From an uncultured cyanobacterium (GTDB lineage: Bacteria > Cyanobacteriota > Cyanobacteriia > CAKZMO01): a stretch of DNA of 64,000 nucleotides. The position numbers and the translations under genes were made by a program. The DNA is taken from NCBI GenBank assembly GCA_963719515.1, contig CAVRCJ010000003.1:128001-192000 (forward strand), read 5' to 3'. Shown here in pieces: positions 1 through 64,000 of this stretch; the first letter of the stretch is position 1; each line of letters begins with the position of its first letter. Below the pieces are notes generated by a model. It was not told the DNA's origin. It did no database searches and worked only from the letters and a program-made list of their open reading frames with translations.

Positions 1-70
1 TCAATCGTCAGTTTAGCTGAGTGGCCGCGATCCTGCCCGTGGTCGTTCTACCTGTATTGCACTACACCCC

Positions 71-1507
71 ATGAGATCATCTCCGTCCGGCACGATTCAA
101 GGCCTTTTCCGCAGCGCCAACCGCTGGTTTGAGCGCACGCCGAGACGTGCCCTCAACGACGCCTACGAGGCCGCGATCGCCATCAAGGCGATTGAAGACA
201 ACCACTTTGGCGGCGGCAAAATCGCCTCTGAATCCGGCGAATATAGCCAAAACGTCTATGGCTACTTTCGCTCTCAGCTGACCAGCAATCTGAGAACTAT
301 TCGAGTGCGGCTGACGGAATTTAAGCTGAGCGACTCGGTGATTCGTGCCACCCGCTCGAGCCGAAGCCCCGATCAAATTGACGTTGATGAGGTGGCGACC
401 GAGCTGCAAACGATAGACATCAGCAACGACGCCCGAGCCACCCTGCGCAAGCTTAAGTTTATTGACCAGGTGCTGAGCCGCTACCGGGCGGTCCCCAGTG
501 AGCCAGCCCAGACTGAGGCAGCGGCAGGAGAGCGCCAGCGGCAGGGCGGCCTACGCTTCGGACGGGCCGCTCCCCCCGGTGGCCTAGCCCCAAACGGCTC
601 AGCGGCCATGCTGTCGGCTACTGCAAAAGACGAAGCGCAGATGCGGCAGGCCCGCCGTGCAGGGAAGTCTGACGTCAAGTCGTCCGTGCTCAAAGATACG
701 GCCTCCCTTACCGATAAGACGGGGGTCCTGCCTCGCTCCATCCTGCGGACGGTGGACCGAATCACGCGGGAGCTTGATCCCGCCGCAGAGAACGAGGTGG
801 TGGACGAATTCCGCGATTCCAAGGCGCGTACAGCGGTATCGCTGCGGTTCATTCTGCTGCTGATTATCGTGCCGCTGCTCACCCACCAGGTGAGCAAAAA
901 TTTCATAGTAGGGCCAATTGTAGACGCGGTGCGCCCGGTTGAAGAGACGACCATATTTCTCAACGAAGAGATGGAAGAGGAGGCCATACGCGAGCTCAAC
1001 CTGTTCCGCGAGCGTCTCCAGTTTGAGCGCCTTGTGGGGGTGGCCCCAGAACTCACCAACGACGCCATCGATGAGCAGGTGAAAGAGAAGGCTCAGGACA
1101 TTGAGGTGGCCTACCGCCGCCGCAGCGGTGGCGCCGTCAAGAACGTGTTTGCAGACATTTTGTCGGTACTGGCGTTCGTGTCGATTCTCATGATTAGTAA
1201 GCGCGAGATCGCTACCCTCAAATCCTTTATTGATGAAGTCGTTTACGGCCTCAGCGACAGCGCCAAAGCCTTCATCATCATTTTGCTGACCGATACCTTC
1301 GTAGGCTTTCACTCCCCCCACGGCTGGGAGATCATTTTGGAAGGAGCCGCTCGCCATTTCGGGCTGCCCGCCAATCGAGATTTCATCTTTATCTTTATTG
1401 CCACCTTTCCGGTCATCCTGGATACGGTGTTCAAGTACTGGATCTTCCGCTATCTCAACCGAATTTCGCCGTCGGCGGTGTCCACCTACAAGACCATGAA
1501 CGAGTAG
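71..1507 (+). CDS. pxcA: Proton extrusion protein PcxA/CotA (CemA family)
   Basis: 478-aa ORF; N-terminal TPRRALNDAYEAAIAIKAIE motif; C-terminal CemA signature LSDSAKAFIIILLTDTFVGFHSPHGWE...FPVILDTVFKYWIFRYLNRISPSAV. Confidence 0.93.
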   Translation: MRSSPSGTIQGLFRSANRWFERTPRRALNDAYEAAIAIKAIEDNHFGGGKIASESGEYSQNVYGYFRSQLTSNLRTIRVRLTEFKLSDSVIRATRSSRSPDQIDVDEVATELQTIDISNDARATLRKLKFIDQVLSRYRAVPSEPAQTEAAAGERQRQGGLRFGRAAPPGGLAPNGSAAMLSATAKDEAQMRQARRAGKSDVKSSVLKDTASLTDKTGVLPRSILRTVDRITRELDPAAENEVVDEFRDSKARTAVSLRFILLLIIVPLLTHQVSKNFIVGPIVDAVRPVEETTIFLNEEMEEEAIRELNLFRERLQFERLVGVAPELTNDAIDEQVKEKAQDIEVAYRRRSGGAVKNVFADILSVLAFVSILMISKREIATLKSFIDEVVYGLSDSAKAFIIILLTDTFVGFHSPHGWEIILEGAARHFGLPANRDFIFIFIATFPVILDTVFKYWIFRYLNRISPSAVSTYKTMNE

Positions 1508-1532
1508 GGATAGGGCAGTGCCCTGCCCTTGC
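1504..1532 (+). repeat. GTAG-type REP-like palindrome between convergent genes
   Basis: GTAGGGATAGGGCAGTGCCCTGCCCTTGC; imperfect palindrome similar to the copy at 43321-43348. Confidence 0.5.
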
Positions 1533-1540
1533 AACCCGGC

Positions 1541-2917
1541 CTACGACTCTACCTTCGTTTCTTGCAGCGCCTGACCAACAGCGATCGCCGCAGCAACCTC
1601 ACCTTGCTGCGGCCTTGCCTGGAGGCCCGGATCCGTTACTCGCAGGGCAAGCAGCGCCCCGATGGCAAAGCATACCCCCCCCAGTATCACCGCCGAGAGC
1701 CGGTTGTCGTGAAACACGTTGGACATCACCCAGCCCAACCCCAGAGAGGCCAGCACCTCCGGCAGGACGATGAAAGAATTAAAAATGCCCATGTAGATGC
1801 CACCCTTTTTAAGGGGTAAAGACCCCACCAAAATGGCGTAGGGCATCGACAGCAAACTAGCCCAGGCAATGCCAACCCCCACCATCGACAGCAGCAGCAG
1901 GTAGCGATCATGGACAACCCCAATGGAAAGGGTGCCCACCGCCCCGGCCCCCATACAGAGCGCGTGGGTCACCTTGCGGCTGGTGAGCCGCGCCATCTGA
2001 GGCAGCAAAAAGGAGGCCACGACGCACACCGCGTTGTACATCGCCATGCAGACCCCGGCCCAGGCAATGCCCTCGGCGTAGAGGGCGGAATGTTCATTTA
2101 CCGCGCCAAACACATTGCGGGCGATCGCTGGGGGAAAGTAGAGGAATAGACAGTACATTCCGAGCCAGCTAAAGCACTGGGTCCAGGCCAGCTGCCGCAT
2201 GGTCAAGGGCATTTCCCGCAGCGCCGTCCCGATTTCCCGAAAGGTGCTGCCCACCCCCAGCCGCCGCTCCTGCTGACGCTCAAAGGCCGCCATGTCTTTG
2301 GGCGGGTATTCCTTGGTGGTGAATACGGTCCACAGCACGCAGCTCAAAAATACGGCGCTGCCAATATAAAAGGAGAGGGTGACGCTGAAGGGAATGGTCT
2401 CAGACTCAGCGCTGATGGGAATGAACCACTGATTGAGTACCCAGGGCAGCGCCGAGGCGATGATGGCTCCCACCCCCACAAAGACGCTCTGCATCGCAAA
2501 GGCCTTGGTGCGCTGCTCCGGCGGCACTAAATCCCCCACAAAGGCGCGAAACGGCTCCATGCTGATGTTGGCAGCGGTGTCGAGCAGCCACAGCGACCCC
2601 ACCGCAATCCAGAGGCTGGAGGAGTTGGGCACAATAATCAGCGCGATGGAAGCAAGAATCGCGCCGATCAAGAAGTAGGGCCGTCTGCGCCCCAGGGGTC
2701 CCCAAGTGTTGTCGCTGAGGTTGCCAATAATGGGCTGGACGATCAGCCCTGTGAGCGGCGCGGCCAGCCACAGAATAGGAATCTGGTGGGCGTCAGCTCC
2801 TAAATATTCAAATATGGCGCTTGTGTTGGTCATCTGCAGACCCCAGCCAAACTGAATGCCGAGGAACCCAACACTCATGTTTGAAAGCTGCCAGAGGGTC
2901 AATTTTGGTTTATTCAT
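1541..2917 (-). CDS. MFS sugar transporter (SLC45/sucrose-maltose-like)
   Basis: Multi-TM ORF with motifs GFLGIQFGWGLQ, GRRRPY, DTAANISMEPFRAFVGD and GIYMGIFNSFIVLP. Start is either 2917 (MNKPKL) or 2977. Confidence 0.85.
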   Translation of the reverse strand: MNKPKLTLWQLSNMSVGFLGIQFGWGLQMTNTSAIFEYLGADAHQIPILWLAAPLTGLIVQPIIGNLSDNTWGPLGRRRPYFLIGAILASIALIIVPNSSSLWIAVGSLWLLDTAANISMEPFRAFVGDLVPPEQRTKAFAMQSVFVGVGAIIASALPWVLNQWFIPISAESETIPFSVTLSFYIGSAVFLSCVLWTVFTTKEYPPKDMAAFERQQERRLGVGSTFREIGTALREMPLTMRQLAWTQCFSWLGMYCLFLYFPPAIARNVFGAVNEHSALYAEGIAWAGVCMAMYNAVCVVASFLLPQMARLTSRKVTHALCMGAGAVGTLSIGVVHDRYLLLLSMVGVGIAWASLLSMPYAILVGSLPLKKGGIYMGIFNSFIVLPEVLASLGLGWVMSNVFHDNRLSAVILGGVCFAIGALLALRVTDPGLQARPQQGEVAAAIAVGQALQETKVES

Positions 2918-3101
2918 TTGTGAAGAAATACCGTCAGCGCCATTTCGAGCATATCGCGATATCTCTAAGCTCTGCATAGCTCAGGCTACAAGACCATGTC
3001 AGCGATCGCCAATGGACCAAGTGAATAACTATCTAAAAATGCGCTCAAGAGAGTCAAAATCGCGGGGTACAATAGAGCGGTTGTATCCTAGAACACGAGC
3101 C

Positions 3102-4397
3102 TTGATTGAGCGCTACACCCTTCCCGAGATGGGCGATTTGTGGACAACCGAATACAAGCTTAAGACCTGGCTGCGGGTCGAGATTGCCGTTTGCGAGGCT
3201 CAAGCAGAGCTAGGGTACATCCCTGCTGAGGCGGTAGAGACAATTAAGGAAAAAGCTGACTTCGACCCCGACCGCGTGCTGGAGATCGAAAAAGAGGTCA
3301 AGCATGACGTGATCGCGTTCCTCACCAACGTCAACGAATACGTAGGGGATGCGGGGCGCTACATTCACCTGGGGATGACCAGCTCAGACATGCTGGATAC
3401 GGCCCTCGCGCTGCAGATGGTGGATAGCCTAGACGTGATGCTCAGCGCCGTAGAAGCCCTGACCCAGTCTATCCGCTACCAGGCTCAGCAGCACCGCTAC
3501 ACCGTGATGATTGGCCGCTCCCACGGCATCCACGCCGAGCCCATCACCTTTGGCTTCAAGCTAGCAGGCTGGCTGGCGGAGATGCTGCGCCACCGCGATC
3601 GCCTTTGCCAAACCCGCAGCCGGGTCGCGGTGGGTAAGATCTCCGGGGCGGTAGGCACCTACGCCAACATCGAGCCCCGTGTCGAGGCGCTCACCTGCCA
3701 AAAGCTAGGGCTGCAGCCCGACTGCGCCTCCACCCAAATTGTCTCGCGCGATCGCCACGCTGAATTTTTGCAGACTTTGGCCCTGGTGGCCGCCAGCCTG
3801 GAGCGCTTCTCGGTGGAGATTCGCAACCTGCAGCGCACGGACGTACTGGAAGTAGAAGAGTATTTTTCCAAGGGGCAAAAGGGCTCGTCGGCCATGCCCC
3901 ACAAGCGCAACCCGATTAAATCGGAGCGGATATCGGGGCTGGCGAGGGTGATTCGCGGCAACGCCGTGGCTGCTCTAGAAAATGTGGCCCTGTGGCACGA
4001 GCGGGATATCTCCCACAGCTCCGTAGAGCGGATGATTTTGCCGGATTCCTGCACCCTACTGCACTTCATGCTGGTGGAGATGACGGGACTGGTGCAGAAC
4101 CTGCTGGTGTACCCCGAGAATATGGCCCGCAACATGAACTGCTACGGCGGAGTGGTGTTCAGTCAGCGGGTGCTGCTGGCGCTGGTGGACAAAGGCATGA
4201 ACCGTGAGGAAGCCTACAGCGCGGTGCAGGGCTGCGCTCATGCGGCCTGGAATACCGCCGATGGAGATTTCCAGGCGCTGGTGACCCAGAATGAGACAAT
4301 TACCGCGCAGCTGTCGTCAGAGGAGATTGAAGATTGCTTTGACCCGAAGCATCACCTGCGGCATTTAGATCAGGTGTACGAGCGGCTGAACATTTAG
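3102..4397 (+). CDS. purB: Adenylosuccinate lyase
   Basis: Fumarate-lyase signature GSSAMPHKRNP; start placed at TTG of (M)IERYT, giving 431 aa. Confidence 0.96.
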   Translation: MIERYTLPEMGDLWTTEYKLKTWLRVEIAVCEAQAELGYIPAEAVETIKEKADFDPDRVLEIEKEVKHDVIAFLTNVNEYVGDAGRYIHLGMTSSDMLDTALALQMVDSLDVMLSAVEALTQSIRYQAQQHRYTVMIGRSHGIHAEPITFGFKLAGWLAEMLRHRDRLCQTRSRVAVGKISGAVGTYANIEPRVEALTCQKLGLQPDCASTQIVSRDRHAEFLQTLALVAASLERFSVEIRNLQRTDVLEVEEYFSKGQKGSSAMPHKRNPIKSERISGLARVIRGNAVAALENVALWHERDISHSSVERMILPDSCTLLHFMLVEMTGLVQNLLVYPENMARNMNCYGGVVFSQRVLLALVDKGMNREEAYSAVQGCAHAAWNTADGDFQALVTQNETITAQLSSEEIEDCFDPKHHLRHLDQVYERLNI

Positions 4398-4648
4398 GCA
4401 AACTTAGCGCTACGGTTGAGATTGATAATCTCGCGTCGATTTGCCTATGGGAGCCTCCATAACTGGTATTAGTTCTAGGGCTGACTTGCTGACTGCCATC
4501 AGCCCTAGACGTTTTCCCCTAGCTCAGTTTGGGTTCTGCCTCAATCGGCCTAACCCGAACTAATGCTAAGAGACGAAACGCGGATAAACCAGTCGAGGTT
4601 TTGGCGATCGCCCCTCTGTGCGAGGAATCGCACCAAAGCAGCCGCAGC

Positions 4649-4918
4649 TTAAGGATCGCACACTTTTTCTGCAATTTTTTGCCTACGGAACGCTCTCGCT
4701 TGCGCTCTCGTGCTGAAGCAACCAAGCTCCTGTGTTGCTACCGCCTCTGCACCTACCTCAGATCCTTCTGCAGTCTCCCGTGAAGACGCAAGTCCTGCGA
4801 ATTGAACGATTATGCACCGGCCGTCATTTTGCTTATAGACGCACCATACGCCTGCGGAATTCTGTTCAATTTCCATACCGTCCTGTTCAATTTCCATACC
4901 GCTTTGTTCGGCTTCCAT
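4649..4918 (-). CDS. Small hypothetical protein resembling a cyanobacterial WxxxKxxxGxC...GxF family
   Basis: WCVYKQNDGRCIIV...LGCFSTRAQARAFRRQKIAEKVCDP; N-terminal 7-aa (21-bp) tandem repeats; start uncertain. Confidence 0.5.
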   Translation of the reverse strand: MEAEQSGMEIEQDGMEIEQNSAGVWCVYKQNDGRCIIVQFAGLASSRETAEGSEVGAEAVATQELGCFSTRAQARAFRRQKIAEKVCDP

Positions 4919-5175
4919 AGATCTCTGTCCAAATTTTACTAAGTGATTGTATAGCACGGCCAGAACCAAACGTGAGAGAACAATCCCAAGGGGAGTTCAC
5001 CCTCAGATGGCCAAAACCAGCGCTCAAGGTGTCGCTGGATCTTGAGTTTTTAGTCGATCTGGCAACTCAGAGATTCAGTGACTTTCTTAAAAGCTTATAC
5101 GGTAGAGTTTGAGAGATTATGCAAGGATAGCCTAGGAAGGTTGAGTAAATTAGCCTCAAGCGCGGGCAATATCCC

Positions 5176-8100
5176 TCAGTTCTCGCATGGAAGCGAGGAA
5201 GACGCTAACGGCTGCGCTTCTGCCACCAACACAATCTGACCCTGCTCATTTTTTATCCAGCCCTGGGCTTCAACAACAGGGACAATCGCCGGTCTAGCTT
5301 CTCTGGAGAAACTGCGCCGACCGCTGTCTACGGCCGGCCTCTGGTCATCGTGCGCCTGGCTTTGGATTTCGTTAGGGACAGCTTCATGACCGACAATGGG
5401 CAGCACGTCCTGCCACGGCGCGATCGCCGCCGGGTCGAGCGGACTTTGAGGAATACCGCCCCGACCCGTAACAATGAACTGGCTACCGGAAGCGACAAAC
5501 GTCTCGCGGCAGCTTTGGACCAAGTCTGGGGCCGCAAAGGTAGTGGGGAGCTCGACGGTCGATTGATCAGGATCGACCTCAGGGCTTTGAATGACAATTT
5601 CGCCGAAGACGCCGTTGCGAGAGCTAGCGGTAATATCGCTTTGGGTCGTGCGAAAGCGACGGGGAACGATACCAAAAATACCGCTGCTGGCGGTGATATC
5701 GACGTTGCCACCCATGCCATCAAAGGCGTTGGCGGTGATATCGCTGTTCCCGCCAGCCGTGAGAAAGCGGGTAGTGATGGAGATATCTCCGCCGTCGCCA
5801 CCGCCTTCAGCGGCTCCGGCGGTAGTAGAAATTTCGCTGCCGCCCTGGAGCAGCAGCAGGTCGCTCAGAGCGAAGCTCAGGTCACCGCCGTCGCTGCTGA
5901 GCGTGGTGGCACTAATGCGGCTGTTGTCGGCAAGCGTAAGTAGATCTCCCTCTAGGGAAACGCTGCCGCCCTGTCCCTGACCCGCAGAACTTACTGTAAT
6001 GCGGCCGCCGTTGCGTAGCGCCGTCTCACCTGCGATGACGGTAATGCGGCCGCCCTGCCCCGTCGATCTGGGCCCTGTACTAGATTCAATAGAGCTGCTG
6101 TTAATATCTAACCGATCGGCATTGATGCGAATTGCCCCCGCGTTACCCTCCCTGTTGGTATTGCTGTTGATTCGGCTGTCGGTCAGCGTGACCTGTCCGG
6201 GGCTGGTGATGGCGACGCCGCCGGCAGGCTGGCTACCGTTGGCGTCAGCTTGAATTTCGACGTTGTTGAAGGCGATGTTACTAGCACTCTCGATCGCTGT
6301 ATTGCCGGCTTGACCAAAATCATCTAGGTCAAGTGTAAGCGTCCTGGCGTTAGGAACTGGAAAAGGATTAGGAATCTCTACTTGGCCGCTCGTAGTGGTG
6401 CGCAGATTTCTGATCCTCAAGGTTTCTATGAAACCCCGAACGTCAACGTCGCCCGACTGCCCATTGCTCGAGAGCGTGATTATCTCTAGCCCTGAGACAG
6501 TATCAGACATAAAAGAGACTTCCCCCCCAAACCCTGTAATTTCTCCTGTCTCGGCAACAGAGAACGTAACTACCTGAGTCTCATCACCGGCGATCGCCCC
6601 CTCTATTGCCGCTAGGGAAATTTTTCCGCCATTTCCAGCAGTCCCCGAGTTTGAGAAAGAGAATGCGCTCAAATCACTGTCTGTAGAGATATCCCCGGCG
6701 CGCGAGGAGAGGGTGATATTGCCGCCATCGCCACTGTTGCCAGCGCTTGAATCTATTAAGTCCGATGCTAAGTTTGTATTTACGGGGAATACATTGGATA
6801 TCGAGAATGAGTTGGAGTCTAGACGTCTCCCGCTGATGACGATATCCCCGGCGCGTGAGGAGAGGGTAATACTGCCGCCATCGCCACTGTTGCCAGCGCT
6901 CAAATCTGCCGAAAACGGCCTTGAGGTGGCGGGTTTAGAAGTAGCGGAGCTTGAGAACGAATTGGATCTTAGGCTGCCTTCCCTGATGGCGATATCCTCA
7001 GAGCCCGAGGAGATGACGATATCGCCAGAGCCTGAGGAGATGGAGATAGGTCCCCCATCGCCACTATCGCCAGAAACTCCACGTGAGAATGAGGTCGAGG
7101 TTGTGCTGGTCCGTGAGCCTGAGGATGAAGACAGGTCGCCATTGACCGTAACGTTGCCGGTGCGGGAGGAAATAGCAATAGCTCCGCCATCGCCACTATC
7201 GCCGGAAATCGCACCTGCTTCTGATGGCATGCTTAGACCTGAGACCGAGGTCGAGATTGAGGATGAAGACAGGTCGCCATTGACCGTAATGTCCCCGGCG
7301 CGGGAGGACACAGTAATAGCTCCGCCATCGCCACTATCGCCGGAAACGGCGTCCAAACCTGAGAGCGCGTCAGAGCTCGACCCCGTTTCCAGGCTGCCGT
7401 CAATCGTAATGTCCCCAAAGGTAGAGGAAACGCTAATAGCTCCCCCGTCGCCGCTATCACTAGGAACGGTGCTCGAGTCAGCGCGCGACTCAGCGGTGAG
7501 CGGTGAGCTGACCTCAATATCGCCAAAGATAGAGGAAACGCTAATAGCTCCCCCGTCGCCGCTGTCCCCTAGAAGAGAGACAGCTGAGGCATCAACGCTT
7601 CCAACCAGGGTAATGCTCTCTTCAGCCGCTATCTGAATCTGTCCTCCATTTCCGCTATGCCCGCCTCCTGAAGCATCGATACCGGGAGTATCGACCTGGA
7701 TGTTGCCGCCTGCTAGCAAAACGACGTCGCTGCCCTGGTTTCCTGAAGAACCAGCATCGATTCTTGCTGCGGTAATATCGCCCCCGGCAGTGATTTCAAC
7801 CGCGCCGCTTGGGCTATCTATACCCGAGCTGGTCGTGATGACTGCAGCAACAGACAGGTTACCCAGGGCTTCTAGAGTCACTGCGCCCCCCGGCCCACCT
7901 CCAACCGAGGAGGCATTGATGATGAGCTGGGTTCCCTGAGCTGTCCCCCAAGGAGCTCTATTGCCTGCTTGAAGTAACCTGCCAGAATCTCCAGGGGCAT
8001 CGTCTGTTACGGTGAGCGTCCAAGTCCCTTCTGACAGCTGCCCATCGAAAACAGCGAGTCCCCCGTCCCCTTCCGGCTGAAATCTGCCGTTCAATGGCGT

Positions 8101-9387
8101 GGAGCCAGCAGAAATTGGCGCAGAAGCCTCATCATCGAGAATCGTATCTTGGAAATTATTGCCGCTCCCACCGATATCGCTAAAGAGCGGTAGCGCTGTT
8201 CCGTTCGGTGAGGTGAGTTCTGCAGACAGGTCCCCGGCGAAAGTATGCTCTGCTGAGAAGCGAACATCTACATCACTGATGTTGCTTCCCCCTGCGGATA
8301 CGGTGAAAGTAAAGCTAGCGGTTCCCAGCTCAGAACCGCTAACGGCATCGGGAATAGGGCCACCTGTATCAACGCCAATCACCTCACCCCCAACGACCTC
8401 TCGCTGCACTGAGGCGTCAATGATTCCCAAGGTCAAGTTGATTCCTGAAATAGCCAGGTTTCGGCCGTTGGTCTGCAGCGCGTCCTGTAGATCCAGCATC
8501 ACCACATCCCCCTTTCCGTTCCCGTCGGCGTCGGCCCACAGCACTATCTGGCCAGTGCCCCTCGCAAACAGCAGCGCGTTGTCAGCCGCATCGGCTATGG
8601 TGATGCCGTCTGCGGCTGCGACCAGCAGAGTCGTATCGCCAGAAGACTCTGATAACTCCGACGTCTCACTATCGACTAGCTCAACTCGGGTCCCCAAAAC
8701 CTGGGCAATTCCGCCAGGAGCAGCTAAGTGCACCGTGCTCGATACAGAATTTCCAAATAGCGTTAGGGTTTGCCCAGGGCCTACTTCTAGGTTGGCTTCA
8801 TTGACCAAATTCCCGTGGGGCTGATTTTGAGGCTGGGTATTGAACTGCACCCCCAGCGGTACGCTGATACTCAACAACTCGTTTTCTTGAGGTATAGCCC
8901 TAAAGTCACGGCCGTCGATAAAGGTAAAGCGGTCTCCCGTGCTGGCGGTAAACGACCCAGCAATGTCCAACTGCGCATTGGGACCAAAAACGATGCCGTT
9001 GGGGTTAAGCAAAAACACATCGGCATTGCCCAGACTGCCCAAGGTGCCAAAAATATCTGACGAAACGTCTCCCGTCACCCGACTAAATACCCGCGTGACT
9101 CCAGCCGGGTTTTCGAAATACACCCGCTGCCCTGCGCCAACGCTGAAGCGCTCAAAGCTATGAAAAACGTTCTCTCCCCGCCGTGCCCCAGCGCGAATCA
9201 GGTCAGCCGCCGCCTCATCCACCGTGACGCCGTCAATCAACAGCTGCGACGACTCCGCCCCCAGCGTCCGATCGGGGATGACCTGAGCCCCAACGCGATC
9301 GCCAACCGGGAAAGCCCAAAAAACGGCCAGCGGCACAAGACTCCAGCGAAGCCGTTGCGGTTTTAAAGAGGCGATCGCTTGCAGCAT
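5176..9387 (-). CDS. Filamentous haemagglutinin-like TpsA exoprotein with proprotein-convertase P-domain
   Basis: Signal peptide (..VGAQVIPDRTLG); TPS secretion domain (NVFHSFERFSV, FLLNPNGIVFGPNA); Gly/Ser/Asp beta-helix repeats; P-domain-like segment; C-terminal FIVTGRGGIP..VEAQGW motif. Confidence 0.88.
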   Translation of the reverse strand: MLQAIASLKPQRLRWSLVPLAVFWAFPVGDRVGAQVIPDRTLGAESSQLLIDGVTVDEAAADLIRAGARRGENVFHSFERFSVGAGQRVYFENPAGVTRVFSRVTGDVSSDIFGTLGSLGNADVFLLNPNGIVFGPNAQLDIAGSFTASTGDRFTFIDGRDFRAIPQENELLSISVPLGVQFNTQPQNQPHGNLVNEANLEVGPGQTLTLFGNSVSSTVHLAAPGGIAQVLGTRVELVDSETSELSESSGDTTLLVAAADGITIADAADNALLFARGTGQIVLWADADGNGKGDVVMLDLQDALQTNGRNLAISGINLTLGIIDASVQREVVGGEVIGVDTGGPIPDAVSGSELGTASFTFTVSAGGSNISDVDVRFSAEHTFAGDLSAELTSPNGTALPLFSDIGGSGNNFQDTILDDEASAPISAGSTPLNGRFQPEGDGGLAVFDGQLSEGTWTLTVTDDAPGDSGRLLQAGNRAPWGTAQGTQLIINASSVGGGPGGAVTLEALGNLSVAAVITTSSGIDSPSGAVEITAGGDITAARIDAGSSGNQGSDVVLLAGGNIQVDTPGIDASGGGHSGNGGQIQIAAEESITLVGSVDASAVSLLGDSGDGGAISVSSIFGDIEVSSPLTAESRADSSTVPSDSGDGGAISVSSTFGDITIDGSLETGSSSDALSGLDAVSGDSGDGGAITVSSRAGDITVNGDLSSSSISTSVSGLSMPSEAGAISGDSGDGGAIAISSRTGNVTVNGDLSSSSGSRTSTTSTSFSRGVSGDSGDGGPISISSGSGDIVISSGSEDIAIREGSLRSNSFSSSATSKPATSRPFSADLSAGNSGDGGSITLSSRAGDIVISGRRLDSNSFSISNVFPVNTNLASDLIDSSAGNSGDGGNITLSSRAGDISTDSDLSAFSFSNSGTAGNGGKISLAAIEGAIAGDETQVVTFSVAETGEITGFGGEVSFMSDTVSGLEIITLSSNGQSGDVDVRGFIETLRIRNLRTTTSGQVEIPNPFPVPNARTLTLDLDDFGQAGNTAIESASNIAFNNVEIQADANGSQPAGGVAITSPGQVTLTDSRINSNTNREGNAGAIRINADRLDINSSSIESSTGPRSTGQGGRITVIAGETALRNGGRITVSSAGQGQGGSVSLEGDLLTLADNSRISATTLSSDGGDLSFALSDLLLLQGGSEISTTAGAAEGGGDGGDISITTRFLTAGGNSDITANAFDGMGGNVDITASSGIFGIVPRRFRTTQSDITASSRNGVFGEIVIQSPEVDPDQSTVELPTTFAAPDLVQSCRETFVASGSQFIVTGRGGIPQSPLDPAAIAPWQDVLPIVGHEAVPNEIQSQAHDDQRPAVDSGRRSFSREARPAIVPVVEAQGWIKNEQGQIVLVAEAQPLASSSLPCEN

Positions 9388-9492
9388 AATCAGTATCGAT
9401 AGGGATGGAGAGTCCTTAGGTCACCCTAAAGATTTCCTGCTCCACGTTACCTGAATTTCCGCATCATGTTCAAAGATGCGTAAAGGAATAGC

Positions 9493-10254
9493 CTATTCCA
9501 GCTCACAGCACGGCTGGATCGGAGCCGCTCCTACCTGCTCTAGCCCCACCTGCTCTAGCAGCGCCGCCCAGGCCTCCTGGCTTTCAAAATCGCCGCCATC
9601 CGCCCGCCGCAGCTCCCCTAAAACCGTTAAGGCATCGTGCCAAATTCCCGCACGGGCGTAGGCCTGAGCCTGAGACAGCGATCGCACTGTACCTGCCGAA
9701 AACGGCTCTACCGCCTCCGCTGCAGCGCGCTCAATCGTGCCGCGCACAAACACCGCCGCTGCCGGGCGGTCTGGGTCGCAGGCGAGAGAGAGCGTCCAAT
9801 AGTGGGGCTCATTTAGGGGCAGGGTGACCGTGTCAGGAAGGGCGATCGCCAGGGTTCCAGCGTCCGTATCGACAGCGAGGGACGTGGAATAAAGAAAGTT
9901 GTCGGCGGCATCCTGCACCACGAGCTCCATTGGCATCTCGGAGGTTACCGCAGTAGGAAGATAAAACCACAGGGTGGGGTGAGCAGCCGTAGTCTGGCCC
10001 CGAACTATCCCCTCTGTAATTGGCACCAGCGCCTTCAGACCGCTGTAGTCTAGACAGTCGCCTCGACTCGCGCCGCCGTCGCGTCGCCCCGCTGGGGCAC
10101 CTTGCCCTGAGGGTGGGGGCGGGGCATTGAAGCGTATCGAGCTGGGTTCGGAGGACGGCTGAAACTGCGCCGAGCTAGGCTGCGCTAAACCGAGTACCGC
10201 TAGCAGCGATAGGCCAGAGCCAAGACATTGGATGAGCGTAGAGCTGAGTGTCAT
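9493..10254 (-). CDS. DUF928 domain protein (exported)
   Basis: Signal peptide; GAPAGRRDGGASRGDC, TTAAHPTLWFYLP and YARAGIWHDAL motifs. Confidence 0.85.
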   Translation of the reverse strand: MTLSSTLIQCLGSGLSLLAVLGLAQPSSAQFQPSSEPSSIRFNAPPPPSGQGAPAGRRDGGASRGDCLDYSGLKALVPITEGIVRGQTTAAHPTLWFYLPTAVTSEMPMELVVQDAADNFLYSTSLAVDTDAGTLAIALPDTVTLPLNEPHYWTLSLACDPDRPAAAVFVRGTIERAAAEAVEPFSAGTVRSLSQAQAYARAGIWHDALTVLGELRRADGGDFESQEAWAALLEQVGLEQVGAAPIQPCCELE

Positions 10255-10430
10255 AGAAGGTAGCGTGCAGTAACCCACACGAGAGAACGACAGAGACAAA
10301 ACAAAGAAATACTTGACCGCCCGAGCCAGATACAGCGTTTCTCAAGCTGGTGGAGTGCGGGCGGTGGCGTCGCACTGCGACGCCACCGCCAAATCCATAC
10401 ATCACGTGAGCAAGAATTGCTATAAACCAG

Positions 10431-12935
10431 TCAAGCAAGGCGAGAATAGCTGCGGCTGATGATGCCAATGCCTGACCCCGCAAAAGCCAACGCGGCGGGC
10501 ACCAGCGGCACCCAGTAGCCCGCTACCAAAAGCCAAAGGCTGCCGCCCACCAGCACAACTAGGCCTAGTCCCCCTAGGGCTAGAGGTCGCCACAATCCCA
10601 CACCGAGTTGCGACCGCCCCACCACCCAGCCGCCCACCGCCCAGCCGCCAATCCACAGCAGTTCACCCCAGAGGGGCCACACCCTGAGCACAGACCGATC
10701 GCCCAGAGCAGCGCTAATCAGCTGGCTGGTCATCTGCGCCTGTAAAAATACGCCTGCAGTTTTGTCACCGCTGCTTGTCCCGTAGGGCGTAGCCCAGTCA
10801 TCCGTCATGCTGCTTGCCGTGACGCCAATCAGCACAATTCGATTGGCGATCGCCTCTGGGTTCACTTTGTCATCAAGAACTTGGGCGAGGGAAACCCGAT
10901 CGGCGATGACTCGCGGGGATGACAGGGCGCGGTAGTTAAGCAAGATCTGATTGCCAGCAGCGTCTATGGGCTGGTAGCCACCGCTGCGGGAGCGCAGTCG
11001 CGGAAACAGAGCGTCTCCAATGACTAGATTGCCTCCGGCGTCAAAGCGAGGGGTGATGTCTTCCCCTTGAAGGTATAAGAAGGCGAGGCGAGCGCTAAAG
11101 GCATAGGGCGTTGTACAGGTCGCGACGGGGTCGACTGCTAAAGAAACCAAGTGTCGCCGCACCACTCCGTCGCGATCGTCAAGGAAGTCGCTAAAGCCGA
11201 CTAGCTCTTCAGTCAGCTCAGGGGGAGGATCCACACCAATCGGATCGACGGTAGGGTCGCGGCTTTTGCAGACGCCCACCAGGCGATCGCCCGCCCGCAG
11301 TCGGGCTGCCAGCGTGGGATGGTTGGGGCTAACGGGATAGTCGCGGTAGATATCGAGACCAATAACTCGGGCCTGATGACGATCGAGGACTGTGAGCAGG
11401 CGGTCTAGCGCTTCATCTGATAAGGAGCCTCGCCGCTCCGGGGGCTGGGCGCGGATATCAGCTTCGCTAATAGTGACGACTAAAAATCGTGGGTCCGGTA
11501 GTTCAGCGGACCGCATCCGCATGAGGCGATCGAATACATACAGTTCTACGAGCTCTAAGCTCCCCAGCAGGCGCAGCCCCATCACGGCGGCGATCATCAA
11601 CAGCGGCATCCAGAGCGTGCCAATCTTGAGGGGCAGCGGCCCCTTCTCTCCTCCCGCTTTCTCTAACGCGGCTGAAGACGGGTGGTGAGTGCCTTTTAGC
11701 TCATCCCAGGTTACCGGCTGCTCAGCTGGGTTTTGCACAATTACAGGCAGCCAGGTGGCGCAGGGGCACAGCTGCTCCAAAGCCTGGAGCTGTTCGCGGG
11801 CGGCGCGGACGGCAAGGTAGAGCGGCTGACCCTCGGCAAAAGCCATAAGAAAGTGCTTTAGAAAGGCGTGGGCCACCCCATCGGGGACTGGCTCGCGCAT
11901 CACGATGACCTGGGGAATATGGAGGTCAGCCAAATCCCACGCTAGTCCCAGGCCATCGCAGGAATTGAAAATGGCCAGCTGTAGCCCTTGAGCGATCGCC
12001 CTGCGCAGGGCATATTGGAGCTGAACGAGACTGATAGTGTCCCTGCGGTTGAGCTGCAGTACGCCTTGGTTTTGGCTAGAGCTGTGGCCCGCAAAGAAGA
12101 GAATATCCCAGGAGCCTTGCCAAAGCTTCTGGTGCAGGTCGTCCAAACTGGGCTCGGCTAGGACCGTGACGGCGGCGCCGGGTAGGGTCGATAGAAGCTG
12201 CCGGTCCATCTCCACGTCGATGTCCTGGGCATTGCCCAAAACTGCTAAAACTGTAACCTGGCCGTCGGTCTTTTGGTGGGGCCGCTTGACAGAACGCTGA
12301 TAGTTGATCGAGCTCAGGGCGAGCTCAGCGTGGGGGTAGTCTTCGAACAGTTGCCAGAGCTGCCAGGGGTAGCGCAAGACTTCTCGATCCTCCGCCGCCA
12401 CGACGACGCGAATCTCATCGCTGCGCCCCAGCTGAGTTCTCAGCTGACGATCTATAAGCCGAAAGGTAGGCGATTCAAGCCAGCTGTTGAGCTGGTGCCG
12501 CAGGTCATGGCCAAGCTGTACAAACTCTGCCCCTGACACATGAGTGACGTCGTCCTCGTCAACATCGATGGGGAAGTCTAGCGAGGGCGCTGCTGAATCT
12601 GCAGACCCTTCTGCTACTGAATCTTCTGCTGAGTCGTCTGCTGGGCTGGCTTCATCCCCATTACGCCTCGGATCTGCAGAGCCCGGCGCCTTTACGTTTT
12701 GCCCTGCATCAGGATCCGTAGTCAGCGAGCGTCGTCGACTGCCGCAGGCGTCATAGAGGGCCTCGTAGAGCGATCGCCACCGCCGGTAAACCCGATCGAG
12801 GTCGGGGGCGATAGGTAAGCTGCCTGAAACCTGCATTGGCGCACCGCTGCCCGCTTCCCAAAGCTGCAGGGTAACGCTGGCAAACCCTTGCTGCCAGCTA
12901 CCTTGCCCCAACGTGAGCATCACGCGCTGTTCCAT
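10431..12935 (-). CDS. CHAT (caspase/HetF-like) protease domain + CHASE2 sensor membrane protein
   Basis: His/Cys dyad motifs FFAGHS and AIFNSCDG; TM helix; CHASE2 motifs (ARVIGLDIYRD, DRDGVVRR, IVLIGVTA); three C-terminal TM helices. Confidence 0.88.
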   Translation of the reverse strand: MEQRVMLTLGQGSWQQGFASVTLQLWEAGSGAPMQVSGSLPIAPDLDRVYRRWRSLYEALYDACGSRRRSLTTDPDAGQNVKAPGSADPRRNGDEASPADDSAEDSVAEGSADSAAPSLDFPIDVDEDDVTHVSGAEFVQLGHDLRHQLNSWLESPTFRLIDRQLRTQLGRSDEIRVVVAAEDREVLRYPWQLWQLFEDYPHAELALSSINYQRSVKRPHQKTDGQVTVLAVLGNAQDIDVEMDRQLLSTLPGAAVTVLAEPSLDDLHQKLWQGSWDILFFAGHSSSQNQGVLQLNRRDTISLVQLQYALRRAIAQGLQLAIFNSCDGLGLAWDLADLHIPQVIVMREPVPDGVAHAFLKHFLMAFAEGQPLYLAVRAAREQLQALEQLCPCATWLPVIVQNPAEQPVTWDELKGTHHPSSAALEKAGGEKGPLPLKIGTLWMPLLMIAAVMGLRLLGSLELVELYVFDRLMRMRSAELPDPRFLVVTISEADIRAQPPERRGSLSDEALDRLLTVLDRHQARVIGLDIYRDYPVSPNHPTLAARLRAGDRLVGVCKSRDPTVDPIGVDPPPELTEELVGFSDFLDDRDGVVRRHLVSLAVDPVATCTTPYAFSARLAFLYLQGEDITPRFDAGGNLVIGDALFPRLRSRSGGYQPIDAAGNQILLNYRALSSPRVIADRVSLAQVLDDKVNPEAIANRIVLIGVTASSMTDDWATPYGTSSGDKTAGVFLQAQMTSQLISAALGDRSVLRVWPLWGELLWIGGWAVGGWVVGRSQLGVGLWRPLALGGLGLVVLVGGSLWLLVAGYWVPLVPAALAFAGSGIGIISRSYSRLA

Positions 12936-12938
12936 GGC

Positions 12939-14180
12939 CTACGTCGTGAACGGTTCTAGAATTGTTGTGGTTCCCAACTGCACCTGGACGCTGAAGGCGC
13001 ATCTCGGCGGTAGCCGAAATCGCTTGAGCTGAATGTAATCCCCCATCCCTCTACTCTGCACCGTTTGTACGACCTTTTTTGATGGCGCAAGTAGACTGAT
13101 TTCAACACCCTTTGGCAAAGCCGCTTCTACTTCGGGCCGCAGCTGTACTCTTACGGCAGAGCGCCCATCGGCCTCCAATTCCACACTGACAAGCAAGATT
13201 ACCGGAACCGAGTCAGTATCGGCCTCTAAGGTAAGGCGCTTGCCTCGACAGACGATCCTTGCGGGCTCAAGCTTCCGAAATGCCATGGCAGCATCTGACA
13301 TAGGCAGGAGAGACTGCAGGGTCTGCCAGCCTTGATTCGACCGGTCAATTTCTGGCCTTGTCTGCGCTAGGCTGCGGAGCCACTGCCCCAAGTCTGTAAG
13401 GCTAAGCTCCTGAGACTGTCCCTGCAATTCATCTTGAACCTTTTGCCGAGCATTGTAAAGCCGCGATCGCCAGGTGGGATGCTCTAGCAGCGCTCCCCAA
13501 AGGGGGACCGGCACCTCTAAGCGGGGTATGGGGCAATCTGACCGGCCCAAGCGCTGAATTAGCGACTCGGCCTGTGGGGAAGGCAGGCCGGAAAGCGGCG
13601 GTACAGTCAGCCGCGTGCGTTCTTTAGGGCAAAGGGATCGCGATGCCGAGAGAACGGATAGATCGGCGAGCCTTTCGCCCGGCAAGCTGTAGGTGCGATC
13701 GCCGGAATCATAGCGTCCGTGCTGCTTAAGATCGGCGTGGGTCGTGTAGCTCCATAGACAAAGCTGGCGGTCATCGGGGTTGATTTGAACCCCGACGTAG
13801 TAGTCCCCGATCCAGCTTGGAATATCGACCCACTCTTGGGGAACGCGCAGCTCGCTAACGTCGATCGCTTCCGAGGGAACCAGGACTAGTCGAGCAGCTT
13901 GGGAATCCGCCGTGTCGGCAGCCGCTCCGTGAACCGAGACGGCGCTGCCGCCCACTAAATCCCAGATAGAGCGCCTGTTCCTATCGTCGAACTGCTCCGA
14001 GTTGACCCCAAACTCATCTTGTAGCCAAGGCAGGACGCCATAGAGACAAAGCTGGTTTAGGTAAGCCCGCCATGCCGCCGGACCCCGGTGGTGATTTCGG
14101 CTAGCTTGCCAGCTTTTAGCCTGCAGACTTGGGTCTAAATCAAGAAAAAGCTGCCCCGAGGGGTTGAGTAGACTTGTCAT
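12939..14180 (-). CDS. DUF1822 family protein
   Basis: AWRAYLNQLCL, ELRVPQEWVDIPSWIGDYYVGVQI and LSLTDLGQWL motifs; C-terminal beta-rich domain ending ..EPFT. Confidence 0.82.
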   Translation of the reverse strand: MTSLLNPSGQLFLDLDPSLQAKSWQASRNHHRGPAAWRAYLNQLCLYGVLPWLQDEFGVNSEQFDDRNRRSIWDLVGGSAVSVHGAAADTADSQAARLVLVPSEAIDVSELRVPQEWVDIPSWIGDYYVGVQINPDDRQLCLWSYTTHADLKQHGRYDSGDRTYSLPGERLADLSVLSASRSLCPKERTRLTVPPLSGLPSPQAESLIQRLGRSDCPIPRLEVPVPLWGALLEHPTWRSRLYNARQKVQDELQGQSQELSLTDLGQWLRSLAQTRPEIDRSNQGWQTLQSLLPMSDAAMAFRKLEPARIVCRGKRLTLEADTDSVPVILLVSVELEADGRSAVRVQLRPEVEAALPKGVEISLLAPSKKVVQTVQSRGMGDYIQLKRFRLPPRCAFSVQVQLGTTTILEPFTT

Positions 14181-14197
14181 TGCTCCGTCTCCTGGGG

Positions 14198-15406
14198 TTA
14201 CTCTGCCGCACTGTAGTAGCTATACAACCATTCTTCCAAAACAGTACTCATCCCCTTCAATACGTCGGTGTTGAGCGAAATATGCAGGGTATCGCGACTC
14301 CAAAGAGAAATTTGTTTGAGCAGTGTCTCCCGCACTTTGCTCAACCGGCGTGACACCGTATATTGTTGGACCGACAGACTCTGCGCAATCTGCTGCTGCG
14401 TTTGTCCCTGACGGTAATACAATGCCAAGATGTCCTGGGCTTCTGGAGGGAGCTGCTCCAGCGCCTGACGCAGCTCTCGGTCAAGCTCAGTTTGCTGGTG
14501 CTGTCGGGCGTCAATCTCCTCTTGAAGCGCCAGGGCATCCAAGAGCGAATCGCAGGTCGGATCGCTGAGAGTGTCTTGAAGCTCGTCGCCACCTCCCAGT
14601 CTTGAGGTGTTGAGCGAGGTCGCTTTAGGGTATAGGTAAGACCGGGCAGCAGCGGCACAGTGGCGTAGCCAGACGTTGAGCGTAGCTCCATCAGCGCTTG
14701 GCGGTACGGGCGCTGAGGTCTGGCGCTGTTGGTTAAACTGGTGGGCGATCGCTTGCCAAAGCTCGGCGCTCGGCTGATTGAGCTGACGAGTCGCGTCCGC
14801 TGACGGGACGTAGATCGCTTTGAAGCAGCGCCACGCTAGGACGTAGGGGCTTACCTTATCTCCTAGCCCACTGGCCAGCAGCGCTTCTTCGAGTCGTTTC
14901 TGGCTGAGTCTACGCAGCAGCGCCCAATCGCTGCAAATGTCGAGCTCCTTTCGCTGCCGCAAAGTGTCGCGAATGATGTTGTTGAAAGCGGTGTGGGCAT
15001 AGGTATCAAGTCGGGAGCCTCTCTCAGGGGAGAAATGATCTAGAACATAGCCCAATCGAGCGATCGCTATCTGAAAGTAGTCCGCTAAACCATCGTAGTG
15101 GGCTGAAAACCGGGCCGTTTTGCTAGCGGCCCAGTAGCAAGTCTCCTGCAAGTACGCGGCCAGGTGACCATAGGGAAGATTGGCCCGGTTGTCTTGACCA
15201 CCGGTGAGACGCCAGCACTTATACCAATAGGTGATCAAGTATTTTGCAGTAGCTTGGGCCTGCTCGTCTTGTTCATAATTGATGCGGTTTAGAGCTGCTC
15301 TGGTGTGGCGGGCGAGCCGCACATCGGTGATCCACCGCTTAAAACGATCGTCCGCTAATTCAATGAAGGTCGAAAACTGCTCGACAACCGCAGAACGTTC
15401 CAGCAT
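14198..15406 (-). CDS. Sigma-70 family RNA polymerase sigma-like factor (cyanobacterial type found next to DUF1822)
   Basis: FSTF N-terminus, HLAAYLQETCYWAA, CSDWALLRRLSQKRL; region-4 HTH LYYRQGQTQQQIAQSLSVQQYTVSRRL. Start 15406 or 15439. Confidence 0.8.
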   Translation of the reverse strand: MLERSAVVEQFSTFIELADDRFKRWITDVRLARHTRAALNRINYEQDEQAQATAKYLITYWYKCWRLTGGQDNRANLPYGHLAAYLQETCYWAASKTARFSAHYDGLADYFQIAIARLGYVLDHFSPERGSRLDTYAHTAFNNIIRDTLRQRKELDICSDWALLRRLSQKRLEEALLASGLGDKVSPYVLAWRCFKAIYVPSADATRQLNQPSAELWQAIAHQFNQQRQTSAPVPPSADGATLNVWLRHCAAAARSYLYPKATSLNTSRLGGGDELQDTLSDPTCDSLLDALALQEEIDARQHQQTELDRELRQALEQLPPEAQDILALYYRQGQTQQQIAQSLSVQQYTVSRRLSKVRETLLKQISLWSRDTLHISLNTDVLKGMSTVLEEWLYSYYSAAE

Positions 15407-15599
15407 AGAGGACAAAGGTCTAAAATCGCATCGTTTCATCTTAGATCCACTTCGCCCCGTAAATCTACTCGACCCAATCTACTCGACTATCACGGGCTAA
15501 TCCGCCGTTCTCACCACAATTTTATTTGCAGAGAATGCTATACATTGGGTGAGTTGGGGTCGGAACTGACCTGCTGTCCGTGTTCGTGTTTACAGAGTC

Positions 15600-17294
15600 A
15601 TGGTCATTGATGTACTCGCTCAAGTTTTGCTTCTCGATGTCCCCCCTAAGTCTATCCCGTCACACCTCGTTGCCCAGGTAGCCGAGCCCCCATCAACTCA
15701 GCCTCTCCCCGAACCCGACCTATCTCCGCTGCCACCACCAAGCGAGCTGCTACAGTCTCCCGAAGAAGAGCGTCCCTCCGAGCCTGAGGCCGAGGTGCCT
15801 GACCAGATTTTCGTCGAGCGCTTCACCGTCGAGGGCAACACCGTTATCGATGACGAAGCCTTAGCGGCGGTGCTCGACTCATTTGCGGGGCGATCGCTCT
15901 CTTTTGCCGAGCTGCTGCAGGCTCGCTCCGCCGTTACCCAGCGCTACGTCGATGAAGGCTACGTCACTTCAGGGGCCTTCATTCCGCCTCAGGTCTTGAC
16001 CGAAGGTGCGGTGATTATCCAGGTCTTGGAAGGGCGACTAGAAGAGATCAACGTCGACGTCAATGGGCGACTTAGCTCAGGCTACGTGCGGCGCAGACTG
16101 CGGCGGGCGGCTTCTCCAGTTCTCAATACCGATACTTTACTCAACGCCCTACAGCTTCTGCAGATCGACCCACTGATCGACACGATCTCGGCGGAGCTGT
16201 CGACGGGGGTACAGCCGGGGACTAGCGTACTGGATGTGGTGGTGGACCAGGCGGACACCTTTGACGTCACCCTGCAAACCAACAACGGGCGATCCCCCAG
16301 CGTAGGGAGCTTTCGGCGTGGCCTAACGCTCAGCGAAGGTAACCTCCTCGGCGTTGGCGATGGGATCAGCGTCGGCTACGCCAACACCGATGGGAGCGAC
16401 ACCCTAGACCTAAGCTATCGCGTTCCTCTCAATGCCTCAGGCGGTACCTTTGCCACCAATCTCGGCTTCACTGATAGCGAGGTGATTGAAGATCCGTTCA
16501 ATTTCTTGGATATTCAGTCCAAGTCACGGTTCTATGAATTCACCTACCGTCAACCCGTAGTCCAAGCGCCAGAACATGAGTTTGCCCTCAGTCTTACCGC
16601 TTCTCGGCGAGAGAGCCAGAGTGAGTTTCTAGAAGGGGTGATAGGGGAGTCGGTGCCCTTCCCGGCGCTGGGGGCAGACGAAGAGGGGCGCACCCGCATC
16701 TCGGCGCTGCGGTTTGCTCAAGACTGGACTCAGCAAGGGCCTCGCCAGGTGATTGCGGCGCGATCGCAATTTAGTCTGGGTTTAGATGCCTTCGACGCCA
16801 CTATCAACGAAACGGGCCCAGACGCTCGCTTTTTAGCTTGGCGAGGTCAGGGCCAGTGGGTACGGCTGTTAGATGAAGATCTGCTGCTGCTGGTGCGGGG
16901 GGACCTACAGCTGGCGGATAACAGCTTGGTTCCGCTGGAACAATTTGGTTTGGGGGGCGGGCAAACGGTGCGAGGCTACCGTCAGGACGAGCTGCTCACC
17001 GACAGCGGCGTGCTGTTTTCTTCAGAAATTCGGGTGCCCGTACTGCGGGTACGGCAGGCGGACGGACTGCTGCAGGTGGTTCCTTTCATTGATGTGGGGC
17101 GGGGCTGGAACATCGGGACATCTGATCTTGACCCAGCAACCCTAGCTTCCCTTGGTCTGGGCCTGCTGTGGCAGATGGGCGATCGCCTCAATGCCAGAGT
17201 TGACGTAGGGTTTCCGCTGATTGATACCGATACCGATGGCGGCACCCTACAGGAGGATGGTATCCATTTCACAGTCAGTCTAAGACTGTTTTGA
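15600..17294 (+). CDS. TpsB (ShlB/FhaC/HecB) outer-membrane secretion/activation protein
   Basis: POTRA motifs (FTVEGNTV, YVDEGYVTSGAFIPPQ); loop-6 TVRGYRQD; C-terminal Phe. Confidence 0.9.
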   Translation: MVIDVLAQVLLLDVPPKSIPSHLVAQVAEPPSTQPLPEPDLSPLPPPSELLQSPEEERPSEPEAEVPDQIFVERFTVEGNTVIDDEALAAVLDSFAGRSLSFAELLQARSAVTQRYVDEGYVTSGAFIPPQVLTEGAVIIQVLEGRLEEINVDVNGRLSSGYVRRRLRRAASPVLNTDTLLNALQLLQIDPLIDTISAELSTGVQPGTSVLDVVVDQADTFDVTLQTNNGRSPSVGSFRRGLTLSEGNLLGVGDGISVGYANTDGSDTLDLSYRVPLNASGGTFATNLGFTDSEVIEDPFNFLDIQSKSRFYEFTYRQPVVQAPEHEFALSLTASRRESQSEFLEGVIGESVPFPALGADEEGRTRISALRFAQDWTQQGPRQVIAARSQFSLGLDAFDATINETGPDARFLAWRGQGQWVRLLDEDLLLLVRGDLQLADNSLVPLEQFGLGGGQTVRGYRQDELLTDSGVLFSSEIRVPVLRVRQADGLLQVVPFIDVGRGWNIGTSDLDPATLASLGLGLLWQMGDRLNARVDVGFPLIDTDTDGGTLQEDGIHFTVSLRLF

Positions 17295-17379
17295 CCAGAA
17301 TTTTTACCAGCGGCCAAGCGCCCTTTCTCGATTGCCATAGGCAATAGGTTGAGAAATAGAGCTGACCGTTCCCAAGGAA

Positions 17380-17901
17380 TTACTGGGACGAGGTATATTC
17401 GCGGGTTTCAGAAGCATTTGGCGCAGCTGCCGACAGACGAACGACGTCCGTTCCGTTCTGCAGGTGATTCAACGCCTCAGCAAAATCTCGAATTCCCTGA
17501 AATTGTCGGTAGACAGACGCAAACCGCACGTAGGCAACCTCGTTAAGCTGACGCAGCTGCATCAGCACTAAGTCACCGAGTTCTTGACTCGTGACTTCGC
17601 GACCTGCACGCTGCTGAAGCTCCGCCTCAATTTCGTCTACAAGGTTCTCCTGCTGGACTAGCCTCAGCTCAGTCTTTTCTGCCGCCCGAGCAACACCTCG
17701 CAGAAGCTTGGAGCGATCAAAGGCCTCGCGATTTCCATCCCGCTTTATGACCGTGATGGGAACGAACTCGATACGCTCATAGGTCGTAAACCGGCGCTTG
17801 CAGTCCAAGCACTCTCGACGGCGACGCACGCTTTGTCCCGACTCCGCAGAACGAGACTCTAACACTCTGTTGTCAGGAAACTGACAAAATGGACATCGCA
17901 T
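17380..17901 (-). CDS. nrdR: Transcriptional repressor NrdR
   Basis: MRCPFC...[20 protein letters not shown]n ribbon; ATP cone; [13 protein letters not shown]. Confidence 0.96.
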
Positions 17902-18283
17902 ACTTGTATAGCCCTTCGTAGCCTTAGGTTTCGTAAAACCGCGCTTAAATAAACTAGCAAAGCTAAATACTCTGCATGACCCTTAGGGTATCACAAACAT
18001 ACGCTACCCGTGCCGTTTCGTTGCTGGTGCGCACGCTATTTCACGATCTTGCACTCAACGGAACTCTTATCTTGACTGCTCTAAGCCCCGGCTTTTTTGT
18101 CCGGACTACCCTACTTCAGCTTCTCGCTTCAAAACGCGAAAATGCCTTGCCGACAATAAGTTAGCAAAGCATTTTCTTTAAACTTAGACCTCGGAAGCTT
18201 CTGAAACATCCGATGAAATCAGCTAATTTCAGGGCCGTTCAATTTTGGCCATCTAATCTTGGCCAGACTGACTTCAACAGCGC

Positions 18284-18382
18284 TTAATCCTTATTGATTC
18301 GAGGCGGCTCTCGAAACGCGATCGCAAAGAATAGAACACCGATGGCACCAGCTAGGACAAGAATGTATGCAACACTCTCCAT
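18284..18382 (-). CDS. psbT: Photosystem II reaction centre protein T
   Basis: Manually translated 32 aa MESVAYILVLAGAIGVLFFAIAFREPPRINKD, downstream of psbB. Confidence 0.95.
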   Translation of the reverse strand: MESVAYILVLAGAIGVLFFAIAFREPPRINKD

Positions 18383-18459
18383 GACTGCAGATCCTCTATC
18401 AATTCATATTCCCCATCAGCTTATCACCAATTCACGCCTCGAAAGCGGATTATAGACAA

Positions 18460-18497
18460 AGATAGCCTGGACGCTTTGGTAGACGTCCAGGCTATCT
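18460..18497. terminator. Stem-loop 3' of psbB (terminator or RNA-stabilising hairpin)
   Basis: 14-bp perfect inverted repeat AGATAGCCTGGACG / CGTCCAGGCTATCT. Confidence 0.6.
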
Positions 18498-18572
18498 GAA
18501 AGACATAGCGATCGCTAGAGGTGTACAGACTGCAGGCTGATTTTTCTTCTCAACCCGGCAGCGCTTAACCCT

Positions 18573-20105
18573 CTAGATAGGCTCTTCACGGCGGGTAGTT
18601 TTGTCACCCAGTTTCTGGAAGAAGCCCCACTCCACCTGTTCGGGAGATAGATCGGGGTCAACCCCAGCAAACACATCTCGGAACAGAGTGCGAGCACCGT
18701 GCCAGATGTGGCCAAAGAAGAAGAGCAGCGCGAACACCGCGTGGCCGAAGGTAAACCAGCCGCGAGTGCTGGTGCGGAAGACACCGTCAGACCCAAGAGT
18801 CTCGGTATCGAACTCAAACGGCTCTCCGAGCTGAGCTTTACGGGCGTAGCGCTTCACCACAGCGGGTTCGGTGAACGTCTGTCCTCCGAGGGCACCGCCG
18901 CTGAAAGCAACCGTAACGCCGGTCTGCTCGAAGCTATACTTCGATTCAGCCCGACGGAAGGGGATGTCAGCTCGAATCTCGCCTTCTTTGTCAACCAAGA
19001 TAACCGGGAAGGTCTCAAAGAAGTTGGGAAGACGACGCACCGAGAGCACGCGCCCTTCGCTGTCCGTGAACTCAGGGTGGCCGAGCCAAGTCTGGGCAAT
19101 ACCATCGCCCTTAACCATAGGACCAACGCGGAATAGACCGCCTTTTGCGGGGCTATTGCCAACGTAGTCGAAGAAGGCTAGCTTCTCGGGAATCTGTTCC
19201 CAAGCCGCTTCCTCTGATAGACCTGACGCGATACCGCTTTGAACACGGCGGTCAACTTCCTGCTGGAAGTAGCCGCTATCCCACTGATAGCGAGTGGGGC
19301 CAAAGAGCTCGATAGGCGTGGCGGCACTGCCGTACCACATCGTTCCGGCAACCACGAAGGCCGCGAAGAATACAGCAGCAATGCTGCTGGAGAGCACGGT
19401 CTCAATGTTACCCATCCGCAGCGCCCGGTAGAGGCGTTCAGGCGGCCGCACCGTTAGGTGAAACAGCCCTGCAATGATGCCAACCGTACCCGCTGCGATA
19501 TGGTGAGCCACGATACCGCCGGGGTTGAACGGATCGAAGCCTTCAGGGCCCCAGGCCGGCGCTACCGGCTGTACGCTCCCCGTCAGGCCAAACGGATCAG
19601 ACACCCACATCCCCGGTCCCCAAAGACCGGTGAGGTGAAATGCCCCAAAACCGAAGCAAAGTAGTCCCGACAGAAATAGATGGATACCAAACATTTTGGG
19701 GAGATCCAGCGCTGGATCTCCGGTGCGTGGGTCTCTAAATAGCTCTAGATCCCAATAGACCCAGTGCCAGCAAGCGGCCAAAAACAGCAGGCCAGACAGC
19801 ACGATGTGAGCAGCGGCAACCCCTTCGAATGACCAGTAGCCAGGGTCAACTGCCGTACCGCCCGTGACGCTCCAGCCCCCCCATGACTCAGTCACGCCGA
19901 GGCGTGCCATAAAGGGCAGCACGAACATGCCCTGACGCCACATCGGATTGAGAACGGCATCACTCGGATCAAAAATAGCGAGCTCGTAGAGAGCCATCGA
20001 GCCGGCCCAGCCAGCTACCAGCGCTGTATGCATGAGGTGTACAGCAATCAGTCGGCCTGGGTCATTGATGACGACTGTGTGTACCCGATACCAGGGTAGT
20101 CCCAT
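18573..20105 (-). CDS. psbB: Photosystem II CP47 chlorophyll-binding protein
   Basis: [37 protein letters not shown]..., 510 aa. Confidence 0.99.
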
Positions 20106-20320
20106 CGACTACGCTCCTCCTATGCTTAAACGGTTTATAGTCTTGAACGGTTAAACCGTCCAAAGGTTCAACTTTAGACAGTTTGACAATTCAATTGTAA
20201 GAATGAAAGTGTATAAAGAAGTGTAACCATTGGCCGACCCTATTGCAAGGGGGTGGGACGGGGGCAGGGGCTCCTTCCAGTGGGAGATTATTTCGGTTAA
20301 GGCGTTCAGGAGCCAGTGCT

Positions 20321-20632
20321 GTGTCTAGTATTAAGTTTGTTGATGAAGAGGCCGAAATCATCGCCGCTAACGGCGCGAACCTCCGCCTCAAAGCGCTGGA
20401 GAATGACATCGATATCTACACCTTCACCGGCAAGTTGATGAACTGTGGGGGGTACGGCCAGTGCGGCACCTGCATCGTCGAGATCACCGAGGGAATGGGC
20501 AATCTCTCGCCACGCACTGAGGTCGAGAACCGTAAGCTTAAAAAGTATCCCGAAACCTATCGCCTGGCTTGTCAGACTCTTGTGAATGGATCGGTTTCGG
20601 TTCGCACCAAGCCTCAGAAAAAGTCGAAATAG
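20321..20632 (+). CDS. 2Fe-2S ferredoxin-like protein
   Basis: [11 protein letters not shown]...RLACQT; GTG start at 20321 inferred; lies next to psbB/psbM. Confidence 0.88.
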
Positions 20633-20747
20633 ACTCTTTTCGCAGGGGGGCATCCTAGCTCAGCTCTTGGTGCCCACGCCGGCAAAGACGGTACGACTCC
20701 CGCAAAGTGGTATGATGCTTGCTGGTAGTGTTGAAAGGCTAGGATCT

Positions 20748-20852
20748 ATGGAAGTCAACGACTTGGGCTTTATCGCAACTATTTTGTTTGTGTTCGTGCC
20801 GACGGTATTTCTGCTAATCCTATTTATTCAGACCAAAGAAGAATCTCGTTAG
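20748..20852 (+). CDS. psbM: Photosystem II protein M
   Basis: [29 protein letters not shown], 34 aa. Confidence 0.95.
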
Positions 20853-20987
20853 ACCCAGGTTCTACAGGTGGATGCCTGCGGCACTCGGGCATGGAAAAAG
20901 GCTCTGGGTGTGGCGGCCGTACCTCAGCAGCTACAGGCTAGAGCAGTCCAGAGCGTGTCTCCTTCGGGACCGCAGGGGTACAGGCTA

Positions 20988-21422
20988 ATGGCTATTTACA
21001 AAAGGCAGCTACGGGCTTTGCCCGCAGTTCTGGCCTGCCTACTCTTGTTGGGAGGCTGCACCTCTATAGAAGCGGATAGGCGCGCTAATCCAAGCAGAGA
21101 GCAGCCAGTAGCGATCGCCGAATCGTCAGGTTCGCACATGAATGGGGCGGACTCCGATACGGCTAGGTTACCGGCTCAGCTGCGCGATCGTCTCCTCCAT
21201 GAGGCTGCGCAGGATCTGTCTGTCCCCAAGGGCCAAGTCCAAATCCAGGGTGCTTGGCGCAGGACATGGCCTAACGGCTGCCTCGGGCTACCGCAGCCCG
21301 ATGAATTCTGCAGCATGGCGCTCGTCGAGGGCTGGCTTGCTGAGGTTATTGGGGGAGAGGAAACTGCAGCCTACCGCATTGACGCCACCGGGCTGCAGGT
21401 TCGTCGCGATCGCCAGCCCTAA
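20988..21422 (+). CDS. Hypothetical lipoprotein
   Basis: Lipobox-like LLLLGGC; motif TWPNGCLGLPQPDEFCSMALVEGW. Confidence 0.65.
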   Translation: MAIYKRQLRALPAVLACLLLLGGCTSIEADRRANPSREQPVAIAESSGSHMNGADSDTARLPAQLRDRLLHEAAQDLSVPKGQVQIQGAWRRTWPNGCLGLPQPDEFCSMALVEGWLAEVIGGEETAAYRIDATGLQVRRDRQP

Positions 21423-21466
21423 GCGATCGCTTAGGGCCCCACCTCTTTTCGGCTCTATTTCTAGGG

Positions 21467-22258
21467 CTACCCCCCCGGAACGCGTTCGATTTGGGCATAG
21501 CCGCTAAATAGCAGCTGCTTTCCGCGAGTTTCCAGCCGGTTGATGCGCATCAGAACGCCGTCAAGGTCAAACCGATCGAGGTCTACCATGCCGTTTAGGA
21601 TTTCGGCAAAGGCATCGGAAACAATTTTGGATAACCCTTGAACATCCTCAGGAATAGCGTCCGGAACAAATTCAGCATCTTGAAACAGCACGCGACGACG
21701 CTTCTCCACTGCCAGAGTTGCCCGCAGACTAACCGGCAGATCTTTGCGGTTAGGAAGATCGGTTTTTGCCAAAATCATCACCCTGTTGTTGGGCTCTAGC
21801 ATCACCGTGACTGCTCTGAAGGAAACAGGTTCACCTCCCGAGAGATTAGTCAGTGACTCGATGTCAACGTTTTGCATACGCTGCTCTACAAGCTCGGCCT
21901 CGAAGGCCTGGTTGATGGCCTCCTCCGTGAGGACGACTTGAGCAACAGCCTGGGTCGGCTGCCGCAGGCGCAGCTTACCTCCCAGCATCGCCCTAACGTC
22001 TAGCGCGACCGCATCTGTCTCAAATGACATTTCATCCACCTTAAAGTCGCGGCGAATGACTAGCCGTTGCCCGCTCATCTTAAAGCTGTCTACGCTTCCC
22101 TGAAGAAGCTTGCTCGACGGAGAGCAGCGAATGGCGACGTCGACAGACTCGCTAGACGTAAATAGATGTCGGATGGTCTGACTGGCGACCGTATTGAGCA
22201 TACGTTCACCGAAGTCTCCCCCTGACTGATTTCCTAGGCCCGTAAGACCTCCTAGCAT
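21467..22258 (-). CDS. DUF2993 / LmeA-like protein
   Basis: SSKLLQGSVDSFKMSG and QAVAQVVLTEEAINQAF motifs. Confidence 0.75.
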   Translation of the reverse strand: MLGGLTGLGNQSGGDFGERMLNTVASQTIRHLFTSSESVDVAIRCSPSSKLLQGSVDSFKMSGQRLVIRRDFKVDEMSFETDAVALDVRAMLGGKLRLRQPTQAVAQVVLTEEAINQAFEAELVEQRMQNVDIESLTNLSGGEPVSFRAVTVMLEPNNRVMILAKTDLPNRKDLPVSLRATLAVEKRRRVLFQDAEFVPDAIPEDVQGLSKIVSDAFAEILNGMVDLDRFDLDGVLMRINRLETRGKQLLFSGYAQIERVPGG

Positions 22259-22464
22259 ATGGCGTCCGGTCCTTTTCTAGCTTGCCTTATTTGTAACAAA
22301 TGGTTAAGCAAAACGACAACAGTTATAGGATTTTAGTATACATACCATAACATTGGCTAATTTTTATTAACAACAAATTGACAATAAGGCTCTCGTTTGC
22401 TATGTAAATTGTTCAGCTTCACTCTACCACGCTCACGACACAACACTCTATCCCCTTTGTGCTT

Positions 22465-23064
22465 ATGTCAACTCAGCTATCGGCAGTCATTTTAGCGGGA
22501 GGGCAAAGCTTACGTATGGGCCGTGACAAAGCTCTATTAACGTTTGAAGGACAGCCGCTCATTCGCCACGTCTACGATACCGCAGCGGCCTGTAGCGATC
22601 GCGTGGTGGTGGTGACGCCCTGGCCCGATCGCTACCGTCTTAGCCTTCCTGCAGCCTGTCGCTATGCAGAAGAGCCCTTTTGCGATCGCCCCCAAGGCCC
22701 TTTAGTTGGATTTTGCTATGGGTTGGGCGCAGTCGATACCGAGTGGGTGCTGCTGTTGGCCTGCGATTTGCCCCATCTGTGCGCCAGTACCCTACAGGTT
22801 TGGGCAGATTTACTCGCTGCGCTTCCGGCGCAGACCGTGGCGCTCCTGCCCCGCTCAGACCGGTGGGAGCCGCTGTGCGGCTTTTACCGCAGCCGCAGCC
22901 GTCAGTCCCTTAGCCGCTTTATCGACGCGGGGGGACGGTCTTTCCAGCAGTGGCTGAGCCAGCAGCAGGTTTGTCCTATTGCGCTGCAGGAGGCGCAGGC
23001 AAAGCTGCTGTACAACTGCAACACACCGGAGGATTGGTCTGAGGTTTCTCAAGATGCCCTATAG
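22465..23064 (+). CDS. mobA: Molybdenum cofactor guanylyltransferase
   Basis: ILAGGQSLRMGRDKA, GPLVG, LLACDLP, NCNTPED. Confidence 0.92.
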   Translation: MSTQLSAVILAGGQSLRMGRDKALLTFEGQPLIRHVYDTAAACSDRVVVVTPWPDRYRLSLPAACRYAEEPFCDRPQGPLVGFCYGLGAVDTEWVLLLACDLPHLCASTLQVWADLLAALPAQTVALLPRSDRWEPLCGFYRSRSRQSLSRFIDAGGRSFQQWLSQQQVCPIALQEAQAKLLYNCNTPEDWSEVSQDAL

Positions 23065-23079
23065 GACTCTGGTGACCCG

Positions 23080-24123
23080 CTAGGCTTTGGCGATCGCCTT
23101 TTGAAGCGTCGTCAGCGACTGGGCAGCTTGTCCCGTCTCTAAAAAGGCTCGGGCCTGTTCAATGCCCTCTTCTAGAGTCTCTGCGCGGCCATTCTGCCAC
23201 AGATGAAACCCGCCATTCCAGATGGTGGCGGTGGCCAGCTCGTTGGCCTTGCCGTCGAGCACCTCGACCATATCCCTCTTAAGCTGTTCGGTTTCGGGTA
23301 AGGCCACTTCTGAGCCCGCCATACCGTAGTCCTGAGGGTGCAAAATTAGCCGCTCGAAGGGCTGAGAGGGCCGCTGCACTCCAATAATGCAGGCCCGATT
23401 GCGGGGGAGTTCGCAGCTGCCCTCTAGCCCTTTGATGGCCAAGTAGTCCAGCAGGCTGTGCTGCGCGAAGGTCCGCCGAGCTCGCTCCTCGGTGGGGGGA
23501 TGGACAAACCCAAACGCAACCCGCGATCGCCCCCGATAGGGAAACCACAGCAGCTCTAGGGTAGCGGTGGGGGGGCGCTTGCCGATTTGCTCCCGGTAAG
23601 TTACCAGCCCTTCTGCCAAAGGAAAATGCCGAGGCACGTAGAGGAACCCAACGTCAGCGTGCTGGAGCACTGCGTACGTCTGGTCGAGCGGCAGCGCCGT
23701 CCAATCGACCCCCAGCAGTTGCCAAACTTCACTGAGGGGAATGCCGTACTTCGTGGGCATGCGTTTGCCGCCGTGCATCAGGGTAGGGCATCCCGACGCT
23801 GCCAGGATTAAGCTCACCAGAGGGGTGACAGGAGCCGTCCGCGATCGCCCATCGTAGGGTGAATTGAGAATCAGCGGGATCTTGTCGCTGAGGGGGGCCA
23901 GCACGGGCCCTAGGGCAAAGTAAGCATCGAGCATCCCGGCGAGTTCGTCGCTGGTGGGGCGTCGGATGCGGTGGGCGATCATGAAGGCTCCGATTTGCGC
24001 CGGGGTGGCCTGCTGTTGAAGCATGAGTTCCGTCGCCGTTTTGGCTTCTTCTCGCGTGAGCACTTTCCCGGTGTGGGTTCCGCTTCCCACTTTTTTTAGC
24101 AGCTCTCGGAATAGGTCACTCAT
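23080..24123 (-). CDS. cnaT: Anthranilate phosphoribosyltransferase-like protein CnaT
   Basis: FRELLKKVGSGTHT, ATPAQIGAFMIAHRIRRP, YDGRSRT; directly downstream of the ntcB-like LysR gene. Confidence 0.75.
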   Translation of the reverse strand: MSDLFRELLKKVGSGTHTGKVLTREEAKTATELMLQQQATPAQIGAFMIAHRIRRPTSDELAGMLDAYFALGPVLAPLSDKIPLILNSPYDGRSRTAPVTPLVSLILAASGCPTLMHGGKRMPTKYGIPLSEVWQLLGVDWTALPLDQTYAVLQHADVGFLYVPRHFPLAEGLVTYREQIGKRPPTATLELLWFPYRGRSRVAFGFVHPPTEERARRTFAQHSLLDYLAIKGLEGSCELPRNRACIIGVQRPSQPFERLILHPQDYGMAGSEVALPETEQLKRDMVEVLDGKANELATATIWNGGFHLWQNGRAETLEEGIEQARAFLETGQAAQSLTTLQKAIAKA

Positions 24124-24180
24124 CGTTGTGGTTTGGCTATACGGGTTGGGGCAGGGTCTGAGCGTCGTAGGGTCTGAGCG

Positions 24181-25104
24181 CTATATTGCGGCGCCGGCTT
24201 TCAGCACCGCTGCCTGGGAGAGGTGCTGAGCCACAAGCTGACGAAAATGCTGAATCGGTGGAATCTCGAGGCGATCGCGGGTGGTCACAAACACAACCTC
24301 TCGCTGGAGTTCGGGGGCAGCGGTAGGTCGCACGACTAAACCGCTGCTGGGATGAATATCCTGCATTGCGGACAAGGGGAGTAAGGCGACGGTCTTGCCC
24401 TGGCGCACTACGCCGCGAAAGGCATCCAGCGTATTCAGCTCTAGCGCCGGCCTAAACGATAGACCTTGGCGACGAAACTGCTCTTGTACCAGCCGCTGCA
24501 TGCCATAGCCGTCTTTAAAGACAACATGGGGATAGTTTGAGAGTGAACGCCAGTCAATTTGCGCTTGTTTAGCGAGGGGATGGGTTGCGGACAGCAGCAC
24601 GTTGATAGGCTCGACATAGAGAGAGTCGATGACAATTTCAGCGCTGGCGGTCAGCAGGGGATTGTTCATGACGATGGCGACATCCACAAGTCCGTCTCGC
24701 AGAACTTTGAGGGCGCGATCGCTGCCTAAAGACGTCACTCGGAGCTGCACGTCTGGATAATCTTGGCAAAAGGTCTGTAAAATCGAGGGCAGGTAAAAAG
24801 CGCAGACTGAGTGAATCCCTGCAACGCACAGCTCGGGCTGCTTGCCGGCCTTAAAATCGGCTAGCTCTTGAGTGGCTTGAGCCCACTCCTGGCAAATCCG
24901 CCGGGCCCGGGGCAAAAATTGCTCCCCCGCTGTCGTTAGCTTTACCTGAGCGCTCCGGTGGAACAGCGGTAGCCCCAGCTCCAATTCAAGGCTTTGAATT
25001 TGACGGCTCACAGTGGACTGCGTCACGCTACAGCGCAGGGCCGCTCGCTGAAAACTTCCGACCTCCGCAACCTCCAAAAATGCATTTAGCTGCTCAAGCC
25101 GCAT
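24181..25104 (-). CDS. ntcB: LysR-family nitrate-assimilation regulator NtcB
   Basis: LysR HTH; SLGSDRALKVLRDGLVDVAIVM; FKDGYGMQRLV; NtcA promoter upstream and cnaT downstream. Confidence 0.82.
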   Translation of the reverse strand: MRLEQLNAFLEVAEVGSFQRAALRCSVTQSTVSRQIQSLELELGLPLFHRSAQVKLTTAGEQFLPRARRICQEWAQATQELADFKAGKQPELCVAGIHSVCAFYLPSILQTFCQDYPDVQLRVTSLGSDRALKVLRDGLVDVAIVMNNPLLTASAEIVIDSLYVEPINVLLSATHPLAKQAQIDWRSLSNYPHVVFKDGYGMQRLVQEQFRRQGLSFRPALELNTLDAFRGVVRQGKTVALLPLSAMQDIHPSSGLVVRPTAAPELQREVVFVTTRDRLEIPPIQHFRQLVAQHLSQAAVLKAGAAI

Positions 25105-25214
25105 AGTCTCTCTTTAAACCCCAGTGCTTTAGCTCAGTGCTGATTGCGGCAAGCCTCCAAAAACCTCAAGGGCCTTACGGAAAAGTATCAGTATAAAAAT
25201 GCTTTCAGCCTATT

Positions 25215-25256
25215 ACGCTAAGAGAAAGTGGGGTTGAGTATTGTAGTCGAGGCTAC
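25215..25256 (-). promoter_or_regulatory. Canonical NtcA-activated promoter for ntcB
   Basis: GTA-N8-TAC at 25243-25256; on the minus strand it is followed after exactly 22 nt by TAGCGT (TAN3T) at 25220-25215. Confidence 0.8.
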
Positions 25257-25301
25257 CGTTAGCAACATCAGCTGTAGCCAGCCCTCTCTACAGGCCCTGA
25301 T

Positions 25302-26654
25302 TCACGACCCCTGAGCCGACTGCTTCCAGTCCCGTAGCGCCAGGGACGCGTTGTCTTGAAGCTCCGGTGACGCCTGTGACGATGTGGCGATCGCCGCCAG
25401 CTGGCGGTAGGCCTCATCCGAACCCAGCTTGCGCAAGGCCGCCGTAACGTGAAGACGGACACCCACATCGGCCTCGCTCAGCATCGAAATCAGAGTAGAC
25501 ACGCTGTCCATTTGCCCGAGCTGCCCCAGGCTAGTGGCAATGACCTGCCGGGCGGCGCTGTTGTCCGGGCAGGTCCACGACAGCAGCAGCTTCAGCAAAC
25601 CGACGGCGGCGGGAATCAAGTCAGGAGCCTCAATGCGTCCTAGCCCGGTGGCGACATCGCCAATCCAAGGGGTCGCCGCGCCGCTGTCGTGGCTGTCGCG
25701 GCTGCTCTGCGCGTAGGCGGCGATGTACTCTATCCCCGACCTAGTTTCCGTGTGGACCAGGGCCTGAATGAGTTCCCGCCGCAGCGTTGGGGGCGTACTC
25801 TCAGAGCAAAGCGCCTCGTAGAGGAGGTCGGCAGCGCCCTTACACCTCAGCCGGCCCAGCGCCAAAATGGTGGCCCGACGGACGCTCAAGCTGATGTCCC
25901 ACAAGAGCGTACCCATTTGGGTAACTGTCGCGGCAGAGAGCGTACTGCGCCGCGACCCCAAACCGATGACGGCGGCTCGCCTCACTTCGGCTGAAACGTC
26001 ATTTAGCGCAGCGATTAAAAGGGGTTGCGCTTTGGCCTGCTGCAAATCGCCTAGGGTGGCAATCGCCAAGGCCCGGATAGTGGGGTCATTGTCGCGAGTG
26101 GCGCTGGCGATCGCCGCAGCGGCGTCGGGGTGGCGAATGCGGGCGAGCACCTGAACGGCGGCGGGTCGAGTCTGGGGCTGATCGAGCAGCTGCCTGACGG
26201 AAGCAATCGCAGGCGCGCCAATGTTTCCCAGCGCTGTCACAATAGCGGACTCAACGTCTTCCGAAGGCGATCGCTGCAGCAAGTTTACTAAGGCAGAAAT
26301 GCTCTCAGGGCGGCGAAATTCCCCCAAAATGCGCACCAGAAACCAGGGGAGGCTCCAGTCATCGTCAGTCACCTGGTCCAAGAGCGGTATCACGCCGTCA
26401 GACAAAATCGCATCGGGTTCACAGCGGGCAATGAGTTTGGCAATATCCCAGCGGGTGTGAAAGTCCCCCATCTCTAGCGTCTGCAGCGCCAAGCCTCGCC
26501 ATGCTGACGCCTCAGAAGGCGTTTGCTGGGAGGATTTTTGAAGCGACTCATGGAGATAGTGAGAGGTCAGCGTCCAGTTGGATTGTGTCGCTGCTTCCCG
26601 CGCGAGCGCCAGCAAATCCGATATCGAATTTTCAGAATTACCTGTGCGGCTCAT
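25302..26654 (-). CDS. HEAT-repeat (PBS lyase-like) protein, NirB-like by context
   Basis: Repeated VRRAAVIGLG/IRALAIATLG HEAT units; GDFHTRWDIAKL; upstream of ntcB-cnaT. Confidence 0.7.
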   Translation of the reverse strand: MSRTGNSENSISDLLALAREAATQSNWTLTSHYLHESLQKSSQQTPSEASAWRGLALQTLEMGDFHTRWDIAKLIARCEPDAILSDGVIPLLDQVTDDDWSLPWFLVRILGEFRRPESISALVNLLQRSPSEDVESAIVTALGNIGAPAIASVRQLLDQPQTRPAAVQVLARIRHPDAAAAIASATRDNDPTIRALAIATLGDLQQAKAQPLLIAALNDVSAEVRRAAVIGLGSRRSTLSAATVTQMGTLLWDISLSVRRATILALGRLRCKGAADLLYEALCSESTPPTLRRELIQALVHTETRSGIEYIAAYAQSSRDSHDSGAATPWIGDVATGLGRIEAPDLIPAAVGLLKLLLSWTCPDNSAARQVIATSLGQLGQMDSVSTLISMLSEADVGVRLHVTAALRKLGSDEAYRQLAAIATSSQASPELQDNASLALRDWKQSAQGS

Positions 26655-26783
26655 GGAATCAGCATTTTAAGGACATCACTAGTTAGGACTCATTGAATTC
26701 TTTCTGCTGCACCAGCCGCCCTGCTGCACTGATCACCCTGTTACACTGATCACCTCGTGGCAGCAATCGCTCTGTCGCAGCCA

Positions 26784-29700
26784 TCATTTCGCCGTAAGCC
26801 ACGGCACTAGCGGGTCACGGGCTAGATGCGTCGACATCTTGACAGCGCCGTAGCGATTGAGATGGCTCGGGTCAGAGAAGTATTGATGATAGTCGGGCTG
26901 CTCTAGCCAAAGGCGGCTGAGGTCCCGAAACACAAATTTATCCTGCTGAAGGGCGGTGTCGATCATGTATTGGCGGAAGGTCTGCTCGTGGCCTGAGCGA
27001 AAGGGGTCAAGATACTCTTGGGTCAGGGGCGTGTTGACAAAGATGACGGTGACGTTGTGCAGGGTCATGCTGGCAAGCAGGTTTCGCAACGCTTCAGTCT
27101 GCTCGCCTTGAAGCTGAAAGTTCGTGTAGTCTTTGTCGTAGTTGCCTGATACTCGGGCGTATTGATCGTAATAGGTTGACGGGTCGAAGCGGGCGGTGAT
27201 GGGCAAGAAGCCATTCGGCTCAATTTGCGCAAGCGCCGATGAAATGGGCACAGGATTTGTCGCATTCGATGGGGCTGAGGCGCTGCTTAGCCGGCTGTCT
27301 GAGCCTGTACCACCGTCGGAAGGGCCGCTCAGCTGGGGTGCGGAGGCCTGCCCTTCTAGCCTAGATAGGAACCCAGAAGCTGTCGCTTGGGCCGCCGAGG
27401 GATCAGACGGGGAGATCGCCCCGAACCTTTGGCCAATCCAAGCTTTGATGCGATCGCGATGACGGTGAGCGTTGGAAACTCGGCTAAGGCGATCGCTCAG
27501 CCAATCGTCGATGGCTTGGTAGCTCTCGAACAGGCGCGTGAACCAGGAGGTTGCCGCTGCGTTAGCGTCTGGTGCGGGTCGATTCCCCTCAGCAATCGCC
27601 TCGTCAAAGCCCTCGTAGAGGCGGCCTTCGGCAAGGGTCTCATATCCTTCAGAGGCAGCGATCGCCTGAAAGGTTTCGTCGACTCGTCCTCCGTTGAAAG
27701 CGCGTGTCCCATCTGCCCAAACCACGAGCTTGGGCAGGTGCTCAGGCGGCAGAATACGGCGCAGAATTAGATCGACCACTTGAGCGGTCGCCCCGTTGAC
27801 GCCAAAATTAAAAATGCTGGCGTCTGGGTACCCGAGAGCCGCAAGCTCCGTTTTGAGGACGGCAGGGTCAAGACTGCGCATAGCCCGCGAACTGCCAATA
27901 GCGATCACATCAGGTGGCCCTGCCGTTTGCAGCTGCTGATAATAGAGGGCGAGCTTGAGATCAAGCTGGGGATTATTGAAGCTTGGAAAGGGAGACTGCT
28001 CTAGCAACAGGGCCGTCACATCCTCTGTTAGAGGCTGGTCCGCCAAAATTTGAGGCTGAGTATCGCTCGCCTGTGTCAGGCTTTCGGCTGCTAGCACCCG
28101 TGAGTCAATCCACCAGCCCGTTGCGATGTCCACCTGGGTGAATAGCAGCAGCCCGACAGCGCTCCAGACGAGCGCGACCTGAAGATCGACCGGGGTGCTG
28201 CGGCCAGGACGCACTAGATCCCGGGCGCTGACGCTGGGGATAAACACCTGCGATCGCAGCATGGCGTGCCGCAGCCGCAGCCTTAAGGCCTGTAGACTTC
28301 GCTGCCCCACAACCCACAGTCTTTGGGGGGTGACTGAAGGGCTAGGAGAGAGCTCCGGCTCCGGGGAGACAAGCTCGGTGACATAGGCGTCCGTGGCGGC
28401 AAATGCAGGGGACGGCTCAGGCACAAACCGCTGGCGATCGCTAAAGTCCATCCCTGCTCGCCAGCGAGGACGGCGCTGTCCCGCCCTGCGGCCATATACG
28501 CGCACGCCGTAAATTGACTCTATGGCCAGCTGCGCCACAAGAGCCTGAACGGCCTCGGCGACAGCCGCTTTTTCTGGACAGAGCGAGCCATCACACATCA
28601 CATGCATCAGCCCGTCTTTGATTAAGGTCTGGACGCGGATACCGCCCGTAGCTAGCTGGTAGTCCAGGTCAGGGTTGAGCAGGCGGGCCAAAAGAAATCG
28701 AACTGCCGGCAGGTTACCGGCTTGGGCAAGTGTCCAGGGGCTTGGCGGTATTTTGTCCGTGGCGATCGCCCGCTGCTCTCGAAGCGCTACCTCTAGGCCC
28801 GCTAGCTCTAAGATCTGAATGCCGCGGGGGGCCAGGGTCTTTAGGTAAGGACTGAGAACATCAAGCGCTCGATTGAGCTGAGCTTGGGGGGTGAAGCGAG
28901 ACTCTCCTGGAACCGGTGGCTGATAGGTGAACCGCAGCGTTGTGCCGGTCAAGCTTCCGCCAACAATGCGTCCGAGCTGCTGTGAGTCCAGCCGGTAGTT
29001 CAGCAGGCGACCGATAGCCTCCACGTCCCCCCATCGTGCCCACCCCTGGAGGATTTCCTCCGCAGGGGTCAAATCGATCTTGAGCACCCAGTCCACGCGC
29101 TCTTCGCCGCGCACCTTGACCAGCACAACCGCATCCCGAACGCCTTCGAGGGGAAACCGACGGAGCTCGTGGGAGAGCGGCTCCGCAATCAGGCTCGGAT
29201 CGGGGCTATAGGAAGACTGACAAGCCACCCACAGTCGCTTTGCCGACGGGCCGTGGGGCTTAACGCGGATCGTAACGGCAATGCCGAGGGGACTGAGAAT
29301 TCTAGCAAGCTGCTGGGCGATCGCAGCTTTCGAGTTTTGCGGTTCGCTAGCGGGAGCTGTAAGGCTAGCCGCCCCCCCCGCCCTTCCAGTGGTAGAAAGG
29401 CGATCGTCACTGCGGACAGCCGTACGAGAGAATTCCCGAGCGGAAGACTCAGGAACAACGATATTGGCGTAGGACGCAGCCGATACGTTCGGGGTAACGG
29501 CGGTGCTCCAAGCCGGTTCGTAATCCCCCAACACGCGGCCGTAGCACCACAGCTGATAGATAGGAGGCTGCCCGGAATCAATATGATTGATGTCCTGCTG
29601 CTTTAAGAGTGAGACAACGCAGGCGATAACTGCGTCTTGCTCTGGGCAAGACGGGGCCTCACAGAGAATATGTAGGCTGTTGCCGCGCCGCCGCCACTTG

Positions 29701-29789
29701 ATAGCCGTACCGAGCGCCTTTGCTAGGGTGGCCACCCACTGATCGATGCATTGAGGTAGGTCAGCAATCGAAGTATTCGAATGGGTCAT
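26784..29789 (-). CDS. Large membrane-anchored hypothetical protein with C-terminal SGNH/DUF1574-like domain
   Basis: 1001 aa; central TM; IAIGSSRA, FNFGVNGATAQV and FSDPSHLNRYGA motifs. Confidence 0.65.
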   Translation of the reverse strand: MTHSNTSIADLPQCIDQWVATLAKALGTAIKWRRRGNSLHILCEAPSCPEQDAVIACVVSLLKQQDINHIDSGQPPIYQLWCYGRVLGDYEPAWSTAVTPNVSAASYANIVVPESSAREFSRTAVRSDDRLSTTGRAGGAASLTAPASEPQNSKAAIAQQLARILSPLGIAVTIRVKPHGPSAKRLWVACQSSYSPDPSLIAEPLSHELRRFPLEGVRDAVVLVKVRGEERVDWVLKIDLTPAEEILQGWARWGDVEAIGRLLNYRLDSQQLGRIVGGSLTGTTLRFTYQPPVPGESRFTPQAQLNRALDVLSPYLKTLAPRGIQILELAGLEVALREQRAIATDKIPPSPWTLAQAGNLPAVRFLLARLLNPDLDYQLATGGIRVQTLIKDGLMHVMCDGSLCPEKAAVAEAVQALVAQLAIESIYGVRVYGRRAGQRRPRWRAGMDFSDRQRFVPEPSPAFAATDAYVTELVSPEPELSPSPSVTPQRLWVVGQRSLQALRLRLRHAMLRSQVFIPSVSARDLVRPGRSTPVDLQVALVWSAVGLLLFTQVDIATGWWIDSRVLAAESLTQASDTQPQILADQPLTEDVTALLLEQSPFPSFNNPQLDLKLALYYQQLQTAGPPDVIAIGSSRAMRSLDPAVLKTELAALGYPDASIFNFGVNGATAQVVDLILRRILPPEHLPKLVVWADGTRAFNGGRVDETFQAIAASEGYETLAEGRLYEGFDEAIAEGNRPAPDANAAATSWFTRLFESYQAIDDWLSDRLSRVSNAHRHRDRIKAWIGQRFGAISPSDPSAAQATASGFLSRLEGQASAPQLSGPSDGGTGSDSRLSSASAPSNATNPVPISSALAQIEPNGFLPITARFDPSTYYDQYARVSGNYDKDYTNFQLQGEQTEALRNLLASMTLHNVTVIFVNTPLTQEYLDPFRSGHEQTFRQYMIDTALQQDKFVFRDLSRLWLEQPDYHQYFSDPSHLNRYGAVKMSTHLARDPLVPWLTAK

Positions 29790-30007
29790 AGTCAGTGGTG
29801 CAGTCCTGACGGGTTGTTATTGGGGCAAGTTACAGTGGCAAACTACGGCGGCGCAGATGGCGACGGTCAAGCATAGCGCCAAAACTTAGTGGCCGAGCAC
29901 TGTTGCAAATCACAGCGGTAAAAGCAGTTGCCCAAACGCCTAAGTGATGGTAGCACAGCGACATACAAGAGTCGACGCCAGCTTGAGCAGGCAGCTGAGG
30001 TAGAGAG

Positions 30008-30856
30008 TCACTGAACCGATTCGGGAACCGACTGCCTAGAGGGTAAGACCTGATCGAGGGAGTCGGAAAAAAAGAACGCCCAGACAATTAGTCCTGCAAA
30101 GGCTAAAGCGCCCAGGGCTATCAGCAGCGATGCCAGCTGAGCGCCTTGCCCTTTTGACCTAGCCGCTGCAGAGCTAAAGCGCCTTGAGAGCTGCGGCGGC
30201 TGGGCTGGTCGCCCGGGTAAGGGTTGTCGCCTTGGCGCAGGGCGCGTCGGACTAGCGGTACGCCTGGTGGTGGCGACCTGGGATGGGCCGGAGAAGGTCC
30301 GACCCGTTGCCTTTGACGCCACGCCAGCGACCATGGCCGACCGCATCGAATTAGCGCCACGCATAACCTGAAGCTTTTGCTGGACCGCCTCTGGTCTCTG
30401 GCCGCTGCGGCTCCACTCCAGCAGCGCCGTGCTAGAAATAGCAGTCAAATTGGCCGTCTGCACATCCTCAATGCGCTGAATGATGCTGCGATCGCTGGCG
30501 ACTAAAATCACCAGGCTTTGGCCGTGCTTCTGGGCCATTCCGTACGCACAGCGCGCCACAGAGAGGGCGACTCTGACGCGGCGCGTGAGGGCATGACCGG
30601 TAGAGGACTTGAGCAGCGGATGGTGGCCTGCGACCTCAGTAATTTGCCAACCGCTGCTGGCGTAGAAGCGATTGAATTCTCGGGAGACCCGCTCTAGGTC
30701 AGAGTCAGGAGAGCGATCATATAAAAATCGCATCTCTTCAAACACCGTTTGAGGAATAAAGCAGGCACCAGCACGCGAAAAACTAATCCAGTCACGGACA
30801 TCGGTCGCAGTCAGAGTACTGACGTCAAGAATTAAAAGTATGGGGGGGGCAGACAC
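30008..30856 (-). CDS. PIN-domain protein with C-terminal TM anchor
   Basis: ILLILDVSTL, IPQTVFEEM and LVASD PIN-like motifs; C-terminal hydrophobic helix. Confidence 0.65.
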   Translation of the reverse strand: MSAPPILLILDVSTLTATDVRDWISFSRAGACFIPQTVFEEMRFLYDRSPDSDLERVSREFNRFYASSGWQITEVAGHHPLLKSSTGHALTRRVRVALSVARCAYGMAQKHGQSLVILVASDRSIIQRIEDVQTANLTAISSTALLEWSRSGQRPEAVQQKLQVMRGANSMRSAMVAGVASKATGRTFSGPSQVATTRRTASPTRPAPRRQPLPGRPAQPPQLSRRFSSAAARSKGQGAQLASLLIALGALAFAGLIVWAFFFSDSLDQVLPSRQSVPESVQ

Positions 30857-30860
30857 GGGA

Positions 30861-32435
30861 TTAACCTCCGATACCGATTATCTCTGCCAAGCGGGGGGGC
30901 ATTGGCAGTAAAACAGCAGCAGTTAAAAATAGAACAAACAGTGCAATCGTTGCTCTAGCGTCATTGGGTTCTGTGAGTTCATCGAGACTCGGACGCTCCA
31001 AATCTCGCTGAAGAAACAGAATGACGATGGCCCAGTAAAGCGCCAGCGGATTAGCTAGAGTTGCGATCGCCAGCACGATCAGAGTGATAATGGTGGCCCG
31101 GCGGGCAATTTTTCGGCCATAGATGGCCTGAATAATTCGACCGCCGTCCAGCTGACCGGCTGGCATAACGTTAATTGCGGTAATCACCAGCCCCAACCAT
31201 CCGACGATGGTCAGCGGGTGAATATCGACTAGCGGCTGCTGGAGCGCTGGCCCCATCACCGCCTGTGACAAAGTTCCAACCAACACCGATCCCTGAAAAA
31301 ACTGGGATGGAATCTGGAACGCGCTTCCCTGATGAGATAAAAACAGGCCAGCCACGAGGAAGCTCAGTGATAGAGCGCCGCCCATGACCGGACCTGCAAC
31401 GGAAATGTCGAACAAGACGCTGCGGTTAGGCAACACCGACTCGAACCGCGTCAATGCTCCAAAAGAGCCAATTTGCCACGCGGGAATGAAAAACGGTGGC
31501 CCTAGCCGAACCCCATACTGCCGCGCCTGCAGCCAATGGCCGGTTTCATGGGCCAGTAAAACAAGAATGATTGAAATCGCAATGGGCCAGCTCTCTGAAA
31601 AGTGCCCCGGCTCGTTGAAAAAATCGAACCCCTGCAGAATCCCTGCCGTTTCTAGGCTAGTCGCCGTCGTCGCGGCGAGCAGCACCAGGGAAAACAGCCA
31701 CTGGGTTCTGGAAGATTGGGGTGGATCGCTGCTGCCGGTGGGCAGCACGATAACAACGGGTTTGTCCTCAGGGCCATCCAGCAAGAACAGGCGGTAGCGA
31801 TCGCCCACGCGCTCCGACAATTGCTCTGAGAGTATCCGGTGCGTCTCAGCCGCATTGCTGCCCCGGAGGTTGCCTTTGAAGATGGCTCCCCCTTGGTAAG
31901 GAACCGTCTCCGTAGCGAAAAAGGTGTCAATGCCGAAAATGAGCCGAATCTCGGCTAGGTCCTCGCTGGAAATCTTGTCGTCGCGGTTGTCCTCGCTGCT
32001 TGCGAGCTCGGGCTGGCCAGGCGCGAGGCGCTCCTGCTCGCTGCGAGTGTCAGTCGGAGGGTCTGTAGGCGAATGCTGGCCGCCTTGGCTGGACTCTGGA
32101 GAGACCTGCGGTGGCTTCTGGGATAGAGTCGAGGGCGAACGAGCGGCGTCATTGGCTGCATCAGGAGAGTAGGCAACTCCCTCCTGCTGAGCCATTAGCC
32201 GCAGCCGATTGCCTAAAGTGATGTAGAGCACCACCGAAGCGACAACAAGAAACAGCACGACGGCCAAATTAGGGAACAGGCCCAACAGCGGCAGCCCGAA
32301 CAGAACAAGCCACGGCAACAGCAGAGCAACAGACTGCAGCCAAGAGAGTATTCCTGCTTGGCCGTATGGTTTGGCGCGGTAGAAGCCCCAGCCCAAAACG
32401 AGCAGTGCGCCCAGAAAGATCAACGCTGTAGCCAT
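30861..32435 (-). CDS. Site-2 protease (M50 zinc metalloprotease)
   Basis: HETGH zinc motif; NVMPAGQLDGGRI. Confidence 0.92.
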   Translation of the reverse strand: MATALIFLGALLVLGWGFYRAKPYGQAGILSWLQSVALLLPWLVLFGLPLLGLFPNLAVVLFLVVASVVLYITLGNRLRLMAQQEGVAYSPDAANDAARSPSTLSQKPPQVSPESSQGGQHSPTDPPTDTRSEQERLAPGQPELASSEDNRDDKISSEDLAEIRLIFGIDTFFATETVPYQGGAIFKGNLRGSNAAETHRILSEQLSERVGDRYRLFLLDGPEDKPVVIVLPTGSSDPPQSSRTQWLFSLVLLAATTATSLETAGILQGFDFFNEPGHFSESWPIAISIILVLLAHETGHWLQARQYGVRLGPPFFIPAWQIGSFGALTRFESVLPNRSVLFDISVAGPVMGGALSLSFLVAGLFLSHQGSAFQIPSQFFQGSVLVGTLSQAVMGPALQQPLVDIHPLTIVGWLGLVITAINVMPAGQLDGGRIIQAIYGRKIARRATIITLIVLAIATLANPLALYWAIVILFLQRDLERPSLDELTEPNDARATIALFVLFLTAAVLLPMPPRLAEIIGIGG

Positions 32436-32771
32436 GGTTTATCGCTCAAGCTTTTTCTGTCCCCTGATTAAGTTCCGTAATGCAACGGATGCGGAAGTAA
32501 CTGGTCTTATATTCTAAACCAGCTTTTGCGGATGACCTAATCGCTACAGCTCCAAGACCGGGTCTGCAGCCTTTTCTTTATGTTCTCAAAATGTTCTCAA
32601 ATTCAAAAGAATGCACCAAAGCGAAAGGCTTTCGCCCCCTCGGCCTCTTTTGTAAGCGCCCTGTCTGTAATAAAGAGTAAACCATCTCGGTGAGCTAACT
32701 TTGGCAAGGTGATTCTGTTGTATAAAGAGAATCTGGACCGCTAGTGATTAGACGTGGGAAGAGGATAGGGC

Positions 32772-33461
32772 ATGAAGCTGATTTTGATCGGGCCACCAGG
32801 AAGCGGTAAGGGAACGCAGGCCAAGCGCCTAGAGCGAAATCACGAGCTGGTTCAGCTCTCGACAGGGGACATGCTGCGAGCGACCGCTGCTTCGGGCTCA
32901 GAATTTGGTCAGCAGGTGAAGGCGATTATGACGTCGGGCGAACTGGTCTCTGACGACGTTATGGTTGCCATGATCGAAAGTCGTATCGCCCAGCCCGACT
33001 GCGCCTCGTCTGGATTTATCCTAGACGGGTTCCCCCGAACTGTGGCCCAAGCGGCGGCCCTAGACAAAATGCTGTCCAATCGCGGCATTCAAATTGACAG
33101 CGTCATTGAGTTTGCAGTTGACAGCGCCATCTTGGTGAAGCGGATCTCGGGGCGCTTTACCTGTGCCCAATGCGGTGAGGGATATCACGACGAGTTTAAG
33201 CAGCCGCACAAAGACGGCATTTGCGATGTGTGCGGTTCTACAGAGTTCAAGCGGCGTGCGGACGATAACCCAGAAACCGTTGCCACTAGACTCAAGGCTT
33301 ACCAAAAGCAAACCGCACCGCTGCTGCCGTACTACCAGTACAAGGAAATATTGACCCGCATTGACGCCATGGCTGACATTGATGTAGTCACCAGCCAAAT
33401 CAATACGCTCCTAGAGCGACTCAAAGCCGAAGCGGCTCAGTCCGATGCCCCTTCTGAGTAG
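32772..33461 (+). CDS. adk: Adenylate kinase, long Zn-LID type
   Basis: GPPGSGKGTQ, LSTGDMLR, GFILDGFPRT; LID CAQC..CDVC. Confidence 0.95.
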   Translation: MKLILIGPPGSGKGTQAKRLERNHELVQLSTGDMLRATAASGSEFGQQVKAIMTSGELVSDDVMVAMIESRIAQPDCASSGFILDGFPRTVAQAAALDKMLSNRGIQIDSVIEFAVDSAILVKRISGRFTCAQCGEGYHDEFKQPHKDGICDVCGSTEFKRRADDNPETVATRLKAYQKQTAPLLPYYQYKEILTRIDAMADIDVVTSQINTLLERLKAEAAQSDAPSE

Positions 33462-33469
33462 GATGCCGT

Positions 33470-35152
33470 CTATCGTCGCCGTAGCCATAAAGCGATCGCT
33501 CCTCCAAAGCCAATCAGCGGGAGGATTACCACGGCGCTCAGTGCGGTCGTGATCCAGCGCTGCGGCGTGAGAACGATGCGGCGATTAACGGCTTCTTTAG
33601 GCCGGACGGTCAACCCTTGCTCAGGGGATTGAGCCAGCCAGCCCACGGTGTTGAGCAACAGGTCGCCGTTGAGCTGCTGATTGACTAGGCCATTGATGGC
33701 AAAGCTAGAGTTGCCGATGGCAACCAGGCGGGATTCTACTAACTCATCTGAGGTTGAGTCATCTGGGGCGCTAGGCGTTGCGTCTTCTGGAGGCAAATCA
33801 GGCGCTGCTGCGGTGCCGTCACCCGAAGGACCTTCAGCGTCAGGCTCTGATTCTGATAAGTTTTCTGACGCATCTGCAGGGTCATCGCTGGGAATTTCAC
33901 GGCTCAAGGCTACCCCCAAGACTAGCGGGCCCTGCCAGTCTTCTTCCGGGTTGACCTCAAGCTCGCCGTCCTCCGGAATCTCGAGCGCTTGAGCTTGGGA
34001 ACTGGTAATGAGCAGAGGAGCCGTTTCCGTGTCCTCTAGCTCTCCCAAAAGCTCTACGGGCTGCGATTCAATAAAAAAGGTAAATCCGCTAAAGGCGGCG
34101 GTAATTGGGTGTTCGCCGTAGTCCTGGACTAGGGCCGTCGTCACCCCCAAATTGGCGGCCTGAGCTGTGGGATCTAGCACCAGGCGATCGCTAAACCTGA
34201 TGTTCCAGTCTTCCAGCAGCAGGTCTAGCCCCGCGTCCGTGTCAGGATCTACCAGCAGCAGCAGGCCGCCGCCAGCCTCTAGAAACGATTGCAGCGCTGT
34301 CACCTCGCCCTCCAGCAGCGGTCGAGTTGGCCCCCCTACCACCACAACGCTGGCGTCGTCCGGAACGGTGAAGTCAGTCTGAGCCAGGTTCAAGGGTTCC
34401 ACCTGATAAATCTCGCTTTCCAGCAGCTCCTCGGTCTGGCCAAAGCCACCCTGCCCCGCTTCTAGCGCGCGCTCTCCGTGGCCCTGCAGCATGTAGACCA
34501 AGGGCTGGCGATCGCTTAGCAGGGTGACCAGTCCACTGGTGAGCGATCCTTCTGAGAGGGGCTGCTGAGGCCCAATGGTTTCCACCAGCCGCCGCGCATC
34601 TCCCGCCTGTAGATACACCTCCCCAAAGGTCTGCACTTCAAACTGGCGGGCCACCCCTGGGGACTCTTGGGGATCGATCACCTCGTAGCTAAACTGAGCG
34701 CTTTGGCGCTGGTAGTTGTCCAACAGCTCCTCATTGACGCTGGCGCGATCGCCGCTGTCCCAAAATACCCAGGCCTTGACGGGCTGATCTAGCTCCGCAA
34801 GCACCTGCTGGGTTTGGGGCGAGAGGGTGAACAGCTGGTTTTCGGTGAGGTCGATGCGCTGGCTATAGCGCACTGCCAAGATATTGACGACGCCCAGAAT
34901 GACGATGACCGCTACCGTAGACAGCAGCGCGTTGGTCCCCGCCTGAGTCGAGCGCTGACCCAAAAATGTGGGGAATGAGCGGCTTTCGGAGAGAAGCCAG
35001 AGCGCTAAGATGAGCGCCCCCCCAAAGATGAGGGCCAACGGCAGCGGTCCCCAGGCTCCAGAGACTAAACCAGCGGCAACGCCGACAATGATCACAACAG
35101 GTCCCAACCAAAACAGGTAGCGCAAGCGCTGAATAGATGCGGTGTGTTTCAT
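33470..35152 (-). CDS. GldG-like ABC transporter auxiliary component
   Basis: RIDLTENQLFTLSPQT, LQGHGER and NGDLLLNTVGWL motifs; N- and C-terminal TMs. Confidence 0.82.
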   Translation of the reverse strand: MKHTASIQRLRYLFWLGPVVIIVGVAAGLVSGAWGPLPLALIFGGALILALWLLSESRSFPTFLGQRSTQAGTNALLSTVAVIVILGVVNILAVRYSQRIDLTENQLFTLSPQTQQVLAELDQPVKAWVFWDSGDRASVNEELLDNYQRQSAQFSYEVIDPQESPGVARQFEVQTFGEVYLQAGDARRLVETIGPQQPLSEGSLTSGLVTLLSDRQPLVYMLQGHGERALEAGQGGFGQTEELLESEIYQVEPLNLAQTDFTVPDDASVVVVGGPTRPLLEGEVTALQSFLEAGGGLLLLVDPDTDAGLDLLLEDWNIRFSDRLVLDPTAQAANLGVTTALVQDYGEHPITAAFSGFTFFIESQPVELLGELEDTETAPLLITSSQAQALEIPEDGELEVNPEEDWQGPLVLGVALSREIPSDDPADASENLSESEPDAEGPSGDGTAAAPDLPPEDATPSAPDDSTSDELVESRLVAIGNSSFAINGLVNQQLNGDLLLNTVGWLAQSPEQGLTVRPKEAVNRRIVLTPQRWITTALSAVVILPLIGFGGAIALWLRRR

Positions 35153-35174
35153 AGCCCTTTGCGGATAACGCCCT

Positions 35175-35963
35175 CTACGATCGCTGATAGCGGAAAACGT
35201 CGATAGATTGAGCCGTCAAGAATACCCCCAGCAGCACATAGCTGAGCAGCAGCACGATGCTGGCCGGCTCAAAAATGCCCTGGGCTAAATTGCCGTAATG
35301 CCGCAAAAGGGACAGATGACTCAGCACTTCCCCAGCAGGACCGGCGATGCTCTCGGTGAGCCAGTTGATAATCAGCAGCACCGCCATCAGCGCAAAGGTG
35401 AGAATAGCGGCCAAAATCGTGCTGCTGGTGAGGGTGGAAATAAACATGCCCAAAGATAGAATGGCCGCTGCCATCAGCAGTAGCCCTAGATGGCCTAAGC
35501 CTATTAACCCCCACGACAGCGGCGGATCCGCCGGGGCAAAGGCGATCGCCTCATACACCAGCAGAGGCAGCATCATGGTCAAAAAGAAGGTGAGCACTCC
35601 CAGCAGCTTGCCGAGGGCTACTGACCAGTTGGTCAAAGGAGAGGTGGCCAGCAGCTCTAGGGTGCCGAGCTTTCGCTCTTCTGTGTAAAGGCCCATGGAG
35701 AGCATGGGCAGCAAAAATAGCGTCAGCACCGCCAGCCAGCCCAGAAACCCTACCAGCACCTCATAGGGCACATCCACGGGCCGTCCGCCCCCCACCTGGT
35801 CGTTGATGGCCGCAACGTTTTGCACGTCCTGCAGGATACGGAGAAATAAGACGCCGCTCAAAAGCCAGAAAATACCCGCAATCACGTAGGCAAACGGCGA
35901 AGCGAAGTAGCTCTGCAGCTCTTTGCGGTAGATGGCGATGATGTTGCTAAAGATGGTTCCCAT
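35175..35963 (-). CDS. ABC-2 type permease (GldF-like)
   Basis: KELQSYFASPFAY; EERKLGTLELLATSPL. Confidence 0.88.
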   Translation of the reverse strand: MGTIFSNIIAIYRKELQSYFASPFAYVIAGIFWLLSGVLFLRILQDVQNVAAINDQVGGGRPVDVPYEVLVGFLGWLAVLTLFLLPMLSMGLYTEERKLGTLELLATSPLTNWSVALGKLLGVLTFFLTMMLPLLVYEAIAFAPADPPLSWGLIGLGHLGLLLMAAAILSLGMFISTLTSSTILAAILTFALMAVLLIINWLTESIAGPAGEVLSHLSLLRHYGNLAQGIFEPASIVLLLSYVLLGVFLTAQSIDVFRYQRS

Positions 35964-35971
35964 GGTCGCTT

Positions 35972-36937
35972 TTATTCGCTTTGCTCTAATTCACGCTGAG
36001 GGGGCTCAGAGGTGGTCAACTGGAGGAACACATCCTCTAAGCTCACCTGCACCCGGCGCAGCTCGTGAAGTTTCAAGCCCTCCGCCACTAGGACCTGGGC
36101 CAGATCTGGTCCCGCAGTGGTGCCGCCAGAGAGACTGACCAGCAGGCGATGGGCCCCGCTCGCTGCCGCGGGACGGGGCTCTACCGCCTGGACGGCAGGC
36201 AGCCGCTGGAGCTGCGATCGCACCATTTCTAGCGGCCCCTCAACTTCGACCTCGTAGCCACTGCCGCCCTGAAGCTGGGCCACCAGCTGGTCGGGGGTGT
36301 TGGTGGCAACGATGCGGCCCTGGTTGATGATGGTGACGCGATCGCAGGTCATGCTCACCTCAGGCAGGATGTGGGTCGATAGGATAATCGTGTGGTCCCC
36401 CGCCAGGGATTTGATCAAATTGCGCACTTCGATAATCTGGCGCGGGTCTAGCCCCACAGTCGGCTCGTCCAAGATAATTACGGGGGGATCGTGGACGATG
36501 GCTTGGGCGATTCCTACCCGCTGCCGAAACCCTTTGGAAAGCTTGCGAATCAGGCTATGCTGCTTCTCCGTTAGGTTGCAGCGCTGGATGGCCGAGCGCA
36601 CCCGCTCGGCGCGATCGCCCGCCGCCACCCCTTTGATGCGGGCCACAAAGTATAGGAATCCCTCCACCGTCATCTCGGGGTAGAGCGGGGGCGTCTCTGG
36701 CAGGTAGCCAATCTGCTTCCGCACCGCCATGGAGTTGCCGTGGACGTCTACCCCATCGATGACGGCGGTGCCGCTGGTGGCGGGCAGATACCCCGTCAAG
36801 ATGCGCATGGTGGTGGTTTTTCCCGCGCCGTTGGGACCCAAAAAGCCTAAAATCTCGCCAGCCTCTACAGAGAAGGTGACGTCTTGAATCACCGGCAGGC
36901 TGCCGTACAGCTTGTTGAGATGCTCAACCGTAATCAC
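35972..36937 (-). CDS. ABC transporter ATP-binding protein (GldA-like)
   Basis: Walker A GPNGAGKTT; LSKGFRQR; ILDEPTVGLD; GTG start just after the hisB stop. Confidence 0.9.
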   Translation of the reverse strand: MITVEHLNKLYGSLPVIQDVTFSVEAGEILGFLGPNGAGKTTTMRILTGYLPATSGTAVIDGVDVHGNSMAVRKQIGYLPETPPLYPEMTVEGFLYFVARIKGVAAGDRAERVRSAIQRCNLTEKQHSLIRKLSKGFRQRVGIAQAIVHDPPVIILDEPTVGLDPRQIIEVRNLIKSLAGDHTIILSTHILPEVSMTCDRVTIINQGRIVATNTPDQLVAQLQGGSGYEVEVEGPLEMVRSQLQRLPAVQAVEPRPAAASGAHRLLVSLSGGTTAGPDLAQVLVAEGLKLHELRRVQVSLEDVFLQLTTSEPPQRELEQSE

Positions 36938-36941
36938 AGGG

Positions 36942-37616
36942 CTATAAAACCCCCTTTGAGCTAGGAATCTCGTGGGCGCGTCGTGGGTCCACCTCGGTGG
37001 CCATCCGCAGCGCCCGGGCAAATGCCTTAAACGTCGCCTCAATGATGTGGTGGGAGTTGAGGCCGTCAAGCTGGCGGACATGTAGCGTCAGCTGAGCGTG
37101 GTTGACCACCGCCACGAAAAACTCCCGCACCAGCTGGGTGTCGTAGGTGCCCACCCGCTGGGTGGGGATGGAAAGTCCGTAGCTGAGGTGGGGTCGCCCC
37201 GAGAAGTCGAGGGTGACCTGCACCAGCGCCTCGTCTAGGGGAGCGAAAAAATGGCCAAAGCGGACAATACCTTTGCGATCGCCGAGCGCTTCGGCCAGCG
37301 CCTGACCCAAGGTAATGCCCACATCTTCATTGGTATGGTGGTCGTCGATGTCGATGTCCCCCGTCGCCACTACCTCTAGATCCACCAGCCCATGGGAGGC
37401 GATCTGCTGCAGCATATGGTTCAGAAACGGCACCCCGGTGTCGGCAACACAGCGGCCCGTACCGTCGAGATTGAGGCTCACCCGAACGTCGGTTTCCTTT
37501 GTCTGACGATGAACCGTCGCGAGCCGCTCTAGCGAACGCTGCTGGGTTGAACGTTCGTCAGCGTGACCGTTCGCGGATGGCGTCGACAGCTCCAGCGAAG
37601 CATCCTGAGTTTTCAT
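36942..37616 (-). CDS. hisB: Imidazoleglycerol-phosphate dehydratase
   Basis: [12 protein letters not shown] and [18 protein letters not shown] signatures. Confidence 0.97.
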
Positions 37617-37750
37617 GAATTAACGACCCCCAAGTCAGCTAAAGTGGTTGGCAAATAGTCCCAGTCTATTGCTCGTTTAAGCAGCTTAGCGCAGCGGCGT
37701 GACCAGCTGCCCAGCCACTTAATTCCAGCAGCCTCTCTGGGCCAGTAGGT

Positions 37751-38527
37751 CTACATCCCCATAATTTCGTAGCCTGAGTCGACGTAGATGACCTGTCCCG
37801 TGATACCGCTAGCCAAGTCGCTGGCCAGAAAAGCGGCGGCGTTACCCACTTCAACTTGGGTCACCGTGCGCTTGAGCGGAGCCACCTCTTCCACGTGGTG
37901 AATCATGTCGAGAATACCCCCCACAGCAGAGGAGGCCAGGGTTCGAATCGGCCCAGCAGAGATGGCGTTGACTCGAATATTCTGAGAGCCTAGCTCGGAA
38001 GCCAAATAGCGCACGTTCATCTCTAGCGCGGCTTTGGCAATGCCCATGACGTTGTAGTTCGGAATGACGCGATTGCCGCCCAGGTAGGTCAGGGTAATGA
38101 TGCTGCCGCCCTCCGTCATTAAAGATTTGGCCCCCTGACTGAGCTGGACGAGCGAGTAGGCGCTGACGTCCAGCGCCGTTTGGTAGCCTTCCCGAGATGT
38201 TTCGCTGAACGCTCCGGTAAGGTCATCTCGGTTAGCAAAGGCCAGACAGTGGATCAGAACGTCGAGCTGTCCCCAATGATCTTTGATGTTAGAAAACAGA
38301 TCCGTCACCTGGGCGTTGTCCTGAACATTGCAGGGCAAAAACAAGCTGGGCTGCAGCGAGTCCACTAGATCTTTAACTTTCTTCTCATTGCGGCCGCGAT
38401 CGTCAGGGAGATAGGTAATGGCAAGCTCCGCGCCTGCTTTGTGAAGCTGCTGCGCAATTCCCCAGGCAATGGAGCGGTTGTTAGCAATACCGGTGACAAG
38501 CGCTTTCTTTCCAGTTAGGTCCAACAT
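37751..38527 (-). CDS. fabI: Enoyl-ACP reductase
   Basis: GIANNRSIAWGIA; YNVMGIAKAALE; NAISAGPIRTLA. Confidence 0.97.
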   Translation of the reverse strand: MLDLTGKKALVTGIANNRSIAWGIAQQLHKAGAELAITYLPDDRGRNEKKVKDLVDSLQPSLFLPCNVQDNAQVTDLFSNIKDHWGQLDVLIHCLAFANRDDLTGAFSETSREGYQTALDVSAYSLVQLSQGAKSLMTEGGSIITLTYLGGNRVIPNYNVMGIAKAALEMNVRYLASELGSQNIRVNAISAGPIRTLASSAVGGILDMIHHVEEVAPLKRTVTQVEVGNAAAFLASDLASGITGQVIYVDSGYEIMGM

Positions 38528-38737
38528 CTTAGTTTTTTCCGTATAACGGCCACATAATAAACCCTATTGAGAACCCACGCACCCCGCAGCCTAAAACCAG
38601 ATTGGTCCAAGACCGTACTGGACGTGGAGGTCGCCACCGTGCCGGGGGATCCCTAGAGACGCGAGCCATCGCTATCTAGGGTTGACCCACTTCGGAGTTT
38701 AAAAAAATCGCCGAATATAAAAACTGTAGTATGGAAC

Positions 38738-38753
38738 TGTATCTTCGAATACA
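38738..38753. promoter_or_regulatory. NtcA box upstream of ntcA (autoregulation)
   Basis: TGTATCTTCGAATACA = TGTA-N8-TACA in the fabI/ntcA divergent region. Confidence 0.72.
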
Positions 38754-38995
38754 AAAAGTGGGCGTTAGATTAAGTTTAAGTAATATTAAAGTCAACTCTT
38801 TATCACATACTTGGCCACCGCCAAGATATGGTGGATTAACCTAGCAAAATGACGCACGGACCCTCCACGCTGGATATTCAGGGCTGGCAGGGCGCGCGGC
38901 AGTACCTTACAGATGAGCCGTTTGGCTTTTTGAGGTTGTTTGCAAAAGCTATCGAAGACTTGGTTTGCTGGATATCGTCTGGTGGAGAATAGCCC

Positions 38996-39667
38996 ATGGT
39001 TGCGACACAAAGTCAGCCCCTTGCAGAACTGTTTCGTCAGGTTGGGGGCGGAGCATTCCCGCCTGTAGTAGAAACTTACGAGCGCAGCAAAACGATCTTT
39101 TTCCCAGGGGATCCGGCTGAGCGCGTCTACTTTTTGCTCAAAGGCGCCGTGAAGCTTTCCCGCGTCTATGAGGCTGGTGAAGAGATTACGGTGGCGCTGC
39201 TCAAGGAAAACAGCGTTTTCGGCGTCCTGTCTTTGATTACCGGCCATCGCTCAGACCGCTTCTACCACGCCGTAGCCTTCACGCCAGTGGAGCTGCTGTC
39301 GGTTCCCATTGAGCAAATGGAAAAGGCGCTTCAAGAGCAGCCCGATCTATCTATCATCATGCTGCAGGGGCTATCATCTCGAATTTTACAGACCGAGATG
39401 ATGATCGAAACCCTGGCCCACCGCGACATGGGGTCGAGGCTCGTCAGCTTTTTGCTGATTCTTTGCCGCGACTTTGGCGTCCCGAGCCAAGACGGAATTA
39501 CCATCGATCTCAAGCTGTCCCATCAGGCGATCGCCGAAGCCATTGGGTCCACCCGGGTGACGGTGACCCGGCTGCTGGGAGATCTTCGTCAAGACGAGAT
39601 GATCTCCATTCACAAGAAAAAGATTACGGTTCACAATCCCGTTGCCCTCAGCCAGCAGTTTACCTAA
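38996..39667 (+). CDS. ntcA: Global nitrogen regulator NtcA
   Basis: [65 protein letters not shown]. Confidence 0.98.
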
Positions 39668-39787
39668 CGTGGGCTGCGGCTAGGACAAAACACCGATGGA
39701 GAGCGCTGAGACGGAAAAGAGGGGTACTGCCAGCTCCGAAACCAGCGGCAATACGGTACTCTAAGCGTGTAATCCTAGCCATTTGCA

Positions 39788-41278
39788 ATGACCAGTGGCC
39801 TGATTCTAATTGCCGCCATTTTGATCTTGGGGGGTGTGATTGCAACTGCTGGCGATCGCATTGGCATGCGCGTTGGCAAAGCTCGCCTCAGCTTATTCAA
39901 CCTACGGCCTCGTCAAACCGCGACCCTGATCACCATTTTGACGGGAGGCGTGATCTCTGCCTCGACGCTAGGGCTGCTGTTTGCCATTAGCGAGCAGCTG
40001 CGGACGGGGGTTTTTGAGCTGGGGAAAATCCAGGACGATCTGGCTACCGCCAATTCAGACTTAGAGCAAAGCCGCACCAACCTCAACCGGACCCGCCGCC
40101 AAAAAACTCGGGTAGAGCGTGAGCTATCGGAAGCCCAATCTCAGCGGATGGCGGCCCAAGATCGGCTGCGGACCATCAACCGATCGCTGCAGGCCGCCAT
40201 CCGTCAGGAGGAAAAAACCGAGCAGCAGCTCAAAGACACCCAGGCCTCTTTACAACAAACCCAGGAAAACTTTCAGCAGGCCCAGCAGCGCCTGCAGCAG
40301 GCGACGCAGCAGTCCTCGGAGCTGCGGGGCGAAATCGATCAGCTGCAGCAGGAGCGACAGGTGCTCATAGCGCGTCAGCGAGAGCGAGAAGAGCTAGTCG
40401 CACAGCTTGACCAAGAGCTTGCCCAGCGCGATCAAGAAATCGCTCAGCGCGAGCAGCAGCTGGTGGCTCTAGGGCGTCAGCAGCAAATTCTAGAACAGCA
40501 GCGAGCCATCCTGGTCAGTGAGGTGCAGGCGCTCGATCGAGAAATTCAGGCGCTGCGGGAGGGAGATGTGGTCCTGTTCAATAATCAGGTCATCGCGGCG
40601 GGGGTAATCCAGGTTGACACCCCCGATGAGGCGCAGCAGGTCATCGATCAGGTTTTGCGTCAGGCCAATCAAGCGGTGCTCCAGGCCGTTTTGCCCAGCG
40701 TGGCCCCTTTGGAGGCGCAGGTCGTCAAAATTAGAAGCACTGAAGTTGCGGATGTGATTCGCCGCATCAGCGATGGCCAGCCCTACGTCGTTCAAATTTT
40801 GTCTGGCGGCAACTATCTTATCGGTGAGCCCTGCGTTGTTTCGGGGCAATCCTGCATTGACGTCTCGGCCAACGCTGTTCCCAATGAGCTGGTGTTTGGC
40901 TCAGGAGAAACGATTACGTCGGTGACGATTGACCCCAACGAGGATACCGAGACTAAGCTCCAGGAGCGGTTAGAGCTACTGATTTCTGCCTCTCAGCTGC
41001 GATCGCGTCAAGCCGGCGTGCTCCCTAAAACGGTGCAGGTCTCGGGACGGGGCTATGACGACCTCAGGTCTTTTTTAGAGGATCTACGAGATTTCCAGCA
41101 GTCTCAGACAGAGCCCTTTGTGATTCGGGCGGTTTCGGCCCGAGACATCTATACGATAGGGCCTTTGACGCTAGAGCTGAGGGTGCTTCGGGATGGCCAG
41201 TCTGTCATGGATAGCGATGTAGACAGCGATTCGGATAGTGACTCAGGTAGTGACTCGGGTCGCGAGAATGCAAGATGA
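39788..41278 (+). CDS. DUF3084 coiled-coil membrane protein
   Basis: GGVIATAGDRIGMRVGKARLSLFNLRPRQTA N-terminus; long Q/E-rich coiled coil. Confidence 0.82.
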   Translation: MTSGLILIAAILILGGVIATAGDRIGMRVGKARLSLFNLRPRQTATLITILTGGVISASTLGLLFAISEQLRTGVFELGKIQDDLATANSDLEQSRTNLNRTRRQKTRVERELSEAQSQRMAAQDRLRTINRSLQAAIRQEEKTEQQLKDTQASLQQTQENFQQAQQRLQQATQQSSELRGEIDQLQQERQVLIARQREREELVAQLDQELAQRDQEIAQREQQLVALGRQQQILEQQRAILVSEVQALDREIQALREGDVVLFNNQVIAAGVIQVDTPDEAQQVIDQVLRQANQAVLQAVLPSVAPLEAQVVKIRSTEVADVIRRISDGQPYVVQILSGGNYLIGEPCVVSGQSCIDVSANAVPNELVFGSGETITSVTIDPNEDTETKLQERLELLISASQLRSRQAGVLPKTVQVSGRGYDDLRSFLEDLRDFQQSQTEPFVIRAVSARDIYTIGPLTLELRVLRDGQSVMDSDVDSDSDSDSGSDSGRENAR

Positions 41279-41766
41279 TTGACCAATCCCACAGCGCAGG
41301 TAGGAGAACTATTCTTGGCCTCGACCCAGGCCGAGAAAAGTGCGGGGTTGCTGTGGTGGCGGTCTCTTTCCCTTTTCCCCCCTCGCCCCCTCCTATCGAT
41401 TCGAGCCCTGTGAACATCTTGAATCACGACGTCGTTTCTGCAGAGGTCACCCTCACGGCGATCGCTGCTCTGATTCTCCGCTTTGAGGTTTCGCAGCTCG
41501 TGTTGGGAAACCAAACCAGCTCAAAGGAATGGCTCGCCAAACTCCAGGCGCGATTTGATCCGCTGCCGATTGCCCTGGTCGACGAGCGCAACAGCACCCT
41601 GGAGGCTCGCGATCGCTACTGGCAGCTATACCCCGCCTCAGGGCTAACGCGGTGGGTTCCTAAGTCCCTGCGCTCGATTCCCGGCCCGGTGGATGGTGTT
41701 GTTGCTATCTTGTTAGTTGAGCGATACCTCAAGCAGCTTGCTACCGAAGGAAGCAGCAGCCTCTAA
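41275..41766 (+). CDS. YqgF/RuvX-like RNase H-fold nuclease
   Basis: ILGLDPGREKCGVAV; LVDERNSTLEARDRYW. Confidence 0.85.
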   Translation: MIDQSHSAGRRTILGLDPGREKCGVAVVAVSFPFPPSPPPIDSSPVNILNHDVVSAEVTLTAIAALILRFEVSQLVLGNQTSSKEWLAKLQARFDPLPIALVDERNSTLEARDRYWQLYPASGLTRWVPKSLRSIPGPVDGVVAILLVERYLKQLATEGSSSL

Positions 41767-41903
41767 CTCACCTGGACCGGCATCCATTAGTAGAGTTAGG
41801 GGAATGGGCGTAGCTCTAATTAAATGAGCTAATTTAATAAAACTTTATTCTTAATCGTAGGTAGCTTATACTACCGAAGGACGGTTAGCAGGAGAGAGTG
41901 TCA

Positions 41904-42803
41904 ATGTCGGAGGCAGTAAGGCCCCTGACGGTGAGGAGTGGAATGGCCCCTAGAGAGCTACTGGGTCCAACTGACAAGTTTTTCAACCTCAACCTGATTA
42001 TGTTTTTGGCGGCGGTGGCGATGGCAATCACCGCCGTCTTTGGCTATTGGCAGTGGAATTTTCCCCATTGGTGCTGCTTTGGCCTCAATGTGTTGGCGCT
42101 GCACCTCGTGGGGACGGTGATCCACGATGCGTCTCACAATGTCGCCCACCGCAACCGCATTATCAATGCCGCTCTGGGGCACGGCAGCGCCCTCATGCTG
42201 GGGTTTGCCTTCCCCGTGTTCACGCGGGTTCATATGCAGCATCATGCCAACGTCAACGACCCCGAGAATGACCCGGACCACTTTGTGTCGACCGGAGGCC
42301 CCCTGTGGATGATTGCCGCCCGGTTCTTCTACCACGAAGTTTTCTTTTTCCGCCGCAGGCTCTGGCGTAAGTACGAGCTGCTGGAATGGTTTCTCAGCCG
42401 CGCTGTGGTGGCGACAATTGTCTATCTGGCGATTCAGTACGACTTTTTGGGCTTCATCTTCAACTATTGGTTCTCGCCCGCTTTGGTGGTCGGCATTGCC
42501 CTAGGCCTGTTTTTCGACTACTTTCCCCACCGCCCTTTCCAGGAGCGCGATCGCTGGAAGAACGCTCGCGTTTATCCCAGTCCGGTGCTCAACCTGCTGA
42601 TTATGGGTCAAAACTACCACCTGATTCACCACCTGTGGCCGTCAATTCCCTGGTACCACTATCAGACGGCGTATCGGGCAACTCAGCCGCTGCTCGACGA
42701 GAAGGGCTGCCACCAGACGCTAGGGCTGTTTCAAGGGAAAGACTTTTTTAGCTTTATGTATGACCTGTTCTTGGGCATTCGCTTCCACGGGCATCGGCCT
42801 TAA
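41904..42803 (+). CDS. crtR: Beta-carotene hydroxylase
   Basis: His boxes HDASH, HMQHH and HLIHH; DPENDPDHFVSTGGPLW. Confidence 0.92.
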   Translation: MSEAVRPLTVRSGMAPRELLGPTDKFFNLNLIMFLAAVAMAITAVFGYWQWNFPHWCCFGLNVLALHLVGTVIHDASHNVAHRNRIINAALGHGSALMLGFAFPVFTRVHMQHHANVNDPENDPDHFVSTGGPLWMIAARFFYHEVFFFRRRLWRKYELLEWFLSRAVVATIVYLAIQYDFLGFIFNYWFSPALVVGIALGLFFDYFPHRPFQERDRWKNARVYPSPVLNLLIMGQNYHLIHHLWPSIPWYHYQTAYRATQPLLDEKGCHQTLGLFQGKDFFSFMYDLFLGIRFHGHRP

Positions 42804-42804
42804 C

Positions 42805-43267
42805 TCGACTACTCCCATGGCTAAAAAGCGTGGGAGTAGTCAAGCTGCCCGAAGATGTTTCTGCTTCGCAGCACCTGCCTTGCGAGACTTACTCTCTATG
42901 CGCGAAGCGCAGGCTTCGCCAACGGGTCTTACGGTTGCTCGGTATAATGCACCCCGAACAGGCTCTGAGCACTGCTGCTTTTGTCCCATCCATTGCGCGC
43001 TGACAGGTCGGAGACGAGGTCTAAGTGAAGAATACGCTGAACGGGCTCAGCGCCTCCATCCCATATCGACTATTCCTTCCACCGTGCCGGTCCGGTAGCG
43101 CTGTCAGCACCTGGCGGAACGTCCTCTGCTGCTTTGCCACTGACAATCACTCAGGGAGATTTCACCCGTTTCATGCGAAAGGTCTGAATTTATAGCTTTG
43201 GCCGCATTGCTTCTAAGAAACTGCTAGTTTCTTCTTAGGCTGACCCGCTACGCAGCGGGTCAGTTGA
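42805..43267 (-). mobile_element. Putative non-autonomous hairpin-ended element (IS200/IS605-like remnant)
   Basis: Terminal hairpins at 42807-42841 and 43240-43263; structure-rich interior; no intact gene. Confidence 0.45.
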
Positions 43268-43320
43268 TTAGGACAGTGTCGCGGGCTCAAACCGTGACAC
43301 ATCATAGGCAATGCTATAAG

Positions 43321-43348
43321 CAGGGACACGGCATTGCCACGTCCCTAC
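43321..43348 (-). repeat. GTAG-type REP-like palindrome
   Basis: Minus strand GTAGGGACGTGGCAATGCCGTGTCCCTG. Confidence 0.55.
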
Positions 43349-43422
43349 TTCTGCTTTGAGAAGCTTCTCAAACAGATGCCCCAATCCTGGACGGGGCTAG
43401 AAATTGATCAGGCCTCGCGAGC

Positions 43423-44616
43423 CTACCCGCGAATTGCCTCACTAGTTTCTTGATCGGCGTAGAGCGGGTAGCGCAGCGTAGCCGCCACGGGCGAATCCGA
43501 GGGCATTGACCGACTATAGACCGCGCCGCTGTTGGCAAGCACCTGAATTACCGCGATATTCATCAGATCGCTGCTCTCGGGGTGGGCTTGTTCATGCAGC
43601 TCGACGTGGGCCGACTTGGCGTCGTAGGTGCCCCACTGCGATCGCTCCGGTTCTAGAAACAGCGTCTCCACCTGACCGCGATGGGCCGCCACTAAAATGT
43701 CCTTGATCTGGTTGGTGATTTTGTCGGTGTCCGATAGGCGCTCGTAGGTTTCCCAAGCCTTGTTCACCTCCTCTTCTATCAACGGTTTAAACAGTGCTAG
43801 GGCCTGCTGCTGCAGGTCAGAAATCTGCTCGGCCTCCGGGTTGCCGCTCAAGCCTGAGCCCATGAGGTTCGGGTACTTGCTGGCCTGCCGGAAAATATCT
43901 TGAACAAATTCAACCCCTGCCAAAACCAGAGGCAGCGGGTTGTCGCGGGCTGCGTCACAAAGGGCATTGTCGATCTGCTGACAGTAGCGCTGAATTCTAA
44001 CCTTTTCGTTTTCGTCGGTAGTCCCCACGCCCTGGCCATGATAGATCGCTGTACGGGCACTCTGGCTTTGGGCCCCGCTGGAGTGATATTGGGTCTGCGC
44101 TTCGGGGTCGTCGTACTTGAGCGCTTCTTCCAGGCTGTTGGGCAGGTCCTCTAGGGAGACCGACTTGATGTGGTTTGGGGACGCGCCGTAGAGCTGCGCT
44201 TCGTTCTGGCTCAGGGACAGCAGCAGGAAATTCCCGGCCTGGTGCAGCACGGGCAATAGAGGAGTGATGTGGAAGCGATCGCCCACAACGACTAGCTCGC
44301 TCAACGCATAGTCAACCGAGTATATTTTGTCAAAGGACTCCCCCAAAAATAGCGCTAGCCCCTGACTTTGGTGCTCCCAAAACTTATACTGGGAATCGTC
44401 CAGCAGCTGGGTGGCGGGTGAGAGAAGACTGTCTATAGCGTCAGCATCACGGCCCAAGCTGATGAGCTGCTGGCGGGCATGGTCCAGAAGATTTTTAAGT
44501 CGGATGGGATCCTGTCTAATTTCCTGGCCCGCGACGTGCGTCGGCATATAGAGAGAGACACAGGTCTCTTTAGCTGCTTCAGCGATGAAGGTAACGTCGG
44601 ACTTTGTAATTGACAT
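43423..44616 (-). CDS. Bacterial archaeo-eukaryotic release factor family (baeRF) protein
   Basis: CVSLYMPTH..QDPIRLKNLL; FHITPLLP; PLVLAGVE; AAHRGQVETLF; ATLRY. Confidence 0.8.
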   Translation of the reverse strand: MSITKSDVTFIAEAAKETCVSLYMPTHVAGQEIRQDPIRLKNLLDHARQQLISLGRDADAIDSLLSPATQLLDDSQYKFWEHQSQGLALFLGESFDKIYSVDYALSELVVVGDRFHITPLLPVLHQAGNFLLLSLSQNEAQLYGASPNHIKSVSLEDLPNSLEEALKYDDPEAQTQYHSSGAQSQSARTAIYHGQGVGTTDENEKVRIQRYCQQIDNALCDAARDNPLPLVLAGVEFVQDIFRQASKYPNLMGSGLSGNPEAEQISDLQQQALALFKPLIEEEVNKAWETYERLSDTDKITNQIKDILVAAHRGQVETLFLEPERSQWGTYDAKSAHVELHEQAHPESSDLMNIAVIQVLANSGAVYSRSMPSDSPVAATLRYPLYADQETSEAIRG

Positions 44617-44898
44617 GGTTGGAAATTAGCTACTGAAAAAACGGGTCGTACTGTGGCTGAAGTGAGTCAAGCATCGTTAGGCTCCCGCTGCCGTCGCGGA
44701 GCCCAGCTTTTGCTTTCAACAAAGATCAGCAAAATATTTTCCACCTTAACAGCCTTAGAGCGCGCCCCCCTCCCTCAATCGAAAGAAGTTAAAAGATCTC
44801 CCGCCTGACGGGCCATTCCGCCTCGAATTCTGTGATACGCTCTGTGCCATCATCGATTCACCCGATAGCCATACTTCCGACTTAGAGGACGTTACGAC

Positions 44899-45921
44899 TT
44901 GCGCTTAAACCAGTGGATTAGCCTCGTTGCCCTGTTCATCAGCATTTATATTCTTTGGCAAATTCGGCCAATTTTGCTGTTGTTCATCACGGCCATTGTG
45001 CTGGCGACGGCGCTCAATCGGGTGGTCAGCGCGATGCGGTCCACCGTCAAGGTACAGCGGTGGGTCAGCGTTGTCACAGTTCTAATTCTAGTAGTGCTGC
45101 TGCTGACCGCGTTCTCCATTATTGTCGTGCCGCCGTTTGTCGATCAGTTTGAGCAGCTCACTCTGCTCGTGCCGATAGGAGTTGAGCGCATGGGAATTTG
45201 GATTAGAGATCTGCAGGACATCTTGCCTGAGGCGATCGCAGATAACCTCAGGCAGTTCCTCAATCAGTTCTTTCAGTCTCCCCGCTCCATCATTTCCAAC
45301 GTCTTTGATAACTTTTTCTCAATTTTCTCCAACACCCTCAGCGTGCTGCTCGACAGCCTGCTGGTGATCATCTTGACGATTATGCTGCTGTCGAGTCCGC
45401 TGAGCTACCGCAGCGTCTTTCTCAACCTGGCTCCGGCCTCGTACCGCGATCGCTTTGACGAAATTTTGGATAAATGCGAGTCCGCCTTAGGGGGATGGGC
45501 CATCGGCATTATCTTCAATATGCTCGTCATCACGGTACTTAGCGGCATTGGGCTCTGGGCCTTGGGGGTGCCCCTAGCCTTAGTCAACGCTCTAATTGCT
45601 GGAGCGCTGACGTTCATCCCCAACTTTGGCCCGGCTCTAAGCGTTATTCCCCCCGCTATTATCGCGCTGATTGACTCCCCCTGGAAAGCGCTGGCGGTGG
45701 TAATTCTATATGTTGTCATTCAGCAGGTGGAGAGCAACCTGCTGACGCCCCTGGTAATGAGACGCCAGGTGGCGCTACTGCCCGCCTTCACGCTGCTGGC
45801 GCAGGTGGGCTTTGCCGCATTCTTTGGCTTCTTAGGGCTGTTTCTAGCCCTGCCCTTAGCGATCATTGGGCAGGTGCTAATTCGCGAGATTGTGGTGAAA
45901 GATATGCTCAACCACTATTAG
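44899..45921 (+). CDS. AI-2E family transporter
   Basis: Multi-TM; TFIPNFGP; IQQVESNLLTPLVM; GFLGLFLALPL. Confidence 0.9.
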   Translation: MRLNQWISLVALFISIYILWQIRPILLLFITAIVLATALNRVVSAMRSTVKVQRWVSVVTVLILVVLLLTAFSIIVVPPFVDQFEQLTLLVPIGVERMGIWIRDLQDILPEAIADNLRQFLNQFFQSPRSIISNVFDNFFSIFSNTLSVLLDSLLVIILTIMLLSSPLSYRSVFLNLAPASYRDRFDEILDKCESALGGWAIGIIFNMLVITVLSGIGLWALGVPLALVNALIAGALTFIPNFGPALSVIPPAIIALIDSPWKALAVVILYVVIQQVESNLLTPLVMRRQVALLPAFTLLAQVGFAAFFGFLGLFLALPLAIIGQVLIREIVVKDMLNHY

Positions 45922-45960
45922 CGATCGCTCTATGGTTTTGCGGCCCTGGGGACGCTACCC

Positions 45961-46233
45961 CTAAGCAACGGTAGGCTGCTCGCGCACCTGAAGTTGGCTA
46001 CAGGGGACAACCTGGGGAGCAGAGCCAGCATGAGCAAAGATTTCTACCGAGGCCGCGTGCGGGGCGTCAAAGAGCAGGCGCTCGCTTGGGAAGACCACCT
46101 TTTCGAAATAGAAGTTGGCGATACTACTAATTCTCAGCACCTGAATATCTGTACTCTGGTTGACGTAGTAGCAGAGGATGCTGTCTTCAGTCTTGGCGGG
46201 GCTTGAAGCAGATGAAATGATCATAGGGTTCAA
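45961..46233 (-). CDS. DUF1830 domain protein
   Basis: ILCYYVNQSTDIQVLRISSIANFYFEKVVFPSERLLFDAP. Confidence 0.8.
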   Translation of the reverse strand: MNPMIISSASSPAKTEDSILCYYVNQSTDIQVLRISSIANFYFEKVVFPSERLLFDAPHAASVEIFAHAGSAPQVVPCSQLQVREQPTVA

Positions 46234-46413
46234 GGAAGGGAAATAATGACGGGCCTAAGGGGGCGATAGTGATCCCACAATATCGTAACCAATTGTTAAG
46301 TCTGATGCCCTGTGGCTGCTCGGCGTGAGCAGTCTAGCTGCGCAGCTGTGGATCAATCGATATCGGCCAAATCGCTGTGGGACCAGCTGCAGTCAACATA
46401 CCCAAGAATCGAC

Positions 46414-46926
46414 CTAAGCTATCTTTGGCGCTATTGCCTGAATTACGCCGAGCTGGGCCGCTGTCGGATGAGCTGCTGGATGAACCTGCTGCACCCACTG
46501 AAGCGCCTGCCAAAGCGGAACCCGGTGATATTGGCATAAGTAGGCCAATACCACCGTAGGCGATCGCTCTACCCCAGCTAAGCAGTGAACGTAGATAGAG
46601 CGACCCGCCTGGACGGTCTGATGGATGAGAAGTACTGCTTCACTGAGGCACTTGGGGTCTAGCCGCTCCGCGTAGCGACTATCGGGGAGCACAATGCGCT
46701 GGCAGTCGAATTGACGCACAACAGCGTCGGACAGTCTGCCTTCGGCTTCACCACAAAGAGACAGCACAACCTGAATGCCGGCAGCGGCCAAGATAGCCCC
46801 ATCGCGGTGGCCAGGAAGACGGCCCAAGGCGACGGTGCCGGGCAGCACCCAGCTCACCTGCAGCGGTGGTGCGGTGGGTTGGCAAAGGCGGCTTAGCCAC
46901 TTGTAAGGACTTTGGGACCGATTCAT
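46414..46926 (-). CDS. Dual-specificity protein phosphatase
   Basis: Catalytic loop YVHCLAGVERSPT; start at MNRSQ inferred. Confidence 0.85.
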   Translation of the reverse strand: MNRSQSPYKWLSRLCQPTAPPLQVSWVLPGTVALGRLPGHRDGAILAAAGIQVVLSLCGEAEGRLSDAVVRQFDCQRIVLPDSRYAERLDPKCLSEAVLLIHQTVQAGRSIYVHCLAGVERSPTVVLAYLCQYHRVPLWQALQWVQQVHPAAHPTAAQLGVIQAIAPKIA

Positions 46927-47133
46927 GCGCTCTTTTATTAATGAATTAATGACGACAGCAAGAAAGCAGCTGCAGAGGGCGATTGGCCGACTGCAGCCGC
47001 CCATAACAGTTGGATGACTACTACTACACTCACTATCAATTTTCAGAGGGGAGCTTGCTCCATCAGGACGGTCCTGAGGTAGGGCGCTGGCTTTCATCCC
47101 TTGAAGACAGACTCAAGAAAGTCATCCACTGTT

Positions 47134-47233
47134 AAAGCCACCCCACGGTGGCTTAGTCATCCTGACGGTCCTAGTAGAGTCAAAAAGTTACCCCATCATG
47201 GCTGAGTCGTCCTGACGGCCCTAGTGGAATCAA
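47134..47233. repeat. Imperfect 50-bp tandem duplication in a divergent promoter region
   Basis: TGGCTTAGTCATCCTGACGGTCCTAGTAGAGTCAA vs TGGCTGAGTCGTCCTGACGGCCCTAGTGGAATCAA, 50 bp apart. Confidence 0.7.
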
Positions 47234-47291
47234 GCAGATAGAACTTAGGAGCCTGCCACCCCACAACTGCAGTTCGAGGATAGAACACAAT

Positions 47292-48416
47292 ATGCCAGCA
47301 TCCCGACAGACCAGATCTAGGTCAAACGCCACGCCGAATCATCCGGCGCACAGGCGGCCCCGCAACTCTCAGTTGTCTCGGTGGGGACTAGGTTGCCGTG
47401 CGGTGCTGCCTGCTGTGGTCGGTCTAATGGGGCTAGGCTGGCTTGCCCCGACCTACGCTGCTGCCAACGCAATTTATCTCTCCCAGGCTTCTGCGCCGGC
47501 TAGACCAACCGCCTACACGCTGGGGGCCGGCGATCAGGTGCGCGTTGACGTCTTTGATGCCCCGGAATACACCGGAGAGTACCAGGTGCTGTCCGATGGC
47601 ACCATCAGTCTGCCGATGGTCGGCGTTGTCCAGATTTCCGGACTGACTTTAGAGGGGGCTGCGAGCACCCTATCCGCGCGGCTGAGCCCTATCTTACGCC
47701 GACCGATTGTAACGATGCAGCTGCTCAACGCTCGTCCGGTTAACTTTGCCATTGCTGGGCAAATCAACCGCCCCGGAGCCTACACTCTAGACACCGATGC
47801 GATCGACGCCCCAACGGTAACCAACGCGATTCAGCTGGCGGGCGGCATCACCCCAAAGGCTAACATCCGCGATATCCAGGTCATTCGCGTCGACCCGCTA
47901 ACCCGGCAGCCTCAACAGGTATTCGTGGCCAACTTATGGGAGCTGGTTCGGCAAGGGGATTTGCAGCAAGACATGGTTTTGCAGGATGGCGATCGCGTCA
48001 TCATTCCTGAAGCTGCCAACCTCGAAAATGAGGAGCTGACCGAGCTCGCCTCTGCCAACATTTCCCCCGAGGTGATGACGGTAAACGTGGTGGGGGAGGT
48101 CTCTAGCCCCGGCAGCATTGCCCTGCCGCCCAACACGCCGCTCAACCAGGCGATTCTCGCCGCAGGCGGCTTCAGCCGTCAGGCCCGCAAGAAGCGTGTG
48201 GAGCTGCTGCGGCTCAACCCTAACGGCAGCGTTACTCAGCAGGAAATTGAGGTGGACCTAGCGGCGGACGCCAGCAACAGCGTCAACCCGCTGCTGCGGC
48301 CTAACGACACCATCGTGGTTGAGCCGTCTACTTTCTCTCGGGTCACCCGGCGCATTGGGGATGTGGTTGCCCCGATTGGCGGCATCTTTTCTCTATTCAG
48401 AATCTTCGGGCTCTAG
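47292..48416 (+). CDS. Polysaccharide export protein (Wza-like, SLBB domains)
   Basis: YTLGAGDQVRVDVF; DGTISLPMVG; SLBB repeats (AIQLAGG, AILAAGGF). Confidence 0.88.
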   Translation: MPASRQTRSRSNATPNHPAHRRPRNSQLSRWGLGCRAVLPAVVGLMGLGWLAPTYAAANAIYLSQASAPARPTAYTLGAGDQVRVDVFDAPEYTGEYQVLSDGTISLPMVGVVQISGLTLEGAASTLSARLSPILRRPIVTMQLLNARPVNFAIAGQINRPGAYTLDTDAIDAPTVTNAIQLAGGITPKANIRDIQVIRVDPLTRQPQQVFVANLWELVRQGDLQQDMVLQDGDRVIIPEAANLENEELTELASANISPEVMTVNVVGEVSSPGSIALPPNTPLNQAILAAGGFSRQARKKRVELLRLNPNGSVTQQEIEVDLAADASNSVNPLLRPNDTIVVEPSTFSRVTRRIGDVVAPIGGIFSLFRIFGL

Positions 48417-48569
48417 CCTGTCGGTGCGTCCGCCTAAAGTGGTAGAAAAAGGCAGTAAACTAGCGATCGCAGCAAAGGCCTGAAAAGCTACTATGGGTTA
48501 GGTGTAGTCGTATAAGCTGTCTTTGCGGCGATATCTACTTCTCTAGATTAAGCGATTCTAGATCAAGCA

Positions 48570-49352
48570 ATGCGTGATCCCATTATCGAGCTGAAGGGTA
48601 TCAGCAAGACCTTTGGCAGCAACCGCGTTCTCGACGGTATTGATTTGACCCTACACCGGGGCGAGGCGCTAGCTATCATTGGCCCCTCGGGGACGGGAAA
48701 ATCTACCGTTTTGCGCATCATCGCCGGGTTGCTGCTGCCCGACGAGGGAGAGGTATACGTCGACGGTGTTCGGCGTGAAGGTCTGGTGGAGAACAACCCT
48801 GACCCCATCGACGTGGGTATGGTATTTCAGCAGGCGGCACTTTTTGATTCGCTAACGGTGGACCAAAACGTGGGGTTTTTGCTCTACGAGCATTCGAAGC
48901 TGCCGCGCCATCAGGTGCGCGACATCGTCGACCACAGCCTCAAAATGGTGGGGCTCTCCGACATCGGCGATCGCTTCCCTGCTGAGCTATCAGGCGGCAT
49001 GAGAAAGCGCGTCAGCTTTGCCCGGGCCATCATCTCCAGCCCTGAAAAAGAAACCAAAACTCCCGACCTACTGCTTTACGATGAGCCGACGGCGGGTCTC
49101 GACCCGATTGCCTCAACCGTTATTGAAGACTTAATCCGCGACATTCAGTGCCACGAGTCGGGCTGCGGCACCTACGCCATCGTCACCCACCAGGACAGCA
49201 CAATTCGCCGCACCGCTGACCGGGTGATCTTCCTGCATCAGGGCAAAGTCCGCTGGCAGGGCACGGTTGATGAAATCGACACCACCGACGACCCGGCGGT
49301 GCGCCAGTTTTTCAGCGGGAAGGTCGAAGGGCCGATTCAGGTGGTCAACTAA
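48570..49352 (+). CDS. mlaF: MlaF/TGD3-like lipid ABC ATPase
   Basis: GPSGTGKS; ELSGGMRKRVSFARA; LYDEPTAGLDP; adjacent to an MCE gene. Confidence 0.85.
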   Translation: MRDPIIELKGISKTFGSNRVLDGIDLTLHRGEALAIIGPSGTGKSTVLRIIAGLLLPDEGEVYVDGVRREGLVENNPDPIDVGMVFQQAALFDSLTVDQNVGFLLYEHSKLPRHQVRDIVDHSLKMVGLSDIGDRFPAELSGGMRKRVSFARAIISSPEKETKTPDLLLYDEPTAGLDPIASTVIEDLIRDIQCHESGCGTYAIVTHQDSTIRRTADRVIFLHQGKVRWQGTVDEIDTTDDPAVRQFFSGKVEGPIQVVN

Positions 49353-49499
49353 CCTACCGCTGGGCACCAGCAGTAGCTCCCCCGTGAGCTGATCATCGCG
49401 CTTTGGATCATCGCTATGATGAATGGACCATTGCTCTGGTAGGTTTAAAGCGGCAGAAACCGCAGGTCTCACCCGTCACTTCATTGCAGGCACCGCACT

Positions 49500-50756
49500 A
49501 TGCGATCGCGAATTGTTAGAGAAGGCTCCATTGGCTTACTCATTCTGGTGGGGTTCGTTATTTTGGGAGGACTGGTGTTCTGGCTTCGCGGGCTGCGGTT
49601 AGGCGGGCAGAGCTACCGGATCAACGCAGATTTCAAGACGGTTGCGGGAATGCAGCCGGGTGCTCCGGTGCGCTATCGCGGCGTTCAGGTGGGGCGCATT
49701 CAGGCCGTAGAGCCCGGAACCAACAGCGCCCGCGTCGTCATCGAAATTGCCTCCGGCGATTTGATTATTCCTGAAAACGCGATTGTTGAAGCCAACCAGG
49801 TGGGTTTGATTGGCGAAACCTCCATCGATATCGTGCCGCAGGCTACCCTATCAGCAGCGGCGCTGGAGATGAGCCCCTTAGGAGAATCCTGTGACCCAGC
49901 GCTGATTTTGTGTGATGGCGCTGTTGTGAGCGGGGTCGAGGGCGTGAGCTATGACACTCTAATTCGCACCACGGCCCAGCTAGCGGAGCGGTTTGACAAT
50001 CCCGAGCTTGTGGCAGAAATTGAGGAGCTGGTGACCAACACGTCGGATGCGGCGGCGGGGGTAACCGAGCTGACGGAGGAGGTGACGGACCTCACCGAAG
50101 CCATTCAGGGTGAACTGGGAACGCTTTCAAAATCGGCGACTGCTACTACTGATTCAGTGGCTCGGGCGGCTCAACAGTTTGAGTTAACTGCAGCTCAAAT
50201 TGAAGCGCTTCTCAGAGAAAACCAGTCCTCTCTTGCCTTCACTCTGGCCAATATCGGGCGAGCGAGCGACCAAGTGCAGCTCGTGCTGGCGGGGCTGTCC
50301 CCGGCGGTGGAAGACGGCGAACTCGCCGAAAACCTGGTGGTCCTCTCTGACAACGCCGCCGCCGCCTCTGAGAACCTACGCGAAATTTCCGAATCGTTCA
50401 ATCAGGCTGACACGGTAGTGCAGCTGCAGCGAACCCTAGACTCAGCCTATGAAACGTTTGAGAATGCGCGAAAGATTACGGCTGACCTAGATGCCCTCAC
50501 TGGGGACCCTGAGTTTCGCAACAATTTACGAGACTTGGTGAACGGGCTAAACGGGCTAGTATCCATGACCGAGCAGCTAGAGCAGCAGGCAGAGACAGCG
50601 CAGCTCTTCTTAGATTCGCCGCCTGCATTGCCGACGGTAGACCCAGTGATGGTAGACCCGTTGCGGCCAGAACCAGTCAGACCAGAACCAGCGCGGCGGC
50701 CGCAGCCGCTCGCCCGCCGCGCTGGCGAAAGTCCCTCCAGTGGCTCTTTGCAGTGA
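49500..50756 (+). CDS. mlaD: MlaD/MCE-domain protein
   Basis: REGSIGL N-terminal TM; GAPVRYRGVQVGRI; GLIGETSIDI; helical tail. Confidence 0.85.
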   Translation: MRSRIVREGSIGLLILVGFVILGGLVFWLRGLRLGGQSYRINADFKTVAGMQPGAPVRYRGVQVGRIQAVEPGTNSARVVIEIASGDLIIPENAIVEANQVGLIGETSIDIVPQATLSAAALEMSPLGESCDPALILCDGAVVSGVEGVSYDTLIRTTAQLAERFDNPELVAEIEELVTNTSDAAAGVTELTEEVTDLTEAIQGELGTLSKSATATTDSVARAAQQFELTAAQIEALLRENQSSLAFTLANIGRASDQVQLVLAGLSPAVEDGELAENLVVLSDNAAAASENLREISESFNQADTVVQLQRTLDSAYETFENARKITADLDALTGDPEFRNNLRDLVNGLNGLVSMTEQLEQQAETAQLFLDSPPALPTVDPVMVDPLRPEPVRPEPARRPQPLARRAGESPSSGSLQ

Positions 50757-50775
50757 GATCAGCCGCAGCGCTTAT

Positions 50776-51273
50776 TTAACTGGCCGTCACGTAGCTCTCC
50801 AAGTTCTCAGACTCGAGCTGCCGCAGCAGGCTCTTCGCCCGGTTGGTGACGTTGGGGGCTCCTTGAACAATCAAGAGGTGCTTTCCCTGCTTCAACCACT
50901 TGGCGTAGGGAGGGGTTGTGGTTTTGCCAAAAGGCGTAATTTTTGAGCTGGTGAACAGGCTGCCCAATAGGCCCGCGATCGCCCCCAGCAGGCCGCCAAC
51001 TATGTGGTTGGCTTGCGGTCCCCAAGCAGCCACCAAATCGTATTGGGTTGATAGGTTGAAGGCGTAGCCTCCCATAAAGCCAAACGGCACTAGCCAATAG
51101 GCCATGAATCGTTTTTGGCCGCTGCGGAGGCCCAGAAAGGCTAGGTCGCTATTGACTGAGGTATTGCGGCCAGCCACGGTCACCTGTTCGGCAGGAATTC
51201 CGTTTTCTTGCAGGTGTGTCTGGGCAGCACTGGCCGCGGCGCTATCGAGAAAGACGGCAATAACGTAGTTCAT
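50776..51273 (-). CDS. Hypothetical membrane protein
   Basis: 165-aa ORF; WLVPFGFMGGYAFN; Gly-rich TM. Confidence 0.7.
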   Translation of the reverse strand: MNYVIAVFLDSAAASAAQTHLQENGIPAEQVTVAGRNTSVNSDLAFLGLRSGQKRFMAYWLVPFGFMGGYAFNLSTQYDLVAAWGPQANHIVGGLLGAIAGLLGSLFTSSKITPFGKTTTPPYAKWLKQGKHLLIVQGAPNVTNRAKSLLRQLESENLESYVTAS

Positions 51274-51292
51274 GGCTCTTAGTAGGTAAATA

Positions 51293-52357
51293 TTATGGAG
51301 TCGCCTGCGGGTTGGCGTTCTGCGGGTCAGCGTTCTGCCGGGCCGTGGTGCTTTGGCCGGCTACTGCCGTCTGCCACGCCAGCTTAGCGGCTCCCACCAT
51401 CCCCGCTCGGTTGCCGAGCTGAGCGACCAGCAGCTGCACATCAGCGCGGGAGCTGGGCAAAACCCGCTGCTTTAGCTCTGACCACACAGACGGTAAAAAG
51501 AATTCAGCGCTGGCGCTGATGCCCCCGCCGATGATAATGGCTTCGGGCGTCAGCACATAGATGAGGCTAGCTAGACCTACGCCCAGGTGTTTGCCGTAAC
51601 CCTGCCAAAAGGCGATCGCCTCTGGGTTTCCCTCACTAGCCCACTGACCGAGTTCGGCTGGGCTATGGCCGGTACGCCGATGGATGGCCTGCACCGAGAG
51701 ATGCTGCTCTAGAGAGCCGCTGTTACCGCTGTTGCAGGGCGGCCCCTGGGGATCAATCGTAATCAGCCCCAGCTCTCCCGCCGCCCCGTGGGGGCCAAGG
51801 AATAGCTGTCGATTTAGAACAATAGCTCCCCCTACACCCGTACCGAGGGTCAGCATGATCAGGTTTTCGAAGGGACGCCCTGCCCCTAGCCAGGCCTCCC
51901 CCAGTCCGGCGCAATTGGCATCGTTGGCGAGCACCGTAGGGCAGCTGGTGGCCGCCTCAATCCAGTCTGCAAGGGGAACATTACTCCAGCCTGCCAGATT
52001 AATTGCCACCCGCGCCACGCGTCTCGTCTGGTCTACAGGGCCAGGGGTGCCAACACCAATGGCGGCGATCGCGTAGCGAGCCTGTAGTCCTCTAATGAGC
52101 TCCGAAAGCTTGTCGAGGACGGTGCGGGGTTCTGAGGGCTGAGGCGTGGCGCAGGAGAGCGCCTTTAGGCAATGTCCGTCCTCTCGAAAGCAGCCCAGTT
52201 TGATAGCTGTACCGCCCAAATCTACCCCAATGACGGCTCGAGGTTTGCCGGAGTGTTTGCCCCGGGGGTCTTCATCGTATCGAATTTCACCGTATTGGCC
52301 TTCACGGTGTTGGCTTTCGCTGTGCTGACCCCCATGCGCTGGAGAGACTGAACTCAT
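51293..52357 (-). CDS. ROK family sugar kinase (glucokinase-like)
   Basis: IGVDLGGT; ANDANCAGLGE; TLGTGVGG; AGELG..CNSGNSGSLE. Confidence 0.9.
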   Translation of the reverse strand: MSSVSPAHGGQHSESQHREGQYGEIRYDEDPRGKHSGKPRAVIGVDLGGTAIKLGCFREDGHCLKALSCATPQPSEPRTVLDKLSELIRGLQARYAIAAIGVGTPGPVDQTRRVARVAINLAGWSNVPLADWIEAATSCPTVLANDANCAGLGEAWLGAGRPFENLIMLTLGTGVGGAIVLNRQLFLGPHGAAGELGLITIDPQGPPCNSGNSGSLEQHLSVQAIHRRTGHSPAELGQWASEGNPEAIAFWQGYGKHLGVGLASLIYVLTPEAIIIGGGISASAEFFLPSVWSELKQRVLPSSRADVQLLVAQLGNRAGMVGAAKLAWQTAVAGQSTTARQNADPQNANPQATP

Positions 52358-52487
52358 ACCACCTGGTCGCGTAACGTCCGCCCTTCAGTGTCGCATTTTT
52401 TTAGCCCCTTATTGTAGATGGCCTGCGCCCGGGCCCTGAGCGCGAGCCTTAGGCGCAGGCTGCAACCTACTCTAAGACTAGCGGCCA

Positions 52488-53126
52488 TTAAGCTTCTGGC
52501 AGCGGGATAGGACTCACCTTCGCCCGGTGCAGCAGAGTATCAGCTTGGCGATAGCCGACGTATCGCACCCGCACCGGCTCCCCTAGCTGTGCCTGTCCCG
52601 CCATCAGCTGATGTACCCGAGGGTCATAGGGCACCTCCTGCCCGACGTCGCCAATGGCCACAACACCCCACGACTGAATTAACGCTATGACCGGGGCGAC
52701 CAGGGGAACGACCCGAGACGCGGGGATGTCCTCGCCGGTTTGAGCCGCATTTTGAATGGCGTACAGCGCCGTGGGCCACTGCAGCAGCCAGGACTCCAGC
52801 ACCTGTAGGCTCAGCCGCTGAAACTGCTGTGGCGATCGCGCCTCCGGCGGTTGAGGCTGGGGGGCAAGGGATTGGGGCGCTGTCGGCTCCACCGCATTTT
52901 TTTCTTGCCCATCGACCCTGGTCGAAAACTGCTGAATCAGTTCCGTCAGCGACAGGTCGAGGGCCCGGCTCAGCTTGAGGAGCGTGTCTAGTCGCATTTG
53001 CGGGAGCTGACCGTTCCGCAGCCGCCTCACTGAGCCCGGAGACACTTGAGCCGCCGCGCAGAGCGCTTTCAAGCTTACGAGCCCAGTCTGCTGCATTTGC
53101 CGCCGGAGTTGGTCACTATAGTCCAT
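52488..53126 (-). CDS. XRE-type HTH protein with GrpE-like C-terminal domain
   Basis: N-terminal HTH; C-terminal VPYDPRVHQL...VRVRYVGY...LHRAKVS. Confidence 0.7.
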   Translation of the reverse strand: MDYSDQLRRQMQQTGLVSLKALCAAAQVSPGSVRRLRNGQLPQMRLDTLLKLSRALDLSLTELIQQFSTRVDGQEKNAVEPTAPQSLAPQPQPPEARSPQQFQRLSLQVLESWLLQWPTALYAIQNAAQTGEDIPASRVVPLVAPVIALIQSWGVVAIGDVGQEVPYDPRVHQLMAGQAQLGEPVRVRYVGYRQADTLLHRAKVSPIPLPEA

Positions 53127-53472
53127 CTATCGCACCCTTCCTCAGAAAACAGTTCGGATTATCCGCTACTCCGGCGAAGATCTGAGCGAGCTGAGGAGGA
53201 TTCACAAGACCGTCGCTAGTCATAAGGGGGGCAGAGGTCATAAGGGTGACATCTACAGAAGGAAATAAATATATCGGTTAAAACGGAGGGAGTTGGGCTA
53301 GCATTTAAACACTGGTCTGACCCTGATCACCTAAAACCAATGGGTCAAGATGATGGTCTAGCCCAGGGTATCAATGGCCATCTCCCTTATACGGTCTATC
53401 CTCCATCTACAGCTCACGACTAGATCGATCCATCGCTCAAAGCGATCGCTGGAACCTTAATCAATTTTTGTT

Positions 53473-55326
53473 ATGGTACTGCAAAACTGCTTGCGCCTTC
53501 GCCGCTCGCTCGGATGCCTCACCGCTGTCGCTATTGGCGCGATGGCTCCTTTCTCTGCAGCGGCGCAGAGCACCTCCGAGCCCGCTAACGCTACCCCTGA
53601 GCCTCAGCTGCTGGCTGAGCCAATCATCGATGTGGGCGTTATTCAGCGGTTTGGGGAAGATAATGCAGACCAGCTGACTATCGAGCCGATGGCGGGCGAT
53701 CGCCTCACGGTGACCTTTACGGTCGGCGATCAGTCCCAGACGGTGACTACTGACGAAGCGGTGGTCAAAATCACTCGTCAGCCTCTGCCTGAGCCTGTCC
53801 TAGATGAGCGCATTGTTCTGAGTAGCCATCGGAGTTTTGAGAGCGCTGAGGATAGCGCACGCTACTGGAGAGAGCAGGGCCTTGAGGTAGAGCTGGCCCA
53901 GCCTGAAAAGTGGCAAGTATGGGCCAAACGCGAGGTCTACAGGACGCCGCTGATGCGCCGCTTGGCCCTGCATAACGCCCAGGCTCAGGGGGCCAAGACA
54001 GCGTTTCTCGATACTAAAATTCGCCGCGATCTGCCCCAAACCACTTTCATTATTGACGGCTATAGCTACAGCCGCGACTTCGCCAAGATCGAAACGCAGC
54101 GGGGTCAGATGCAGATCGACCAGCTCAACGACAACACTGAATCCCGGCGCTATGGCGGGAACGTCACGCTGCAGCCCAACGCCTACGGCACCTACACCGT
54201 TGTTACTCACGTTCCTATTGAGACCTATCTGCGGGGTGTTGTTCCCCATGAGATTGGCCCCTCAGCCCCAACTGCAGCCATCGAAGCCCAAGCTGTTTTA
54301 GCGCGCACCTACGCCCTGCGGAATTTACGGCGCTTTGAAATCGACGACTACGAGCTGTGCGCCGATACCCAGTGCCAGGTCTATTTTGGGCTCAATGAGA
54401 CCAGCGAAGTCAGCGATCGCGCCATCGAGGCAACTCGGGGTCAGGTGCTCACCTACCAAAACCAGCTGGTTGACGCTCTCTACTCCTCTACTACCGGGGG
54501 AGTGACGGCTCCCTTTAGCGACGTTTGGAATGGCGACAACCGTCCCTACCTACGAGCGGTGGTTGATTCAGTCTACGGTCTATGGGACATTTCGCAACAC
54601 AGCCTGGCCAGTGAAGAGAACTTCCGTCGCTTCATGTCGATGTCAGAAGGCTTCAACGAAGCCGGGTGGGAGCGGTTCCGCTGGCGTAGAGAAGAAAAGC
54701 TGCCTAAAATCGCGGCCGATATGCAGGCTTACCTGGCGGCAATTCAGCACCCTTCCGCAGGGTTCTCTGAGCTGATTGAGCTGAAGATTACTGAACGGGC
54801 TGATTCTGGCCGCATTCAGGTGCTAGAGGTGGTCACCGACAAAGGGACCGTCAAGCTAAAGAAAGACGAAATCATTCGGGCGCTCTACCCGCCTATCAGC
54901 ACGCTGTTTTATCTGGAGCCTCTGTACGAAAAGCCGATGGCGCCGCCTTCACCTGAGCAACCTGCAGCGCCCGCAGCGTCTTCGCCCGAGTCGACACAGG
55001 CCGCCAAGGCAACGACAGCCTCGAAGGCGCTTCCACCCGGCACGTCTCCAGCGGCGTCAGAGGCCGATCCTACAGCTAACAAGGTGGAGGCCGATATCCC
55101 GTTCCCGTCGTCTGCCCCCGTTGCTCAAATTCCGACTGAGACCGTTCTGGCGGGCTATGCCTTTGTGGGTGGAGGCTTTGGCCATGGCGTCGGCATGAGC
55201 CAAACTGGAGCCTACAAGTTGGGAGAGCTAGGGTGGACGAGCGATCGCATTCTTAGCTTTTACTATCCTGGCAGCGTTCTGCAGCCGCTGCATGACCGGC
55301 TCGTCTTCTGGCGCGCGTCTCAATAA
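53473..55326 (+). CDS. SpoIID/LytB domain protein
   Basis: ETYLRGVVPHE; AQAVLARTYA; CADTQCQVY; GGGFGHGVGMSQTGA. Confidence 0.9.
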   Translation: MVLQNCLRLRRSLGCLTAVAIGAMAPFSAAAQSTSEPANATPEPQLLAEPIIDVGVIQRFGEDNADQLTIEPMAGDRLTVTFTVGDQSQTVTTDEAVVKITRQPLPEPVLDERIVLSSHRSFESAEDSARYWREQGLEVELAQPEKWQVWAKREVYRTPLMRRLALHNAQAQGAKTAFLDTKIRRDLPQTTFIIDGYSYSRDFAKIETQRGQMQIDQLNDNTESRRYGGNVTLQPNAYGTYTVVTHVPIETYLRGVVPHEIGPSAPTAAIEAQAVLARTYALRNLRRFEIDDYELCADTQCQVYFGLNETSEVSDRAIEATRGQVLTYQNQLVDALYSSTTGGVTAPFSDVWNGDNRPYLRAVVDSVYGLWDISQHSLASEENFRRFMSMSEGFNEAGWERFRWRREEKLPKIAADMQAYLAAIQHPSAGFSELIELKITERADSGRIQVLEVVTDKGTVKLKKDEIIRALYPPISTLFYLEPLYEKPMAPPSPEQPAAPAASSPESTQAAKATTASKALPPGTSPAASEADPTANKVEADIPFPSSAPVAQIPTETVLAGYAFVGGGFGHGVGMSQTGAYKLGELGWTSDRILSFYYPGSVLQPLHDRLVFWRASQ

Positions 55327-55327
55327 A

Positions 55328-55369
55328 GAAGAGGGAGAGTAGGATCATCTCTTCCACTCTCCCTCTTTC
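55328..55369. terminator. Bidirectional terminator-like hairpin between the spoIID-like gene and petF
   Basis: AAGAGGGAGAGT...ACTCTCCCTCTT inverted repeat between convergent genes. Confidence 0.6.
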
Positions 55370-55390
55370 AAGCTGACTATTTAGGCTGAC

Positions 55391-55690
55391 TTAGTACAGC
55401 GCTTCTTCCTGGTGAGTCGTGATTGTGCAATCAGAGGTGGGGTAAGCCACACAGGTCAGAATGTAGCCGGCGGAAATCTGGTCGTCGTCGAGGAACGATT
55501 GGTCAGACTGATCGATAGTTCCAGATTCTAGCTTACCGGCACAGGTCGAGCAAGCGCCTGCACGGCAGGAGAAGGGAAGGTCAATACCTTTTTCTTCAGC
55601 AACATCAAGGATGTACTCGTCATCGGGCACTTCAATCGTGGTATTTAGCCCTTCAGCCTCGCTGACTAGAGTAACTTTATACGTAGGCAT
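55391..55690 (-). CDS. petF: Plant-type ferredoxin I
   Basis: [36 protein letters not shown], 99 aa. Confidence 0.95.
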
Positions 55691-56063
55691 GAAAATCCTC
55701 TCAAATATCAATTAACACTGCAATGGTCTGAGACAAATTTGAGTTCTGAAGAACACGTGAATGACGCGCGGTGGGCTTATTATACCTACTTCAGAACAGC
55801 TGTCTATATCCGATATTAAATGAAAACTTAAGATAAGCAACGTTAAAAGGTGGAGGATGGCCAACGGGATTTATAATGAGTCGGGCTAATTTAGGCTGAA
55901 ATTACTTATGGCTGGCGTCATACAGCGCAGTTCAAGCGTAAGTGCCTCAATAAATGAGCGTATAGGTAGATGTCGTTTGGGGCTGAACGAGGTGCGAGAC
56001 AGGGACGCCAAGCGATCGCCTACTCTAGATGAGCATAGGCTGGGGCACAAATCTGCTTTGCAA

Positions 56064-56135
56064 AGCCCGTGACGAGGATTGAACTCGTGACCTCACCCTT
56101 ACCAAGGGTGCGCTCTACCACTGAGCTACACGGGC
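56064..56135 (-). tRNA. trnT: tRNA-Thr(GGT)
   Basis: GCCCGTGTAGCTCAGTGGTAGAGCGCACCCTTGGTAAGGGTGAGGTCACGAGTTCAATCCTCGTCACGGGCT cloverleaf. Confidence 0.96.
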
Positions 56136-56210
56136 GGATTTTTGTTGTCAATAAGCGGCGTCATCTGGCTCATGCCGCTGAGTCGCTTTATAAATAGAGG
56201 CTATAAAGTG

Positions 56211-56295
56211 TGGTGGGCCGGGTTGGATTCGAACCAACGTAAGCTTAGCTAGCGGATTTACAGTCCGCCCCCATTAACCACTCGGGCACCGACCC
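56211..56295 (-). tRNA. trnY: tRNA-Tyr(GTA)
   Basis: GGGTCGGTGCCCGAGTGG...GGACTGTAAATCC...GTTCGAATCCAACCCGGCCCACCA; long variable arm; CCA encoded. Confidence 0.96.
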
Positions 56296-56373
56296 ATTTC
56301 ACACGGATTCCTATCGTAACATGGGATTTCCTCAGTTTGACGTTGAGCTGTCAAATTTTTCAGGGCAGCAGGT

Positions 56374-57546
<1,173 letters not shown>

Positions 57547-57632
57547 TCAGGATAGTGAGGTCTTTATCTTACTGGGGAAATCCCTGTCGTGAGAGGCTCT
57601 CTTGAGATAAAAGTGCGGCGATTGCGCGGGCT

Positions 57633-59839
57633 CTACCGCAAATTTAGCTCTCCGGTTTCCTGCAGGGCGTGGAGGCGGTGATAGATGCCGCCGCGATCTA
57701 ACAGCTGCTGGTGCGTTCCCACCTCGGCGATCGCCCCCTGGTCGAGCACCACAATCTTGTCGGCCTCCCGCACCGTGCTCAGGCGGTGGGCGATAATCAA
57801 GGTGGTGCGGGTGCGTGACATCCTCCCGACGCTGACAGCAAGCTGTACAGCGCGGGCTTCCTCAGTGACTCCCAGCTATTGCCGAGACATATCCTGAGAT
57901 AGGTTTATACTCCGCCTGATGCCCCACGGCAGAGTTTTGAATTTTCATCTCCGCGAGGGAGGATACGCACTATGTGTCGCAGATACATTTGCAAACTGAG
58001 GAACGGGTGACTTGCAGCTTTCGCCTACGGGCCCGTCACACTCTTTGCGGGGTGTATCACCTTGCTATCTCTATCATACCAACTGCTAGCCTCAGCGCTG
58101 AGCGCACTATCCGCTGTGCATCATTTTGCGGGCGCACTTCGGCTAGCGCGACTCTCATCCCGACGCACACCCTGACGGGTAGAGCGCGGGGCTTCCTGTC
58201 TAGTAGCTAAAATGCTGCCCATGGCCAGCTGAATCGCCCGCTCGGACTCGTAGTCCAAGCTAGAGGTGGCCTCGTCGAACACCAGCACATCGGGGTTGAC
58301 CAGCAGCGCCCGCGCAATGCCTAGCCGCTGCCGCTGGCCGCCCGACAGCCGCACCCCCCGCTCCCCCACCATGGTGCCGTAGCCCCGGGGCAGGCGGTGG
58401 ATGAAGTCGTCTACCCGGGCCACGCGGCAGGCTTCTTCTACGTCTTCTAAAGAAGCCTCGGGTCGCCCGTAGGTGAGGTTTTCTAGCAAGGTGCCGTTGA
58501 ACACGTCCACCTCCTGATGAACGATGGCCAGCCGTCTGCGGTAGCCCGTGATATCTAGGGTGCGGATATCTTGACCATCGATGCGGATGCCGCCCTGGTT
58601 GGGATTGAAATAGCGAAACAGCAGCTTCACCAGCGTAGACTTCCCCGAACCCGAGCGTCCCACTAGCGCCACGGTCTGGTAGGGCTCAATTAGCAGGTCG
58701 ATGCCTTTGAGGACGGGGCGCTCCTGCGCGTAGCCGAAGGTGAGGCGAGAAAACTCTAGCTTGCCGGTGAACTGGTATTGGGGAACGGCGGCGGGATCGT
58801 TGAGGCTAGCCGCATCCTCGCCCACGGGCTCTGCCATCAATTCGTGAAACCGCAGCATAGAGGCGTAGCGGCGGGCAAACACCTCGACAACCACGCTGAT
58901 GGGCTCTAGCTCCGAGTAGGCCATGCTGGAGATCGTCAGCGTCGTGACGAAATATCCCAGGGAGATCTGATTGTTGAGGGCCGCCACCAGCGTCAGCATC
59001 AAAATAGCAAACACGCAGCTTTGCACAAACGTTCGCTGCCAAGTAAACAGCACCACGTAGCCCCTATGGATACGATAGTTCACCATCTTAAACTCCCGCT
59101 GCAGCCGCTGCTGCTGGTGGGTCAGCTCTCGCTGTTCGGTGGCGAAGGCCTTTACGGTTTTGATATTGGTGACCACTTCGGCCATGCGGCTCTCGGTATT
59201 TTCGATGTGGTGGTCGAGCAGCGTCTCCTTGGTGATCAACCGCCGCAGGTGAGCCACAGTGAACCCCAGAATCAGGGTAAAAGAGACCAAAAACAGCAGG
59301 GCAATGCGCCACTCAATCCACCAAATTACCGCGAAGATACCGGCGATGCGAACGAGTTTGGGCACCAGCTGTCCCGCAACTTCGGGGTAGGTCCAGGTGT
59401 GGTTTGAGAGTCCTTTGGCGACGCGGCCCGCAATCCGCCCGGGATTGTTCTCATCGTAGAACTCCAAGGGCAGCGTCAAAATCTTCTCCATCACCCGCGC
59501 TGCTTGGTCCCGCCGCGATCGCAGGGGAATGTCCCAGTGGAACCAGGTGCTAATCCAGGGCTGTAGGGGGGCGCGCAGGACGGTGACCATAAACGTCAGG
59601 CCAAGCAGCACGATCAGTTCGGCGTTGGGGCTATTCTCGAGGCCCAGGGGAGCCGCGATCGCAACCAGTCCTCGGACTATCGCGTCCGTTGGCTGCTGAG
59701 ACAAGATGTTGAGAATTTGCCCCGTTGCATAGGGTATCAGCAGGTCAATAAGTTCGAAGACGCTGCTGGCTGCTATGCTGGCTATTCCCAAAGGCCAGTA
59801 TGGGCGAAAGTAGCTCAGCATATCTCGAAATGTAGCCAT
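57633..59839 (-). pseudogene. ABC exporter (fused TMD + ATPase) interrupted by a 392-bp insertion
   Basis: Walker A GRSGSGKS, LSGGQRQR and FDEATSSLD lie in the 5' part; H-loop IIAHRLSTV lies in a separate 3' fragment; removing 57815-58206 restores in-frame ..[16 protein letters not shown]. Confidence 0.88.
57815..58206 (-). mobile_element. Non-autonomous IS200/IS605-family element (PATE-like)
   Basis: Inserted immediately 3' of TTAG; ends GGAGGATGTCAC; no target duplication; related subterminal hairpins GGAAGCCC(C)GCGCT...GCGTCGGGA at both ends. Confidence 0.82.
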
Positions 59840-60058
59840 GAGCTTTCACCAGAACTGCACCGCCCTATCTGTTTAAACCAAAAAATCAACAACCAAAAAA
59901 TCAACAGCGCTTTCCGCAAACGCTGCTGATTGACAACATTCGTCTAAGTCGAGACGTGGAGCAGCCCTCAGGGAGAACTCCATTTCTCAAAATTGCTTCG
60001 ACCTATCAGCACGCTGCCGTTGTTGTAAACGGCCTATTAGACTGAAGACAGACTCGCG

Positions 60059-60199
60059 CTAGCCGAGCGCATAGGCACCCTGCAGCGCCCAAACGACCAA
60101 AAAGGCAATGCTGCCAAAAATCAGCAGGGCAGCGGCTAGGACGTTGATGGGCGAATCGACGCGGCTCAGATCGGTTGTGCTACGGTTTGGTTCGGCCAT
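60059..60199 (-). CDS. Small single-TM protein (46 aa)
   Basis: Manual translation MAEPNRSTTDLSRVDSPINVLAAALLIFGSIAFLVVWALQGAYALG; GAGGG upstream. Confidence 0.55.
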   Translation of the reverse strand: MAEPNRSTTDLSRVDSPINVLAAALLIFGSIAFLVVWALQGAYALG

Positions 60200-60253
60200 G
60201 GATAGCTATCCCTCAGACATTAAAGTGCTGTCAACGTGGAGCAACTCCATTCT

Positions 60254-60284
60254 AGGCGGGCCGCGAAAATTTGGCGACCCGCCT
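60254..60284. terminator. Hairpin downstream of the GH13 gene
   Basis: AGGCGGGCCGC...GCGACCCGCCT. Confidence 0.45.
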
Positions 60285-60308
60285 GACCCAATCCCAGTTT
60301 CAAAAGAT

Positions 60309-61961
60309 CTAGCCTTGCCAGACAAAAACCTGAGCCTCGTACTCTCCCAAATCTAAAAGCAGCCCGTCTTCACCAGAGGTGACGTCGTAATCTCTGGTCC
60401 ATTCGTGCCAGTTGCCCGCCTCCGGAAAGCCGGGGACATGATACCCCTTGAGGAAGGACTCAGAGAAGTTGGCCACAACTGCCACCCGAGACCCCTCATC
60501 ATTCCAGCGGACGTAGGCCAGCACCTTGGCCTCTGGATCTTCGTGAAAGAAGTCAACGTTCTCTGTGTAGAGCGCGTGGTTATCGCGCCGCAGCCGGGTC
60601 AGCCCTTTGTAGTACTGCAGCAGGTTTTGGTTCGGGTCATTGCGCAGCAGCTGCCAGTCAATTTTTGAGGGCTCAGGGTCTAGCGGCTGGTAGGACCCGA
60701 ACTCCTCTCCCATCCAGATTAGGGGGACGCCCACCGCCGTCATCAAAATGGCGCTGCCCAGCCGCAGCCGCCGGAAAGCCGCTTCGTCAAAGATATCGCG
60801 GTTGGACAGCTCTACCATGACGCGCTCATGGTCATGGTTGGTCAAATAGTTGACGACATTAGTTGACCCCAAAAAGCCTTGGCGACGGCAGTCGATAACA
60901 GACTTCAGCTCTTCTAGGTTAAAGCTGTCGCCGCAGATGTGGGCTTTGACCGTATGGTAAAAGCTGTCGTGCCAGCAGCTATCCATAGGACCATCGACGT
61001 TGGTGATGGTCGGGGTTTCTGGAATGTGCTCAGCGACATTGAAGAAGGGCTTGGCGCCAGCCGTTTCCTTAGTTTTGTTGACGGCCCAGTGCATGAAGTC
61101 GTAGTTGGCAATCTGGCGAGCGGCGTCGTAGCGAATGCCGTCAATGTGGTATTCCCTGACCCAAAACTCGACGGTGTCGCCGATGAATTTCCAGGCAGGC
61201 TTGACGTCTAGGTTCTCGTCGTAATGCTCGTAGTTAAACTCGGGTCCCCAGTTGTTGTCGGGGTCACGGGGCTCGTGATGATACCAGTAGTCGTGGTCGA
61301 TTTGGGTGAGGGGGGAAGAGGACTCCGAGTGGTTGAAGATGCCGTCCATAATCACGCGGATGCCGCGACCGTGGCACTCGTCGATTAGGCGCTTGAGCTC
61401 TTCAGTGGTGCCGTAGCTAGATTCAGAGGCGAAGAAGTAGCGCGGGTTGTAGCCCCAGCTGTAGTCCCCTGGGTATTCCTTGACCGGCATCAGCTCAATG
61501 GCGTTGATGCCCAGATCCTGCAGGTAGTCCAGCTTTTCCACCACGTGCTTGTACTGGCCGCGCAGGGCTGAGTCGGCCTCTCCCCCCGAGAAGTCATGGA
61601 CGTGGGTTTCGTAGATGACGAGCTCGTGGTCGGCGGGCAGCGGGTTATCGTCGTGCTGCCAGACGTAGGTGTCCGTAATGCGATCGCCGTCCTTGATGCG
61701 CGCAATGCCGTTTTGGCTGGGGTCATCGATATCGGTGAGGTAGGGGTCGTTGACGTCCACCCACTCGTCGGGCTCAAAAAACCAGGACTTCGACTGCACC
61801 CGAAACTTGTACTGGTATTCCCCATCTTCTAGGTCAACGGTGGTCCGAAAGTAGCCGTCTTCCCCTTTCTCCATGGGAACTGTTTCCCAGTCGGAGAAAT
61901 CACCAATCAAAGCTGCACCTAGGTTATACGGCGCAAATAGCTTAAATTCTACCGAAGACAT
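60309..61961 (-). CDS. Alpha-amylase family (GH13) glycoside hydrolase with N-terminal CBM48-like domain
   Basis: LGINAIELMP; WGYNP; DGIRYDAA; VAEH; YLTNHDH catalytic regions. Confidence 0.9.
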   Translation of the reverse strand: MSSVEFKLFAPYNLGAALIGDFSDWETVPMEKGEDGYFRTTVDLEDGEYQYKFRVQSKSWFFEPDEWVDVNDPYLTDIDDPSQNGIARIKDGDRITDTYVWQHDDNPLPADHELVIYETHVHDFSGGEADSALRGQYKHVVEKLDYLQDLGINAIELMPVKEYPGDYSWGYNPRYFFASESSYGTTEELKRLIDECHGRGIRVIMDGIFNHSESSSPLTQIDHDYWYHHEPRDPDNNWGPEFNYEHYDENLDVKPAWKFIGDTVEFWVREYHIDGIRYDAARQIANYDFMHWAVNKTKETAGAKPFFNVAEHIPETPTITNVDGPMDSCWHDSFYHTVKAHICGDSFNLEELKSVIDCRRQGFLGSTNVVNYLTNHDHERVMVELSNRDIFDEAAFRRLRLGSAILMTAVGVPLIWMGEEFGSYQPLDPEPSKIDWQLLRNDPNQNLLQYYKGLTRLRRDNHALYTENVDFFHEDPEAKVLAYVRWNDEGSRVAVVANFSESFLKGYHVPGFPEAGNWHEWTRDYDVTSGEDGLLLDLGEYEAQVFVWQG

Positions 61962-62237
61962 AAACTACCTCAGAGCAAATTTAGAGATGAACAAAAGAAC
62001 CAAAGTCGCTGGCGATCGCTTCACCAAAGTACCCGCTGTGCTGACGTCTGCCCGAGCGCCAAGGCTATGCCTAGAAGTAGTTCTGAGCACTTCTTAAATT
62101 ATCCTGAAATTTCGCGAAAGCACACTCCTCCCCCGGGATGGTCGTATCGCACTTTCAAAAATCCCTAGATAGAGGCCCGTACGATCAACAGCCCCGTGAG
62201 GCGATCGCGGCGTCGAGCTTAGCGAAGCGGAGCAGCG

Positions 62238-64000
62238 TTAGGACTCTAGCTCATCTTCGTCTTCGTAGTCTTCGTCTTCGTAGTCTTCGTCTTCGTAATC
62301 TTCGTCGTCCTTGTCGTCCTCGTTGAGATCGTCTTCAATTTCGAGTCGCTCATCCTCAACGGTATCCTCGGGTTCCTCAACCGCGACAGCCGCGCCTTTG
62401 CTTTCCTCAATCGGGGCGCGGTTCATCAGCTTGATGGCCCAGCTAGCGCTCTTCTTGATAGAGCGCGGCAGGTGGGGCATATGGGGCAGCTGAGACAAGA
62501 GGTCCATGGTGCGCCGCAGGATGCGCACGATATCCCCTTCATCGAGACTGGTGTTGGCGCAGAGTTCATTCCACTCTGTTTCGAGGACCCACTGCTCCAC
62601 CAAGCCGACAATTTCATACTCCAGCCACACCGGCAAGGCGACGCTGCGGCGTCGCTGCACCTGAAAGATCTGCCGTCGCAGGTTGCGCAGGCCGTTGAGG
62701 GCAGACTCAGTGTCAACAGAGGCGCGGTAGTTAATCCAGGTATCGGGCCGCATCGTCTCGGTGACTAAGGCGGCACAGGCGCCAGCGAGATGATGGGGGG
62801 CCAAGTCGTCAAACTCTCCGGACATCAGAGCGAGCCCTAGCCACAGCTCGTTGTCCCCTCGAATGGCGGCGGCGGCTTCTCCTAGGGACGTGGGCTCCAC
62901 CTTATCCAAGCAGTCGAAATGTCTGAGAATCGAGATCAAGCTGAGAAAGTCTTGCCAGTAGTGGTGGATGCGCTGGCCGAGCTTTTGCTGGCGATCGCTG
63001 ATCTCCGATTCAATTTTGGTGATGCGCTGCTGCCGCTTAATTAGCTTGCCGGGGTTCCCCCACCTTTGGGCCGGATGGTTGATCAGCCGAGACTCTACGG
63101 CCGCGATCTGCTCGGCCTGGGCCTGCACCTCGGGCGGCGTGGGAGGGCCTGGCAGATCAGGAATCTGGTCTGCCACCGTTTGAGACACTTCGGTCCCGGG
63201 ATCGAACTTGCCGGGTTTGACCAGCAGGTCTGCCGGGGGCTCAACGGCGGTGATAGCGGTGAGCAACGGTATATCGTTGTGCAGCCCCACCACGTCTTTG
63301 ACGGTAATCACATACCAGCGGTTGTCCTGGGTGAGGGTCAGGAGGTAAGGGGCCAGCCCTGGGCTGGGAAGGCGCATCGCGAGGACCCCCGGTATCGCTT
63401 TTCCTGGCGGTCCGGTGACATGCACGCCCCGTAGCGACAGCACCGACCCCACGGGCGCATTGACCATGGCGGCGGCGATCTCCTTGGTCCGCAGCTCTTT
63501 GGCCTGCTGCTGTAAGGTTTTTAGCAGACGACGCTCTTCTTTTAGTCGCCCTTTCACCTTTTGAAAGTCGGCCAGCAGGTCGAAGTCTTCTACCACAGCT
63601 AGCTGCTCGAGATGGTGCTGCAGGTCGTTTTCTAGATTGGCGATCGCCTTTTGCTGGGGGGCCAGGTGCAGCGTGGCTAAATACTGGCCGAAGCTGCGCT
63701 CTACTAGGTCGCGGGCCTCCTCCAGGGTGTGGATCTGCAGCAGGTTGAGCACCATCCCGTAGCTGGGGTTAAACTGACTCACCAGCGGATCAGGTCCGGA
63801 GGTGATTAAGTACGAGGCTTCCCCTGGGCCTTCGAACCGCGTCTGCACGGTCACGGCGTAGCCCACTTCATCCATGCCCCGTCGCCCAGCCCGGCCCGCC
63901 ATCTGCAGGAACTCCGAGCCATTGAGCAGCCGGTGCCCCCGGTCGGTGCGCTTCGACAAACTGGAGATGACGGTGCAGCGAGCAGGCATGTTGATGCCTG
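62238..64000 (-). CDS. Ski2/HelY-like DEAD/DEAH RNA helicase (5' part outside the window)
   Basis: GINMPAR; FLQMAGRAGRRGMD; DSHCT-like LDEGDIVRILRRTMDLL; acidic tail. Confidence 0.9.
   Translation of the reverse strand, partial: GINMPARCTVISSLSKRTDRGHRLLNGSEFLQMAGRAGRRGMDEVGYAVTVQTRFEGPGEASYLITSGPDPLVSQFNPSYGMVLNLLQIHTLEEARDLVERSFGQYLATLHLAPQQKAIANLENDLQHHLEQLAVVEDFDLLADFQKVKGRLKEERRLLKTLQQQAKELRTKEIAAAMVNAPVGSVLSLRGVHVTGPPGKAIPGVLAMRLPSPGLAPYLLTLTQDNRWYVITVKDVVGLHNDIPLLTAITAVEPPADLLVKPGKFDPGTEVSQTVADQIPDLPGPPTPPEVQAQAEQIAAVESRLINHPAQRWGNPGKLIKRQQRITKIESEISDRQQKLGQRIHHYWQDFLSLISILRHFDCLDKVEPTSLGEAAAAIRGDNELWLGLALMSGEFDDLAPHHLAGACAALVTETMRPDTWINYRASVDTESALNGLRNLRRQIFQVQRRRSVALPVWLEYEIVGLVEQWVLETEWNELCANTSLDEGDIVRILRRTMDLLSQLPHMPHLPRSIKKSASWAIKLMNRAPIEESKGAAVAVEEPEDTVEDERLEIEDDLNEDDKDDEDYEDEDYEDEDYEDEDELES

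Follow-up and report, generated by a model that had tools for sequence, protein, structure and literature searches.

The 64,000-nucleotide stretch of cyanobacterial DNA analysed here (the window) carries a 392-nucleotide element on its minus strand (58206..57815) that we read, with a probability of about 0.8, as a protein-free member of the IS200/IS605 group. It is likely moved in trans by TnpA, and it likely expresses from its own promoter a leader-plus-omegaRNA transcript that would load a borrowed TnpB against the empty allele. The interior of the element has two parts, which are a 120-nucleotide omegaRNA core and a separate, conserved leader of ~130 nucleotides. Judging from the literature covered, what is new here is this leader, a conserved domain that is predicted to fold and that precedes the guide RNA in a gene-less lineage.

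The element, its copies and its host gene

There are 53 full-length copies of the element in the genome that holds it (G000), as recovered by BLAST against that genome, and their identity is 96.7-100%. These copies make the boundaries of the element exact. TTAG is located directly before all 53, TTTAG before 47 of them, and GTCAC is always the terminus. The bases that flank the copies on either side are unrelated, and therefore there is no target duplication. A sequence-only reading of this DNA had proposed a mini-element at 57815..58206 on the minus strand, inserted after TTAG without duplication of the target, and had suggested searching the genome for other copies and inspecting each insertion for TTAG. 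The copy set bears out all of these points, as does an empty site in two genomes of the same genus (G001 and G002). The TTAG tetranucleotide itself (58207..58210, minus strand) is host DNA and is both the predicted left cut site of TnpA and the predicted TAM of TnpB.

Subterminal hairpins are found at both ends, as had been noticed before, and the element lacks terminal inverted repeats and a transposase. No tnpA or tnpB gene is contained within the 392 nucleotides, again as claimed earlier, and only traces remain, from the final ~35 codons of tnpB and the final ~11 of tnpA. The left end (nucleotides 1-60; 58147..58206, minus strand) includes a subterminal hairpin at 58196-58158. In a sister copy, these nucleotides are identical at 60/60 positions to a resident 1483-bp element that carries only tnpB and at 55/60 positions to an element with both tnpA and tnpB. 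The left end of the window copy differs from that of the sister copy by one base.

The window copy cuts a gene for an ABC transporter permease/ATPase of the MsbA-like family (57633..59839, minus strand) after codon 544 of 604, and thereby removes the last 60 transporter codons. Excision of the 392 nucleotides yields a single open frame of 604 codons, so the earlier statement that removal restores the host frame is correct. Four genomes of the same genus were searched for the orthologue. It is uninterrupted at the insertion position in two of them (G001 and G002), where ...SILG reads directly into TRTT..., and TTAG plus the right flank therefore corresponds to the empty allele. In G004 only the downstream part of the orthologue was matched, and it was not seen in G003.

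An ORF of at least 150 codons is interrupted by only 8 of the 53 copies (3 sense, 5 antisense), in contrast to 240 of 399 random TTTAG sites. Thus, copies in genes appear to be mostly purged, and the ORF-interrupting copies give no sign of splicing rescue. These counts bear on whether the element is a self-splicing or self-excising intron, similar to an IStron, whose removal from the transcript would spare the host gene. The sense orientation of the window copy inside its gene would fit such an element. However, the scarcity of copies in long ORFs speaks against it, there is no Rfam intron match, and the last base of the element is C, whereas group I introns end in G. Given this and the ratio of 3 sense to 5 antisense copies among the 53, membership in the IStrons or group I introns was rejected, and we give the intron-like explanation almost no credence.

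There are 19 longer elements in the same genome with both ends the same, and TTAG precedes every one of them. Sixteen carry only tnpB (1483-1612 bp) and three carry tnpA and tnpB in divergent orientation (1780-1801 bp). A full TnpB frame with three RuvC motifs is present in 17 of the 19, and the other two are frameshifted. Representative proteins score above the cut-offs of NF040570 (RNA-guided TnpB) and NF033573 (IS200/IS605 transposase). Full-length parents with intact tnpA and tnpB, which the sequence-only reading had proposed looking for, are therefore resident in this genome. The foot of the left hairpin reads GAAGC in the 72 TTAG-targeting elements that were scanned in this genome and GAAGT in all six TTAA-targeting elements (422/424 bp), which is the pairing expected under the IS608 DNA-guide rule.

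Two further features were observed among these longer elements. Immediately inward of the left end, at nucleotides 60-95 (G000:C3:50486-50521 and the C10 parent), lies a hairpin whose sequence differs between tnpB-only and tnpA+tnpB elements. By eye its pairing is kept (GGTCGTC/GACGGCC versus GGGTGCT/AGCACCC), and it overlaps the 3' end of tnpA. In addition, the 1612-bp tnpB element at G000:C13:120428-118817 contains near its left part a 129-bp insert with inverted ends, which is probably a nested miniature element.

The omegaRNA scaffold and the proposed cycle

The last 120 nucleotides of the element (57815..57934, minus strand) can be aligned with the ends of tnpB elements and make up the right end and the scaffold of a TnpB omegaRNA. 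Within this part, stem 1 (57934-57910) has a GTGG loop that is predicted to form a pseudoknot with the terminal TCAC (57818-57815), and it is followed by predicted central stems (57898-57861) and a predicted right-end hairpin (57860-57824). A 36-pair structure was drawn from the window copy and compared among eight gene-less and five tnpB-linked ends, where 94% of cells are paired and 13 pairs are changed on both sides. None of 500 shuffles scored as high, and slid controls gave 34-45%. Because the aligned sequences are related and the structure was taken from one of them, these values are support for the fold and not a probability. The four pseudoknot pairs are invariant and are therefore uninformative on their own. 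Stem 1 covaries between the element (CTCTGCC/GGCGGAG) and the resident parent (AGGGCT/AGCCCT), and it is located on the 5' side of the end hairpin required by TnpA. The comparison with omegaRNAs that had been suggested earlier thus comes out in favour of a shared scaffold.

Two long-range pairings that the same reading had described fare less well. Both segments of the first, TTCCTCAGT (58003-57995) and ACTGAGGAA (57866-57858), are present, but their pairing is unsupported. Its mean probability across the predicted ensemble is 0.0008, versus 0.995 for a local CTCAG/CTGAG stem, and homologues read TTTCCTTG or TTTCCAAG in place of the first segment. For the second, which would join an internal GTGAC to the terminal GTCAC, GTGAC does occur at 58039-58035, but homologues read GTGAT or GTTGAC there. 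In the modelled structures, neither complementarity is probably part of the real fold.

An extended -10-like box (TG-G-TATGAT, TGGTATGAT) is located at 58073..58081 on the minus strand, exactly where it had been pointed out, and its predicted start is at ~58066. In 15 of 16 homologues a TAnnnT motif is present, at a distance that is constant within each subfamily, although its middle bases vary. A consensus scan of the element strand returned no -35 box and no full promoter. Three RNA runs, each with 5% of words, gave contigs from ~90%-identical relatives that cover parts of the element and do not show ends or strand. One contig spans the scaffold and 25 nucleotides past the right end, and DNA or read-through could also give such contigs. 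Two contigs (X1 and X2) also cover the left end and 181 nucleotides of host flank, as DNA or read-through would. The copies, the TTAG sites, the same-ended parents, the scaffold covariation and the -10 box all agree with the core of the sequence-only reading, which was a non-autonomous IS200/IS605 element with its own promoter and an omegaRNA guided by its flank.

The cycle that we propose is as follows. Resident TnpA would peel and paste the element by way of the shared end hairpins, a step to which the dispersed near-identical copies and the empty orthologous site point indirectly. The -10 box would drive an RNA of ~250 nucleotides that runs into the right flank, and the last 120 nucleotides of the element would take on the omegaRNA fold and associate with TnpB supplied by the 17 intact same-ended tnpB copies. 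TnpB would then cut TTAG plus flank on chromosomes that lost the element or never had it, and repair from the filled copy would restore the element. In the case of the window copy, TnpB would cut the intact ABC allele. In many cyanobacteria the chromosome is present in several copies, and these would supply both the target and the repair template. Peel-and-paste by TnpA, cutting of vacated sites by TnpB and subsequent repair are known from IS605 biology, according to the accessible text of 10.1101/2023.03.14.532601. The predicted guide of ~16-20 nucleotides lies in the right flank within the host ABC gene (57795..57814, minus strand), a placement that follows from TnpB biology as given in the available parts of PMC10097598 and PMC10691335. 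Guides aimed at other host sites were considered and rejected, since only 2 of the 53 match TTAG plus 12 nucleotides elsewhere (with at most one mismatch) and neither match extends.

A conserved leader before the guide RNA

The leader (57935..58066, minus strand) comprises ~130 nucleotides that are predicted to form a long irregular hairpin and then small hairpins. Its outer helix pairs GATACA (58058-58053) with TGTATC (57987-57982) and covaries across homologues, and its conserved core (58037-58009) ends in a 3-bp stem with a variable loop. A first covariance model, built from four sequences, matched 10 of 151 genomes of the class, among them G000, and in another family it matched 6 of 151. 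By covariance-model search, the leader is found in 13 other genomes that represent five families. We inspected 17 leader loci, including 5 of the 8 in one genome (G083). Neither tnpA nor tnpB lies within up to 1.5 kb of any of them, every locus has an omegaRNA-like right end that belongs to one of two types, and a left end is visible at 14.

In most homologues the core reads GAC-CGACCCGTA-GGC-loop-GCC-GCAA-GTC-CCCCGTT and is near-invariant except for the loop of 3-4 nucleotides. The outer 6-bp helix has a probability of at least 0.67 in 13 of 16 homologues folded singly. All six pairs form in 15 of 16 homologues through nine different sequence pairs, versus an average of 3.2 of 6 for 162 cross-subfamily combinations, in a comparison where the offsets were selected so as to give the best helix and only three subfamilies are represented. 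Folding energies of the leader are no better than those of shuffles (z from +0.8 to -2.0). A paired change of the outer helix to GATGCA/TGCATC is seen in G002 and in RNA contigs X1 and X2. UACG and UUCG loops, which are RNA-specific tetraloops, interchange in the hairpins downstream of the leader helix.

These features also bear on the idea that the conserved folds work as single-stranded DNA during peel-and-paste and that no guide RNA is made. Consistent with this idea, the G-T wobbles are biased towards the top strand, the one that TnpA excises, and the RNA contigs do not demonstrate expression. However, a -10 box is held at a fixed position before the leader, the layout of stem 1 and the central stems is that of an omegaRNA, with compensatory changes that preserve these stems, and tetraloops of the RNA type replace each other. 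We therefore regard a purely DNA-level role for the folds as quite improbable for the element as a whole.

The distribution of the leader was examined with several searches. A second leader model (R2) matches exactly the 53 copies in G000, and it has no match in six tnpB loci or in six other gene-less elements. It found no new homologue in 16 genomes of the same order and 57 of other orders, and it gave three weak matches (E 0.003-0.05) outside of any element context. The proposal that the leader copies a structure of the tnpB mRNA was rejected because R2 matches neither the six tnpB loci nor any place in G000 outside the 53 copies. The leader-core pattern has exact matches in 2 of 401 genomes of the phylum, G000 included, and has no viral match. 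BLAST with the element interior against 16 genomes of the same family gave matches in G002 and G004 only, and a pattern made of the left end plus the upstream cassette retrieved two records from the genome collection. A 424-bp family of gene-less elements has a 30-nucleotide stretch in common with the leader (1 of 1000 shuffles as high), but it is unmatched by R2 and is therefore not counted as a leader homologue. The motif common to the 392- and 424-bp families, used as a pattern, gave seven metagenome matches, all in unrelated context, and no viral match. Rfam contains no match for the element or leader at E<=5 or E<=10, a leader homologue gave four chance-level matches only (E 1.1-7.6), and there was nothing for the other gene-less families either. 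Compared by eye, the core showed no apparent fit to the hammerhead, HDV-like, fluoride-riboswitch or SRP motifs.

At two loci, L115 (G102) and L118 (G127), leader and scaffold are located at the same site with the same right flank and no recognisable left end, and the end hairpin shows a compensatory change. These may be immobilised RNAs with a fixed guide.

TnpB makes its own guide by trimming its mRNA, on the 5' side of the RNA, as described in the accessible text of PMC10278001. A gene-less element has no tnpB mRNA as a precursor, and we take the leader as a likely stand-in. It would be a folded, probably protein-bound 5' module that protects the orphan RNA until TnpB binds and trims it, and in our judgement this function has a little under an even chance among those considered for the leader. 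A role as independent cargo or decoy is possible but doubtful, a role at the DNA level is unlikely and self-cleavage is more unlikely still.

Taken as an explanation of the whole element, cargo would mean that the leader is an RNA with a separate task, for example as a regulator or as a decoy or aptamer that binds a protein of the host or of a transposon, and that the omegaRNA is only its vehicle. Several observations are compatible with this. The leader core is better conserved across the five families than the attached scaffolds are, it occurs with two types of scaffold and with several different promoter regions, and leader and scaffold persist at the shared G102/G127 locus described above. 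Moreover, a matching TnpB is often not found in element-bearing genomes. Inspection of 30 of the 38 matches revealed a tnpB with the same scaffold in one of five other such genomes (G489, with an internal stop), and for the second scaffold type none of nine further loci is tnpB-linked. The genomes searched are draft assemblies. A missing partner could reflect these drafts, loading by TnpBs that are more distantly related or the persistence of elements after the loss of their helpers, and the element may also have a TnpB-independent role. Against cargo, the scaffold is fused to the leader in 17 of 17 inspected loci, and at none of these loci does the leader stand alone or before a host gene. 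The confinement of model R2 to the 53 copies within G000 points the same way. Antisense pairing of the leader to tnpA or tnpB mRNA is at the level of shuffles, and no conserved small ORF is found in the leader. Overall, we consider cargo an improbable explanation of the element.

Lineage, related families and known systems

Similarity between the element and the resident parent is limited to nucleotides 1-68 and ~275-392, and nucleotides 69-270 have no counterpart in the parent. An unrooted tree of the scaffold (123 columns, driven largely by stem 1 and a 6-nucleotide linker) separates eight gene-less ends from seven genomes from five tnpB-linked ends, the resident one included, by a branch with 98/99 support. 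The scaffold thus groups with gene-less ends, while the left 60 nucleotides of a sister copy match the resident element, and this leads us to propose that an old lineage without genes swaps its left ends with those of local elements. By sequence, the family would be a member of that lineage that adopted the left end of a local IS605.

The competing view is that the element derives from the resident IS605 through a recent loss of internal sequence, and that its interior is a neutral leftover. Its left end is indeed near identical to that of the resident element, and PATEs can arise by deletion of the core, as the available portion of PMC3119063 describes. However, this origin does not account for nucleotides 69-270, for the grouping of the scaffold with gene-less elements of other genomes or for the covariation of the leader across families, and we judge it very improbable.

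A hairpin-rich upstream cassette (58082..58146, minus strand) lies between the left end and the -10 box, and it is common to other gene-less families in G000 and not to the parent. Its local alignment with the 443- and 450-bp families scores above 1000 of 1000 shuffles, and there is no similarity to the 424-bp family by local alignment.

There are several other gene-less IS605-type families in this genome. They include C3:734706 (450 bp, 18 copies), C10:332545 (422 bp, 4 copies) and C3:566940-567363 (424 bp, 2 copies), as well as C1:7104 (443 bp), C4:101934 (440 bp), L154 and L155. These families follow the same modular plan, with a left end, an upstream cassette, a TAnnAT box, a long-hairpin leader and an omegaRNA end. 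The 440-, 443- and 450-bp families have the upstream cassette in common with the 392-bp family, but their leader and scaffold are different, which indicates a mixing of modules. Copies of the 392- and 450-bp families adjoin at C3:734610 and C3:734706-735156 and at C11:33952 and C11:35166, and such adjacency is expected because the TTAG target is shared. Three gene-less elements, L021 and L035 (G008) and L096 (G074), have another leader that contains ACCTTGACAAC, which we take to resemble the boxA antitermination motif. This leader is joined to two scaffold types, and L021 and L035 have no Rfam match. The presence of several unrelated leaders in G000 hints that gene-less elements may have invented such modules repeatedly.

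Pieces of ~97 bp that consist of the right end only are found at unrelated loci (L234, L235, L239, L240, L243, L246, L237 and L249; G050, G022 and G074). Each is located directly after TTTAG and starts at the internal TCAC position of the full element. These pieces resemble scars that would be left if TnpA excised from the left end up to a cryptic TCAC within the element. An excision scar of this kind would separate the TAM from the guide and escape re-cutting.

It is tempting to see in these families a long-lived cyanobacterial lineage of transposons that consist of RNA modules and ends only and can exchange their left end, promoter, leader and omegaRNA. The leader would then be a new class of functional RNA, a protein-binding module for loading or protection through which an orphan guide RNA captures TnpB made by other elements. 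We put this broader proposal forward as tentative.

Gene-less elements of this kind have precedents. The PATEs of Haloquadratum walsbyi, according to the available text of PMC3119063, similarly lack a transposase and terminal inverted repeats, have near-terminal palindromes that are similar at both ends, make no target duplication and form homogeneous, high-copy families related to IS605-type ends. That text does not describe a promoter, a guide RNA or a conserved internal RNA domain, and some PATEs are simple core deletions, whereas the 392-nucleotide element is not. Also related are the PATE-like elements of Geobacillus stearothermophilus reported by Meers et al. (10.1101/2023.03.14.532601), which in the accessible text are protein-less IS200/IS605 elements that often encode omegaRNAs on which TnpB acts in trans. 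They share with the element the same logic of peel-and-paste plus cut-and-copy. The accessible text of that preprint describes no extra 5' RNA domain, cross-genome gene-less lineage or end swapping, and its PATE figure could bear on the novelty of the leader.

Standalone OMEGA omegaRNAs, as presented in the available parts of PMC10691335, are also mobilised without an effector or transposase and have a compatible effector in trans in the same genome. For these RNAs function in trans was shown, whereas for the 392-nucleotide element it is predicted, and no leader is described in the parts available. With PATEs, omegaRNA-bearing PATE-like elements and standalone omegaRNAs all in print, a guide-carrying gene-less element is therefore of a known kind. 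In the openly readable literature covered, we found no description of the leader or of a comparable cyanobacterial family, and the accessible portions of PMC13565253 and 10.1101/2022.10.12.511977 do not describe the leader. The biological role of standalone omegaRNAs is called unknown in the available text of PMC10691335. The presence of 53 copies with 53 different guides beside 17 intact TnpB genes (~3:1) makes this role testable.

The ISDra2 and Ama TnpB omegaRNAs provide the structural comparison (PMC10097598 and PMC10278001, in their accessible parts). Their scaffolds of ~106-116 nucleotides with a subterminal hairpin resemble the 120-nucleotide scaffold of the element, and their pseudoknot between stem 1 and the 3' end, flank guide and 5' trimming are predicted alike for it. 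For ISDra2 specifically, the scaffold has 116 nucleotides, includes this pseudoknot and is preceded by a dispensable 5' part (PMC10097598, same parts). The leader points to a step that is hidden in tnpB-linked RNAs, namely the survival and loading of a guide that does not come from the mRNA of the nuclease itself, and if it improves stability or loading it would be a natural add-on for engineered TnpB guides. In the ISDra2 and Ama RNAs, as far as these sources describe them, the 5' extension is tnpB coding sequence and is dispensable for cutting, whereas the 5' extension of the element is non-coding, separately conserved and equipped with its own predicted promoter.
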